Positions 1 to 64,000 are shown, numbered from the stretch's first letter. The stretch: DNA of 64,000 nt from Hyaloraphidium curvatum SAG 235-1 (GCA_025558095.1 JAIVFI010000015.1:124001-188000); one strand, 5' to 3'. Numbers and translations: made by a program. The notes: generated by a model from the sequence alone, not told the origin.

Positions 1-278
1 AAAAGGTTGGTTAATCGGATCGGCGGCCGGAGAGTCGGCTGAGCCCTCAAGTGAACACGAACGCCGTGCCAAGCATGGATCCCGCAGAATAAGCGGTATG
101 CGATTGAATCATCGGTATCCTGCAGGTTCGATCTGGCTTCGGGCTCAATGGCAGCGAGCTTCTTCTACCTTCTCCCGAACATGGCACCACCTGCCCGTCC
201 CCCCATCGGGTCCCCGCTCCCCCATCACCACGATCGGGCGGCGCGGGCGCTGTCCCGTGAGGACGAAAACGCCACGCC

Positions 279-629
279 TTATCTAAGGTCGCCGCTTACA
301 ACGGGGGCGTCGAGCGCATCGGGGAGTCCATCACCGTCGCTGTCGCGCAGCGGGATCGCGTGCTCGTTGTTGCGCTCGTCGCACTCGACCACCGCGCCGG
401 TGATCGCGCCGCGTACGGAGCCGTCGTCGTCGACCACGGCCCACACCGCCGCGTCGGTGAGCGCGGGCGGAGAGGTCCAGGTGAGGGACACATCGACGAA
501 GCGTCCGGGGAGCAGCGGCGCTGCGAGGGTGGCCGTGCCGATGCGCGTCGAGGTCGCGAGGCGCGGATCGCCCGTGTAGAAGCTCACCGACGTTCCTGCG
601 GGGGCCGAGTGGCGAGGGCGAATGCAATG
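279..629 (-). pseudogene. Fragment of a bacterial-type CARDB (Ig-like) domain plus DxDxDG Ca-binding motif; no ATG, bounded by stops
   Basis: Frame reads APAGTSVSFYTGDP...LAAPLLPGRFVDVSLTW...VWAVVDDDG...VVECDERNN then DSDGDGLPDALD. An upstream in-frame TAG lies at about 630. Confidence 0.5.
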
Positions 630-760
630 CTATTCGAAAAGCGCCTCTTTAATCCAGATGCTCCCCGCATCAAGGCGATCTACATCATCTAGCCGTGCGA
701 TGTTCTACTTCCATTCGTCCTATCCCGTCCCGCCCCAAGTGCGAGTCAGACAGCCAGTTC

Positions 761-2852
761 TCACTTGGCCAGCTCCGGAAGGTCCATAAAGAGCGCCAGG
801 CTCTCCGGGTTGGCGATTGCCTCCACGTTCTTGACCTCCCTCCCCGCCACCACCTCCCTGACCGCCAGCTCGGTCAGCTTCCCAGACCGCGTCCTCGGGA
901 AATCGGCCACCGCCAGCACCACCGCGGGCACGTGCCGCGGCGACGCCCCCGTGCGGATCTGGTCCTTGATCCGCTTGACCAGCTCCGGCGTCAGGCTCTT
1001 GCCCTGGGCCAGGCGGACAAAGAGCACCACCCGCACGTCGTTGTCCCAGTCCTGCCCGATCGCGAGCGCCTCAACCACCTCGGGGATCAGCTCCACTTGC
1101 GCATAGATTTCGGCCGTGCCGATTCGCACCCCCTGCGGGTTGAGCGTCGCGTCGGACCGCCCGTGGATCACCATCCCGCCCCGCGCCGTCCACTCGGCAA
1201 AGTCACCGTGGTGCCACACGCCGGGGAACCGCTCGAAGTAGGCCGCGCGGTACTTTTTGCCCTGCGGGTCGTTCCAGAAGCCCACGGGCATGCTCGGGAA
1301 GGGCTTGGTGCAGACGAGCTCGCCCTTCTCGCACCGCACGGGGCGCCCGTCCTCGCTCCAGACGTCCACGGCCATACCCAGGCCGGCGGCTTGGATCTCG
1401 CCGCGGTACACGGGGGCCGTGGGGTCGCCGAGGACGAAGCACGAGACGATGTCGGTGCCGCCCGAGATGGAGGCGAGGTGGAGGTCGGATTTGATGGCCT
1501 GGTAGACGTACGAGAAGGTTTCGGGTGCGAGAGGGGAGCCGGTGGAGGTCACGGCACGGAGGGAAGAGAGGTCGTGGGTGTCGCGGGGGCGGAGGTTGGC
1601 CTTGCGGAGGCCATCGAGGTACTTGGCCGAGGTGCCAAAGAGCGCAAACTTCTCCTGCTCGGCATAGTCGAATAGGATGCCCGGAGCAGGGTGGAACGGC
1701 GAGCCGTCGTAGAGGCACAGCGTTTCGCCGAGTGCGAGGCCCGAAACCAGCCAATTCCACATCATCCACCCGCAGGTAGCAAAGTAGAAGGCCCGGTCGC
1801 CCTCGCGGAGGTCGCACTGGTACGCGTGCTCCTTGACGTGCTGGATCAACGAGCCGCCCGCCGAGTGCACGATGCACTTGGGTATTCCGGTCTGCGGGGC
1901 GGTTTGGTGAGACCGAAGTCCGACACGTGGACAAACAACCACATACGGTGCCCGACGAGAACAGAATGTACAGCGGGTGCGAGAACGGCATCCTCTCAAA
2001 GATCGGTTCCGTCTCGGAGGACGGCGCCACGGCATCGGCGAAAGTCGTCCCGTTGCCCAGCGACTCCGCCAGCGCCCCGGCCTCGCCGAGGTAGTCCACG
2101 ACCAGCACTGCCTTGACGGTGGGCAGCTGTCCAGCAACTTCGCGGACCTTGTCCCCAACCATGATCGGCTTGTTCGCGTAGTGGTACCCGTCGACGCTAG
2201 GTGTGGAATTGAGAATTCAGCTAGATGCTACGACCTTGTCGACGTGAAGGTCTCACCTGACGAACACCTTGGGCTCGATCTGGCCGAAGCGGTCCATTAC
2301 CCCGCGGACGCCAAAGTCGGGGGAGCACGACGAGAAAACGGCGCCGATGCCGTTAACGGCGAGCAGCACGGCGATAGTTTCGGGCATGTTTGGCAACATA
2401 GCTGCCACCCGGTCTCCCTTGGTGACGCCCTGGGCCAAGAGCCAGCGCTGCAGCCCGGCCACGGTCGAACGGAGGTGATCCCACGACCAGCGCGCCCGGG
2501 CTTTGTCCTCGCCCCAGAACACAATGGCGTCGCCGGGGCCCTTCCTCTGCAGCAGGTTCTCGGCGTAGCATATCTGGGCGTCGGGGAAGAACCGGGTCCC
2601 CGGCATGCCCTCCCTGTCGACCATGCGCTCGCCCCGCTCGCCGACGAGCCCGCAGTCGTCCCACACGGCGGCCCAGAACTCGCCCGGGTGCGCGACCGAC
2701 GCGGTGTGAAGCTCCTTGTAGTCGTTTATCGGGACCCCGAGCCGCGAGGAGAGGGCACTGCGGAGCCTGTGAAGATTGGCGCCGGCGGCCCGAGCGGGCG
2801 AGGGAGTCCACAGCGGGGGCTCGGCGACCGCGGCGAAGTCGACGGAGGGCAT
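761..2852 (-). CDS. AACS: Acetoacetyl-CoA synthetase (acetoacetate-CoA ligase); exons 2852-2257, 2196-1947, 1891-761
   Basis: Splicing restores FVSVDGYHY and the AMP-binding motif YILFSSGT|TGIPKCIVH. Also [40 protein letters not shown] and PRTRSGK. GT-AG introns of 60 and 55 nt. Confidence 0.93.
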
Positions 2853-3380
2853 GCCTACGAGCGCCGCGGGTGCCAGGATGGGGAAGGAGGTGCGGAATGG
2901 CTAGAGTCGGGGAGCAAAAGTGCGTCACAGGCGATGGGGCGGAAATTCCCCAGCCCGGGCTGGGCTCGACATGGTGCGTTCCGGAGAGGCAAACCAGGGG
3001 CAATTGCTTGCAGCAGCAGGCCGGGGCGGCCAAATGGGAAAAGTCTGGAATGACTGATGCCTTAAGGATAGAATTCCTTGGGTTTCCGTCGCGCGATGTC
3101 CAGGACCGTGCCAAGAAAGGAGGAGTGAAGAGTTCCCGCTCCGCTCCCGTCCTGTCTCCTCCCCTTCGCCCCACCATGCGGCAGCGGCGTGGATTGCATA
3201 CCATTCAGGCTAACAGAGGTCATTATCACCGTGTGAGCAGCTTCTGCCTGCGTGACGATGAGCTGTCCGGGCACGGCGAACGACACGACGATCCCTTGGG
3301 GCATCGGGAGACACCTCGGAACATTCCGCCCGGATCCTACGCCATCGCCGGCGATCTCACCTTCGTCCGCCTTGCGGACA

Positions 3381-5068
3381 ATGCCCACTCCGGAGCCCTT
3401 CACTTTTGCGGTCCCCGAAACCGTCCTCGAGGACCTCCGCTCGCGCCTTCGCGCGACGCGTTACCCCGACGACTCGCTCGCCAACGAGGAAGGCGGCGGC
3501 CTGACGTGGAAGTACGGCATGCCCACGAACGTGGCGCGGAAGCTCGTGGACCACTGGCTCAACAAGTACGACTGGAGGAAGTGGGAGGCCAAAATGAACA
3601 CGTTCAAGAACTTCAAGCTGGAGGTCGCGGTGCCCGTCGGCGCCGCGCCCGACGACCCGAGGGGCAACGGGACGGTGCGGGTGCACTTTATCCACGAGCG
3701 GTCCAAGAGGGCGGACGCGATCCCGCTGCTCGTGCTCCACGGGTGGCCGACGCAGCCGTTCGAGGTGGACCGCAACGCATTCGCCTCGACGGCTGCCGCA
3801 CTGACGAGGTTCTTCCGTGCTGCCATCGGGCCAGTTCATGGACCTCATCGGACCCCTCACCTCGCCCCCCGACAACTCCACGCCCGCCTTCCACGTCGTG
3901 TGCCCCAGCCTCGTCGGCTTCGGCTTCTCCGACGCGGCCCCTGTCGCCGGGTTCGGCTGCCAGGAGCAGGCCAAGGTCATGGACGTGATCATGCGTACGA
4001 CCGGTACAGTGGGTTCCTGCCTGTGCGGTGCCGCCTGCCTTCGACCTCGCTGAATCGGGTCCGCGCAGTGGTCCAGGCCGGGGACTTCGGCGCCATGATA
4101 GGGCACATGATGTGCGCCCTCCTGCCGGACAGCTGCCGCGCCTACCACGTGCGTCATCCGCGCGCTCCTGTCCGCGGCTGACAGCTCCCTCGCTCCCTTC
4201 CATCCCAGACCAACTTCGACGGCTGCTTCATCCCGACCCCCGGCGTCGAACTCCCTCCCCCCACCCCCTTCGAGAAGGACCGCCTCGACCGCTCCCGCGC
4301 CGGATTCGAATCGGACGGCCGCGGATACTTCGCAATACAGTCCACGCGCCCGCAGAGCCTTGCTTACGGGCTCAGCGATTCGCCCGCGGGCTTGCTGGCG
4401 TGGATCGGCAAGTTCTTCGTGGGTGGCTCCGCGCCGCCGGACGCGCGCCGCCGCCGCGTGACGCGGACGGACCCGCTTCCGCAGCACGAGATCGTGGACC
4501 TGAGGGGAGGGGACGGGGACTTTTCGCCGTCGATGAGCTACGACCATCTCCTGACCAACGTCATGGTGTACTGGGTCACGTAAGCCTTCCCGAACTTGCG
4601 GCGACACCGCCGCTTTCAGGTGACGCCTGACCTCCCCATCCCCAGGAACACCATATCCTCGTCGGTTAGGCAGTACTACAACTTCGTCAACACGGACGAC
4701 GCCGTCATCGCCGCAACCACCAAGCTTCCCCAGCCCGTGGCCGTCGCCGCCTTCCCGATGGAGATCCACGCGCAGCACCGGGCGGCGGTGCAGCACCGCT
4801 GCGTGCAGGACGTCAGGTGGACCGAGTTCGAGTTCGGGGGGTGGGTGGCCGTCCAGGTGCGGTGCGGATGATATCGCGGCTCACGGGAAGATGGAAAGGC
4901 ACTTTGCGTCGCTGGAGCGGCCGCAAGACCTCGTGGGCGACGTGCGGGCTTTCGCCGCGGAGCCAGTGGGTGCCCGATCGAGGCTGCCAAGGCTGCTGTG
5001 CTGATCCCGCGCGATGCGCTCGGCAGCGAGTCAAGGCTGCCCTGGCAGGGACGGAGGAGAAGCTGTAG
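3381..5068 (+). CDS. Microsomal-type epoxide hydrolase (EHN domain plus alpha/beta hydrolase), multi-exon
   Basis: PFTFAVPETVLEDLRSRL N-terminus, HGWP oxyanion motif, PSLVGFGFS, QAGDFG nucleophile, GLSDSPAGLLAWI, GHFASLERP. The last intron (about 4966-5026) gives ...RVKAALAGTEEKL*. Some internal junctions are approximate. Confidence 0.88.
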
Positions 5069-5099
5069 ACAACAGTGGATTGTCCATCCGTTGCGAAAA

Positions 5100-6602
5100 T
5101 CAACCATAGCAGTACGACTCGAGCACTACGGCGACCCCCAGCCCGCGCAGAATCCCCCACAGCGCGAATCCGACCGTCAGCAGCGTCGCCACGAGCGCGC
5201 GCAGCGTCCCGTAGGTCACCTCGAACCCCAGGAACCTCGCCGGCGCCCACCTTGCCGCGCACGCCTCCAGCTGCGCCGCGTGGTCGCGCAGCTCCGCGGC
5301 TGCCGCGGGATCCGGAAGGCCGGCGCGGGCCGCGCTGCCCGCCGATTTCGCGGCGATCCCGCGGGCGGCGGATGCGGCCTTGCGGAGGACGGCGGCGGCG
5401 GCGCCGATCCGGGCGTTGGACGCCGCGTAGACCGCGAGCACGTCGAGGACGTAGCAGAGCCACCACGCGCCCGCGCAGAGCTCCCATACCGGGACGCAGG
5501 CGCCCGCGGCCAGGTTCAGCACGATGGCGGGGAGGAGGGCGGCGGAGCTGACGGCGACGGTGCGGAAGATGCGGAGGTGGTGCCAGGCGTCCCAGGCGTG
5601 CGTGAGGTGGTCGAGGATGGCGTAGACGGGGTCCCAGTCGCGTTCGACATCGGCAGGCCCGGCGGGGGAGTGCCGGTATCCGTCCAGGACGTGCCCGATC
5701 TCGACGGCGAGGCAGCGGCAGATGAGCCGCGCCGACAGCTGCGTCATCGGCGCCCTGAAAATCTTCAGCGCGATCGCGTCCAGGAAGAAGTTGTAGACGA
5801 GGATCATCGCCAGGACGCCGGCACCGATAAGGGTTCCCCACGACGTTTTCCAGAGGACCGCGGATGAAACCATGGGCGTCCACAGCGGGGTGAAGCTCAA
5901 CCCAAACGACAGCAGGACCACCATCCGGACCACAAAGTCGCCGAGCGCCCACAATCCGGCCCGGTGGCCCAGGTTCCCCGCGCACGACGGCAGCGGGCAG
6001 GCGCAGAGCGGGTCGCCGTCCCCGTGCCGCACGAGCCGCCCCGCGGACGGCACGGCCGGTTCTTCGTCCGGGGGGGATTTCCCGCCGCCGGTACGTTCGG
6101 AAGCCGCGGCGCGGTCGACGAGCGTCCGCCACCGCCAGAGCAGGGTCAGCTGGTGCGACCGCAGGTCCCTCTTCGCGTCCCACGTCCGGAAAATGCCATG
6201 CACGGGCCAGTAGGTCGCGAGGGCGAACACGGCGTATGCCACCGATCCCACCGCGATGTTCGTTGCGCCGAAGGGCGCCGTCGTCCCCGCGAGGCCCGGG
6301 TACGCGGCGACGAGCGCCACGGCGGCCGCGTGCAGCGGGATGCCCGCCGCGAGGAGCCAGCGCGCCGGGCCCGGCCGGTCGAGCGCCAGGAAGCAAAGCG
6401 CGAAAACGCCGAGCAGCCGCGACGAGCGCGAGGCGGCGCGCTGCAGCGAGGCGGCGGTCGGCGGCTCCGCCGCGGCGAGGGACGCGTGCAGCGCCCGCCG
6501 CGCGCCGTCCGATTCGCCGCCGTCGAACGGTCTCCGCGGGGGCGGCCGGGCGACGAACGGCAGCGCCGTGCAAAGCTCCTCGTCCGTCAGCGCGCCGGGC
6601 AT
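5100..6602 (-). CDS. 7-TM membrane protein, gustatory-receptor-like (7TMIC) family, copy 1 (500 aa, intronless)
   Basis: About 7 hydrophobic segments, motif HGDGDPLCACPLPSC, C-terminus ARFLGFEVTYGTLRALVATLLTVGFALWGILRG...ESYCYG. Paralogous to 12784, 41568 and 53975. Confidence 0.75.
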   Translation of the reverse strand: MPGALTDEELCTALPFVARPPPRRPFDGGESDGARRALHASLAAAEPPTAASLQRAASRSSRLLGVFALCFLALDRPGPARWLLAAGIPLHAAAVALVAAYPGLAGTTAPFGATNIAVGSVAYAVFALATYWPVHGIFRTWDAKRDLRSHQLTLLWRWRTLVDRAAASERTGGGKSPPDEEPAVPSAGRLVRHGDGDPLCACPLPSCAGNLGHRAGLWALGDFVVRMVVLLSFGLSFTPLWTPMVSSAVLWKTSWGTLIGAGVLAMILVYNFFLDAIALKIFRAPMTQLSARLICRCLAVEIGHVLDGYRHSPAGPADVERDWDPVYAILDHLTHAWDAWHHLRIFRTVAVSSAALLPAIVLNLAAGACVPVWELCAGAWWLCYVLDVLAVYAASNARIGAAAAVLRKAASAARGIAAKSAGSAARAGLPDPAAAAELRDHAAQLEACAARWAPARFLGFEVTYGTLRALVATLLTVGFALWGILRGLGVAVVLESYCYG

Positions 6603-6864
6603 CGTGGTCTGGCAAGGGGAGCCCGTGGCGGGCGGCGTGAAACCGCGCACTAGCACAAGCCCAGCCCCTTCTGAGCCTGAGGAACCCCGCGCAGCATCCA
6701 AGGAACCACGGGGCCCGATGTCCATCGCGACGAACACCCGCCCCTGCACACCACGCTCCCCTGCAGCCCATCAAGCGACCGCAACGCGCCCCAACGACCT
6801 TGCCCGCAAACGGAAAGCCGCACAACCGCCCCATGGCGAACGCCGTCCCGCGACCGACCGGCCC

Positions 6865-8170
6865 CTACGTCCCCCCCCCCTGCTCCCCCTCCACCGCCCC
6901 CTCCTCCGCCTCCATCCCCGCGAACCAAGCGTGCCCCAGCGCCTCCTCCGCCGACGGCCTCCCCGCCGCCTCCCTCCCCATCATCCACCGAATCAGCCCC
7001 CTGGCCTCCTCCGACACCCTCCCTTCCCCTCCGGCTGCGTCGGGAAACCCGAACTGCGCGTTGTTGATCCGCGCAAACAGCGCCTGGTACCCGCCCGCGT
7101 CCTCGAACGGGTTGCGGCCAAAGAGCAGCTCGTAGGCGATGCAGCCGAGCGACCAGACGTCCACGAGGGAGGTGTAGGGTTCGCCGCGCACGATTTCGGG
7201 GGCGAGGTACTGACGTGGGGTGTCAGCGAACGGCGTGCGGGGACGGGAACGTGGGGACGTACGAGCGGGGTGCCCGTGACGGTCCTCATCAGCGTCCCCG
7301 GCCTGCCCACCGACGAGCCCTCCGAGGACGACCCGGACCCGGCGGTCGCGGGCCCGTCGTCGGCGGGGCCGACGAAGCTCCCCGCGAAGTCCACGACCAC
7401 CGCCGACCCCACGTCCTCGGGATCCCGCAGCAGCACGTTGGAAGATTTGAGGTCGCGGTGGACGATGCCGTGCCGGTGCAGGTACGCGAGGGTCTGCAGC
7501 AGGGTGCGGACCAGGCGCCGCGCGAGGGGTTCGGGGAGGCGCCCGCCGTGCCGCTCGAGGAGGTGCGTGAGGTCCCCGCCGGGGGCGTAGCTGACCACGA
7601 TGTAGCTGGCCCAACGCGCGGTCAGTTCGAACGGCGGGAAAGACGCGCCGCACCGGCGGCCACGCACAACTTGTCCGCCGTCTCGAACATCTCTTGGTAC
7701 TCGGGCAGGTGCGGGTGTCCGTTGTGCCCCCGCATCACCTCGAACCTCCTGCGGATGGTGCGCTCCATCGCCTGCCTGCTTGCCAGCGCCGCGGCGGCGG
7801 TGGCGGCGCCCATCGTCGGCGCGGGGAGCGGCAGCTTGGGCATGGCCTTGAGGCAGGCGACGGCGCCGGTCTCGCGGTTGCGCACGAGGCGCACGGTGCC
7901 TTTTTCCCGGCATCGGAGGGGTGAGATCGCGGGGTTCCGTAGGGAGGGAGGGACGCGTGCGGACCTTCGCTGCCCTTGCCGACGAGCTGCAGCTCCTTGA
8001 ACGCGCTCCGGCGGCGCTTGCCGAGGGAGTATCGCTCCAGATCCTCCGGAGAAACCAAGCCCAGCCACGAAGGGAGCGTCGCCGCGCCCCGCGGGGTTTT
8101 CGGGGAGGCGGGCGCGCCGCGGGGGGGCGGCGGCGGAGGAGGGCGCGGGCGCCGCGGGGGGTCGCGGCAT
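6865..8170 (-). CDS. Ser/Thr protein kinase (CAMK-like); introns 7900-7964, 7606-7667, 7210-7262; start uncertain
   Basis: VGKGSEG|TV Gly loop, ACLK, HRDLKSSN, DFA (DFG variant), GTPL|YLAPE, DVWSLGC, RPSAEEALGHAWF. Confidence 0.85.
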
Positions 8171-8449
8171 TGCGGGCGGCGCGGGGGCGGCACAGGGGCC
8201 GCGGCCGCGGCGGTGCGGGGCCCGGAGGGATCGCAGCGATGCGGACGGCGGCGACCGGTGGCCGTGCGGCTGCCGCGGCGACGAGTGGGGCGTGTCGTGG
8301 CGGAGGCCGCGGGGGACTGGCTGACGCGCTCCTCCGCGCGTCGAACCGCCGCCGCCCGAAAGCGACGCGTCGAACGGCGGAAGGGGTCGATCCCTCGGCG
8401 GGAAATCAGGCAGGCATTCGGTCCCGCAAGGGAGGGCGGCGGCGAAGGG

Positions 8450-9649
8450 ATGGGCGGACGCGGAGGCGATGCGGGGCCGAGCGGCGCCCCCGCCGACGGG
8501 GCGGCAGCGGACGGACCGGCGGGCCCGATCGGGGCCGAAGACGCCGCTGCCGAACGGGCACAGCTCGCCGAGGCCATGTTCCACCCGCAGCCGGGGGCCG
8601 ACGAGCGCGCGATGGACGCCGCGTTCGCCCGCGGCGGCACCGGCGCGCTCGTGGCCCTCCTCCTCGACGCGCTGGAGCTCTCCGGCCAGCGCGGGCTCGA
8701 AGGCGATGCGGCGCCGCGGCGCTGGACGGAGCAGGCGATCCTGCACGTCTTCGGGCGGGGCCGTCTCCGCCGCCGGTCGGACCTCGACCCGCGGCAGCTC
8801 GCCGCGGCGGCGCGGCTCTCGCGCTACGAATTCCGCGGGCCCTTCCTATACGCCGGGCTGCCCGCGCGGCGCTCCGTCCGGCGCGCGTGGCTGGACCTGG
8901 ACGGCCCGGGCCCGCTCAGCGTGCCCGTCCCCGCCCCGATCGGCGGCGAGCAGGCGGAGGGACCGCTCTGGTGGGCGCTGCTCTCGCTGATGGACGAGAG
9001 CTGGGACGCCGTGCTGGACGTGCAGCGGTCGCTCCCACCCCCGGTGCTCCTCGAGGCGCGCGCGCAGTACGCCTTGCTCGAGCCGGACAGGGACTTCACC
9101 GACCAGGATTTCGGCCTCGAGCCCCTCTCCGAGGCCGTCGCATCGCTCGGCCCCGCCGCGGCACCCTGGGGCCGCAGGACGCTGGACCGCCTCCTGGCCG
9201 CGGGCCAGCGGCGCTCCCCCTTCGCGACCATCTGCTTCCTCGCCGCGTCGCACGCGTTCCCCGACGGACAACAATTCCCCGAAGCATGGGACCCGCTGAT
9301 CGACCCCTCGCACGTCGGGCCGGAGCCGTACGACGCCGGGTTCCGCGCGATCGCGGCGCGGGTGCCGCTCCCCCGCCTCGAGCGGGTCTTCCTGTCGCAC
9401 GTGCGGGAGCTGGGTGCCTTCGGCGCGGCCAGGGCGGCGCCGCACGTGTGGGCGTGCCCGACGGAGGCCGTGACGGGGGGGATGCTGGCCGCCGTCGACG
9501 CGGAGGGCGCGGAGGAGGAGGCGCGGGCGGCGGTAGGTGCGCTGCGTGCGGCAAGGGGGGAGCGGGGGGTGGCTGCCGCGCTGGGTTCGTACGTTGCGCG
9601 GACATGGCACCTCCGGGAGCTCCTTGCCGACGCGGCGCAAAGCGTATGA
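8450..9649 (+). CDS. Hypothetical intronless protein (~400 aa), probably helical
   Basis: Long ORF with normal amino-acid composition and GC3-biased codons from about 8576. No family recognised. Confidence 0.6.
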   Translation: MGGRGGDAGPSGAPADGAAADGPAGPIGAEDAAAERAQLAEAMFHPQPGADERAMDAAFARGGTGALVALLLDALELSGQRGLEGDAAPRRWTEQAILHVFGRGRLRRRSDLDPRQLAAAARLSRYEFRGPFLYAGLPARRSVRRAWLDLDGPGPLSVPVPAPIGGEQAEGPLWWALLSLMDESWDAVLDVQRSLPPPVLLEARAQYALLEPDRDFTDQDFGLEPLSEAVASLGPAAAPWGRRTLDRLLAAGQRRSPFATICFLAASHAFPDGQQFPEAWDPLIDPSHVGPEPYDAGFRAIAARVPLPRLERVFLSHVRELGAFGAARAAPHVWACPTEAVTGGMLAAVDAEGAEEEARAAVGALRAARGERGVAAALGSYVARTWHLRELLADAAQSV

Positions 9650-10573
9650 TCTCTGCCAGCGCCCCGTGCGGGGCGTGCCTCACGGCCCTAGGAGGATCCC
9701 GCCGCCCATCCCCCATGCGTTCCGCCGAGGCGCGCCGTGTGCCGTACCATCGGACCTCCCGCGTCCCATTCCTTGCGGTCGCGCGGGTGGGGTTTCGGCC
9801 CGCGGCCGGGCTTATCTCCCCCCTCGGGAGGGGAGCCTAGCCGCCCGGTCCCGCCTCGTGCCTGCCGTTCCCCGCCCGCGCGGTCACCGGCGGGCAAGCA
9901 TCGCTATCGGAAAATCCGGCGGGGGTCTTGCGGATGCGGGGGCGCGAGGGGGCGTATCGGCGGGTGCGGTCGGGCCGGCTGGGAACGTTCGGAAACCCGA
10001 CCCCGGAGAAGGCCGGGCGGTTCGCGCCCGCCCGGCCGAGGGAACGCCGATCGAGCAGACTCCTGATCGTGTAGCGGATCGATGGCTTGGAGGCAGAATA
10101 CGATGATCAATACTTGAGGCGTGTCTGGCATCACGTGGGCTGACTTTTGCCGTTCCGGGGCCCTGGGATCGGACCGTCGGATCTGGCCGGTGCGTCGGGG
10201 CAGTCAGGTGCCTTTGCCACCCTCTCCCGGGTCGGCTTTGCGGCGCGGGCATGCACCCGTGTTTTCCGAACACCGCGGATGGCCCGCGGCCGGTGATGGC
10301 CCGCGGGGGCGTGCAAACACGTGCGGCTTGTTGGTCGGGGTTCCGCTAGGCCACGAGCTGGGAATGGCTGGTGTGGTGGGTCGCCGCTGCCGAAAGTCAG
10401 TCAGTCACGCCACCCCGGCTGCCTCCTCGGATCGGGGCCATCGCGCGGCGCAGTTGCCGCGGAGGGGAATCCGGGCGTTTCCGGGCGTGCGCGGCGCGGC
10501 GGCGGCGTTTCCGGCGCGCGGGGGGCGCGCGTTCCGCCGGCGCGGCCAAGGCCCGACGTTTGCCGGCAGAGCG

Positions 10574-12022
10574 ATGGCGGGGTACCCTCCCGGGCCGCCG
10601 GGCGGCGCGGCGGGCTTGTACGGCGGCGGCGGGGCCGGAGGCGGGGGAGGCGCCCCGCTGCAGCGCGGCTTCCCCGCCGGCAGCGCCCTCCCGCCGCCGC
10701 CCGCCCCCGCGCTCGACTACGGCCGCTACGGCTACCCGCCGCCGTTCTACGCGCAGCCGCCGCAGCCGTTTTATTCGCCTTCGTACCCGCCGCTCGGCCC
10801 GCCGCCCCCGCAGCCGCCGCCCGACGCGCCGGTGCCGCCCCACCCGGCGGCAATCCAGCCCGCCCAGCCGTACTACGCCCCGCCCCGCCCGGCATACCCG
10901 CCGTACGCGCCCTTCCCGCAGGACCCGCTGCGGCAGCCCGACCCCCAGGCGAGGCCCGATCCCCCCGCGGGGCAGCGGATGCCGCCGCCGCCCGCGCCCA
11001 CGTGGGACGCCCAGTACGCCCCGCCCGCCGCCTCCCTCCCCCCGCCGCTGCGCTCGCCCTCCGACCCCGCGGACCCGTCCAAGCTGGGCTGGAAGGACTG
11101 GTGGGCGACCTACCGCGCGCACCGCCCGGGCGACCCCGCGCCTCCCCCCGCGGGACCGACCGTGCCCGCACACCCTCCTTACCCGCCGCAGGGGGACTGG
11201 CCGCCCCACCCCGCCCCGCCGATCCCGCCCGCGGGCTACCCGTACCCCCCGCCCATCTCCACCAAGCGCCCCCCGGAGCCATCCGACGCGCCGCCCTCCC
11301 CGCCGGCCAAGCGCCCCGCCCCGCAGGCCCCGCCCGCGCGCGCCGAGCTGCCGCCGCTGAACGTGCCCATCCTCCGGCTGCCCGTGCGGTCGGCGCTGCA
11401 CGGGGAGCTGCCGGACTACGTGTACCGCGCGAGCCCCGAGGTGCAGCGCGAGGCCGGCCAGCCGGACGCATACTACCGGCCGGCGGGCCCAAGCGACGGC
11501 CGCTTCCCCGCGCGCGACTCGAAGAAGGTGATCCCCGCGCGCCCCGTGCCCCGCACCCGCTCACCGCGCCCGCGGCCGCAGAGGGACGAGAAGCTCCGCC
11601 GCGACCTGTTCAAGCGCCACCTCACGCAGCTCGTCTCGGCGATCCCCGGGCTGGACGCGCACGCCGACACCCGCAAGTCCATCCTCGTCTGCGCGCGCGA
11701 GTACCTGGCGCAGATCCAGTGGCGCGAGAGGAAGCTGCGCAGCCTGTGGATCGAGGACCAGGTGCGGAAAGGCAGGGCGTGGGAGGAGGCGGGCGAGGAG
11801 CTGGAGGGGGTGCTGGGCCGCGCGAGGGAGGCGGAGGAGCGGGCGGCGCGCGAGCGGGGCGCGGCCGGGCAGCCGGAGGAGGAGGGGGGTGGGGCGGTGG
11901 ACAGGGTGGGGTCGGAGGAGTCGGTGCCGTCTTCGGAGGTGGAGGGGAGCAGCGGCGGGAGGAAGGGCGGGGGGACGGGGGGGAGCAGCACCCCCGCGAG
12001 CGCGGGGGGGGCGGGGAGATGA
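10574..12022 (+). CDS. Pro/Tyr-rich bHLH(-ZIP)-like transcription factor; in-frame intron 11528-11581
   Basis: After splicing: RDSKK|RDEKLRRDLFKRHLTQLVSAIPGL...TRKSILVCAREYLAQIQ (basic E-x-x-RR, helix1-P, loop, KxxIL helix2), then a coiled coil. Confidence 0.7.
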   Translation: MAGYPPGPPGGAAGLYGGGGAGGGGGAPLQRGFPAGSALPPPPAPALDYGRYGYPPPFYAQPPQPFYSPSYPPLGPPPPQPPPDAPVPPHPAAIQPAQPYYAPPRPAYPPYAPFPQDPLRQPDPQARPDPPAGQRMPPPPAPTWDAQYAPPAASLPPPLRSPSDPADPSKLGWKDWWATYRAHRPGDPAPPPAGPTVPAHPPYPPQGDWPPHPAPPIPPAGYPYPPPISTKRPPEPSDAPPSPPAKRPAPQAPPARAELPPLNVPILRLPVRSALHGELPDYVYRASPEVQREAGQPDAYYRPAGPSDGRFPARDSKKVIPARPVPRTRSPRPRPQRDEKLRRDLFKRHLTQLVSAIPGLDAHADTRKSILVCAREYLAQIQWRERKLRSLWIEDQVRKGRAWEEAGEELEGVLGRAREAEERAARERGAAGQPEEEGGGAVDRVGSEESVPSSEVEGSSGGRKGGGTGGSSTPASAGGAGR

Positions 12023-12100
12023 CGGGCCGGGCGCCGGGATCATCGCTTTCTGCTGGGAACAAACATCAAACTCTTGCATTGTAGTCTAATCGCTCGGACG

Positions 12101-12132
12101 GAGGGACGGAATGGAGGAGGGACGGAATGGAG
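12101..12132. repeat. Tandem 16-bp direct repeat (GAGGGACGGAATGGAG x2) in intergenic DNA
   Basis: Two exact adjacent copies are visible. Confidence 0.8.
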
Positions 12133-12783
12133 GACCGGGCTTCGCAGGCGGCGGGCCGGGCTCCGGCGTCCTTTCCGGGGAACCGAGCGGGGGTGCCGGG
12201 CCGCGACGACGCGTCCTCCGGGATTTCTTTGTCGAGTGCGGGCAGGGAGAAGCTGCGCGGAGGAACACTCGAGGTTGCGGGGATCGGAAGCGGAAGCGCT
12301 CACGTGAGTCACTGCCTGAGTTGCCTGGGCTGTGCCCTCTCTCGTGCTCCTTATGGGTATGGGTATGCGCCAAGCCGGATTTAATTGTCGACAGTTGAAC
12401 TGGGCCGCTCGAGAAGAAGGCGGGCGGAGTCAAAGACGGCGTCGTGTTGGGCTCCAGTGCGTATACAAATCGAAGACCGCTACCGCCGCCTCGCCCGGGG
12501 CTTGCCCTCACGCAACGCCTGAAAAAGGATATCATTGCCCATGGCCCGCGCTATTTGAATTCGGCGTCGGCGGATGTTCTATAAGGTCGTGTGGGGCGGT
12601 CTGCGTAGCACTCTCAATGGGCGTCCCACATCGGGGTGGCCTCAGGCTGGACTCACTGATGGCGGGCCCAGCTACTTCGGCAAGTGTTGGATGCGATCGG
12701 CGACCTGCATGGGGAGGCTTTTGACCGAGCCAAGAGGTCGAGGTGTGACCGCCCGCCCCGCCTCGATGTCGATCCGGCCCGCA

Positions 12784-14289
12784 ATGCCCGGCGCGCTGAC
12801 GGACGAGGAGCTTTCCGCGGCGCTGCCGTTTGTCGGCCGGCCGCCCCCGCGGAGACCGTTCGACGACGGCGACGCGGACGGCGCGCGGCGGGCGCTCCAC
12901 GCGGCGCTCTCCGCCGCGGAGCCGCCCACGGAGGCCTCGCTGCTCCGTGCCGCCGAGCGCTCCTCGCGGCTCCTCGGCATCGTTGCGCGCTGCTTCCTGC
13001 CGTTCGCGCGGCCGGGCCCGGTGCGCTGGCTGCTCCCCGCCGGCATCGCGCTGAACGCGGCGACGGTGGCGCTCGTCGCCTCGTACCCCGGGCTCGCGGG
13101 CACGACGGCGCCGTTCGGCGCAAAGAACATCGCCGCGGGCTCGGCCGCCTTCGCACTGTTCGCCCTGGCGGTATCATGGCCCATGGTGGGCGTGTTCCGG
13201 ATCTGGAACGGGCCGACCGGGTACCCTGTATACGTGCGAGCGCACCAGCTCACGGTCCTGTGGCGCTGGCGACTTTTGGTCGACCATTCCGGGGCGGCCG
13301 GAGCGAGGGGAGATGGAAAGGCGTTTCCCGCGGAGGAATCAGCGTCGCACGTGGGGCCACTCGTGGCACACGAGGGGGATCCGAGCTGCGCGTGCCCACT
13401 GCCATCGTGCGCCGGGAACCTTGCACACCAGACCGGATTGTGGGTCCTCTCGGATTTTGCGATCCGAATGGCGCTTTTGGTGTTCGGAGTGAGCTTCACT
13501 CCGCTGTGGACGCCCATGGTTTCGTCCGCGGTGCTGTGGAGGACGTGGTGGGGCACCCTCATCGGTGCCGCCGTCCTGGCGACGATCCTCGCCTTTAACT
13601 TTTTCCTTGTCGCGTCCAACATGCGGATCGTCAGGGCGCCCATGACCCAGCTGTCATCTCGGCTCATCTGCCGCTGCCTCGCCACCGAAATCGGCCACCT
13701 GCTGAACGGGTACAGGCAGCCCGCGACCGGACACCCGGACGAAGACCGCGACTGGGCCCCGGTCTACGCCATCCTCGATCACCTCACGCATGCTTGGGAG
13801 GCGTGGCAGGACCTGCGCATCCTCCGCTCGTTCACGGTCGCCTCCCTCGCCCTGCTCCCCGCCGCCGTGCTCAACCTGGCCGCGGGCGCCTGCGTTCCGC
13901 TGTGGGAGCTCGGCGCAGGTGCGTGGTGGCTGGCTTACATCCTCGACAACCTGGCCATCTACGCGGCATCCAACGCCCGGATCGGCGCCGCCGCCGCCGT
14001 CCTCTGCCAGGCCGCATCCGCCGCCCGCGGGATCGCCGCGAAATTGGCGGGCAGCGCGGCCCGCTCCAGCCTTCCCGATCCCGCTGCAGCCGCCGAGCTG
14101 CGCGACCACGCGGCCCAGCTGGAGGCGTGTGCGGCCGCGTGGGCCCCGGCGAGGTTCCTGGGGTTCGAGGTGACGTACGGGACGCTGCGCGCACTCGTGG
14201 CGACGCTACTGACGGTCGGATTCGCGCTGTGGGGGATTCTGCGCGGGCTGGGGGTCGCCGTAGTGCTCGAGTCGTACTGCTATGGATGA
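12784..14289 (+). CDS. 7-TM gustatory-receptor-like family, copy 2 (501 aa, intronless)
   Basis: Close paralog of 5100-6602, with HEGDPSCACPLPSC and an identical C-terminal ~45 aa. Confidence 0.75.
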   Translation: MPGALTDEELSAALPFVGRPPPRRPFDDGDADGARRALHAALSAAEPPTEASLLRAAERSSRLLGIVARCFLPFARPGPVRWLLPAGIALNAATVALVASYPGLAGTTAPFGAKNIAAGSAAFALFALAVSWPMVGVFRIWNGPTGYPVYVRAHQLTVLWRWRLLVDHSGAAGARGDGKAFPAEESASHVGPLVAHEGDPSCACPLPSCAGNLAHQTGLWVLSDFAIRMALLVFGVSFTPLWTPMVSSAVLWRTWWGTLIGAAVLATILAFNFFLVASNMRIVRAPMTQLSSRLICRCLATEIGHLLNGYRQPATGHPDEDRDWAPVYAILDHLTHAWEAWQDLRILRSFTVASLALLPAAVLNLAAGACVPLWELGAGAWWLAYILDNLAIYAASNARIGAAAAVLCQAASAARGIAAKLAGSAARSSLPDPAAAAELRDHAAQLEACAAAWAPARFLGFEVTYGTLRALVATLLTVGFALWGILRGLGVAVVLESYCYG

Positions 14290-14372
14290 CTGGCCCCGGG
14301 GACGAGAAGGACACTGTACGCATATTGGTGAATGCGCGTCGCCTCCATTTTCGATTGGAGATCTGCCATCCA

Positions 14373-16157
14373 TCAGGGGCGTGCGAACCGCTCGAAGATA
14401 CTATCCTTCACTCCTCGCCACCCAGCGAGACCCCGTTCCTGCACGACAGCGGCACGTAGCAGTCCACCCTGACCTCTCCCCTCGTTCCCTCGGGCTCGTT
14501 GGGCTCCGTCACTGCCCACACGGTGGTCAGTATCCACATGCACCGCGGCAGCACGCGCGCCCGACTCACGCAGCTCGTACCCCTCTTCCCCGCGCACCTT
14601 GACCCGCACGTCCGTCAGCTCCAGCGCATCCAGCCCCCTCGCCGCCTCGGGCGGCACCAGCAATCCCCCCCACACCTCCCGCACCGTTGCTTGCACCGAC
14701 GACGCGCGCACGAACCCCCCCGAGATCCTCAACGTGCGCAGCCGTGGCAAGGTCTGCGCGCCCAGGGAGGAAAACACCCCGCCGTCGTCCCACGCCACCA
14801 GGTCGCGCTCCCGCAGCGCGGGTTCCCCCGCGGGGCGGTCGAGCCACCCCGCGCCGTCCTGGAACATGGAGAGGTGCCGCAGCGCCGTCCACCTCCGCGC
14901 GAACAGCGGGGGGAGGAAAGCGTAAGGCATGGGGTCGGGGGCAAAGGGGTCGCACATCCAGCGCACGGTCAGGGTTTTCAGCGCCGGTGTGGCGGCGGCG
15001 AGCGCCTGCAGCCCCGAGGGGTCCGCGTCTGCGGATCCGGGGCGGCGGACGAGCTGCCCGCCCCAGTCCGAGAGCACCAGCTCTCCGAGCTGCGACGGGC
15101 CGCACGCGGCGAGGGATTCCAGGTCCGCGGGGGAGAGCCCGACGGCACGCTCGCCCGGGGGTGTGCCGCCCGGGCGGAGGATGGAGATGTTGAGGGTGCG
15201 CAGGGCGGAGAGGTCCGGCCGTTCGTCTGGAGGGAAGGCGAGGAAGCCGGTTTCCAGCGGCGGGTACTGCCCCGGCGGCGGGTCGGAGAACTCGGCGAAG
15301 GGGTCGCGCAGGTGCGGCGGCACCGTGTTATCTTCCGCCGAGGCGGTGCGCGGGGGCGCGCGGACAGAGACGCCGTCGAAGAGGACGTGCCGGAGGGTCT
15401 TTGCAAGGCGGGAGAAGAGCGGCGAGAGGTGGTATGCGGCCGTTCCGGCGCCCACGAGGGTGGACGAGAGCATGAGTGTCGAGAGGCGCGGGCATGCTGA
15501 GGCGAGGCCGGCGCCGAAGGAGCGGAAGGCGCGGGGGGGCGGCGGGCCGCCGTACAAGGCGACGAGGTGCGATTCCTCGACAAACGTTTCCGAGAGGTCC
15601 AGCACGTTGAGGGTCAGCGAGGTTAGGTTCTCTCCCAGGCCGGAGCCTAGAGCATTGATGAGCAAGGGGAAGCACGGCGTGCTGGCTCCGCCCTGGGCCA
15701 GGACAAGCGAGTCCTCGGCGGTGATTTCCAGACGCTCCGCCTTCCGGTAGAACTCCAGGTACCGGGCCAACTCGTCGGGAAACGCGTCGAACCACGCCTT
15801 TTCGCCGTCCCATGAGCGTTCAAGGTCGCCGTCGAGCTTGAATGCCAGGCTGCGCAGGTTCTCGGCGTAGAGCTCTTCCCGCGGCGACGCGACCTGGGCG
15901 TCCAGCAGGCTGCCGTCGAAGTCGCGCACCACAACGGCCCGCCAACGCAGCGCCCGCAGCATGACCGCGAACGCGGCGCGGCACGAGCGGCCGAGGCGGT
16001 TCAGCGACGCGTCGTCGAGGTACCGCCCGGCGATGAGGCCAAAGAGCTCGACCGGCAGCGCGAGGAGGCCGGGAGGCGGCGGCGGCGCGTCCAGCGAGAG
16101 AGCCGCGAGCAGATCCGCGGGATCGCCGGCCTCGGACGCGTTTGAGGGGCTCGCCAT
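14373..16157 (-). CDS. F-box protein with degenerate leucine-rich repeats
   Basis: GLLALPVELFGLIAGRYLDDASLNRLGRSCR (F-box). Repeated LxxLxL units: NLRSLAF, NLTSLTL, CPRLSTLML, ALRTLNI, ALKTLTV, ALRHLSM, RLRTLRI. The C-terminus may be spliced. Confidence 0.75.
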   Translation of the reverse strand: MASPSNASEAGDPADLLAALSLDAPPPPPGLLALPVELFGLIAGRYLDDASLNRLGRSCRAAFAVMLRALRWRAVVVRDFDGSLLDAQVASPREELYAENLRSLAFKLDGDLERSWDGEKAWFDAFPDELARYLEFYRKAERLEITAEDSLVLAQGGASTPCFPLLINALGSGLGENLTSLTLNVLDLSETFVEESHLVALYGGPPPPRAFRSFGAGLASACPRLSTLMLSSTLVGAGTAAYHLSPLFSRLAKTLRHVLFDGVSVRAPPRTASAEDNTVPPHLRDPFAEFSDPPPGQYPPLETGFLAFPPDERPDLSALRTLNISILRPGGTPPGERAVGLSPADLESLAACGPSQLGELVLSDWGGQLVRRPGSADADPSGLQALAAATPALKTLTVRWMCDPFAPDPMPYAFLPPLFARRWTALRHLSMFQDGAGWLDRPAGEPALRERDLVAWDDGGVFSSLGAQTLPRLRTLRISGGFVRASSVQATVREVWGGLLVPPEAARGLDALELTDVRVKVRGEEGYELRESGARAAAVHVDTDHRVGSDGAQRARGNEGRGQGGLLRAAVVQERGLAGWRGVKDSIFERFARP

Positions 16158-16328
16158 CCCGGCGACGAGAAATGGACAATGGGACGAAGTTCGAGTGGCA
16201 AGTGCAGGTCACATCTCAATCCAGCCTCGATACATTGCCGGCAAAGGCAAAGGACATCCAAAGAGAAACGATGGCTCGAGAGTGGATGCAGGCTGTAAAC
16301 GTCCAGTGCGTCGGAATCCCACTTTGCT

Positions 16329-18334
16329 CTATCGGGTTTCGTCGCCGGCATCACCGACTCCTCCCTGACCTCCCTCGCCGCCTTCTTCTCCTCCCTCGCC
16401 CCCGTCGCCCTGGCCCACATTGCCGTTCTCCACAGCGTTGGAATCGAAGACTCCGTTCCCGGCATCCGCGCCTCCTCCGATCGCAAACTCGGAATCGTCT
16501 TCGCCCTCTGACGAATCGTCGTCCCCGCCCGATTCATCATCCCCGCCCTGCTGGGCTTGCTGGTTCGCCTGGTTGTTCCCGCCATTGCCACCTGTGTTGC
16601 CATTTTGCCCCGGGCCCGGACCATCGTCCTCCGACTCGTCCCCAAAGTCCTCGAACATGGCGTCGACCATCGCGGGCAGGGGAATGTAGACGCCGCAGTT
16701 GAGTGCCCCCCTGGCGCAGCACGTGACGTGCGCCTGGAACGAACCCTGGTTGTTGGGCAGGCCCGGATGGAACTGGTTGTGCACCGCGGCCATGCACTTG
16801 CCGAAGGCATCGCCGGCGCCGGTGAACTGCAGGTTGGAGTTTGCAGAGCAGGCAACGTTGGCGAGCCCTGCGCCTTGCACTGCAATGTTGCCCGAGGTGG
16901 AGACGCAGGTGACGCCGGGCTGCCGGCCAATGCGGGGGATCCAGTCGTAAAAGTTGACCAAGTTGATGATGTTGCCCGGATTGGCCGGGAACGGATTCAC
17001 CGCGGGCGCACCAAACAGCTGCTGGCCCATTGTCCGGTAGATGTGCGAAGCTCCCGGCGCCGACGTCGTCACTACCGTGACCTTTGCGTTGTAAGTGTCC
17101 ATGAGATGCATCGCGGCTGCCTGGGCCATGAAGCCGCCGAGGCTGTGCCCGCAAATGAACACCTGCAGGTTTGGATTCCCTTGGATGACGGGCACGGCGA
17201 AATCCTGCAGGACCTGGCGAATGAACTTGACGTAGTCGTTCGAGGTGGCGATTGCGGCCCGGCCGAACTTGAGGAAGGCCTTTAGCGGGGCCGAGAGCTC
17301 GTACTTTCCTTGGTGGTAGACTCTGGTCGGGTAAGCGGGGTCAGAGAAGGCATGGGCAAGGCGGGAGCACCTCGGACGCACCTGAAACGCTCCTTGAAGG
17401 AGTCCTGCATGAGGTCCAGATCCGCGCGGTACTCTGCGACGGACTCGGAACCCCGGATCGAGAGAATGAGGCCGGTGGCAGCCTGCTCGCTGTTGCCCGT
17501 GAGGAACCCAGCGACGCGCATCTTGTCGCCGACCCGGAAAAGGTGGGGCTCGCGGACGAAGATGGCGCCCTTTGCCGTCGTGACCTTGACCTTGGTCCCG
17601 CGTGTGCGCTCGTAGATCTTGTTCTTGGGCTTCTTCCACTTTTTGGCCGTCTTGAACAGGTTGGGGTGGCGGATAGCGTCGCACGCCTTCATGCCGTGGT
17701 TCTGGTTGAAGAGAGTGCTTCCGAGCCTGGCCATGGCCATGTTGTGGTCGCCCAGGCCGTTCTGTGCCGTTTTGAACTTGAGATCTTCGCCGGCCTTCTT
17801 GAAGTACTTGACGATGTCGCTCTTGTCAGTGCAAATGAGCATCGTGTGCGTATCGCCCGGAAAGTTGTCCTCGGCGCGCACTTCGAGCCGCATGCAGTAA
17901 AGGAGCGGGTTCGGATTGGCCTTCTTCAGCGCCGTGATCGAAACGAAGCTCGGGTTCATGTCGATGAGCGCCAGACTGTCCAGTCGCACGATAATCCCCG
18001 GGTTCATCTTCCTTGTCGTCGGCTGCTGGAACCGGACGCGGTTGCCCTCAAGGAGGAGCCGGCCGGGGCGGTTTGCACCCGTTGGTGCCAGCACGTCCAG
18101 CGTGAAAGGCGCCTGCTGGCCGGCAACCCGGTCGACTCTGGCGCGCTCGAAGGGGAAGGCGTCGCGGAAGTTGATTGAAGTGTGGTCCACGAGCGACGGA
18201 GTCCAGGACACGAACGTCTTGGCCGACGCCGTGCCCGCGAGGAACAAGAAGGCCGCAGCAAAGGCGGCGGCCGCGAAGGGGCACGAGGGGCCGTGGGCTG
18301 GGCGGCCCGGTCGGGAGGCCCAGACGCCGGACAT
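16329..18334 (-). CDS. Secreted class-3 lipase-like alpha/beta hydrolase with acidic Gly/Asp/Glu tail; intron 17323-17381
   Basis: Signal-like AAAFLFLAGTASA, LILSIRGSES (lid/oxyanion), FICGHSLGGFMA nucleophile, APG, YDWIP, candidate catalytic H in AAVHNQ. Confidence 0.8.
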
Positions 18335-18725
18335 TTCCGCGTCGATTGCGCCCCGGGGAGCCACGAATCGCGCCCGGCACGTGTGCTCCGAAAAAGGAAA
18401 GGAAAGAAATGGCCTAGAACGGCAGATAGGTTCGCCGCGACAGGGAGGTTGAGCGGGAGGAAGCGGAGGACGGGTGTCGGCCGAAGTGGACCCAATGAGG
18501 CCCCACCGGCCATTCAGGGCCTTCTCCGCCAGGGTTCGTGTCCGATCCTCAATTGAAGACATGCGAAGATCTCATACACTTTGCTAGCCTCACCATACCA
18601 TGGCGGATACGTGCAGTGGGCGGGAAGTAGGCACGAAGTAGACCGCTTGTAGCTTCTAGCTTCACGGCGCCATTGCGACCAGCTTACGCAGCTCCTCCTC
18701 GTTGCACAAGGGATCCTCCACAGCT

Positions 18726-19894
18726 TTAAGTTGCGTGAGCTGCTTTGGACACGCTGAGAAACAGATGATCTATTGAATGTACTGGCCGCGTCTTGGCAGG
18801 GTAGTAGCGATGATGATGTATCCCATTAGGAGTCTGGAGAGTCCATGATGCAGTGTCCAATAGTTGCGCTGCATCGAGTTCCTCCTCGTTCTGCCCCCAG
18901 GTCTCCACCGCGGCCGCCAAAAGCGGCTTCAGCTCCGGGACGCTGACATCCACTGCCGTCTTGCCGTTGCGCGCTTTGAGCGTCGGATCGGCGAGCCCGG
19001 AATCCAGCAGGGCGCGGACCGCGGCGGCGCTGCCGGCCCTGGCGGCGTACATGAGCGCCGTTTCGAGATTGGGGCCCGATCGGACGTTGGCGTCCGTCCT
19101 TGGATCGCGGAGCAGCCGGCTGACGACCGGGCCGACGGTCTCGTCGACCCCCATGGTCGCGACCATGAGCACCGTGAGCACGCCGCGGACCCGGGCCGCG
19201 GCGTCGACCTTGGGGCACCGCAGCAGCCGGTCGACGACGTCGAGATGGCCGTTGCCGGCCGCCAGGTGCAGCGCGGTCATGTCGTCCGAGGTGCGGGCGT
19301 TGACGTCGGTGCGGGGATCGGCGATCAGAAGCTCCGCGATGCGTGTCCAACCGTCCTCGGCGGCGACGTGGAGGGGCATGTACCCCGAGGTGCCTTCGAG
19401 GCGCTCGTTGGGGTTTATGCCGGGGAGCAGGAGCAGCTTGGACACCTGGGCCGAGTTGCCGTTCTTGCATGCCTGGAGGAGCTGTTTGGTGGTGATACCT
19501 TGATCGGCCCGCGGCCGCGGTTCGCCGAGGTAAGCCGGCTCGGGCGCGGCCGGAAGCGGGGTGGCAACCGGAGGCGGTGAGGCGATTGGAGGAGGTGCAG
19601 AATCGGTCGTGTGCCTGATCACAACCATCTGCGGCTGGGGTTCCGCGTGCGCCTCCTCATCCTCAGCGTCGGCGGTGCAACATCCCTTGACCCAGGCCTT
19701 CCAGATGCACGCCAGCACCCCGACGGCGCCGACCACAATCAGCAGCCAGGCCCACCATGCGAGGCCCGCTGTGCCAAAGTCGCACATGCAGGCGTAGCGC
19801 ACGCGGCCGTTGCCGATGTCGGTGCAAGAGTCGACGTATCGGAGCGTGCCGCGTGCGGCGGCGCACTCGGCCACGCAGAGGCTGTAGCAGGACA
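18726..19894 (-). CDS. Single-pass membrane protein: small Cys-rich ectodomain, TM helix, Pro-rich linker, ankyrin repeats
   Basis: CYSLCVAEC...C...CMC; TM WWAWLLIVVGAVGVLACIW; ankyrins GYMPLHVAAEDGW, MTALHLAAGNGH, ETALMYAARAG. Confidence 0.8.
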
Positions 19895-20744
19895 CTGGAG
19901 GGTGGGAGTGCGTTGCGAAGCCGGAAGACGGCGCAGTGGGTGGGAGGTCAAACGGGAGGCGGAATGATCAGAGGACCGTGGGAGCCGTCGAAAGCACATC
20001 CTAAACCTCACTGGTTTATGTATTCTCGGCGGCACCACAGTGGATCAGTCGAAGTGGTTCGTTTTGTTGGAGAGTTGCGTTTCGTTCCGTCATGCTCGGA
20101 TCCGCCCGCCCGAGCCTATTCGGCCGGGAAGGACGCTCAGTTCGAGCCCGCGATGACTAACTCGAAACCGACATCTGCAAGCCGTTGTGGCTCGCAAAAG
20201 GAACCTGGCAGAAAAATTTTACTGTCTTAAACGAGGGTATCCTCGTCCGTCGTCTTCCGGCGGTCGTGATGCGCTGCGCTGGCGGCCGCCTCGCTTCTCC
20301 GCATGTTGACTCACAGAGCCAAAACGTGGCCGTCCCAGACGACCGGGCGCTTTGGGTTGCCGCACCAGGCGGACCGGATGTTGCGGTCTCCAGCACATGT
20401 GCTGAAAGGTCGTCGGATTCGAGGGCTCCGATGGTCGCCGACCACCATCGGCCTCGGGGCATGTCGTACGATACCATGGATCTAGATTCCAGCATTGCCA
20501 CGAGCGCTTTCAACAGTGCAAGAAGTCAGGCTTGTTGATGGGCACGCCCCAGGAGTAGGCGCTTCGGCACGCCGCGGCGAGGCCGCATGGGCCGACGACG
20601 GTCAGCCAATGCTCGAAGTAAACCATGTTCCCCATCCAATCATTCAGTCCGATCCTACATCCGAAGCAGAGCGACAGCATCCATCTAACATCCAGCAATC
20701 CAACGGCATCCGTGCCCAGAGTCCTCCCCGACACTCATCGACGA

Positions 20745-21362
20745 TCACTGGGCGCGGAAGCTCGGCGGCGCCGACACGCACATCTCGTTCATCCCCTCCC
20801 CCTCCTCGTCCCACCCCCAGCGCTGCATCTCGACCTGCATCTGCATCGGCTCGTCGCTCGCGGGTTCCTGCCCCGGGGGCGCGGGGCGGGCCAGCGCCTC
20901 CCTGACCTGCGGCGGCATCGCGTCCCACAGGAAGTGGTGCCGGTTGCCGGGCTGCTGGTAGCGGTGGTACGCGTGGTGGTGCGGGACGAGGGCCGTGGAG
21001 GGCGAGGGCGGCTTGCTCGGGGAGGGGGCGGGGGCGGGGGGCATGGGAGATTGGGCGGGCGCGGTGGGGAAGTTGTGCGCGAAGAAGGGGCGGTTCGCGG
21101 GGGCGCGGAAGGAGGGGGGCGGGACGGGGGCGGTGTTGGGCCGCTTGGAGGGGTTGCGGACTGGCGAGAGGTTCTGGCGGGGAAGTCAGTTGGGAGAGTC
21201 ACGGGAGTGACAGGTGCCCGCCCCCACCTCGACGTCCATCTCGTCGTCCTCCTCGATCTGGCGGCCGTGCGGTTCCTCGTTCTTGCGCTTGCGCTGGGGC
21301 GAGCGCAGCGGCGGGGCGGCGAACCCGACCATGCCGCCGGCGCGGGGGAGGTCGATGTCCAT
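20745..21362 (-). CDS. Small low-complexity, probably nuclear protein; intron 21174-21227
   Basis: MDIDLP...PQRKRKNEE (NLS-like) is joined in frame by a 54-nt GT-AG intron with a CTGAC branch to a Pro-rich exon. Confidence 0.55.
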
Positions 21363-21868
21363 TTTCCGCTCGCGCGACTGACTCGACGTCGGCCGTCGCC
21401 TTCCCCTCCGCTCTGCTCGGCGGGCTCCCGGCAGTGCTCTGCCCGGCGAGTCCTCCGCGGTGTGTCGCGCTCGCGCGGTCCTCCGGGCGGCGGTCCCCCG
21501 ACGGTTGAGAGAACCGGGACGCCAGGCACGCGGACTCCCGCGGTGCAGAGGGCGTCGGCGGGCCGGACGCGCGCACGGGGCTTCTGCAAAAGACGCCGGC
21601 GGTGACGACGGCGCGGCGCGAAGGCGGCGCGCGGCGCTCCGGAGGGGAACCGGGCGAACCTGGAGTTGCGGTTCGCTCGGGCTGCGCCGCGGACTGCGCC
21701 CAGCCGCCTGGGCGGATTTTCCCGAGGCCAACCGATTCCATCGCAATCCAGCCGACCGTGCATTGCCCCATCCAACCGTGCCCGTCTGCTCTCGGTCTCC
21801 CCCTTCTGGCTTCATCTGCTGCCCGTTCCGCCCCGCCCGAACTTCCGCTGCCAGCCCAAGTGACTGGG

Positions 21869-22873
21869 TCACCTCGCGATCTCCCACACATCGACGCCTC
21901 CGGGCCCCAGCGCAAACTCGTACAGCGCGCACAGCAGCGGCACCTCGGTTCCGTCCTCCCTGGTCTCGTAGTACGCCTGCCCGCAGCGGACGACCCCCCG
22001 AAGTCAGCCCCGCTCGTCCCGCCCAGCACGGCCCAACCCACCTGCATCACCGTCAGCATCCCCAGCTCGTCCGCCCACCTCCCCGCATCCTCCCCCGCCA
22101 CCTCGCCGAGCACCTGGAGGTACCCCCCCGCGACCTCAAACCCGTACGCCCGCCGTTTCCCGCAGCGGGGATCGGAGAACTCGGCCCCCGGTGCGCGTTG
22201 GACGCAGGGGGGGCACAGAAGCCGGCCGTCCCTCCAGATGTAGGTCCGCGCGGAGAGGCGGGGTGCGGGGAGGGCGTCGGGGTGGGGCGTCCATTCCAGA
22301 ACGGCGAGCGAGCGGACCTCCCCGCCCGGCATCCATCCCCTCCCAGGATCCAGCCGCATCTTCGATCCCGTCGCGAGAATCAGCCTTCCCACGTATTGCC
22401 CGTCGGAAAGCACGCCGACCCACCCTGACCAGCACCCACCCCGTCCCCGCCCACGCCCCCTTCATCATCCCCCCCGCAACGGGCCACCTCCCCCCCACAT
22501 CCACCCCTTGCACCCCCACCCTCCCCCTGTCCTTCGGCCCCCCCTCGCCGACCATGCTCCTGGCCCTCTGCGCGCCGGCCCCGGGCACCGCGTAGGCGTC
22601 CGCCCACCTCAGGACGAGCGGCCACCCGCGGGCGGGGGCATCCGTCCCCCGTTCGGCCTTTGGTCCGCGGCGGGTGCACGAGGGACGGCGCCGCGCGACG
22701 GTGCCCCAGGCTTCAACCTCCCCGTCTGCCCCGCCGAACCGGGCGTCAGCAACGGTTCCCCCGCGGCGGCGCGGCACGGACCGACCTGGGCTCGCGGATC
22801 CCGGTTCTTCGCGGTCCACGGGGGACGGCAGCGGGCGGTTCGTTTCGGGAGCGGGTGCGATGCATGTCTGCAT
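21869..22873 (-). CDS. TEAD YAP-binding-domain (YBD)-like protein without a TEA domain; introns 22360-22423 and 21977-22041
   Basis: Spliced product VDVGGRWP...GWVLVR|MRLDP...RLSARTYIWRDGRLL...LGMLTVMQ|AYYETREDGTEVPLLCALYEFALGPGGVDVWEI parallels the TEAD YBD in order. Start is uncertain. Confidence 0.5.
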
Positions 22874-23183
22874 GGGTTTGTGTGGGCGAGATTCCAGAGC
22901 CGGGGGGGGCAGGATCGCCCAGGGGTGGGTGGCTGTGCGCGACCGGAACGTTTCGCTTTCGGAAGGGGAGGCGGGCGAGATGGAGGATGAAGATGCGAGG
23001 GGAATGCACTGGATAGGATGGATGGACGCGATTCGAGGGGGAGGGACGGAGGTGTGGCCCGGCTCTCCCCTGGCATTCTGCCCACTCCCTCGCACGTCCA
23101 CGTCCCAGTGATAGAGCATACGGATCTCCTTTCCCATGTCGCCAGCGCCCATCAGCAAACGTCTTTCGAGACAGCGGCAGGGG

Positions 23184-23882
23184 CTAGGACGCCGCCCGCG
23201 CCGCGACGATTTCGACCACGGTCACGGCGTCCTCGGGGTCCCGCGTCGTGAGGCTCATCTCGTACCTCGGCGCGCCCTGCCAACCCCAAAAAGGATAACT
23301 TCAGTAAGACCAGGCGCAGCATCTCGATCACGGGAAACCCACCTCGCCGTCCACCTCGGGTATCCCGACCACAGAGCCCCCCGGCGCCCTCACCGCCAGC
23401 ACCTTCTTCCCCCCCAGCACGCCCAGCACGTCCCTATATGTCACGTACAGGAACCCCGCGGCCTCGGTGTCCCCCAGCAGCGCCCTGTTGCGCCGCACCA
23501 GCTCCCCGTGCGCGGCCTCGAGCGCCGCCAGCTCGCCCACCAGCGGCCCCGCGTCCGGATCCACCGCAGCGCTGTGCTGCCCCGCCGGCTCGCTGTCCGC
23601 GAGCCCGCGCCCGATGTCCGTCAGCTCCAGCCCCGCGGCGCCCCTCCGCACGGCACCGATGCCTTCGAGCACGCCCAGCGCGTCGTACACCCGGCGGCCG
23701 CCCTCCAGCCGCCTGCGCACCTCGGGCAGCGTGGCCGGTCCGCGCCGCAGCAGGCCGAGCAGGCGCCGCGCGAGGAGCGCCAGTGACGAGTCGCCGGCGG
23801 GCGCCGAGGGCGACGCGCGGCGGCGCTTGCGCGGGTTGGGCGGGGCAGAGGGCGGGGGCGCGCCGCCGCGGTTGCCCAACAT
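23184..23882 (-). CDS. E2F: Miniature E2F-family transcription factor (~210 aa); intron 23277-23342
   Basis: DSSLALLARRLLGLL...RRVYDALGVLEGIG (winged helix), coiled coil, FLYVTYRDV...VLAVRAPGGSVVGIP...|YEMSL (marked box). NLS PRKRRR. Confidence 0.8.
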
Positions 23883-24060
23883 CGGCGGGAACGGCCAAGG
23901 GAGGGCGAATGCTGCGGGATTCGGAACGGAGACGCGTTTCGGGACCGCGGGACGCCCCGATTCAAGAGGTTAGCGCTCGACTACGCGAATCCGCTAAGCA
24001 CCTCGCCACCGACAAGTTCCGGCTTCAGACGCGTAGTTCGGACCTCCTCCAGCATCAACG

Positions 24061-25306
24061 ATGGCCTCCGCCGCCGACGACGACGTCATGTCCTGCCCCG
24101 CCTGCGCCGGCGACGGCACCATCCCCGTGCGTTTCCTCCTGTGCCGCGTGTCTCCCACGCTCACCCCGCGCAGATGAGGCCCACGGTGCAGCCCCTCGCG
24201 TCGTACAAGTTCGGCGGGAAGCGGGCGACCGTGGCCACGGGCTCGGGCGACGAGATACCCGTGTACCTCGCGGTGCCGGGCAAGGTCGAGCACCAGGGGG
24301 TAGGGCTGCTGGTGGTGCACGACATCTTCGGGTGGGGCCACAAGAACAACTTCCAGGTGATTCCTGCCGGGCGCATTGTCGCATGCGGGTTCAATGCTGA
24401 CGTCTGGCCCCCATTCTCCGCAGTCCACCGACGCCCTCGCCGCCCTTTCCGGCCTCCCCGCCTTCATGCCGCACTTCTTTTTCCGCGCGCCCGCCGAGGC
24501 CCGCTCGCCCTTCTCAGAGGCCGACGGCGTCCCCTTCCACCCCGACATCCCGCTCGGCTCGACCCCGGGCGACGTGACGGGGGGTTCGAGGGTGCTCGAG
24601 TTCACGGCAAGGAACGAGGGGGCGTATTCGGCGGGGAAGGGCAAGGTGGGGGAGGATCTGAGGGCGGTGCTGAGGTGGATGAAGGAAAAGTGCGTGGACC
24701 GGGGCTGGATCGGTTCCGCGAGAGCTGATCGCGTTGCCACTGCTGGGTTTGCCCACAGGCACGGCATCCAGAAGACGGCACTTATCGGGTTCTGCTACGG
24801 GGGCACGTGCACCTGCTTCTCCTCCTCTACGTTTATTCTGACACTTCCGTTCAGGCTACGCCATGATCCACGCCGCGCTCGACGAGGAAGCCCTCGCCCT
24901 CGGCCTCTCGGCCGTCGTCGGCATCCACCCCTCCCTCATGTCCCTCAAGATGGCCGCCAAGATCCGCATCCCCGTCGGTCTGCTCCCCGGCAACGACGAC
25001 CCGGACTTTGTGCGTCCCCGTCTTCCCACCGCGCGGATCCATTCGCTGACCCCGCCCTCCGGGACGCAGACCCGCTTCCTCGGCGTCCTCTACACCAACC
25101 CGTACCTCTCCAAGCCCCCACACATGAACGCCCCCACCGTGATGCACTGGCGCTTCGACGACGTGCCGCACGGGTTCTGCACCTCGCGCGGGGACTTTGC
25201 CGACCCGCTGGTCAAGAGGAGGGCGGACGAGGCGTTCGACATGTCGTGGAGGTTCGTGAGGCCGCATTTGCTGGGGGCGACGAAGCCGCTGCCGGCGAGG
25301 TTCTGA
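24061..25306 (+). CDS. Dienelactone hydrolase family protein, multi-exon (one GC-AG intron, 24803-24854)
   Basis: VHDIFG, GFCYGG nucleophile, GIHPS, HGF catalytic His, RRADEAF; ends PARF*. Confidence 0.88.
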
Positions 25307-25368
25307 ATTGGGGAGGCAGAAGGTTCCTGCTGTTCGCGGCCGTGCGCGAGAGTACAATCGTGGATCCG

Positions 25369-26313
25369 TCACCGCGCCGCGAAGCACGAGTCGAACTGTC
25401 CGCCTTGGTACAGCAGCAGCGCCTTCCTCCCGCCCGCCTTCTCGGGGGCGTCGATCCCCATGAGGACCCGCTCGCCAGTTTCCAGTCCGGCCGAGAAGGC
25501 CAGCGCCTCCACGCCCCGCTCCGAGAGGGCGTACCGCTTGAGCGCCATCGTCCCGTACCCCGGCAACTCCGACAGATCGATCTCCTTCGGTTCTCCATCC
25601 GCCTCGACGTCCCTGTCCAAGCTCAGAGCCACCAGGAGCTCCTTGAGGTCCACAACAACCGCCTCCTGCCCCTTGTCGTAGACCAGGTACGCCCTCCCCT
25701 CCCCCTCGCGCCACGCCATCGCCGAGAGATCTTCCCCCGGCCCGGGCGGGTTGCGGAGCACCGCCGCCGCTCGGAGTTCCGCCTCCTCGCCGGGCGGGAA
25801 CGGGAACACGTGCAGGGAGGCGTCGCCCTGCACCCCCGCGAGGAGCCAGCCTTCCCCCTCGCTCCCGGACGGGGAGGGGAGGAAGAGCAAGGATTCGAGG
25901 CCCTTATTCTTCTTCCCGCCCAGCTTCAGCGGCCACACCTTGCCGACGCCGTCGGAGGGCGAGAAGGTGAGCACCGCCGCGGGTCGTTCCGAGCCGAGGA
26001 GCAGCGTTGCCCCCGGAATCACTGCGCACGCTTCCAGGTCGAACGTATCCCCCTCCCCGGACGCGACCGGGAACACTTCCACCGCGTCGTCGCCCGCCTT
26101 CCCGACCCGCACTTTCGCGACCCTCGAATCGTCCGAAACCACCCAGAACCCGCCGAACGCGGGGTCCCACACCGCATCGGAGGGTTCGAAGCCCGCGGGC
26201 AGCAGCGGGGTGAGGTCGTGCGGGAGGCACGGGGCGCGGAGCATGCGCGGTTGGGAGCGCGGGAGGAGAAGGAGGAGGAGGGCGAAGAGGAAGAGGACGA
26301 TGAGGCGGGTCAT
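25369..26313 (-). CDS. Secreted or membrane-anchored SdiA-regulated (YjiK)-like beta-propeller protein
   Basis: N-terminal hydrophobic segment. Blade motifs FEPSDAVWD...FWVVSD, DLEACA...LGSER, NKGLESL, EDLSAMAW...YLVYD, GVEALAF. Intronless. Confidence 0.65.
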   Translation of the reverse strand: MTRLIVLFLFALLLLLLPRSQPRMLRAPCLPHDLTPLLPAGFEPSDAVWDPAFGGFWVVSDDSRVAKVRVGKAGDDAVEVFPVASGEGDTFDLEACAVIPGATLLLGSERPAAVLTFSPSDGVGKVWPLKLGGKKNKGLESLLFLPSPSGSEGEGWLLAGVQGDASLHVFPFPPGEEAELRAAAVLRNPPGPGEDLSAMAWREGEGRAYLVYDKGQEAVVVDLKELLVALSLDRDVEADGEPKEIDLSELPGYGTMALKRYALSERGVEALAFSAGLETGERVLMGIDAPEKAGGRKALLLYQGGQFDSCFAAR

Positions 26314-26561
26314 CGCGGGGCGGGGAGCGGGGAGCGCGGAGAGATGTGGAAAAGGCGCGAAAGGGTCGGAAGCATCGCCGCGGGGGAGGAGGCGGACGCG
26401 TCCGGCGGCGTCGTGTTTGTTTGGGCATGCAGCGTCGAACGTGGATGTCCGAGATGTCGACCTTGCGGACAATCAAGGAAAAAGGAGCTTCAAGATAGCC
26501 ATTTCTTGCTACGTGCCAAGCAGATTGAACTACTTTTGTACCCAGGGGGCGGAAGACGCCC

Positions 26562-27413
26562 TCAGAGCTTCCCCTTGGCCTTCTTCTCCTCCTCCTTCTC
26601 GCGGGCCTGCCTCGCGATGCCCTTGCCCGAGTAGGGGTCGGATTCGTCGCCGTTGTCGAAGTACTGTGCCGTTCAGGGATTCGCACCAGGTCAGTGCTCG
26701 GATCAGAGACCGGGAACGATCACGGCACCTTGTCACCCTCGACCGTGGGCTTCCCCCCCTGCTTACCCTCGTCGCCCTTGCTCCCCGAGTCGTCCTTGTC
26801 GTAGTAGGTCGTGCCGATGGTGCTGGTGTCGGGCGAGCCGAGATCGGCGCGGGGTGCGACGCCTGGGGCGGAAGAGCGTGTCGGTCCGTGATCACAAAGA
26901 GATGTCGGTCAAAGGTCCACCTTTGGGGGCTTCGGGCTGGTCCTTGCCCTGCAGGAGACCAAAGCAATGAATGGGAGATCATCGAGGGGGAAGATCAGGG
27001 ACCTACGGCCTCACCGCCACCCTTGTCTCCGTAGTAGGCCGAGCCGATAGAACTGGTGTCCGAGGCAGAGACGTCCTTGCGGTTCATCACGGCTGCAGGC
27101 AACCAAAACCAAGAACAGGCGCTCGTGAGTTGATCACTAGCGCACGAGCGGCTTGCCTACCTTCCTTGCTGCCGGACGTGGACTGCGAACCACTTTCGCG
27201 GTCGTTCTCGGCGGCCTCTAGAATCAGAGATGACACATGAACGGCCCTAACTGTCAGTGCTTGATGACCCACCGGTTCCTTTGCCGCTGTAAGGCTCGGC
27301 CGGAGAGTTGCCCGTCGGGAGGTACTGCGTGAAACGGCGTGGCGCCCGTGAGCTCCTCGCGGCAGGGCATGTGGGTTCGGGCAACGACGCGCCTTTTTGC
27401 TCGCGGAGGTCAT
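26562..27413 (-). CDS. Small hydrophilic (hydrophilin-like) multi-exon protein with internal repeats
   Basis: Six short exons join in frame: MTSASKK|YLPTGNSPAEPYSGKGT|...|VMNRKDVSASDTSSIGSAYYGDKGG|...|VAPRADLGSPDTSTIGTTYYDKDD...|YFDNGDESDPYSGKGIARQAREKEEEKKAKGKL*. Confidence 0.6.
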
Positions 27414-27613
27414 CTTGGCGAGCAGGCTGCCCATCAACTGAGGGACGAACGATGTTGCGATGAGCGATGACTGGGTGCGAGACCGCGCGACAACACGACA
27501 ACCACTTCGGAGATTAACGCGCTGCGTGCCGCGAACCGCGCCGCCGAGACCTTACCTTCGTGCACCGTGCACTTTGGAACATCGTCGTCGAAGCCAGGGG
27601 CGGGGTGCTCGCG

Positions 27614-28736
27614 ATGGAGACGCATAGAGCCGCGCGCGTTCCCCCGTTGGAGCAGCCCATTTTCTCGCTCTCCAACGGCGTCAAGGTCCCCGGCATGGGC
27701 TTCGGGACCTATTTCGGCGATGAGGACGCGCCGCTCTCGCAGGAACGCGTGGACGAGCTCGTAAAGGCGGCCGTCGACGCCGGATTCCGTCACGTGGACT
27801 GCGCGTTTCTATACGCGAACGAGGCGAAGGTCGGAAGAGCTTTGAACAAGGTCCTCGGGAGCCATAGGCGAGAAGAGCTCTTTGTCACGTCGAAGCTGTA
27901 CGGCACCTGCCACGAGCCGGAGGTCGTTCCGATGGCCTTCGCGAAGAGCTGCGGGGACCTCGGCCTCGACTTCTTGGATCTCTACCTCATGTGAGCTTCC
28001 GGTCGAGACGCTCTCTGTCATCTTCAGTCACTAACATGTGCTTGCTTCAAGTCACTGCCCTCTACCTTTCCCTCTGCCGCCGGCGGGACTTGAGACCATC
28101 GATCCAGTTATAGACCACGAAACTGGCCTGCCAGTTGTCGGCACGACGCCGCTGATGGACACATGGCGCGCCATGGAGCTGCTCTACGACTCTGGTGCCT
28201 GCCGCGCGGTCGGCGTTTCGAATTGGACCGTCCCGATGATTCAAAAGATGCTGGACGAGTGCTCGGTTCCGCCGATGGTCAACCAGGTCGAAGTTCACCC
28301 GCTTTTGCCGCAATCCGGACCCGATCCGGGATGGAACGGCCGAGAAAAGTGGCCGACAACGGGGCTTGTCGACTTTTGCAAGTCCAACGGCATCCACGTA
28401 ACGGCTTACTCCCCGCTCGGAGCTGGACACTTCGGGGCGGAGGACCCGAGCGTGCTACAACATCCCGTGGTGCTGGAGGTCGCGGACCGCTGCGGCATCT
28501 CTCCGGCTTCGGCGTGCCTGAGCTGGGTTGCCAAGCGGGGCATGAGCTGCGTCAGTCGGACTAAGAACCTCGCTCGAGTTCGCGAGAACATTCGGCTCTA
28601 CGATCTCGGCGAGGAAGAGATGCGCATGATGAGCTCCATCCCTGATCGCTGGCGGTACATACAGACCCTGAATGGCTGGGGCATCGACACTGCCGGGGAT
28701 ACCTTGGGGCTCAAGAAGAAGAAGCTCAAGAGCTAG
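27614..28736 (+). CDS. Aldo-keto reductase; intron 27991-28051
   Basis: LSNGVKVPGMGFGT, tetrad HVDCA/LYANE/TSKL/HCP, VGVSNW, NQVEVHP, AYSPLG. Confidence 0.93.
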
Positions 28737-28811
28737 TTTTGCTCGTTTGTAATGACCATGATCGAATTTACAATCTATCCCATGATGCAGTCTTCAGAGG
28801 TGTCTAGATCA

Positions 28812-31731
28812 TCAGAGGCGAGCAGCAGGCGCGCTGTTGCCGATGTGCGCCTCCGCGTTCGCAATGACGATGGTGGTCTTCATAACAGAGTCGGGCGTCA
28901 GCGAAACCGAGTCGATCCCGTGGCGAACGACAAACTCGGCCATGTCGGGGTCTACGAAGAAGCTAATCAGCGATGGTTCCACTTCTTCCACGCGAATCCG
29001 ACTCACAGTCGCTCGGAGCCTGGCCGCAGATGCCACTGTGCCTCTTGTTGCGCCGCGCACCCTCGATGGCCAAGCGAAGCATAGCCTTGACGCCGGGATC
29101 CCTCTCGTCGTAGCCCTTCAGGATGCCCGAGTCGCGGTCAACGCCGAGGGTGAGCTGCGTTAGGTCGTTGGATCCGATCGAGAAGCCGTCAAAGTATTTG
29201 GAGAACTCGTCGATGGACAGCACTGCGAAGTGAAAACCGTCAGCAGCAGCGCTCGAATCCATTGCCGTAGTTCTCACCGTTGTTGGGGATCTCGCACATG
29301 ACATACATCTTCAGGTCGTTGACGCCACGCTTGAGGCCGTGCTTGGCCATTACCTCTTGCACTTTGATCGCCTCGTTCACCGTGCGGCAGAAAGGAATCA
29401 TCAGAATCAAGTTCTGAAGCATTGCAATGTCAAGATCGTGCATGCGGTGGCAGTTAGAGTGATCCCACCTTGAGGCCCATGACCTCGCGCACGCGCTTCA
29501 TGGCGGCGCACTCGAGAGCGTAGCCCTCTTCGTAGGCGGGATGGAAGTAGCGCGAGGCACCGCGGAAGCCGATCATGGGGTTCTCCTCGTGGGGCTCAAT
29601 GCCCTTGCCTCCGAGCAGGGCGGCATATTCTGCGCGGATCCTCAGCGAGAGTCAACCTGACCAAGATGCCCGAGCTCACCGTTGGACTTGAAGTCCGACA
29701 TGCGCACCACCACCGGCCTCGGATAGAAGGCGGCCGCGATCTGGCCGACGCCCTCGCTGAGCCTGCGGACCATGTACTCGGGCCCCTTTTCGCCGTTGAG
29801 GATCTTGCGGATCCGCGCCTTCTCCGACTCGTCCTTGACGACTTCGGGGTGGATCAGCGCCATCGGGTGGATCTTGATGTACTCGGAGATGATGAACTCC
29901 ATCCGTGCCAGGCCGACGCCGTCGCAGGGCAGCATCGCCGTCTTGAGCGCCAGCTCGGGGTTGCCCAGGTTCACCATGACCTTGGTCCTCGGCTTGCGCA
30001 GCTTGTCCAGCTGGATCTCGTCCTTGGAGAAGGGCACCTTGCCGTCCCAGACCAGGCCGTACTCGCCCTGCGAGCAGTCGAGCGTGATCATCTGCCCGTG
30101 CTCGATTGCCTTGGTGGCGTCCTCGCAGCCCACGACCGCGGGCACACCGAGCTCGCGCGAAATGATGGCGGCGTGGCACGTGCGCCCGCCGCGGTCGGTG
30201 ATGATGCCCGAAGCCTTCTTCATGATCGGCTCCCTGAAGCGCAGCATGAGCAGTTAAAAGTCAACGACACGGACTCAAACCCACCAGTCAGGGGTGGTCA
30301 TCTCGGCGACGAGGATGTCGCCGGCCTTGAAGTGCCTCAGGTCTTCAAGCCGGTGAACGACGTGAGCATGGCCGGTGGCGATTTTTGTCCCGACTGCGCT
30401 GCCGCGGGCCAGCTGCTTGAACTTCTTGGTGTCGCCGATGGCGTAGGTGGTCAGCGTGCGCGCGGAGCGCTTCATAGAGTGGACGGTTTCTGTCCGAGGG
30501 TCGGATCAGCGCCCATCCAAAACTCGGGCAAGGCGAGCCAACCAGGCCTGGCCTGCACGATGTAGAGCTCGCCGTCCACACCGTCCAGAGCCCACTCGAT
30601 GTCCATGTGCTGGACCTGCCCGTCCTTCCTCAGCTTGGTGTAGTGATCCTCGATCTCGATGGCGTCGCCGGCCAGCTTGATGATCTGGGCGTCCGTGAGG
30701 CAGTAGCGGGCGGCCTTGACAGGGTCCGTGGGGAGGTTCTTGACGAAAGTCTTGGGGTCATAGACCATGGTGACCTGCTTCTTGCCCAGAATGCGGGAGA
30801 GCACGGCGCGGTGGCCCTGCTTGTAGGTGGGCTTGTGCACGTACGCCTGGTCCGGGTCGACGGCGCCCTGGACGACGTTCTCGCCGAGGCCGTAGGATCC
30901 GGTGATGTAAACCACGTCCGGGTGGCCGGTCTCGGTGTCCAGGGTGAAGATCACACCGGCGGCGCCGATGTCCGAGCGGACCATCTTCATTATGCAGACG
31001 CTGAGCCTGACCTTGAAGTGATCAAAGCCCTGGAAGACCGTGATCACGACGATCACAGACGAATTCGAAAGATCAAGCAGAGGATCACGCACCTTGTCGA
31101 GACGGTAGGAGATTGCGCGGTCGGTGAAGAGGGAGGCGCAGCATTTGCGGTAGGTGTCCAGGACGGCGGCATCGCCCTTGATGTTGAGGAAGGAGTCGTG
31201 CTGCCCGGCGAACGAGGCGTCCGGCAGGTCTTCCGCGGTGGCCGAGGACCGCACGGCGACGGAAATCTCGCCGTGGTACTCGGAGCAGAGCTTCCGGTAC
31301 GCGGCCAGGATCTGCTTTTCGAGCTCGGGCGACATGCAGCCATTGTAGACGACGTCGCGGCACTTGGAGCCGACATTCTGGATTGCAGCCACGGTTTTGT
31401 TCTCCTGTTGGCGAAAAACAAATGAGCCTGATTGTGCATCGCGGCTTCGCGAGATCCAGGGGCCAAACCTTATTGATTGGGTCGAGCAAACGGTGAAGTT
31501 CCGCCCAGTCGGAAGGCGAGAGGCAGTCCTTGTACGCGTTGCCGGTCACGGCGTACCCATTGGGGACCTTGGCGCCGACCTTTGTCAGGTGACGGTAGAG
31601 CTCGCCCAGGGAAGCATTCTGGGCGAAGTCCGTCAAGGCGAGCTCATTGGACCAGTGAATGTGCTCACCTTCCCGCCCACGAGTGGGACGTCCGTCAGGG
31701 CGAGCTCGTTGAACCAGCGAATGTAGCTCAT
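28812..31731 (-). CDS. ppsA: Phosphoenolpyruvate synthase (pyruvate, water dikinase), multi-exon, C-terminal PTS1 -ARL
   Basis: VGGK|[37 protein letters not shown], phospho-His motif [73 protein letters not shown]; ends APAARL*. Confidence 0.95.
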
Positions 31732-32108
31732 CGCGGGCAGCGCGTCGTCGAGCGCGAATGAGAACGAGAACAGGCCGGGTCGGTGCTTTTCGGAGGGAAA
31801 GAGAAGGTGGGTCCGGGAGGTCCCGGTCGCGGGTCGGAGCGGAGTGGCAGCGACGCAATGCCCGACGGAGTGCCGCGGAGAGAGATTGCCGGCCTACGAC
31901 GCCGCGATTGCACGGCGCGGCGCTAGGCAGGACCGGGCGTGCCGGGTCGGATTGGTTGGAGGAGTTTGGCTTTGGCGTGAGTCAACCGACGTTCAGGCGC
32001 CACGACGTCGTTGTGGGCGCAGCATGCATCCTCAAGGGACGTCGAGTCACACTCGCTCCGTTTCACTCTTGCTTTTCTGCGTTTCTCCGATACCCTCTTG
32101 AAATTGCC
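31732..32108. promoter_or_regulatory. Probable bidirectional promoter between ppsA and pfk
   Basis: 377 bp between divergent ATGs, with pyrimidine-rich tracts before each start. Function is inferred from geometry only. Confidence 0.5.
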
Positions 32109-33987
32109 ATGGTCCAATCGTGGGCGTTCCGTGCGTGCTTTCCGGGGCCCGGCGCTCACCGCGCGTCCTCGTTGCCCCGCACCGACGCCACGCCAAGCAG
32201 CGAGTTCGAGGTCGACTCGCTCGGCCCGGCCACCATCAAGACGCCTCTCGACAATGCGCACATCGTCACCGACAGTGAACGCGTGTGGCTCCACCCGGAG
32301 TGCGATGCGCCGGATCAAGCGCGGCTGCTCATCGCGGGGCCGCGGTCGCACATGTACTGGAACCCCGAGACCGTCCGTGTTGGCCTTGTGACCTGTGGAG
32401 GGCTCTGGTGGGCACTTGGACGCAACGCTGGCCGCGCTTGGACGGGAGATTGAGGGTTCTTGTCGGCCCGCGTGCCGCCTGCAGTCCCGCCATGAACAAC
32501 GTCATCCGTGAGGTCGTGCAATGTCTGCGCTACCGATACGGTGTCAAGGAGAAGATCTTTGGTTTCAAATTCGGGTTGGTACACGGGATCACGGGGGTTC
32601 TTTTGGCTTTCGGGCTCATTGGGATGGCCACCCCGACTTCCAGCTACTGGGGAATCGCAAATGAGCAGTACATGCTGCTGGACGAGGAAGACGTCAAGGT
32701 CCGGCTCGAATCGCGTTGCTGCGCCTCCTATCTGTCGGCTCACGGGGTCCTCGGCGCTTTTCTAGGAACTGCACACCAGGGGAGGCTCCCTCATCGGCAC
32801 CAGCAGGTCGGCGTGATCCAACTCCGTCGCCTCACATTGCTGACCTTTTCGTCCTCCAGAGGGAACCAGAGCCCGGCGAAGATGGTCGAGGTCCTCCACA
32901 AGCTCGGGATCAACATCCTTTTCGCGATCGGTATGTCCTCTTCGGAACCACATTCACTGATCGCTCATCACGTCGTGTGCAACCCATGTAGGCGGTGACG
33001 GAACCCAGCGCGGTGCTTCCGTGATCTACCAGGAGCTCTTGCGCCGCAATTTCCCCATGTCCGTCGTCGGTATCCCCAAATCCATCGACAACGACATCGC
33101 CTACATCGACAAGACGTTCGGCTTCGAAACCTCGGTCGAGCTCGCCCAACCGGCGCTGCGGGCGGCGCACGAGGAGGCGCGGAGCATCCGGCACGGCGTC
33201 GGCCTCGTGAAGCTGATGGGCAGGGAATCGGGGTTCATCGCGCTCCACGCCGCGCTGGCCAACGGGGACTGCAACATGCTGCTCTTGCCGGAGGTCAAGT
33301 TCACGGTGGACGACGTGCTGGATTACCTGCAGGAGAGGTTCAAGAGCAAGGATCACGCGCTGATCGTGGTGGCCGAGGGCGCGGGCATGGTGGGCACCTC
33401 GGACTCGTGGGTCGTGAGATTGCTGATCGAGCTGTCGTTCCAGGACATCCTCCCGCCCACCGGCAAGGATGCCTCGGGCAACGATATCATGCAGGACAAC
33501 GGCATCTGGTTGAGGAACCAGATCAACGATGGACTGAAGACGCGCGGGATCAAGGTCTGTTGCGCTCCGTCTCGATGTTGTCCGGGATCTGACCCCGATC
33601 TCCACCTTCAGGACGGTCGCGTAGTCTACATCGACCCTTCCTACTCCATCCGCGCGGGCGTCGCCAACCCCTCCGACGCCCTCTTCGCCTCCGTCCTCGC
33701 GCAGCACTGCGTGCACGTTGCCATGGCCGGCAAGACCAACTGCCTCGTCGGACGGATCAACGGCCAGTTCGCGGTGATCCCGATCGGCAAGGCCGTCGCG
33801 TTTCGGAAGCACGTCGAGCCGCGGGGGCTGTACTACCAGGCGCTGCTGGACGCGACGGGGATGCCGAGCTCGATGAGGAGGAGAGGGGTGCCGCTGGTCG
33901 GGCAGGTGGGTCGTCTCGGTCGGCTGTGTTTGCTGGCTATGGTTGACAGTGCGCTCGAAGACGAACAAGGCGAAGGCGAAGTTGTAG
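32109..33987 (+). CDS. pfk: ATP-dependent 6-phosphofructokinase of the PPi-PFK-like (trypanosomatid/plant-type) clade, multi-exon; last intron 33906-33960 gives PTS1 -AKL
   Basis: AGPR..YWNP, VTCGGLC|PAMN, FGFKFG|YWG, IG|GDGTQRGA, PKSIDNDI, TFGFETSV, VKLMGRESGFIA, VAEGAG, KDASGN, YIDPSYSIRA. Single catalytic domain. Spliced end GQ|TNKAKAKL*. Confidence 0.92.
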
Positions 33988-34408
33988 ATAGACTGTTGGC
34001 TTCAGTGCGTCTTATAGCATGACAAGGCGTGCAATGTGCCTGGTCACTGTGCTGCCCGTGTCAGATCTGTGTGGCGCACCGTAGAACGTCTCGTCCGCGC
34101 AAAGGAACATCGCTCACACTCATCCACTGTCTGTTTCTCTCTTCCTTGGGGATCGCTCTCAGACGCTTTCGCTCTTTCGTTTCGTGCCCAACTGGAACAC
34201 GATTGAGGGGTAGTCGTCGTGGTGACCACGTCCCCACCGCGGAAGCTTCTGTGGCGCACGTTTGGGATCCAATCGCCATCCCCGCTTTCGCACTTGCGCA
34301 CGCAGCGCAATCAACGTTCGAGAACGCCGTTTCGCCCCTCAGGCAACGCATCTCGGCGTCGCGTGACCAACACTACCCTCTACAGTCCTCTCGGGCGCGC
34401 AAGTTACG

Positions 34409-36067
34409 ATGGAGCCGGCGGACACGTCCGAGGAAATGGCCAGAGCAGCAGACGACACGTTGACCGTTCTGAAATGGTCCTTCAACAGAGTCGAACTAGT
34501 CAACATCTGTCAGAGCTATGACATTGCGATTGATGGAGACGTTCGAACCAAGTCGCGGCCGGAATTGGTGCAACACGTTCTGAAATTCTTCCGGCACCCC
34601 GCGGCCGCGCCAATTACTAGTGAGCGACGCCATTACTGTATCGCTGACGACATTAATCTTGTTGCTCAGGGGGAGCTAGACACAAGTACCTCACCATGGA
34701 CCGTCTGCTTCGATTCCATGACGACTTGGAAAAGGAGGATGAGACTGCTGGAGGGGATGATTATCTTAGCATGGCCTGCAAGTTCTTTTTTCCCAGCACT
34801 GCGGTCCCTGGTACGCCTATAGGTCGTGCAGAGGCCCTGGCTCAACACTTTGCCTCATATCCCTGGCATCATGTGGACGACATACCGGTGGAGTCGTTCC
34901 CCCCAACGTTCAAAATCGACGTGGACAAGCTGAAGACCGAGCTGGAAGCCGCGCGAATCACAAGACAGGACCTGCTTGACATTTGCGAGGGCTTGGGCAT
35001 TGATGGCTGTCATGACTTCATCCAGCAGGCGGACATCCTGGATCTTATCATAGCAACTGCAACAGAGGACGCTCTGCCTTTTCAAGCGAGCCCAATGTGC
35101 CTGGAGAGCTCTCGCTTTTCTGTCCAAGATTTGAAGTGGCTTTGCCAGATCTTTGGCATTCAGAACTCCACCAGCAGCTCATTGAGACGAAAGAACGATT
35201 GGGTTGAGCACATCAAGTTTGCATGCGACGATGGTCCTGTAGAACTGATTCACTCCAGCGGCTCTACAGCTCAATCACGTGAGTCTTTCTTTGAAAGTGC
35301 TCCATTCACTTAATCACACCACATCAGAGCCAGTAGTACACGCCAGTGTGTCAGCAATCTCGCAAAGTGATCCTGAGCCCGCTGCATCTATGCGTACAGC
35401 TGCAACCAACTCCAGCATGGCGTCAAGTCGGATCCGAGCATCCCACCCTGAGCCCGAAGCTGCTGTTCTCCGCTCCAACCCTGCTGTCCTTAATCGTGCA
35501 CTGCTCAACGTGGAGCGCATCGTCATGTCCATCATGGACATGATGGGGCCGTATTGTCGGGACCACGTATCTGGACAAGATGAACCGGCCCTACAACAAA
35601 CCTTTGCAGACGAACTTGCAAAAAAGAAAAGGGAAGGCGCGCTGTTTTACATCCGAGAAGCTGCTTTGCGACCGCTGGGGATTGGTGGGGTGGCATTGCA
35701 AGGCACCGACTCGTGGAGGTTTGCGGACTTCGTAGTGACCCCAATCGACTACTCTGCCTTTCTCGTGATCGAGTTCAAGGTCGTCAGAACTCAGACTGCT
35801 ACTGTGAGCAACGCCGCGGAAACACAGATCAAGAACAGCACCCTCTCCGTAGCTCGTGGAGGGGTATGGGACAGCCAGCATGTGGCCGCTCGAAGGTGGA
35901 GACCACGGGAGCCGCAGCACGAGCATTACTACCCCGCTGTGGACTCGGCAGGGAACCAAAGGCCGGTGTTTGGTTGGCTTGTCGTGTTCAGCAGCGTCAC
36001 CGGCCACTCGGCTGAGCGAAAGTACGAGTGGAATGCCGCTAGCGGCCAGCTTGTCGAGCGTAGCTAA
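34409..36067 (+). CDS. Three SAP/HeH-like helical repeats fused to a GxxExxY-type PD-(D/E)XK nuclease (~519 aa); exons 34409-34619, 34670-35278, 35328-36067
   Basis: Two phase-1 GT-AG introns join three ORFs. C-terminus GQDEPALQQTFADEL...YIRE...RFADFVV...LVIEFKVV...ETQIKN. The region is visibly lower in GC than its flanks. Confidence 0.65.
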
Positions 36068-36298
36068 ATCCGTCGTTGCACTACGTATTCATCCAATACA
36101 CATCATCAATATAGCGAGATCGTAGACGATGCGGTGCCTTGCTTGCGATTGAAGGTACTGAGCATCGCAGTTCTATAATCCAAACAGGCAGCATTACGTG
36201 AGGAATCTAAATAGCCCCCAATCCGGTGTGCGGCATTGTCCAATCGAGGTCAAGATCGCCGGTGCGACAGGTCCAGGGCGAGCGGAGAGGGCGCTTCC

Positions 36299-37245
36299 TC
36301 AGAGCAGCGCGACGGCCGCGAGCACCGCCGCCACCCCTCCTAAGAAGCCCGCCGCCCCCCTCCCCGCCGCGTTCTTGGTCCACGGGGGCTCGTGTCCCGG
36401 CTTCTGCGTGTACACCGTGTCGTTGCACACCCTGGGGCTGATGGCCGGCCACCTTCCCCAGTTGCTCTCCGGCCCCGGCCCCGCGCGGAGGCAGTACGCG
36501 CGCTGGAACGAGCCCCCGCCGCCCTGGCACGCCCGCGGGTTGTACTTGTTCAGGATCATGCACGAGTCCTCGGCGCAGGTGGGGGTGCTGCAGACGAACT
36601 GCAGGCCTTCGCCGTCGTCGGCGCATTCGAGGTAGGTCCAGTTGAAGGGGCCCGTGGGGCGGGGGTTGGGGGAGCAGGCTGAAGCGCACGATGAGAAACG
36701 GGGAATCGCGGACGGGCGAGGGAACGCACTGGAGTTGAGGCGCACGGTGTGCTCCATCACGGGCAGGTCGCAGCACATGGTCTGCACGTCGACAAAGAAC
36801 GCAAACGGCGTGCTGAAGTACGTCGACACAATGTAGTTGCCTTCGATCCCCATTCGAAAGGGGCATCAGCGTCGGCATCGTGCCCTCGTGCAGCGCGGGA
36901 CCCACCCTCCATCTCGTCCGGGTACGTCATGCTCCAGTTGGCCGGCCTCGCGGCCTCGCACCGCAGCACCCTCTGCCCTCCGACAATGGCGCCCGTGCCG
37001 TTGCGCAGGATGGTGCAGGTGCCCACGGCGGGCTGCAGCGCCGCGCAGGCGGTCGCGTTGACCTCGGCATATGTGAGCTCGACGGGGGGGCCTGCGACGG
37101 GGATCAGTCCGGCGGCCGGGGGGCGGCGGAAGGAAAAAAACGCACCGCCGCAGCCTGCGTCCCAGTATTTCGCGGTGTGCGTCCACACGGCGGCCGCGGG
37201 GGAGGCGGAGAGGGCGAGGAGGAGGAGGGCGAGGGGGAGCCGCAT
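36299..37245 (-). CDS. Cys-rich secreted protein, probably GPI-anchored; at least one intron (~36842-36905)
   Basis: Signal peptide MRLPLALLLLALSASPAAA, several NxS/T sites, many Cys, C-terminus KNAAGRGAAGFLGGVAAVLAAVALL*. Confidence 0.75.
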
Positions 37246-37505
37246 CGCGGCGCGGATCCGGCGGGTGTGGGCGCCGGTCGTCTCGCAAAGAGGAATAAAA
37301 TGAGAGGGAGGGCCGGCGGAGGGCCGCCGGGGCCGCTGGGAGGGGGGTTCGGGGGGGAGAGTTGGAGCAGGGCGCAGCAGCCACGGCTGCCGGCTCCACC
37401 CTTTCCTTTCCCTTTCCGGGATACCACGTTCAGAGACGCCCAGCACCGCGGCTCATCACAATTGTATCGACGCAAACCCAAACAAAAATACTCATAATAA
37501 ACAGC

Positions 37506-39491
37506 TCAACTACGTACTACCGGCGGCACCCCCGCCGATCGCGGCCTCGCGGGCTCCCACCGCCCCGCCAACCGCTCCCTGACCAGCTCCCGCAACCCTT
37601 CCATCCCCACGACCTCCTCCTCCCCCGGCATCTCCGAAAACACCACCCGATCCGCATCCCCGATCTCGGCCCCGCGCTCCAGAAGCATCCGCACGCATCC
37701 CGCCGCGTTCTCGTCCCACCCGCCGGCGCGGATCCGGAGCAGCACGATGTTCAAAGGCGTCAGGCGCTCGTACCACCCCCCGCCCCACGGCCTCGAAAAG
37801 CGGGAACGCGGCGGATGCGCCGGCATCCGCGCCGCATCGGCCCTCTCCGGCCCGCGGAGCAGCACCCTCAGCAGCGCGCTCGGCAGCGGCGGCATCGCCG
37901 GGTCGCCCCCCGGCGGCCCCACCACCCTCGGTTCCCTCAGATCGAACCCCGCGCGCCGCACCAGTTCCGCGGGCTGCATGCCCCCCAGCAGCGCCTCGTG
38001 CACCGCGCACAGCCCGCGGGCGCTGCGCCGCGCCCACATCTCGCCCTCCCAGTCCGCGTCCCGGCCGAGCTCCGCGTCGCGGTCGTGCATCCGTTCGGCG
38101 TCCAGCAGCACGCGCGCGAGGTGGACGAGTTGGAGGCGGCAGGCGAGGTGGATGGGGAGGTCGCCGCGCGAGTCGGCGAGGTACAGGTGGGTGCGGGGCC
38201 ATTCCCGGCACAACACGCTGGCGGCGAGGGAGTAGTCCCCGAGGCCGGATGCGGGGGGCATGGGGAGCGCGTGGCGGTCCTCCTCGGGGGGTGGGAGCAA
38301 GCCTGCGGCGCCGAGGAGGGCGCAGTGCAGGGGCGTGCGGCCGAGGTGGTCGCGCATGTCGAGGAGGCGGAGCCACGAGGGGGCCGCAGGGAGTTCGGGT
38401 TCGGGGAGGGAGGAGACGGAGGCGGAGGAGACGAGGGTGGAGGAGGTGGATCGACGGCGGGAAGGGGGGCGCGGGGTGGCGGAGGGGCGCGGGGGCGGCG
38501 GGGGTTCGGGGTCGCGTGCGGGGCGCAAGGGGTCGGTTGAGGGGTCGGTGCTCGCTTCGAGGGTGACGTCGACCGTTGGTGCGTCAACCGCCGGGGTGTC
38601 GAAGCCCAGGAGTGTGCTCCAGCGTCCGCCCTCGGCGCTCCAGCGCTTGGACTCAAAGTCGCCAGATAGCCGGCGCTCGTCGTCGTCAAAGGCTCCGACC
38701 GAATTTCGCCGGCTGGCAACCGTGCCGTCCGTGTCGACCAGGCTGCCGCTCGTCCGCTTTTCCACGGGCACCAGGGGGCCCAGCGTGGCCGACGGCGCCG
38801 GGGGTTCGTCCGCCAAGGCCGACACGACGCACTCGGGCCTGTCCTCGGCGGGGTCGTCGTCCCGGGCATCGTAGCTCGACGGGTCCGCGGACCGGCCGGC
38901 GTCGGACCCCGTGCCGAGCGTGCTCGGCGGCCGGTCCGAGGAGCCCAGCGCGCGCACCGCCCGCTGCGGCCGCCTGACTGCCTTGACGTTGCGTGCGGCA
39001 TGGAAGGCGACCTCGAGGTAGCCCGCGCAGCCCTCCATGCCGCAGTCGTCCACCTCGTCCTCCCACAGCTTGCGGATCTTGCCGCGGTCTGCGAGCAGCA
39101 GCACCCTGACCGCGTCTGCGGCGCCGGCCCCGCAGGCGGCGTGCAGCAGCGACATGCGCGAGACGGGGTACGGCCAGTCCAGCGTGGCGCCCTGCCGCAG
39201 CAGGTGGCGCAGCACGTCGACGCGGTTGAGCGCGGCGGCGGCGAACGCCGTGTGGTTCTTTGCGCGCGCGACGGCGTCGCGGTCGGTGAGCGCGGCGAGC
39301 GCGGCGGCGACGGATTCGAGCGGCGACCGCGCGGAGGGCGCCGACATGGCCGCGAGCATCGACGCCGCCTTGCGCCGTCTCAGCTCGTCGCGCTGCTCGG
39401 GCGTGAGGCCCGCGAGCGCGGCGGGCGGCCCGAGCACCGGCCCGGGGCCGCGCCCCCCGGTCCCGCGCGCACGCCGCTCGCCGGTGCCCAT
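37506..39491 (-). CDS. Ankyrin-repeat protein with a Ser/Pro-rich insertion
   Basis: NHTAFAAAALNRVDVLRHLL, MSLLHAACGAG, GRTPLHCAL, GDLPIHLAC, LTPL...CVRMLLERGA. Confidence 0.75.
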   Translation of the reverse strand: MGTGERRARGTGGRGPGPVLGPPAALAGLTPEQRDELRRRKAASMLAAMSAPSARSPLESVAAALAALTDRDAVARAKNHTAFAAAALNRVDVLRHLLRQGATLDWPYPVSRMSLLHAACGAGAADAVRVLLLADRGKIRKLWEDEVDDCGMEGCAGYLEVAFHAARNVKAVRRPQRAVRALGSSDRPPSTLGTGSDAGRSADPSSYDARDDDPAEDRPECVVSALADEPPAPSATLGPLVPVEKRTSGSLVDTDGTVASRRNSVGAFDDDERRLSGDFESKRWSAEGGRWSTLLGFDTPAVDAPTVDVTLEASTDPSTDPLRPARDPEPPPPPRPSATPRPPSRRRSTSSTLVSSASVSSLPEPELPAAPSWLRLLDMRDHLGRTPLHCALLGAAGLLPPPEEDRHALPMPPASGLGDYSLAASVLCREWPRTHLYLADSRGDLPIHLACRLQLVHLARVLLDAERMHDRDAELGRDADWEGEMWARRSARGLCAVHEALLGGMQPAELVRRAGFDLREPRVVGPPGGDPAMPPLPSALLRVLLRGPERADAARMPAHPPRSRFSRPWGGGWYERLTPLNIVLLRIRAGGWDENAAGCVRMLLERGAEIGDADRVVFSEMPGEEEVVGMEGLRELVRERLAGRWEPARPRSAGVPPVVRS

Positions 39492-39868
39492 CGCGGTCCG
39501 AGATGGATCGGCCGTCGCAGCCCGGGTGGGGCCGGGGCGCCGCGATGGCGCGGGGCACGCTTTGGGATCGCTGAGCGGGGAACCAGGAACGGGCCGCCGA
39601 CAGCGCCTAGGCAAACCCTGTCGTCGTCAGACCTGGCTCCCCAGTGGCAAAGGAAGACATGGCATCCATCTTCTGCACTCCGCAGGCTCTGTGAGACGAA
39701 TGGAAGCGATATTTGCGCCCTATCCGCCGTGATTGTCCCTGCCGGGTGGCACGTCGACCTTCCCCTCCCCCGACAGCTCGGCCCGCGGCCGCCATGCACA
39801 GAACCCGCTCTATCGCAGCTCTACACATCCCAATACACTCATCTATTCGCCCGCAGCTTATCGGCCGC

Positions 39869-40855
39869 CTAGAGCCCCACGCCCTGCGAGAACGCCCCGT
39901 CGGCGACGAGGTTCGTCCCGCTGACCCACGACGCCGCGGGCGAGGCGAGGAACGCCACGCTGCGGGCGATCTCCCTGGCCGTCGCGAAACGCCCGCTGTC
40001 GGAGCGCCGTCAGTACGTGCCGGCATGCGGGGAGCGGGCGGGAGACCCACGTCGGGTTCTTGGTCTTCATGTCGTCGAACATGGGCTTCATGTTGTTCTC
40101 GACCCACTGCCAGACACCGCCGGGGAAGTACACGGCGCCGGGGCTGCAAGGAGGCGTCCGATCAGGTCCGAACGCCGGCGATGGGGGGGCGGCACACCCA
40201 CCTCACGGCGTTGAAGCGGATGCGGTCCTTCGAGTACTTGACCGCGAAACCCTTGACCAGGTGGATCAGCGCGGCCTTCATGGCGCCGTACGGATCCGGC
40301 TGGGACGCCGAGCGGCCCGAAGTAGATGCGATGGCCACGACCGAGGCGACGTCGCTCTTGAGCAGATGCGGCACGGTGGCGTCCTGTTCCGATCACATCA
40401 GTCCAGAGCAAAACCACGCCACAGCGACGCGGCACCCACGACGAGCAGCTGGAACCCCAGCACGTCCACCGTAAAGTTGGCCTTGTACGCCTCCTCCGTC
40501 GCGCCCACCGCCAGCGCCGCCGCGTTGCTCACCACGACGTCCAGACCGCCCAGCGCCTCCACGGCGCCGTCGACGAACGCCTTGACGGCGGCGGCGCCGG
40601 CGGAGAGGTCGCACTCGGCGCCATACACCTTGACCGAGGGGTCGAGGGCCTGGATCTCGGCGACGGCGGGGGCGACGTCCTTGCGCGCGCAGATGGCGAC
40701 GTGCGCGCCGCTCTGCTCCCCCGGGGTCGTCAGCACCGCACCAAAACACCGCATCGCGCCGACGGCACCTCGACGAGGATATCCGCGATCGCCCTCCCGA
40801 TCCCCTTCGTCCCGCCCGTGACGATCACCCGCAAGCCTTTCAGGCCGAGGCCCAT
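39869..40855 (-). CDS. Classical short-chain dehydrogenase/reductase, multi-exon
   Basis: VIVTGGTKGIG, LDVVVSNAA, IASTS, YGAMK, NAV|SPG, FLASPAASWVSGTNLVADG. Confidence 0.9.
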
Positions 40856-41567
40856 GCCGCGCTCGCCGACGCGTTCGGCCGCCGGAGGCTGCGCGGCGCC
40901 GACGTCGCCGAACGTCGCCGCGACGTTCTCGCGCTCTTGCGTGGCGGTGAGGGAGGGTGCCATTTCGGAGCGGGATGGAGCGCGATGCGGGGTGGGGGGC
41001 AGGGGAAACGAAACTGGACGAGGGGGACGCGGTTTTGAGAGCGCGGCTCAACTCGGCCCGCGGATGGCCGTTTCCGCGCGCCGCACGCGAGGGCGCGGAT
41101 TTCCAGGCCCGCGGATGGGAGCACGGTATGGATGGGAGCTGGATACGCGGATTCCCGGGCTTTCCCGGCGTCGCGTGCTTGTTTGCCGGACGCGATCAAG
41201 AGCGGCCCGCGACCTGGACCAAAAAGGGCAGCATCCCGAGAAGAATCCCATGCGATGGACCCGATTTCGACGTGGTGAAGCTGGATACCTTGCTGGATGG
41301 TGGGTAACCCCGCGTGTATTGCGCTCGGGTGCTCCGCCTCCAATGGTGCCGGCGGATCGATCTTGGAAGATTGGGAACGGTCGGATCCCTGATCTGATTC
41401 CGGATTCGAGTACAGGGATCGCACCACGTAGACATGTCAGCATCATCCTTCGCTCGAACGCTCACGGATCCGTCGAATCGATGTGTCTGCGTGGAGGCCT
41501 TGTTTACGTCCCAGCGGTCCGTCGAACATTCCAAACCTGATAGCGTCTCCCACTCCGTTTGCCCGCA

Positions 41568-43097
41568 ATGACGCCTTCCGAGCTCCTCGCGGTGCTGCCG
41601 AACATCCGGCCGCTGCCGGCGGAGCTGCCGCTTCTCGCCGCTGGAGCCGACGCGGACGCCGAAGCCGCTGTCGCCTTCGCCAAGGAGCACCCGCCTTCCT
41701 GGGCCGACTTGATCGCCGCAGCCGCACGCTGCGGGCCGGCATACGGGCACTTTACGCGCCTGCAGCTCGCGGTGGTCGGACCGTTCTGTCGAGTGTACCT
41801 CCTCGTCGCCATGGCTGGCGTCGCGGGGACCGTAGCCTCGGGGCTGTACTCAGTGACCGCGGGCACCACCTCCCCGTTCGGCCCGGCAAATATCGCGGCG
41901 GGCTGTGTGGCGCTGGCGCTCATTCCGCTGCACTCAATCACGGTGTGGTGGCTGGCGGCGTGGCCGCTGTCACCCGCGGAAGCGCTCGGCCTACCGCTGG
42001 TGCTGCTGTGGCGGTGGCAGACCATCGTCGGTATCGCCGGCGTGGACTCCGAGGCGCCGGATGCGGGGCCGCTCTCGATGTTTGCGCGGCACGTGGAAGG
42101 GGACGAGTACTGTCCCTGCGCGAGGCAGTCCTGCGCGGGCGACCTCGGGCGCCAGTACCTTGCGTGGACGGCCGTCGACTCGGTCCTCCGTAGCTCTCTG
42201 ATTTTCGTCTTCACCACTTTGCTGCCATACTGGGCCACTTTCGTCAGCACGGGCGCGCTCACATGGACTCGGTGGTGGGGTGTCTTACTGGGGCTCGTGA
42301 CCTTTGCGGGCGGCCTGCTGAACTTCGTGACTTTTTGGTCGCTCGCCGTCGCCATGTACAAGACGCCCGTCGTCCAGCTATCGACCCGCTTGCAGTGCCG
42401 CGCGCTATCGATCAAGATCGTCGCGCTCTTGGACTCGTACCGCGTGCTCATTCGACCTCGTACCGAAGCTGCAGTCGTCGACGGCGCCGACCAACCGGGT
42501 TCCAAACCTTTCGCGGCCGACTCGGACCCTTTCCCCGTTCTGAGGCACATAGCGCGCACCAACCTACGCATAAACAAATCCACCGACGTCCGCACCGTGA
42601 CCTCGGCCCTCCTTCTATTCATCCTCGGCGCGGTCATCAACCTCGCAGTGGGCTGCCTCCCCATGTGGGTTCTCGCTCTCGGCGTGGCCATGGTCTACAT
42701 CCTCGCGCAAATCGGAGCAAACCATGCGGCCTACAACGCCCGGATCGACGCCTTCAACACCCTGTTGCGGGCCGGCCAGTCCGCCGCCCTCGAGCTGCTC
42801 TCTTCCTCCTCCGCGGTCGACGCCGCCGAGGTCGCGGCCGGCAACGGTGCCCTCGACGCCGCCGCGGCCGCCTCCTTGCACCGCCGCCAGCTCGTCCGAT
42901 CCGCCCTGCAGCACGACGTGGAGCGCATGGCGCTGCTGTCGTCGTCGTCGCGCCACGCAACGTTCCTGGGGCTGACATTCACCTACGGCTCGCTTCGGGG
43001 GCTGGCCATCACGGCAATCACGGTTGCTTTCGCAACGCTTGGGGTGCTGAGGGGTTTCGGGGTCAGGGTGGTGGCCGAAAGCTTCTGCTACGCTTGA
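41568..43097 (+). CDS. 7-TM gustatory-receptor-like family, copy 3 (intronless)
   Basis: SPFGPANI, LLWRW, HVEGDEYCPCARQSC, QLSTRL, NLAVGC, AAYNARI, ATFLGLTFTYGSLRGLAITAITV...ESFCYA. Confidence 0.75.
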   Translation: MTPSELLAVLPNIRPLPAELPLLAAGADADAEAAVAFAKEHPPSWADLIAAAARCGPAYGHFTRLQLAVVGPFCRVYLLVAMAGVAGTVASGLYSVTAGTTSPFGPANIAAGCVALALIPLHSITVWWLAAWPLSPAEALGLPLVLLWRWQTIVGIAGVDSEAPDAGPLSMFARHVEGDEYCPCARQSCAGDLGRQYLAWTAVDSVLRSSLIFVFTTLLPYWATFVSTGALTWTRWWGVLLGLVTFAGGLLNFVTFWSLAVAMYKTPVVQLSTRLQCRALSIKIVALLDSYRVLIRPRTEAAVVDGADQPGSKPFAADSDPFPVLRHIARTNLRINKSTDVRTVTSALLLFILGAVINLAVGCLPMWVLALGVAMVYILAQIGANHAAYNARIDAFNTLLRAGQSAALELLSSSSAVDAAEVAAGNGALDAAAAASLHRRQLVRSALQHDVERMALLSSSSRHATFLGLTFTYGSLRGLAITAITVAFATLGVLRGFGVRVVAESFCYA

Positions 43098-43222
43098 ATA
43101 TGGCATTGCATATATGCTTTCTGCGTGTTCATGTCGGATCGATCGATGCATGGCCAATGTTGGTCCGACGCGCCCGTAAACACGCCTCCCAGCAACGCGC
43201 GCTTCCCGTCTCCCCGGCCGCG

Positions 43223-44473
43223 ATGGCGGCCTTCTCGTTCAACCCGGGCACCTTCCTCCTCGTCCGCATCGCCCCTCCTTCTCCCTCCCCGTCCCCGCCG
43301 CTCCTCGCCCGCGCGTGGCGGCACGACCTCTCCCATCTCTCCGGAGCAGAGCTCGCCGCGCACCTCCGAGCCGGGCGGCGCGCGATCGCCCTCTGCACGC
43401 GCCCCGCGGGAGATGGGGACAGTATATCGCTGGCGGGGCTGCACGTGGGCTCGCTGCGCCACGCCGGAGAGGACGATGAATGTGCATGGGAGGTTGACGC
43501 GGTTCCCGGCGAACGCTTCTCCCTCCGGTGCGCCTGCGCCCTGCCCATTTCGCCCCTCCCGGCAATCCTCGATGCAGCCGTGCTACGCTCCGTTTCCCAT
43601 TCGCTGCTTCCCTCTTTCCCTGCCGTTCACTCGTGCCCTGCCGCATACTCGGATACGGACCTGCTCTCCAGGGCCAACGGGCCGGGGGTGCTGGATCCTC
43701 CTGGCACCGTTGCCGTACTCGCTACCACCCTCCCTTTGGCGGGCACCGTGCTCGAGTTTGGCGAGCTGGACGCCGAGTTCCGGTCTTCCCTGTGCTGTGG
43801 GGTTACGACGGTCGCCGACGCGGAGCGGCTGCTCTCCCTGCACGTCAACCCGCCCTCTTCCGTGACGCTGGAATCCATGTTCGACGAGCCGGCGCCCGGG
43901 GAGGCGGCGTACGGGGTGTTCAAAGAGGTCCGCGAGAACCCGGGCAAGCCTAGCGGGCGGTGGTACGCCGGTCGCAAGGCAGGGGAGGACGGCGGGTCGG
44001 CGTTTGCGGATCCGAAGCCAGAATTGGTATCGAGCCCGACGACGGTCATGGCGGCCCCGGTGCAGCGCAAAGTGAAGAAGCGTAGGAGGAGGGAGAAATT
44101 GGAGGAGGCAGGCAGTGAAACGGACGGCAGCGCGGGGAGCTTTGTGGTTTCCGACGCCGCAGGCTCGTCGGACTCGGATCCCGAGGCGCCAGCAGAGGCG
44201 CGCCGCGCTCGGAAGACAGAGCTGGGCTACCTAGCCGACGGCTTCGTCGTGGACGAGCTTCCCCAGGTGCCCCGAAAGCGCCGCAGGATGGAGCAGCCGA
44301 GCGACGAGGAGTCGGCGCGGTCGGACATGTACAGCCTCGGGAGCGGCGGCGGTTCGGGGAGCGAGACGGAGGTGACCGATGCGGGGGACGGGGAGGAGGG
44401 GTCCGATGCGGATCGGGACTTCGTGCCCAGGAAGAGGAGCAGGCCGATGCTGCTGCAGATGGAGCTGCGGTGA
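43223..44473 (+). CDS. Hypothetical protein with acidic, NLS-rich C-terminus
   Basis: ORF with a globular-looking N-half and KVKKRRRR, RKRRR, RKRSR plus DGFVVDE motifs. Confidence 0.55.
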   Translation: MAAFSFNPGTFLLVRIAPPSPSPSPPLLARAWRHDLSHLSGAELAAHLRAGRRAIALCTRPAGDGDSISLAGLHVGSLRHAGEDDECAWEVDAVPGERFSLRCACALPISPLPAILDAAVLRSVSHSLLPSFPAVHSCPAAYSDTDLLSRANGPGVLDPPGTVAVLATTLPLAGTVLEFGELDAEFRSSLCCGVTTVADAERLLSLHVNPPSSVTLESMFDEPAPGEAAYGVFKEVRENPGKPSGRWYAGRKAGEDGGSAFADPKPELVSSPTTVMAAPVQRKVKKRRRREKLEEAGSETDGSAGSFVVSDAAGSSDSDPEAPAEARRARKTELGYLADGFVVDELPQVPRKRRRMEQPSDEESARSDMYSLGSGGGSGSETEVTDAGDGEEGSDADRDFVPRKRSRPMLLQMELR

Positions 44474-44655
44474 TCGGACGGAGATGGAGATGCCTGAATG
44501 AATAGGACACGTCGTGATTGGTTTGTCCCCAGGCCCTGACACAGCACCCGCACATGCGCCACGCTGTATTCAGCAGAGCCCTGTTCCACCTTCGGACGCC
44601 CTTCCACACACCATTCGCCGTTCCACACCGCGTTGGCCCCCGCCTCTGCCGAACC

Positions 44656-47600
44656 ATGGCCGACGTTCAGCTGCCACCGGCGTTTCTAGACTCCTACGTG
44701 CTCGGGGCGACGGATAAAGACCGCTCCGCCGCGCTTGCTGCGCACCTCGTGCCCAACTCGCCCGAGGCCCTCGCGGCCGCCGCCATTCACGCCCTCGGCG
44801 CATCGGACGTTGCTGCCGCCGAGGCGCACCTCAAAGCGCTCGACGCGCTGGCCACCGGGTTCAAGGAGCGCAATGGTTACGAGGACGCCCGCCTCCGCAA
44901 CATTGTCCTCTCCGTGAAACACCGTGTGCTCAACGCCAAGCCGAAATCCGAGGCCGCGATCAAAGAGTTGGCCGACTTCTACACCTCACAGCCGCTATCC
45001 CTGGCGCGGTTCGACCACCCGAAGCCCAGCAACCCCATGCCGACCCGCCAGACCAGCGCCGCCCCCGCGTACCCCTCGAAGCTGGACCAAACCCTGATCG
45101 ACTCTGCCTCGCTGATGCAAAAGTCGGCCACCGAATTCGACGGCCCCGAGGACCTCGAAGAGGGCACCGTGGGCGCGCTAGCCTCGTACGTCGCGCGGCT
45201 CGCGTCGGCCCCGAAAAACCCCGACACCGAGGGCAAGCTGCGCCGCCTGCTCGGGCGCACCTCGGACCCGCGGCTGTTCCAGGACCCCGCCACCGGCGCC
45301 TCGCAGCTCCCGTCCCTGCTCGCGAAGCTCTGGACCGACTACCCCGACTCGCAATTTGCCCACCTCGACCAGTTCGCCCAGTCGCTGTCGATCGCGGAGC
45401 TCGATACGCTCGCGGGCAAGGTGCCTGCTCTATGGTCCAACGCCCAGTTCGTGGGGATATACATCGGCAAGCTGCTCCCGGAAGAAGACACCGAGGAGAC
45501 CTTCGGCACCAAGCTCCCCGTGTGGACCGAGGGCATCGCGGGGGTGTGCAAGAAGATCGCGGCGGGCCCGCTGCTGGGGCTCAAGTTGCGGATCGACCTG
45601 GAGTACCTCGACCGCGTGCGGAAGGAGGCCGGCAGTAAGGAGGACTTTGCGCGGTTCCTAGAGTACCTCAAGCTGCCCAAGAGGTCGCCGGTGGTCAACC
45701 ATGTCATGTACGAAAAGTACTCGCGCTCGGCGGACTACAAGAAGCGGGGAGATGTGGAGGCCAGGGACAACTGGGGCGCTTTGGTGTGCATTCACGCGAG
45801 TTCATCGACGCCAGACAGATGCTGATCTCCCTCTTTGGTCCCAGAACTCGGACTTCTTCCCGCCCATCTACGACACCGAGGAGGAGGCGCTGATCAAGGA
45901 TTACGTCGAGGCCTACTTCATCCAGCAGATCAAGGAGGGCAAGGACATTTCCAAGGACGGCTGGAAGGTCTTTGCCGACTACATCGAGGACGGCTGGTGA
46001 GATCAGACGCTTCCCTATACTACTTTCCTCTGACAGTCCTCTTCTAGGCTCCGCAGGGTCCACGCCGAAACAGTGCTCCACCGCACCCCGTCCCCCGATG
46101 TCACCAAGCTGGCGCAGTACCTCCCCGCGCCCGTGGCCGATCTTACCGCTCGGGTCGACCTCGAGTTCCACCGGTTCAAGAACCCACAACGCAAGGAGCT
46201 CAAATCGCTCGCCTTTGTCGTCAAGAACGCGCCGACCGTTCAGGTCAACGTCTTCGGTATCAACGGCTTGCAGTTCTACCGGTCCCGCCTCGAGGCGAAC
46301 GAGCCGATCGACGACGCGGCGCTGCTGTCCCTCGACCTGGGCGGTCTGGTCCCCAACGCGAGCCGGCAGCTTGACTTTTCGGGCACCCCGGGCCTGCTGA
46401 TCCACGACGAGACCCTCGAGCTCTCGGACGACCTTTTGTTCCCCTCCTCGGCCGGCAGCCGCAAGGGCGGGCTGTGGATCGTTGAGCTCATTGGCCGCGG
46501 CAAGCGGATCCGTTGCCTCGTTCGTAGGGGCGGCACCCTCGGCTACATCCCGCGTCTTGGCCCCGCGGGGGTGCGGCTCGCCGTAGTCGACGGTGAGGGT
46601 CGTCGGGTCACGGAGTCGGGCACCCGGGTGTGGCTCGCGGGGAGGATGTACGAGCCCGACGAGGCGGGCGACTTCCTGCTGCCCTTCTCGCGTGACCCGG
46701 AGCACAAGACGCTGCTCCTCGTCTCGCAGTCTCGCGGGCTCGTGGTCCCCAGAGGCTTCTACCATCCTGCGGAGTCATACTCGCTTTCGGCGGCGTTCGT
46801 GCTCAACCGCGAGGCCGTGGCCAAGGGGAACAAGGTGTCGGTGCTGGTGCGGCCGTCGATCATGCTTAACGGCGAGCGTGAAATGGGGCTCGGTGTGGTG
46901 GACGAGAGCTCCCTGGGCGTGCGGACCGTGGACGGGCAAGGTGTCGAGACCGTCAGGACCGTGGAGGGGTTCCTGAGGTGGTCAGAGGGTGAGAGCTCCG
47001 AGAAGACTTACGACTTTGTGGTCGGGGAGAACCGTGGGTTGTCCGCCGTCGTTCGCTAGCTTTTGGATTTCCTCATCAGTATCTCGCAGTGCGCACACTC
47101 CAGCTCACCCTGACGGCCAAGGTCCGCGTCATCTCACAGAACCGACAAGAGACCCTCACCAGCTTCCGGAGCTTCTCGTTCAACGCGATCGACGCTTCTG
47201 CCGAGCTGTTCACGACCTTTGTCCGTCGCCTGCCCGCCGGGAACGTTGCGGTTTTCTGCCTGGGCAAGACCGGCGAGCCCCGCGAAGGCGAGACGGTCAC
47301 GGTGCGCCTCAAGAACAAATTCGTGAAGCGGCCTGTCGACGTCACCCTCGCCACGGACGCCAGCGGGATGGTGGACCTCGGCAAGTGCGCCGACATTGAC
47401 GTCGTGGAAGTCCTCGGCGGCTTCGGATCGAGGACTTGGAACCTCGTCCCCGCTCTCGCGGAGGATTCCGGGGACCTGACCGTGGCCGCCGGCAAGAGCG
47501 TCGCTCTCGCGCTGCCCCGCACCTGCAAGGCCTCCGAGCTCAGGTTGACCAAGGTCGTGCACCCCGGCGGGCCGGTCGTCGCCGTGCTGCAGTCGGCTAA

Positions 47601-50600
47601 GCTGTCGGCGGACGGCAGCAGCGTTGTCCTGGAGAAGCTCGAGGCCGGATGCTACCGTTTCGAGGGACCCGGCGTCTCGTTGAACATCCGTGCCGTCAAG
47701 CCCGCGGACCACAGCGACCTCGGCGACTGGTCCGAGGGCGCCATCGTCGGCAAGCGGGAAGCCTACGCGAGGGACGCGGACGCTGAAGCGGATCAGAGCC
47801 TGCAGATCAAGGACATTCAGGTCAAGTCCGACGGGCTCGAGGTTTCGCTCGCCAACGCCACCGAGAGCACCCGGGTGCACGTCGTGGCCACCAGCTTTGC
47901 GCCCTTCCAGATCTCGGCCTCGGACTTTGCGGTTCCCCGGCAATCGAAGCCGTCGGGCACCAGCATCGCCTTCGAGGGCAACTCCTACACCGCGAGCGAG
48001 GACCTCTCGGACGAGCTCGGATACGTAATGGGCCGCAAGACCAAGCCCAAGGAGCTAGGCGTCTTGCTCCGGAAGCCGGGGGTTTTGCTTTCGACCTGGA
48101 AGCTCCGATCCACCACGCTGCAGACCACCGCACTTGACGCGCCCGCACCCAAGCCGCAGTCGGCAAGGATGGCCACGGGAGGAGGCTTGGCGAAGAAAGT
48201 GATGGCCATGGACGCCGCTCCCATGGCGGAGATGGCGTACGCCTCGAACGCGATGCCGATGGATGCCAACGCCGTGTACGCCCGGGGAGCAGGCTTCGGC
48301 GGTGCGCCGGTCATGATGGCCATGGACCGCCGCATGCCAATGTCAAACACCATTTCGGTGCCGTCAACCGAAGACGTCGCGAACTACGGTGGGCTCTCCG
48401 CATGCTTGCTGCTTTTGGAGCTCATTTCCAAACTGTCCGCAGACTTCCTCTCTGAGCCGGGAACCCTCACCGTCGGCGCAAAACCCGGACCGGATGGCGT
48501 GGTCAAGATCTCGCTGCCTCGTCACAATGCGGCCAGGACGCTTCAGATCGTCGTGACTGATGTCGACACCACGATCGGGCGGGTTGTACAGGCTCCCGGC
48601 GAATCCGGAATCGCATCGCGGGACATTGCCCTCGCTCCGGCATGGAAGGCTGACGAGCACTTCACGGAGCACAACCAGGTCTCTCTGCTGGAGGGTGGGC
48701 AGACTTTGGTCGTTGGGGCGACGTCGTCGGCCTCGATGATCTCGACCGTTGGGAAGCTATTTGAGCTGGCCGAGACTCTGTGCGAGAACGGCGCCGAGAA
48801 GGAGCACTACGCGACTTTTCGGTTCGTGACCCGTTGGGGCTCTATGCGCCAGGAAGAGAAGCTCGCGGCATACGGCGAGTACAGCTGCCACGAGCTCGAC
48901 GTGTTCCTGAAGGCAAAGGATCCTGAGTTCTTCAAGACCGTGGTCGTGCCGTTCCTTTCCTGCAAGGCGGCCAAGGAGCCCATCGATTTCTACTGCCTCG
49001 GTGACAAGGAGCGCTGCAGAGAGTACCTCGCGAACCCGGATCGCTACGTGAAGCTCAATGTGGCCGAAAAGGTGCTGCTCGCGTCGGTGGTCGGCGGGGA
49101 CCTGGAAAGCATCGTTTCGCGCTGGGTCTCGGACGAGGTGCGCAAGAAGGACACCAGGCCGGGCGCAGCTGCCGAGAAAGCCCGCTTCAGGGAAAAGCTC
49201 TTCCGGATCGTGATGGCCAGCGCAGGAGGCCCGGAGGACGAAGGCTCTGCGGACGTTGACAAGAAGGCTGATGCGTTCATGGAGGAGGCTGCAGCGCCGC
49301 CGCCGCCGCCCGCTCAGATGACTTTCGGGGCCGCTCCTCCTATGTCAAGGGCCATGGCGATGCCGGCGCCGGCCCCCATGGCCGCTATGGCTCCCGGTGC
49401 TGGCCCGCAGATGCTGCGCCAGCGCGAAGCAGGACGGGGTGGCTTGGCGAAGCGTTCGCAAGTCCGGCGCGAAATGGCCAGCGGTGGCGGGCTCTACGAG
49501 CCCCTGGAAGCAACGTCGGAATGGGGAGAGAGGCAGTACTGGAAGCGTTCAAGGCAGGAAACGCCGTACTTGGTCGAAAGCAGCACGTTCTGGAAAGACT
49601 GGATCCGATCCACGAACCGTGCAGCTTTCCTCTCGGAGGTAGGCATGAAATCTGGTCATGTCTTTTGGGGTCAAGCTCACAACCTCCTATAGAACTTCGG
49701 CGAAGCTTTGCGGAATCGCTTTACGGAAACCATGTTTGCGATTGCGCTCCTTCAGATCGGATTCGCGGACGCCAGCGGCCGCGACTACGAGATGGCCGGC
49801 TCGCCCGGCGATCCGTCGACCCTGACCATCTCGGCTCGGAAGCCCATGATCGTGTTCCACAAGGGATACAAGGAGTCGACACAGAAGCTTCTGCCGTCGA
49901 TCCTGGTCAGCCAGAAGTACTTCGATCCCATGCAGAGGCAGTTCTTTGACGAGGAGGTCGGGGAGAACGTGGACCGCTACATCGAGCCGGAGAGTGGAGA
50001 CAAGTTCATGCCTTTCCGGATCTATGGCTGTCAGGTCACCCTCACGAGTGAGCTGCTTTATCGAACGAGATGAGCACACGAATTGACCTTGCTTGCTCTA
50101 GACACCTCTGCCCTCCAGCACCTCGTCACCGTGCTCTTTCAGATTCCGGAGGGCGCCATTCCGCTCAGCAATTCGGTGCAGACAAAGTCGCAGACCATGT
50201 CGCTCCAGCCCTTCCAGACCACCCTGGTAGACTTCTCGTTCTACTTCCCCAAGCCGGGCAAGTACGGCCACTACCCGGTGCACGTTTCCGACAGGCGGCA
50301 GACGGTAGTGGCCTTCGGCAACCCAGTGACTCTCACGGTGGAACGTCTGCAGCAGAACGAGGTCGGCGAGGACGTCAAGCGGCAGTTCTGGTGGGTCGCC
50401 TCGGAGGGCACCCTCGAGGAGCTCCTCGCCTGGCTCGCGGACGAGCGCAACACCTTCGACAACGGGACGCTCGGCCCCTTGCTCTGGCGGCTCAAGGACG
50501 CCGCTGCTTTCCGGGACATCGTCTCCGCCGTCCGCAAGCGCGGCGTTTTCGACTCCCAGCTCTGGTCGTATTCGCTGCTGCACAAGTCGGAGCCCGAGAT

Positions 50601-51894
50601 GCGCGAGTGGATGGCCGCCACGCCTTGGATCACGCAGAACAGCCTGCCATTCATGCGCGGCTCGGTGTTTGGCGTTGACCAGTTCGAGCTCGGCAACACC
50701 GAGATCGTCGAGTACTGGCCCCTGGTGAACGCCCGTGCCTACCAGATCGCCAACAGGCCCCGGATGAACAACCGGGAGGCGATTGCGACCTACGAGTCGG
50801 TGCTGCGCTACCTGTTCTACAAGCCGCCCGGGCTCCAGACGGGTCTGGACCGCCTGCATCTCGTGTGTCTGCTCCTTCTGCAAGACCGGAGCAAGGAAGC
50901 CCGGGACGTCTTCGCCCGCCTCGTCGCCGACGTCGACTCGGGCATGGTGACCATGGAGCAGAGGATGCAGTTCGACTACGCCAAGGCCTGGCTCTCCTTC
51001 CTCGACGACTCCCCCGACAACGGCCTCCAGCATGCCCGCGAAGCCGTGGCCAAGTACAAGGACTACCCCGTCCCGCACTGGAACCGGCTCTTCCAGGAGA
51101 TCGGCAAGGCGGTCCGGGACCTGGACGCGCTCAGGCACGGGGTGGACAAGCTCCCGTCCTCCGAGGCCGGCGAGGAGCTGGCCGAGGTCGCGGACGAATC
51201 TTCTGCGGCGGCGCAGGGCGCAAGGGAGGCGCGGATGGTTGCGCGCGCGCGCAAAGAGCCCCGCTTGGAGGTCAAGTACGACCCCGAGGGCGGCAAGCTG
51301 CGGCTGTCGCACGCCAACCTGGACTCGTGCACCGTCGGCTTCCACCCGCTGGACCTCGAGATCGAGTTCTCCTCGCGGCCGTTCGCGCTCACCCAGGGCG
51401 AGGCCCGCGCCGCGGCCGAGCAGGAGGCCGCGGGCTCCGCCAACCCCGCGCTCTTTGTCTGGCCGACGGAGACGCAGGCGGTCGAGCTGGCGGCCGGAGA
51501 CGAGGAGAGCACTGTGCCGCTCCCCGCTGCGTACCGGAACCGCAGCGTGGTCATCGACGTGACCGCCGCCGGCGGCGAGATCGTCCGCAGCCGCGTGGCC
51601 GGCGGAAGCGCCATCGTCGTGCAGGTGCTGGACAAGAGCGGGATGGTCCAGGTCGCCGCGCCGTCGCCCTCGGGGCTCAAGCCGCTCGCGTCGGCCTACG
51701 TCAAGGTCTACGCCAGGCTGACGGACAAGAGCGTCGCGTTCTACAAGGACGGGCACACGGACTTGCTGGGCAGATTCGACTATGCGAGCCTGAGCAACAC
51801 ATCGCTGCTCAAGCGGTGCGAGAGGTTCGCCATCTTTGTCAGCCACGACGAGCTGGGCAGCACGGTCAGGGAGGGCGGCGTGCCCAAGTCGTGA
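44656..51894 (+). CDS. Giant (~2,250 aa) protein with beta-sandwich and helical regions; about 6 introns; resembles the AbpF-like / planctomycete large-protein family
   Basis: Consecutive ORFs are joined by short GT-AG introns. Motifs YSCHELDVFL..KDPEFF, FYFPKPGKYGHYPVHV, EYWPLVNARA, QFDYAKAW, AYVKVYAR...FYKDGHTDLLGRFDYAS. The family name is from recall. Confidence 0.7.
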
Positions 51895-51982
51895 TGCATG
51901 TAGCGCCAATGTATACATGTGCGATATCCAAAATCGATGATTCGTGGATGTCTAGCTCTATGCCCTGCTTGTCCTTCCGAAA

Positions 51983-53622
51983 TCACGATCTGGGAGTGCG
52001 TCCGCCGACGATCCTGGCCACCGCCATCATGTCCACCAGCGACCTCGCTGCCGCGGTGTGCCTGTTGAGCAGCCCGTCGTGGAAGGTCTCGGTGGCGTCC
52101 CTCCCGATCCACGCGCGGAGCGCGCGCTCGCCGCCCGGGTGGCGGGCGAGGAAGCGGGCAACGTCGGCGACGGTGCCGTCGACGACGATCCACTGCTTCG
52201 AGGGGTCCTTGGCGACGGCGTCTTCGAATTCCCTGCAGGTGATGGTCAGCGGCGATCTTTCCAAGGGGAAGCGCTGCCAGCGACATACCTCATCGTCATT
52301 GCGGGCAGGTTTTTCGGATCCGGTCCCCAGCTGATTGCCCTGCGCACCTCGGCCGCCTCGTCCTCGGCCGTGAGCACGCGCGCCTTGACGACCTCGTTGT
52401 ACGGGGTGCGCTCGAGGTCCCAAGCGAGGCCGGCGGCGCGGCAGAGGAGGATGAGCCACTTTGTCGGATCCCAGTGGAACCAGTCCACGCCGTTCCTGCC
52501 GTGCGGGGCCATGTCAGCAGCGGCGGGCATCACCGGCGGGTGAACGCACCTGTAGTCGTGCGGAAAACTGTGGTGGAAGTTGTGCCACCCCTCCCCGTTG
52601 GTCAGCACACTCAGGCCGAGGTTCCCCCTGGCCGTCACGCCAAGCGAGTACCTCCGCTCCCCCACCATGTGCGCCCACGAGTTGATGCAGAACACGGCGT
52701 GCCACAGGACGACGCGGAGCACCACACCGCCCCACAGCAGGCCCGACAGGAAGTCGCCGTACCATGCCCGCGCGGCCAGGGCGGGGCCGAGGAAGCACAG
52801 GGCCAGGGCGATGAGGGCGAAGAAGCGGTGCTGAAGGCGGACGACGGGGTCCGAGTCGAGGTCGCGGGCGTCGATGTACTTCATGCGCTGGTACTTCGGG
52901 TGCTCGAAGATCCAGCCTGGGTGGTCCATGCACGAGTCAACGAGAGCCGTCGGACAGCCATCAGGAGACGCACCGATGTGGCTGAACCAGAACCCCTTCC
53001 TCGCATCGTACGGGTCGTGCTCCGTGTCCGTGTAGTTGTGGTGCATGCGGTGCCGCAGCACCCACCACTTTATGGAGCCCTGGAAGCCGAGCGTGCCTGC
53101 TAGCGCGAGCGCGGCGCGCAGCGGGAGGGCGGCCTTGAACGCGCGGTGCGACCACAGCCGGTGGTAGCCCATGGTGATGCTGCAAAGGCGGTGAGGTGGC
53201 TTTGCGAAAGGAGGCCGGTGCGGAGCCCACCCGAACATGCCGATCTGGTATTCCAGGAACATGAGCGCCGCGGCCTCCCACCGCAGCGGGTAGGCCATCA
53301 CGATCACCAGCGCCAGCACGTGCATGCCGGCGACGAAGGCGATGTTGGCCAGCCAGGGCTCGGGCTTGGACGACGGGCTGGTCGGGGTCTTGGGCTCCGG
53401 CTCGGCCGGCGCCGCGCGCTTGTTGGGCTGCGGGCCCGGAGCGGGGAGCGGCGGGAGCTTGCCATCGTCGCCGCGGGTCTTGAGCGGGTGCAGCGGCAGC
53501 GGGGCCGGCGACGGCGCGCGCGAGCCCCGCGGGGACGGGCCGACCGAGAGCGGCTCGGGCGCGTCGCGCGCGTCGGTCGTGTGCGACGCAGGCTTGATCC
53601 CCGCGGACCGGGCGACGGGCAT
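51983..53622 (-). CDS. OLE1: Delta-9 fatty acid desaturase with C-terminal cytochrome b5, multi-exon
   Basis: His boxes HRLWSH, HRMHH, HNFHH; GEGWHN; WDPTKW; b5 HPGG, GRDATETF, NRHT. Confidence 0.93.
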
Positions 53623-53974
53623 CGCGGAGCGGTGGACGGAGGCCGAGGCGGAGTTGCGGCGCGCCCGGGCCCCCGGCAGGTGCTTGAGATTCGCAGTGGC
53701 CTGAGCGGGCCTCGGGCCAGCCGCGTATAGACCAATAAACAACGATCGACGACCGATCGTCTCCCTGCCGGACCAAGGCGCTCGTCGGCGGTCTCTATCT
53801 TTTCGTGGCTCGCAAGCCAGTGCCCCCTATTAGGGCGCCGAGAGGCCCGCCGCTCGTAGGACTGCGGAACTGAACCAGAAGCAAGGCGGCTCGTGGAGCC
53901 CCCTCCCAACCAAGCCGGCCCGAATCGCTGCCGGTTGCCGGTCACGTTTTTCCGAGAAGCTTTGCGACCCGGAT

Positions 53975-55546
53975 ATGGGGGACGTTCTGCAGCTCGACCC
54001 GCTGGAATGGGCCGTCCTCGCCCCCACCCGCGCCGCGCATTCCGCCGAGGGCCCCCTCGCGCGCCTGCTCCCCCCCGACGGCGCCGACGACTCCCCGCCC
54101 CTCCCCCTTTCGGATGCCGACGCGTGCGCCGAGCTCGCGGCCGCCGGCGAGCCCCTCTTCGCGCGCTGCATCAAGGCGTCGGCGATGCTGCACCGGCGTT
54201 TCGCACTGCAGGCCCGCGTGCTCACGTGGGGGCCGGCGCTGGCCGCCGTGCCGGTGCTTGTCGCGCTCGCCGTATTTGCTGCCAGGGAATCTGTACCGGG
54301 CGCCCCGACATTCGGTCCCGCGCAGGTCGGAGCGGGGCTGGCCGCGGTGGCGCTCTTTTTCCTCTCCAACATCGTCGGGTTCACCCTTGCGCTGCGCCAG
54401 CGCCTCTTCAGGGAATGGGGCATCACTTTCCGCGTCCTCACGCCGTTTGCCCCCGCCGTGAGGTGGCTCAAGCTCGCGCGGGCGTCGTCAAGCCTGGGGC
54501 AAACCGGGGAACCGACCGGCGACGCCGCGCTCGAGGCCCGTGAAGACAGCAAAACGGCCGTTGCGGGCCCCGTGCTGCTCCAGCACGATTCCGATGACCC
54601 CATGTGCTCGTGCCCCAGACCCTCGTGCGCTCGCGGCGTGATTTCCGCGGACTTCCGGTGGCGCGTGGCCGACCTCGTCGGCTTCGTCGCCTCGCGCTGG
54701 GCCATCCACATACTCCTCCTCTGGACCCCGCTGGTCACCCTTGCCCCTGTCTTTTGGGGCACCGCCTGGAGCGCGGCCTTTGGAGGCGTCGCGTGCGCGT
54801 TTGCGCTGCTGTCGGACCCCGTCCTAGGTCTCGGAAGGAGCTTCGGGCCCATCATCACTGCCAGCTCGGCGAGCTTCGCAAGCAGGATGCAGCAGCGCGC
54901 CGTGTCGAGGGCGCTAGCTTCGCTTCTCGACCGATACCGCGCCGCTCTGGCCTCTGGCGGCGGGCAGGAACCGCCTTCGGATCCCGAGGGCGGCGACGTC
55001 GGCCGGGAACTCTACGTCCGCCTGCACCTCCGCCTCTCGGTCGGCTGGTCCGGGCGGTTCACCCACCTCGGCACCTTCTCCCGGCTCCTGGCCGCGCGCA
55101 TCGCCGCCCTCGTCCTGGGGCTGATCCTCAACATCGCGGCGGGCTCGTGCGTCGCGGCGTGGCAGCTCGCCTTCCTCCTCTTCGTGCTGCTGTTCTTCTT
55201 CGCCGAGATGGCCTACGTCGCCGAGGCAAACAGGCAGCTGGACGGGGTGGTCGCGCTGTACCGCGCCGCGCAGCTGTCGATCCGGGACCTGGCGGCGCTG
55301 GCCGGGCGCCGCCCTGCCGCCCAACCAACGAAAGACATGCTGGAGCAGCTGTCGCGGCACGACGCTCTGCTTTCCTCCTTCGTCGAGGTGCGCAGCCTCA
55401 GGGCGCGCGTGGCGGGGTTCCCGGTGTCGTACCCTCTATTGCGCACCTTGGCGGCGACGCTGTTCACGGTTGGGGTGGGGATATGGAGCGTGCTGCGGGG
55501 CGCGGGGGTGGCGCTGACGGTGCAGACGGTGTGTCCCGCGTATTAG
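53975..55546 (+). CDS. 7-TM gustatory-receptor-like family, copy 4 (intronless)
   Basis: PTFGPAQV, VRWLK, HDSDDPMCSCPRPSC, LLWTPLVT, NIAAGSCV, AEANRQL, ARVAGFPVSYPLLRTLAATLFTV...QTVCPAY. Confidence 0.75.
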   Translation: MGDVLQLDPLEWAVLAPTRAAHSAEGPLARLLPPDGADDSPPLPLSDADACAELAAAGEPLFARCIKASAMLHRRFALQARVLTWGPALAAVPVLVALAVFAARESVPGAPTFGPAQVGAGLAAVALFFLSNIVGFTLALRQRLFREWGITFRVLTPFAPAVRWLKLARASSSLGQTGEPTGDAALEAREDSKTAVAGPVLLQHDSDDPMCSCPRPSCARGVISADFRWRVADLVGFVASRWAIHILLLWTPLVTLAPVFWGTAWSAAFGGVACAFALLSDPVLGLGRSFGPIITASSASFASRMQQRAVSRALASLLDRYRAALASGGGQEPPSDPEGGDVGRELYVRLHLRLSVGWSGRFTHLGTFSRLLAARIAALVLGLILNIAAGSCVAAWQLAFLLFVLLFFFAEMAYVAEANRQLDGVVALYRAAQLSIRDLAALAGRRPAAQPTKDMLEQLSRHDALLSSFVEVRSLRARVAGFPVSYPLLRTLAATLFTVGVGIWSVLRGAGVALTVQTVCPAY

Positions 55547-56228
55547 GGGATTCCGCTGGGGGACGGGGGGGCGGCGGTGGTTTCCGCAGCGGCGGTTGGC
55601 GGTGCACGGCCCGCGGAGCGGGGACGGTGGAGGACGGGGTAGGCGAGTGCGGGACGGACGGCGAGGCGGGCGGGACGGCCAGCGGGGGTTCAGCAAGATT
55701 GAGTTAGCGGCCTTTCCTGTTTTTTTTTCCGGCAGGTGGGCGTGCTGCGGAGGTCCCTTCTGGTGCGTCGAAGGGTCCGGTCTCCACAGGCCGCGGGCGA
55801 TTCGCCATTCGTTCCGGCTCCTTCGCCCTCGGCCGGCCGGCTCATGCCAGTTATTCCAACCGGGTCTCGATTAGTCTTTCGGAGCTACGGAGCTGAGAAA
55901 GCTTTGGGACGGGCCCTCTTTTTTGACTCGGCCATTCGCCGGCCTGGGACTGGGGCGCAACAGGGCCGGAGCGGCGACTCGGCGCCGACTCTGCATGCAT
56001 GGCGGCGCCGGCCGTGCCCACGGATGGGTCCGGCAGAATGTCAAGTCCATGTTGTGCGGATTTCCGACGGTCCCCGTCGCGGTGCCGTGCGTGTGACGCA
56101 ACCGTCCGTTCAGGGCGCGGTGCGGAGAGCGGCGAACGCCCGGCCTTTCCCGCCGCCAGTCCGCGCCCGTAGGGATCGTCCGTCCGGCGCTCCAGCTCCG
56201 CCGACGGGTGCCTCCCCTGGCCGGCCGC

Positions 56229-58285
56229 ATGCCGACTGCCGTGGCAGCGACGGAGCGCGAGGTTGCGGGATTCGCCGGGCGCGGCGGCGTCGGGCGGGCG
56301 GTGCCTGTGCGCCCTGGCGCCGAACGGGGTCCCTCCGCGGCCTCCGCGGCGCGCGTCGACAGCGGCGTGGCACTCCCCGGGCTGTCGGGCGACCTGGACA
56401 AGGCGGCGCCGGCGTCGCCGGGCCTGCTGGCGGCGCCGGAATGGCATGGCCCGTCCGGGGCGCCACCACGCACGCCGAGTCCCCGGCTCCACGGGCAGCC
56501 GGGGGCGCCGGTCTCACTGCTCGAGCATCTCGTGACAATCTCGCAGCTGCGGCGGGGTGGCCTCAGCTCGGCCGCCGGGGGCGATGCGCCGCGAGGGGAC
56601 GGCCGGGAGGGCGGCCAGGCGGACGACGCCCGGCTCGTGCTGGCGGCGCTCCATTCGCCGGCGCCGTCGGCCGCGCTGTACGTCGCCGCTCCGAGCACCG
56701 TGTCGGTCGACCCGTCGGACCTGCTGCTGCCCGCCCTGGCAGCCTTCTGGCGCCACGCGCACGCCGTCTTCCCGATCGTGCACCGCGCCTCGTTCGACCG
56801 CGCGTTCCGCGGCAAAAGGACGGTCTACGGATCGCAGAAGCCGCTCGCGCTGGCGTATGCCGCCGCGGCCCTGGGGGCCCGCGGGCTCGAGGGCCTCCGA
56901 GAGCACGAGCGGCTCTCGTATGCAAGGTTCTGCTGCGAGCGCTCCCGCCAGCTGCTCCTCGCCCGGAACCGCGAGGACCTCGAGACCGTTCAGACATTTG
57001 CTCTGCTGGTCAACGTGCTCCTCGTGGCGGACCTCCCGGCGCGGCTCTTTGTCGTACTCCACCGGTGCGCCACCTCGGCCGAGCGGCTGTACCGGAACCT
57101 CCCCTCCGAGGCCCCGGCGAGCACGAACCACTGGATCTACCGGGACCTCGTGCTCCGCCTGCGGGTCTACATCGCCTGCTTCGACCTCGGCGTCGCATTC
57201 CACTCGGGCAAGCCCACCTTTGGCACCTACTTCGAGGGCGGCGTCTTCCCCCTTCCCTCTGGCGAAGCATTCTTCGACCACCCCGACCCGGACGCCGCCT
57301 TCCGCATGCTCCGCGACGAATGGCGCACCGGCCTCCCTGCCGTCGCCTTCGGCGGCCGCGAATGGAACCAGGTGCTCTCGACCATGTCGGTGCTCGCATC
57401 CGCCGCCCACACCCGCGCCGCATCCGTGCTCGCCTACGCCCACCTGGCCAACTTCACCCGCAGCCTGCGGTGCCGCTTCCCCCCCCGCGACGCCGACGGC
57501 GGCCAGGCACGCCTGCGGATCGCCACGGCGCAGCTGAGCACCCTCACGGAGGACAAGTTCTCCTCCCTACCCCCCGGCCCCGGCGCGGCACTGGGCCGCG
57601 GGGACCCCAGGCCGCTGTTGAACTCGCCGTGCTTCCCGAGCAGGGCGTACGCGCACTCGGCGCTGCAGATGATCCTCTTCTCCGAGGCGCTGGCGGTCGA
57701 GGCGCTCCTGTACTCGGGGTTCAGCGGCGCGGCGGTGGCGCGGTGCGCGCGGTACGCGCGCATCCTGCGGTACCAGCTCGCCGACGACCCGGACCTGTCG
57801 CACGGGAACCACGTGCTCGCATCGCCCGCATTTTTGGTGGGCAGGGTGCTGCTGGCCGAATGCGCCGAGCTGCGGGCCGGGATGCGCGGGTTCGACGCGG
57901 CGGAGGAGGCGATGGTGCGGATGGAGCGGCTGGGGGAGATGGAGGACGGGGTGAGGGCGGTGGCGGTGGCGCTGGACCGGTACGCGACCGCGTTCGGCCT
58001 TCAACGTGGGTGGCATCGCACGACGTGCCCGATTGCGGCCGGTTGCTGATGCTTGCTGCAGCGCGCAAGCTCGCGCGCAAGTTCGCCGAGGAGATGCTCG
58101 CCTCGGGCCTGTCGGCCGCGCGGCAGATTCAGCAGGCCGAGGACGAGGAAAAGTACCAGGACGACGCGGGGGACGGTGCGGCGATATACTTTGCCGACGC
58201 GGTGCTGCAGGGCAACGGGGCAACGCTCGAATGGATACCGGCGCCGGGAAAGTCGGCGTCTGTCGACTTTGCGGGGTCGATTTAG
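56229..58285 (+). CDS. Fungal transcription factor middle-homology (Fungal_trans) domain protein; intron near 58007-58061; no Zn2Cys6 cluster seen
   Basis: FWRHAHAVFPIVHRASF, LALAYAAAALGAR, LETVQTFALL, RLRVYIACFD..GKP, PLPSGEAFF. Confidence 0.65.
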
Positions 58286-58633
58286 GGGAAGCGACGGGGG
58301 CTCCGGACTCGGAGTTCTGCGATGCCGTGGCTCGGTGGAGGATGCTGGTCAGCTCGGACGCGGAAATGTGTGGAATGCAATTGAAAGAGAGGTGACAGGA
58401 CGGCTAGTGATGTCGCTCAAGCTCCTAAATCCAAGTAGAAAGTTGGGACGAGATCGATGGTCGGAGTTTTCCCGACCCGACGCCCAAGCCCCGGCGTCGA
58501 CCTCTGGATCGTCGGATCGCCGCGCATAACACCCCGCACCTCTTCCGCCGGCGTCTAGCTCTTCGGCGGCGTCTACCAGCAGCTCGTCGTTTTTCTATCG
58601 ACGATACCTCTCGCCGGCTCTCGGCCCGCCGCG

Positions 58634-60139
58634 ATGCAGCAGTTCACCCACTTTGTCGTCGTCGGGGCCGGCCCCGCCGGCCTCCTCGCCGCCGCCGGCC
58701 TCTCCCGCCGCGGCCACACCGTCGACGTCTACGAAGGCCGGCCGAACCTTGACCAGGCACCCGAGGAATCGTACCCTATCGGGCTAAACCTCCGCGGCAT
58801 GCGAGCCGTGGAGCGCGTCGCCGGCGTTCACTTCTCCGAGCGCCTGAAGGCCGAGGGCGAGCTGGTGGACGAATGGGCCATCATGGGCGGCAACTGGAAG
58901 GTCGCCTCCGTCGTCTCGGGGGCGTGCTACTCTCACACCCGCTATGCCGTCGCCAAGGCGTGCTACGATGCCGCGACCGTGGGGGTGCCGGCTCCCGATG
59001 CCGGGGACTCGGGGTCCGAGGCCTCGACGGCGGACGACAGCGCTTCGCGGGTGAAGGTGTTCTTCGGCAAGCGGCTGTCGTCGTACGACGCCCCTTCGCG
59101 CACGCTGCACTTTGCCGACGGCAGCTTGGTCGCCCTGGACGGCAACGCGGGGCTGGTAGCCGCCGACGGCGTCTGGTCCGCCGTGCGCAAGGGGCTCGTC
59201 GTCGCGCCGCCGTCGGGACATCCGCTGGACAAAACGATCGTGGAATCGGTGATCCCGTGGGCACAGCGGTTCCGGGTCATGTTCATGGACAAGGGCCACC
59301 CGGCCTCGCTGAATCCCGCGGTTCACTATATCTACAACGGCGTGTACACTGCCGTGACGGGCAGCAACTCACGGTGGTCGGTCGTGCCAGGTTGCAAGGA
59401 TGGTGACGCACACCAATCATGGTTTGACTCCACGGAAGCGACCCCCGAGAATGTCGAAAGCCTGCGCAAGTACCTCTGCGATCGTATACCCCCAGTGAAG
59501 GACAACCTCTCGGACTTCTTCTCGGACGAGGAGCTCCGCGCCTTCTTCACCCGCCGCATCTTCACCGGCGCGCTCACCCACGTTTCCTGGCCTGCGTCGG
59601 GCGGACACACCGTCCTCCTCGGGGACGCCGCGCACGGCCTGTTCCCCGCCACCGGCGAGGGCGTCAACTCGGCGCTGGACGACGTGGCGGTGCTCATGGA
59701 CTGCCTGGACGCGTGGAACGGGGCGCCCGGCAAGCCCCTGTACGAGGTGCCCCGGCCGGAGGGGGCGAGGAGCTTCCTCGACCTGTACGCGGCGGCGCGG
59801 CAGCCTGCCATCAACGCGCTGCACGCGCTGGCCAAGGACGTTATGCTGATGCAGAACGGATCGGGGAAGGAGAAGGCGGTCCAGATCCTGGGGGCGATCT
59901 TCACCAAATGGGGAGGGCGGAAGGAAACCGAGGCGGAGCTGCGGTACGGCCCGGCGAGCAGGAGGGAGCTGCTGCCGTACGAGGAGATCGTGGCGAGGCA
60001 CTACGAGCAGGTGGAGGGGGCGCGCAAGTGGGCGCGGTGGCTTGTTTCGCCCTTTTCAGAGATCAAGCCGTCGGCGTTCAGCTCGGTGAACGCGGACATC
60101 AACATCGCCAACGTAGCCCGCGCCGTGCGCGCCAAATAG
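58634..60139 (+). CDS. FAD-dependent monooxygenase (kynurenine 3-monooxygenase-like, group A), intronless
   Basis: VVGAGPAGL...VYEGR, SYPIGLNLRG, AADGVWSAVR, LLGDAAHGLFPATGEGVNSALDD. Confidence 0.85.
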   Translation: MQQFTHFVVVGAGPAGLLAAAGLSRRGHTVDVYEGRPNLDQAPEESYPIGLNLRGMRAVERVAGVHFSERLKAEGELVDEWAIMGGNWKVASVVSGACYSHTRYAVAKACYDAATVGVPAPDAGDSGSEASTADDSASRVKVFFGKRLSSYDAPSRTLHFADGSLVALDGNAGLVAADGVWSAVRKGLVVAPPSGHPLDKTIVESVIPWAQRFRVMFMDKGHPASLNPAVHYIYNGVYTAVTGSNSRWSVVPGCKDGDAHQSWFDSTEATPENVESLRKYLCDRIPPVKDNLSDFFSDEELRAFFTRRIFTGALTHVSWPASGGHTVLLGDAAHGLFPATGEGVNSALDDVAVLMDCLDAWNGAPGKPLYEVPRPEGARSFLDLYAAARQPAINALHALAKDVMLMQNGSGKEKAVQILGAIFTKWGGRKETEAELRYGPASRRELLPYEEIVARHYEQVEGARKWARWLVSPFSEIKPSAFSSVNADINIANVARAVRAK

Positions 60140-60568
60140 ATGAGCGCCATACCAGTAAACGTCGACAATGTATGCAATCTTTGTAGAAAGAACGATTCAC
60201 AAATCGGCTGATGTCCTTGCCGCCGTCGCTAGCGAGGCTCTGGATGGGTGCAAAAGGACATCAAGTCACGCGACTTAATGGATCTTTCGGGCTCGGCGCC
60301 GATCGGGATGGTCCGGATCGTGAAGCAGTGGGCAGTTGTCAGCTTGTGGCAACAGGCGGAGTCCTCGTGCCGATCGGAGGAGTCCCGCCGCCGCATGCCT
60401 TTGGGTGACACTTTTTCCCAAGCGCTCCACGTCCGCGTACACGCGGGAACAGCGCATCCCACTTCGGACTTTCGTGAAGCAGGCATTAAAGAGCCGGGCT
60501 GTCGGAAAAGAAGCACCAAGGAGTCCGAGCCGTTCACTTTGCCCACCGTTTCCAATCGCTCGTTAGCC

Positions 60569-61726
60569 ATGCCAGACCACATCGTCGTCGTCGGAGCTAC
60601 GGGGCTCGTTGGGCGAGCTGCGATGGAGCACTATGCGACGCACGGTTTCAAGGTCACGGCCGTCTCTCGGCGCCGGCCCACGGACACGTACGGCGCCGCG
60701 CACGTGTCTGTAGACCTGGACGACAAAGATGCTTGCGAGAAGGCGTTCGGGGGACTGAGCGACGTAGTTCAGATCGTCTACGCTGCCCTCTACGAGGAGC
60801 CGGAGCTTGTGGCCGGGTGGACCAAGCAGGAGCATGTGGACAAGAACGGGAGAATGTTGAAGAACGTCGTCGAGCCCATTGACAAGGCTTCGCCCACCCT
60901 GAGGAACGTCGTGCTGCTCCAGGGGCCCAAGGTGCGTCTCATGAGGAACTGGCGATCCCACCGTGCTAATGAGAACCGCTTCTCCCTGTCGCCCCAGGCT
61001 TACGGTGTTCACACCGGCCAAATGGTTGTTGGGGCCCGGGAGGACCGCGACGAGGTCCGATCGATACCTAACTTTTATTGGTCCCAGCAAGATTACTTGA
61101 CCGCAAAGCAGGTCGGACGGCCCTGGGGCTGGACTGTGGTGCGCCCGTCGCTTGTCGTCGGAATGGGCTCCGGATCCGCGATGAACATCATCTCCGCTCT
61201 CGGCATATACGGCGCCCTTCTCAAGCGCGAAGGCCTGCCCCTGAACTTCCCTGGCGGCATCACGTCCGTCATCGAAGCGACCGACACGGACCTCATGGCT
61301 CGCATGTTCGAATGGTGCAAGGACAGCCCCAAGGCGCACAACCAGACCTTCAACCTCACCAACGGCGACGTCTTCACCATCCGCGCCATGTGGCCCGTGT
61401 TTGCGGATTGCATGGGGATGAAGGTCGGCCCCGACGTGCCCATGATGCTGTCCCAGGCCATGCCGGGGCGGGCCAAGGAATGGGACGCCGTCCGCGAGGA
61501 ATACAAGCTCACGGCGCCGGATCTGCCGACTTTCGCAGCGCAGTCGTTCCAGTTTGCCGATTTCGTGCTGGCGCACGGTGTCACTGCGCTGATGGACCCG
61601 TCGCTCATGTCGGTGGTCAAGATCCGCGAAGCGGGGTTCCACGAGGTCATGCACTCGGATGACATGTTCAGGAAGTGGTTCAAGAGGTACCAGGCCGAGG
61701 GACTGCTGCCGCCCGTCAAGCCGTAA
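60569..61726 (+). CDS. PRISE-type SDR (progesterone 5-beta-reductase/iridoid synthase-like); intron 60932-60997
   Basis: VVGATGLVG, AVSRR, LQGPK|AYG, NFYWSQQD, WTVVRP, FNLTNGD, SVVKIREAGF. Confidence 0.85.
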   Translation: MPDHIVVVGATGLVGRAAMEHYATHGFKVTAVSRRRPTDTYGAAHVSVDLDDKDACEKAFGGLSDVVQIVYAALYEEPELVAGWTKQEHVDKNGRMLKNVVEPIDKASPTLRNVVLLQGPKVRLMRNWRSHRANENRFSLSPQAYGVHTGQMVVGAREDRDEVRSIPNFYWSQQDYLTAKQVGRPWGWTVVRPSLVVGMGSGSAMNIISALGIYGALLKREGLPLNFPGGITSVIEATDTDLMARMFEWCKDSPKAHNQTFNLTNGDVFTIRAMWPVFADCMGMKVGPDVPMMLSQAMPGRAKEWDAVREEYKLTAPDLPTFAAQSFQFADFVLAHGVTALMDPSLMSVVKIREAGFHEVMHSDDMFRKWFKRYQAEGLLPPVKP

Positions 61727-61915
61727 AGTGGCGAGGGCTCGGAAGAATGAAGGCTCGCTTGCTTGAAGGTTTCGTTGCTTCATCAGACAAAGGTTGTTCG
61801 ACGAATCGGACTCAGATTGTGAATAGTAGATCACATAGCAAAGCCAGAAAAATGGAGCGGGCGGTGGTGTGAGTTGACATTGCATACATGCGATTCTCCA
61901 TAAGATAAAGCCTCC

Positions 61916-63157
61916 TTAGTACTTCACCGGGGTCCCCAACCACCCTTCGCTCCTCTTCTTCCAAAAGAGCTGCCTCAACTTCTCGCTCAGCGGCCCCGGC
62001 CCGTCCCTCCCCGCGACAGGCTTCCCGTCCACCCTCCCCACGCCCATGATCCCCCCCGCGGTCGTGCAGATGAACACCTCATCCGCGGTGTGGATGAGCT
62101 CCTTGGGCACGTGGGTGACCTCGAAGGGGACGCCGAGCTCGGCGCACAGGTCCAGGACGGACTGGCGGGTGACGCCCATGAGGCAGCCGCGCTCGGGGGT
62201 GAGCACCTTGCCGTCGGACACTGGAACGGCAGTGGTTGATTGAACATTTGCAGCGCAGGAGCCTCGGTGCGGCGTACCGATGAAGACGTTGAACCCCGGC
62301 CCTTCTGTCAGGTACTTGCCCTCGTAGTCGACCAGCACGGCGTTGTCCGCCCCGGCATCGTCGGCCTCGAAGGCCGCTTTCGTGAGGTCGCCCCAATGGA
62401 AATTCTTGATAGTAGGATCCACGCAAGCGTCTGGGATCCTAGGGACCGAGCTGACAACGATATGTGTCCCCCGAGTCTCGAAGATGTCCTTTGCGACGAC
62501 CCAGGCGAAGGGCACGACGAAGGCGCCGAAGTGAGGCTGGGCGTACTTGGGGTGGCGCGGGGCTCCCGCAGGAGGCGAGCCGCGGAGGCAGTCCATGGCA
62601 ACGTAGGCGGAGCGAAAGCCCGTGAGGCGGACCAGGCGGTGCAGGATCTCGGCGATCTGCTCGTCCGTCTCGGCGGGCTTCATGCGCAGCCCGTCCATGG
62701 AGCGACGGAACCGCTTGATGTGGTCGTCGAGGCGGAAGAAGTAGCCGTCGAACACGCTGACAACGTCGTAGGTCACATCCGAGCGGCGGTAACCCCAATC
62801 CGTCAATGAAATCTTAGCCTCGCCAATTGGGACTATCTTGCCGTGCACGTAGGCCGCGCCTTTCTCGAAAGCGTTGTAACCTGCCGGCACGTTTCCAATC
62901 CCAGATAGAGGCCCGTGGAGGCTCCGTGGCCCGGCGCGAGCGACGTCCTCCGCGGCATCGACGGAGACACCCTTGAGCAGCGCCCCCAGCTTGGATTTCG
63001 CGCCGTCCAGGTCCAGCGGCCGGGCAAGCACCACCGAGCCGCTCTCGGCACACACCTCGGCGATTGAGTTGCCGGCGCCGAGCTCGAACGCCAGCAGCGG
63101 CGCGAGCGCGGGGCCCGCAACTTCAAATGCGTCCACAGATTGCTCTCCGCTCGGCAT
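61916..63157 (-). CDS. Class IV PLP aminotransferase, (R)-amine transaminase-like; intron ~62222-62277
   Basis: DWGYRRSDVTYDV, FRLDDHIKRF, KNFHWGDL (PLP Lys), TEGPGFNVF, LMGVTR, TTAGG. Confidence 0.88.
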   Translation of the reverse strand: MPSGEQSVDAFEVAGPALAPLLAFELGAGNSIAEVCAESGSVVLARPLDLDGAKSKLGALLKGVSVDAAEDVARAGPRSLHGPLSGIGNVPAGYNAFEKGAAYVHGKIVPIGEAKISLTDWGYRRSDVTYDVVSVFDGYFFRLDDHIKRFRRSMDGLRMKPAETDEQIAEILHRLVRLTGFRSAYVAMDCLRGSPPAGAPRHPKYAQPHFGAFVVPFAWVVAKDIFETRGTHIVVSSVPRIPDACVDPTIKNFHWGDLTKAAFEADDAGADNAVLVDYEGKYLTEGPGFNVFIGTPHRGSCAANVQSTTAVPVSDGKVLTPERGCLMGVTRQSVLDLCAELGVPFEVTHVPKELIHTADEVFICTTAGGIMGVGRVDGKPVAGRDGPGPLSEKLRQLFWKKRSEGWLGTPVKY

Positions 63158-63322
63158 TGCGGAAACGTTCCGGTCACGCGTGGGCGGAACGGAAGCGCGC
63201 TATGGGGCGCCGTCGCGACCATTTGCCACAAACACTCGGCTTCCCCCGTCTCCCACCAAAGAGGCACGGCCGCGAGCACTCAGGGTGCTCGACGCGCTAG
63301 TTTTACCGGGAGCGACACGGAC

Positions 63323-64000
63323 ATGCCGTCGGCGCCCGAGAACGTCCGTGAGGACTCGCGGCGCGCAGCGGAGGCATTTCTGCGCCCGCTGGTGGCAGGC
63401 GGCGCGTGGCTCGGCAAGCTGAGGCGGGATGCGGCCGAGCCGCTCCTGCCGGCCCCGCTCGCCACGGAGGAGAGGATCAATGAGCTGCTCGGCCTCGTCA
63501 CGCTGGAGGGCACCACGCGGCCGTGGCTGCCGACTCCGTTTCGGATCACGCCGTTCATCTCGGGCATCCACATGGCCATCGCGGTGCTTGCCAACCTCAT
63601 CGCGGAGCGCCGCGGGATCAGCCCGCAGCCTGCCCGTCTGGACACGGATCACGCAACAACTTCCCTTGCGGGACACTTTGCGGTGGAGCAGAACGGACTG
63701 ACGTACGGCGGTGTTTTCGAGAAGGACCTCGCAGCAGCAAAGGCCGCCGCGGCCGAAGCTGCGGCAAAAGGACAGGCGCCGACGTCCGACGGCGGGGCCG
63801 AGGCAAATCCGGGCGTCATGTACTACCTGTGGAACCAGACGTTTACCTGCCGCGACGGGAGGGCCATCTTCCTCTACCAGAAATGGGACTCGCCGACCTT
63901 GTTGCTCAAGACCATCGGCTTCCCGGACTCGGAGATCCCCGGCCTCCTCGCCCTCTGCGACCCTGGCCGCTCTACGGCCGAGGACCGCATGACCTTCTAC
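63323..64000 (+). CDS. CoA-transferase family III (CaiB/BaiF)-like protein, 5' part; runs off the window
   Basis: Frame is open to the window end: PWLPTPFRITPFISG...ANLIAERRG..QPARLDTDHA...QTFTCRDGRAIFL, matching the N-terminus of long fungal/actinobacterial family III CoA-transferases. Confidence 0.6.
   Translation, partial: MPSAPENVREDSRRAAEAFLRPLVAGGAWLGKLRRDAAEPLLPAPLATEERINELLGLVTLEGTTRPWLPTPFRITPFISGIHMAIAVLANLIAERRGISPQPARLDTDHATTSLAGHFAVEQNGLTYGGVFEKDLAAAKAAAAEAAAKGQAPTSDGGAEANPGVMYYLWNQTFTCRDGRAIFLYQKWDSPTLLLKTIGFPDSEIPGLLALCDPGRSTAEDRMTFY

Follow-up and report, generated by a model that had tools for sequence, protein, structure and literature searches.

Gene models at the locus

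The window analysed here was a 64,000-nt stretch of the assembly of Hyaloraphidium curvatum SAG 235-1, a freshwater fungus (GCA_025558095.1 JAIVFI010000015.1:124001-188000), with positions counted from its first letter. Between positions 28812 and 33987, a PEP synthase gene and a 6-phosphofructokinase (PFK) gene lie head to head, 377 bp apart from ATG to ATG, with the following features:

28812..31731, minus strand: PEP synthase (pyruvate, water dikinase) gene, bacterial type (in-frame exon model, Pfam, PDB match)
28812..28951, minus strand: PEP synthase terminal exon (direct sequence reading; ARL codons 28815-28823, TGA 28812-28814)
31619..31668, minus strand: PEP synthase intron 1, a tandem duplicate of exon 1 (31669-31731), now decayed (repeat alignment)
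31732..32108, no strand: divergent intergenic region, presumed shared bidirectional promoter (start codons of both gene models)
32109..33987, plus strand: single-domain ATP-dependent 6-phosphofructokinase gene, PRK06830 (plant/trypanosome) type (in-frame exon model, NF005301, 2hig)
33906..33960, plus strand: last PFK intron (predicted), 55 nt (GTGGGT donor; alternative acceptor 33969, giving 64 nt)
33961..33987, plus strand: terminal PFK micro-exon, TNKAKAKL and stop (AKL codons 33976-33984, TAG 33985-33987)

The arrangement given in a preliminary description of this DNA, two intron-containing genes in divergent orientation, was confirmed by exon models with 10 exons for PEP synthase and 9 for PFK. 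The sequence CGGGTCGG was found in three plus-strand copies within 31732-32108, of 12 matches across the entire window. In the NCBI PFK model the start is at 31758, which leaves just 27 bp to the ATG of PEP synthase.

The PEP synthase gene

The ten exons of the PEP synthase model joined in frame to 807 codons (31731 to 28812), and the nine introns were all GT..AG, with sizes of 50-64 nt. Pfam searches with the exons and open reading frames gave PPDK_N (PF01326, 2.9e-82), the mobile phospho-histidine domain of PEP-utilizers (PF00391, 3.9e-23) and PEP-utilizers_C (PF02896, 1.8e-09 and 3.5e-19), completing the three-domain architecture expected of PEP synthase. The exon translations contained the phospho-histidine motif as GGRTCHAAI and the C-terminal cysteine motif as GICGQ, both aligning with P0271, and the top PDB relative was Neisseria PpsA (2ols, 2.2e-63). 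From family membership, the enzyme is predicted to catalyse pyruvate + ATP + H2O = PEP + AMP + Pi.

Within intron 1, positions 31625-31662 were 87% identical to positions 31687-31724 of exon 1 across 38 nt, the intronic copy starting GTGAGC and the exon ATGAGC. The PEP synthase paralog on contig C43 has no intron at this position. The last exon runs uninterrupted from the conserved C-terminal block through NSAPAARL to the TGA, with the last 45 codons free of splice junctions, and the ARL end reported earlier was read directly from the sequence. This tail extends beyond the final conserved block, as do the tails of relatives, and none of the 46 full-length prokaryote-type PEP synthase relatives among the matches listed had a tail ending in ARL.

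The PFK gene

The PFK model comprised 9 exons and 461 codons in frame, and corresponds to the NCBI protein P0001 (477 aa), named 6-phosphofructokinase of H. curvatum. P0001 scored 476.2 bits on NCBIfam NF005301 (cut-off 400), and fell under the cut-off on every PPi-PFK model as well as on the eukaryotic PFK1 model. The top solved relative was T. brucei PFK (2hig, 2e-94), with which the GGDGTQRG and PKSIDND motifs of the window protein lined up. Glycine in GGDG, in place of the aspartate of PPi-PFKs, and the PK(S/T)IDND motif are tied to the choice of phosphoryl donor. Model score and motifs uphold the earlier placement among the ATP-using members of the PPi-PFK-like lineage, and ATP use is predicted.

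The last PFK intron contains a branch-like TTGAC motif at 33943-33947, and has AAG acceptors at 33960 and 33969 in the same frame. Excision of 33906-33960 gave the end VGQTNKAKAKL, and P0001, with its acceptor 9 nt downstream at 33969, ends VGQAKAKL; since both models end AKL, the end assigned in the preliminary description is independent of the acceptor chosen. If the intron is left unspliced, the frame stays open for 38 further codons and ends VRLIA. In the AlphaFold2 model of P0001, the last 15 residues (463-477) had pLDDT below 50, and the tail is therefore predicted to be disordered. At its N-terminus the annotated protein is extended by 43 residues, rich in arginine and unstructured by prediction, which could be an untranslated leader or another targeting signal.

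Occurrence of PTS1 ends

Both products match the canonical PTS1 pattern [SAC][KRH][LM], PEP synthase with ARL and PFK with AKL, as had been claimed. For a background count, the six frames of the window were searched for open segments of 60 aa or more (n=585), and 1/585 (about 0.2%) had an end of this pattern, the PEP synthase terminal exon only; chance is therefore an unlikely source of the tags.

The window PFK sits in a fungal clade apart from the bacterial-type relatives sampled, and PTS1 or PTS1-like ends occurred in 7/22 PFK proteins of the fungal clade versus 0/34 of the bacterial-type relatives. The seven ends were AKL, SKL, CKL, GKL (two) and ANM (two), of which SKL, CKL and both GKL ends run on from the conserved PFK domain in genomic DNA. 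The GKL and ANM ends of chytrid PFKs are non-canonical. No PTS1 was found on the PFK orthologs of Gonapodya, Entophlyctis, Zopfochytrium, Gorgonomyces, Polyrhizophydium and Quaeritorhiza. In a check of synteny, which the preliminary description had suggested, the PFK genes of Gonapodya and Cladochytrium had no PEP synthase gene beside them.

Paralogs and phylogeny

For each tagged enzyme, one sister paralog without a PTS1 was found elsewhere in the genome, and phylogenies recovered tagged and untagged copies as sister pairs for both enzymes. For PFK, P0001 was sister to P0002 (contig C8, ending TDNF) with a support of 100, and the genome additionally encodes a canonical PFK1 with duplicated domains, on C4. 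For PEP synthase, the window copy was sister to P0396 (contig C43, ending AANGA) with an SH-aLRT of 98, and the pair was nested within a bacterial clade. The tagged copy was the faster-evolving member of both pairs, with branch lengths of 0.29 versus 0.062 for PFK and 0.65 versus 0.30 for PEP synthase. P0396 passed TIGR01418 (1060 bits versus 740) and NF005057 (1096 versus 598), scored 108 bits on the PPDK model against a cut-off of 843, and was 51-89% identical to the window PEP synthase exons. Identity of PEP synthase to bacterial proteins was about 55-67%, and the gene looks like a bacterial acquisition that was duplicated afterwards and gained introns.

Targeting of the two enzymes

Because both neighbours end in PTS1 tags that are missing from their sister copies, they are probably peroxisomal enzyme variants. 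Our main reading, to which we give a probability of roughly 55%, is that the H. curvatum pair represents two peroxisome-targeted isozymes which arose by gene duplication and would be under one short divergent promoter. The untagged paralogs, the presence of PFK1, the recurrence of PTS1-type ends and the disordered PFK tail make real peroxisomal targeting more likely, as judged from sequence. Counted against it were the need to excise the 55- or 64-nt terminal intron for the AKL end of PFK, the N-terminal extension of the annotated PFK, and the lack of synteny of the pair in Gonapodya and Cladochytrium.

A less probable explanation, though the strongest of the alternatives, is that both enzymes are chiefly cytosolic, with ARL and AKL acting as weak, masked or fortuitous signals. 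It would account for a pair without pathway partners in the organelle, for the untagged PFK orthologs of the six genera named above and for the non-canonical form of several chytrid ends, but fits poorly with canonical tripeptides on two adjacent genes against a background of about 0.2%, with the tagging of one of two paralogs in each family, the tagged copies adjoining, with the enrichment of PTS1-type ends in the fungal PFK clade, and with a PFK tail that is basic as well as predicted to be disordered.

It is improbable that PFK is instead dually localised by splicing, with intron retention giving a cytosolic VRLIA form and intron removal a peroxisomal AKL form. Such an arrangement would be similar to the cryptic PTS1 isoforms of Dikarya, and the annotated N-terminal extension might direct PFK to a third location. 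The tag does occupy a micro-exon of its own (18-27 nt), preceded by a short intron for which either of two acceptors could serve, the frame remains open without splicing, and alternative splicing is a known path to peroxisomal isoforms in fungi (PMC4207609); however, the unspliced tail had no similarity to that of the paralog, and a cytosolic form of the tagged PFK is not needed because the untagged paralog already exists.

Glycolytic enzymes elsewhere in the genome

Single loci were found in the genome for HK, PGI, class II aldolase, TPI, GAPDH, PGK and enolase, and further loci for two FBPases, three adenylate kinases and a class I aldolase of bacterial type. An end matching [SAC][KRH][LM] was absent from all 13 genes, and a scan of the 1.4 kb upstream of 12 of them, every one save the third adenylate-kinase-family gene (C9), gave no PTS2 nonapeptide. 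PGI ends RKL, which is non-canonical but near PTS1. When GAPDH, PGK and TPI were extended by short read-through, no PTS1 appeared.

In a glycosome, the enzymes from HK to PGK would mostly carry PTS1 or PTS2 and upper glycolysis would have no cytosolic duplicate; here these enzymes were untagged apart from PFK, and the genome has PFK1 as well as untagged sister copies of both tagged enzymes. Because the remaining glycolytic enzymes examined are untagged, the pair is not a trypanosome-style glycosome. A glycosome-like compartment in which substantial glycolysis or gluconeogenesis runs in peroxisomes, PFK and PEP synthase being two of its steps, is the least probable of the explanations considered: canonical PTS1 ends on both enzymes, the closeness of T. 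brucei PFK among solved structures, the glycosomal residence of the related dikinase PPDK and a PTS1 on Diplonema PFK (PMC9512073), the RKL end of PGI, and the possibility in principle of hidden signals, given the cryptic ones on Dikarya GAPDH, PGK and TPI (PMC9512073, PMC9549241), are set against the lack of a canonical PTS1 on any other enzyme of the set, of a PTS2 upstream of the 12 genes scanned and of a PTS1 after read-through, and against a cytosolic-type PFK1 in the genome. The preliminary description had interpreted the locus as a glycosome-like module and had named the absence of signals on other glycolytic enzymes as grounds for rejecting it; its tags, PFK lineage and divergent pair hold, and the glycosome-like compartment is not supported.

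Comparison with known systems

The glycosomal ATP-PFKs of T. brucei and T. cruzi (2hig, 6qu3) resemble the window PFK in lineage, motifs, single-domain build, length (about 460-490 residues) and C-terminal extension, which in T. brucei PFK ends in a PTS1 (AKL). Unlike the trypanosome enzyme, the window gene is fungal, has at least 8 introns, is one of two paralogs and occurs beside a canonical PFK1, and the adjoining glycolytic steps are untagged in H. curvatum.

For a peroxisomal PEP synthase, the nearest functional analogue is the glycosomal PPDK of kinetoplastids, a related His-phosphorylated dikinase which, with AMP and ATP, turns PEP into pyruvate and back in a peroxisome-derived organelle (PMC9512073). 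The window enzyme differs in being a predicted pyruvate, water dikinase, not a PPDK, that would use Pi and water in place of PPi, which would make the ATP-forming direction thermodynamically harder than for PPDK. Bacterial PpsA proteins (Neisseria 2ols, Mycobacterium and alphaproteobacterial homologs) share the three domains and the catalytic motifs, whereas nine spliceosomal introns, a fungal duplication and the ARL tail distinguish the window gene. Eukaryotic PEP synthase annotations are mostly from leotiomyceta, which belong to Dikarya, and are functionally unsupported (PMC8100219), so that the earlier statement that PEP synthase is not known in Dikarya has to be corrected.

In Dikarya, GAPDH, PGK and TPI are described as partly peroxisomal via PTS1, sometimes by 3'-end splicing (Freitag et al. 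2012, cited by PMC4207609, PMC9512073 and PMC9549241). The enzymes here are PFK and PEP synthase, neither of which is mentioned in those citing papers, and the H. curvatum tags are on separate dedicated paralogs, while its GAPDH, PGK and TPI have no such signal. The PEP synthase of Thermococcus and Pyrococcus offers an in vivo precedent for ATP formation from AMP and PEP (PMC8100219), but is archaeal, cytosolic and coupled to AMP-producing ADP-dependent sugar kinases, in contrast to the ATP-type PFK of the window.

Proposed role of the pair

Under the reading of two peroxisome-targeted isozymes, the tagged copies would be imported into the peroxisome matrix via the PTS1 receptor PEX5, and the untagged copies and all other glycolytic enzymes examined would remain cytosolic; the organelle would therefore hold two isolated steps and no pathway. 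Among the glycolytic, FBPase and adenylate kinase genes examined, none supplied a partner with a PTS1, be it an adenylate kinase, an aldolase or another enzyme, so PFK has no obvious adjoining step in the organelle.

The most likely role, put forward tentatively, is that the pair couples the adenine-nucleotide pool of the peroxisome to small phosphorylated metabolites able to cross its membrane. PEP synthase running in reverse (PEP + AMP + Pi to pyruvate + ATP) would recharge to ATP the AMP left over from peroxisomal acyl-CoA synthetases, and PFK would spend the regenerated ATP on fructose 6-phosphate; alternatively, PFK near equilibrium could form ATP from ADP and fructose 1,6-bisphosphate. 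Glycosomal PPDK is thought to run likewise in the ATP-regenerating direction. For PEP synthase, ATP formation has a precedent in Thermococcus glycolysis, and the reaction lies toward PEP by about 13 kJ/mol (PMC8100219), so that ATP regeneration would need a high PEP/pyruvate ratio together with a high AMP/ATP ratio.

A wider proposal, which we regard as speculative and rather unlikely, is that a peroxisomal ATP-PFK evolved independently in early-diverging fungi, across Chytridiomycota either by repeated origin or by descent from an ancestor, and that H. curvatum pairs it with a horizontally acquired PEP synthase as a two-enzyme system recharging AMP or ADP to ATP. If true, this peroxisomal system would be supplied by cytosolic PEP and hexose phosphates, and would represent a convergent, minimal counterpart to the PFK/PPDK arrangement of kinetoplastid glycosomes.

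Gene models and enzyme identity

Both gene models were obtained by reading the strands, and the exon models were then checked by script for frames and ends. The queries were exons, ORFs and two public proteins, P0001 (NCBI protein of the window PFK, 477 aa) and P0396 (product of a PEP synthase paralog), and the joined models were only translated. The two start codons lie head to head, 377 bp apart.

Coding features of the gene pair
28812-31731, minus strand: PEP synthase gene, ATG at 31731 to stop at 28812-28814, 10 exons joined in frame, 807 codons
28951-28812, minus strand: last PEP synthase exon, conserved C-terminal block continuous with ...NSAPAARL-stop
32109-33987, plus strand: PFK gene, ATG at 32109 to stop at 33985-33987, 9 exons, introns of 53-77 nt

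The nine PEP synthase introns are GT..AG introns of 50-64 nt, most with a CTGAC/TTGAC-like branch motif 12-25 nt 5′ of the acceptor. Pfam models for PPDK_N, the mobile PEP-utilizers domain and PEP-utilizers_C matched the exons, the closest solved structure was Neisseria PpsA, and the GGRTCHAAI phospho-histidine motif and the GICGQ motif are both intact. The tail extends beyond the last conserved block, as it does in the paralog and in bacterial relatives.

For PFK, P0001 scored 476 bits on the NCBIfam equivalog for PRK06830-type ATP-PFK (cut-off 400), and fell under the cut-off on all PPi-PFK models and on the eukaryotic PFK1 model. Its top solved match was T. brucei PFK (2e-94), with GGDGTQRG and PK(S/T)IDND aligned. 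Beyond ...LLDATGMPSS..., the last conserved block, the frame stays open as far as ...VPLVGQ at 33905, directly followed by a GTGGGT donor. The last intron holds a TTGAC motif followed by AAG acceptors at 33960 and 33969, both in the same frame, and either acceptor gives a short terminal exon ending KAKL-stop; P0001 uses the second (33969) and ends ...VGQAKAKL, and retention of the intron would carry the frame on to ...VRLIA. The identification of both enzymes in the preliminary description was borne out by Pfam, NCBIfam, structure matches and motifs, and the PTS1-type ends it had read are present, ARL on PEP synthase and AKL on the predicted spliced PFK, as on P0001.

The AlphaFold2 model of P0001 (mean pLDDT 86.6, pTM 0.83) has a confident core, and pLDDT is below 50 in the first 43 and last 15 residues. 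The PFK tail is basic, with K at -2 and -4 and zero acidic residues; a basic tail without acidic residues favours PEX5 binding. The window has 585 open segments that are 60 aa or longer; a single one ends in the canonical PTS1 pattern [SAC][KRH][LM], and it is the PEP synthase exon.

Gene structure and neighbourhood

The window corresponds to 124001-188000 of contig C15 in an assembly of 31.9 Mb, and its GC content is 55-77%. The host had been guessed from sequence to be an early-diverging fungus, rightly so, because Hyaloraphidium curvatum is a member of the Monoblepharidomycetes, one without a flagellum.

The NCBI model takes ATG 31758 as the PFK start, which lies 27 bp away from that of PEP synthase, and two more 5′ introns are spliced out, one at about 32120-32196, within the first exon of the 9-exon model. 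The resulting arginine-rich 43-residue N-terminus, unstructured in the AlphaFold2 model, could be a further targeting signal, or else leader sequence that is not translated. Stop-free, in-frame introns occur in both genes (31030-31092, 33390-33443 and 33555-33611), so that long ORFs (306 aa and 333 aa) span them, and an ORF-based annotation would be misled by such read-through.

PEP synthase intron 1 (31619-31668, minus strand) is a tandem copy, now decayed, of exon 1 (31669-31731), with 87% identity over 38 nt and a spacing of 62 nt. The copy starts GTGAGC where exon 1 starts ATGAGC; it therefore looks as though a stretch of 5′ coding sequence was duplicated and turned into the intron, its old start codon changing into the splice donor.

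The intergenic region carries CGGGTCGG three times, at 31776-31783, 31830-31837 and 31943-31950, all on the plus strand. The motif was chosen post hoc from the sequence and has 12 matches in the whole 64-kb window, where chance alone predicts 9.9. A binding site common to the gene pair is one possibility. An aldo-keto reductase gene of at least two exons (27560-28736, plus strand) converges with the PEP synthase 3′ end, and its C-terminus, ...KKKKLKS, is without PTS1. This gene and the other window neighbours, ankyrin-repeat ORFs and unknown ORFs, contribute nothing to a pathway.

Tagged and untagged paralogs

The genome holds three PFK genes, a two-domain canonical PFK1 (contig C4), the window gene and a second single-domain gene (contig C8), the product of which, P0002, is 66-69% identical to P0001 and ends ...TDNF. 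PEP synthase is encoded by the window gene and by a gene on contig C43, the product of which, P0396 (814 aa), ends ...AANGA. For both single-domain PFK and PEP synthase, a canonical PTS1 is present in one copy and absent from the other. Comparison of the paralog C-termini therefore leaves one tagged copy per family, and the tagged pair stands head to head.

In the untagged PFK paralog (C8, locus L004, about 2555-2670), the last intron as annotated has 63 nt, stays in frame and is stop-free. Translated (GWKAAKRRLTELL...), it is similar to the tail of P0003, a protein from another assembly; this stretch may be coding instead.

PTS1-type ends on PFK in other fungi

Single-domain PFK is widespread among Chytridiomycota and is also found in Coelomomyces. 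Trees were computed by quick maximum likelihood with SH-aLRT support only. In the PFK tree, one clade (support 99) joins 22 fungal or fungus-like proteins, 7 of which have PTS1 or PTS1-like ends, against 0 of 34 bacterial-type relatives.

PTS1 or PTS1-like ends in the fungal PFK clade
AKL: Hyaloraphidium
SKL: Cladochytrium
CKL: Blyttiomyces
GKL: Phlyctochytrium planicorne and Chytridiales sp. JEL0842
ANM: Dinochytrium and P. bullatum

On genomic DNA, the SKL, CKL and both GKL ends lie in the same exon as the conserved ...FLD.SGM... block, and none of them is therefore a gene-prediction artefact. No tag was found on the PFK of Gonapodya, the other monoblepharid sampled, or on those of five other chytrids. 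The tagged proteins are scattered over the tree and require at least 2-3 changes, which makes several gains, or an old gain followed by losses, possible.

The synteny check suggested in the preliminary description came back negative, no PEP synthase adjoining PFK being found in Gonapodya or Cladochytrium, and an exact look-up with P0001 gave zero matches.

Possible role of the tagged pair

The reading given most weight, with a probability of roughly 0.55, is that the pair encodes peroxisomal isozymes that do not amount to a glycosome. Both tagged enzymes would be imported in a PEX5-dependent manner, and the two genes would probably be co-regulated. Small phosphorylated compounds, PEP and hexose phosphates among them, can cross the peroxisomal membrane, with a permeability limit of about 400 Da, and adenine nucleotides need carriers (PMC9512073). 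For such peroxisomal isozymes, a possible advantage is that enclosure would isolate enzymes without eukaryotic allosteric control from pyruvate kinase and FBPase, and futile cycles would be avoided.

The specific role argued for the pair, at a low probability, is adenylate recharging. In such a scheme, AMP left behind by peroxisomal acyl-CoA synthetases would be converted to ATP in a single step by PEP synthase working in reverse, the same role as the one usually discussed for glycosomal PPDK. Thermococcus runs PEP synthase in the ATP-forming direction, and the equilibrium lies toward PEP by about 13 kJ/mol, so that reversal requires a strong pull (PMC8100219). PFK could spend the ATP so made, as had been suggested in the preliminary description; alternatively, it could run near equilibrium and use fructose 1,6-bisphosphate to turn ADP back into ATP, the reverse reaction of trypanosomatid PFKs being the subject of a study cited in PMC9512073.

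Partner enzymes were located in the genome by Pfam models, and their last exons were read.

C-terminal ends of partner enzymes
HK: ...VIAAVA
PGI (single gene, L029, G000:C3:1035444-1037114): ...KKQRKL; RKL is near-canonical, not a canonical PTS1
Class II aldolase: ...DVERYK
Class I aldolase, bacterial-type (L042, G000:C14:333502-334700): ...KASGNL
TPI: ...CQAWA
GAPDH: ...DGLGSF
PGK: ...ALTDKA
Enolase: ...GSLRTL
FBPases (two): ...EAESG and ...AANGK
Adenylate kinases (three): ...TWFQ, ...TGPI and ...AKSE

Across the tabulated set, from HK to adenylate kinase, there is no canonical PTS1, the RKL of PGI alone coming close. Stop read-through of GAPDH, PGK and TPI exposed no PTS1, and the 1.4 kb upstream of 12 of the tabulated genes, all except the third adenylate-kinase-family gene (contig C9), held no PTS2 nonapeptide. 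The glycosome-like compartment proposed in the preliminary description, which had itself listed a lack of targeting signals on other glycolytic enzymes among its refutations, failed on that point, no PTS being found on the partner glycolytic enzymes examined, and a glycosome-like pathway is not supported by these predicted ends.

The class I aldolase gene is intron-bearing and co-exists with the usual fungal class II enzyme; it matched Pfam PF00274 at 37.9 bits, and its apparent bacterial type was judged by eye on the translation.

Origin of the PEP synthase genes

In a tree on the N-terminal 300 residues, the two H. curvatum PEP synthases are sisters (SH-aLRT 98), nested in a well-supported bacterial clade that takes in alphaproteobacterial and Mycobacterium-type enzymes, with a branch length of 0.65 for the tagged copy versus 0.30 for the untagged. 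P0001 and P0002 likewise pair as sisters in the PFK tree (support 100), with branches of 0.29 for the tagged versus 0.062 for the untagged protein. Among the 120 best named matches to the PEP-binding domain of the C43 paralog, the sole fungal protein was H. curvatum's own, the others being bacterial at no more than 67% identity; the query was its 478-aa open frame, and more distant fungal PEP synthases were beyond the reach of this search. In an exon-based profile search, alphaproteobacterial sequences related to the scaffold dominated. A representative-set search with PEP synthase returned relatives at about 42-72% identity, and five of the eight highest-identity fragments examined were visibly frameshifted GC-rich sequences. 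The window enzyme's own protein was absent from every homolog listing. These results fit a gene that came from bacteria, was then duplicated and gained introns, and in one of its copies also acquired a PTS1. The C43 paralog is without introns at the intron 1 and intron 2 positions of the window gene.

Significance

Why glycolytic enzymes came to lie inside peroxisomes has long been asked, and work on it has centred almost entirely on kinetoplastids and diplonemids; GAPDH, PGK and TPI offer a partial parallel in Dikarya. PFK is peroxisomal in kinetoplastids, Diplonema PFK bears a PTS1, and peroxisomal isoforms of the three Dikarya enzymes are known (PMC9512073). The preliminary statement on Dikarya, for which PEP synthase was said not to be known, was softened: according to a review, leotiomyceta, which are Dikarya, hold most eukaryotic PEP synthase annotations, without functional evidence (PMC8100219). 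Within the full texts that could be searched, no paper was found that ties PEP synthase to PTS1 or peroxisomes in any organism, or a fungal or chytrid PFK to PTS1.

H. curvatum has a tagged and an untagged version of PFK and of the PEP/pyruvate dikinase alike, with the tagged genes adjacent; it would be a natural and simple test case, and the recurrent PTS1-type PFK ends across several chytrid orders a further one. The question raised is what benefit one or two glycolytic steps may bring to a peroxisome, be it adenylate balance, shielding from unregulated kinases or the avoidance of futile cycles. The window PEP synthase would clearly exemplify how a gene acquired from bacteria can be duplicated, take up many introns and have its product rerouted to an organelle.
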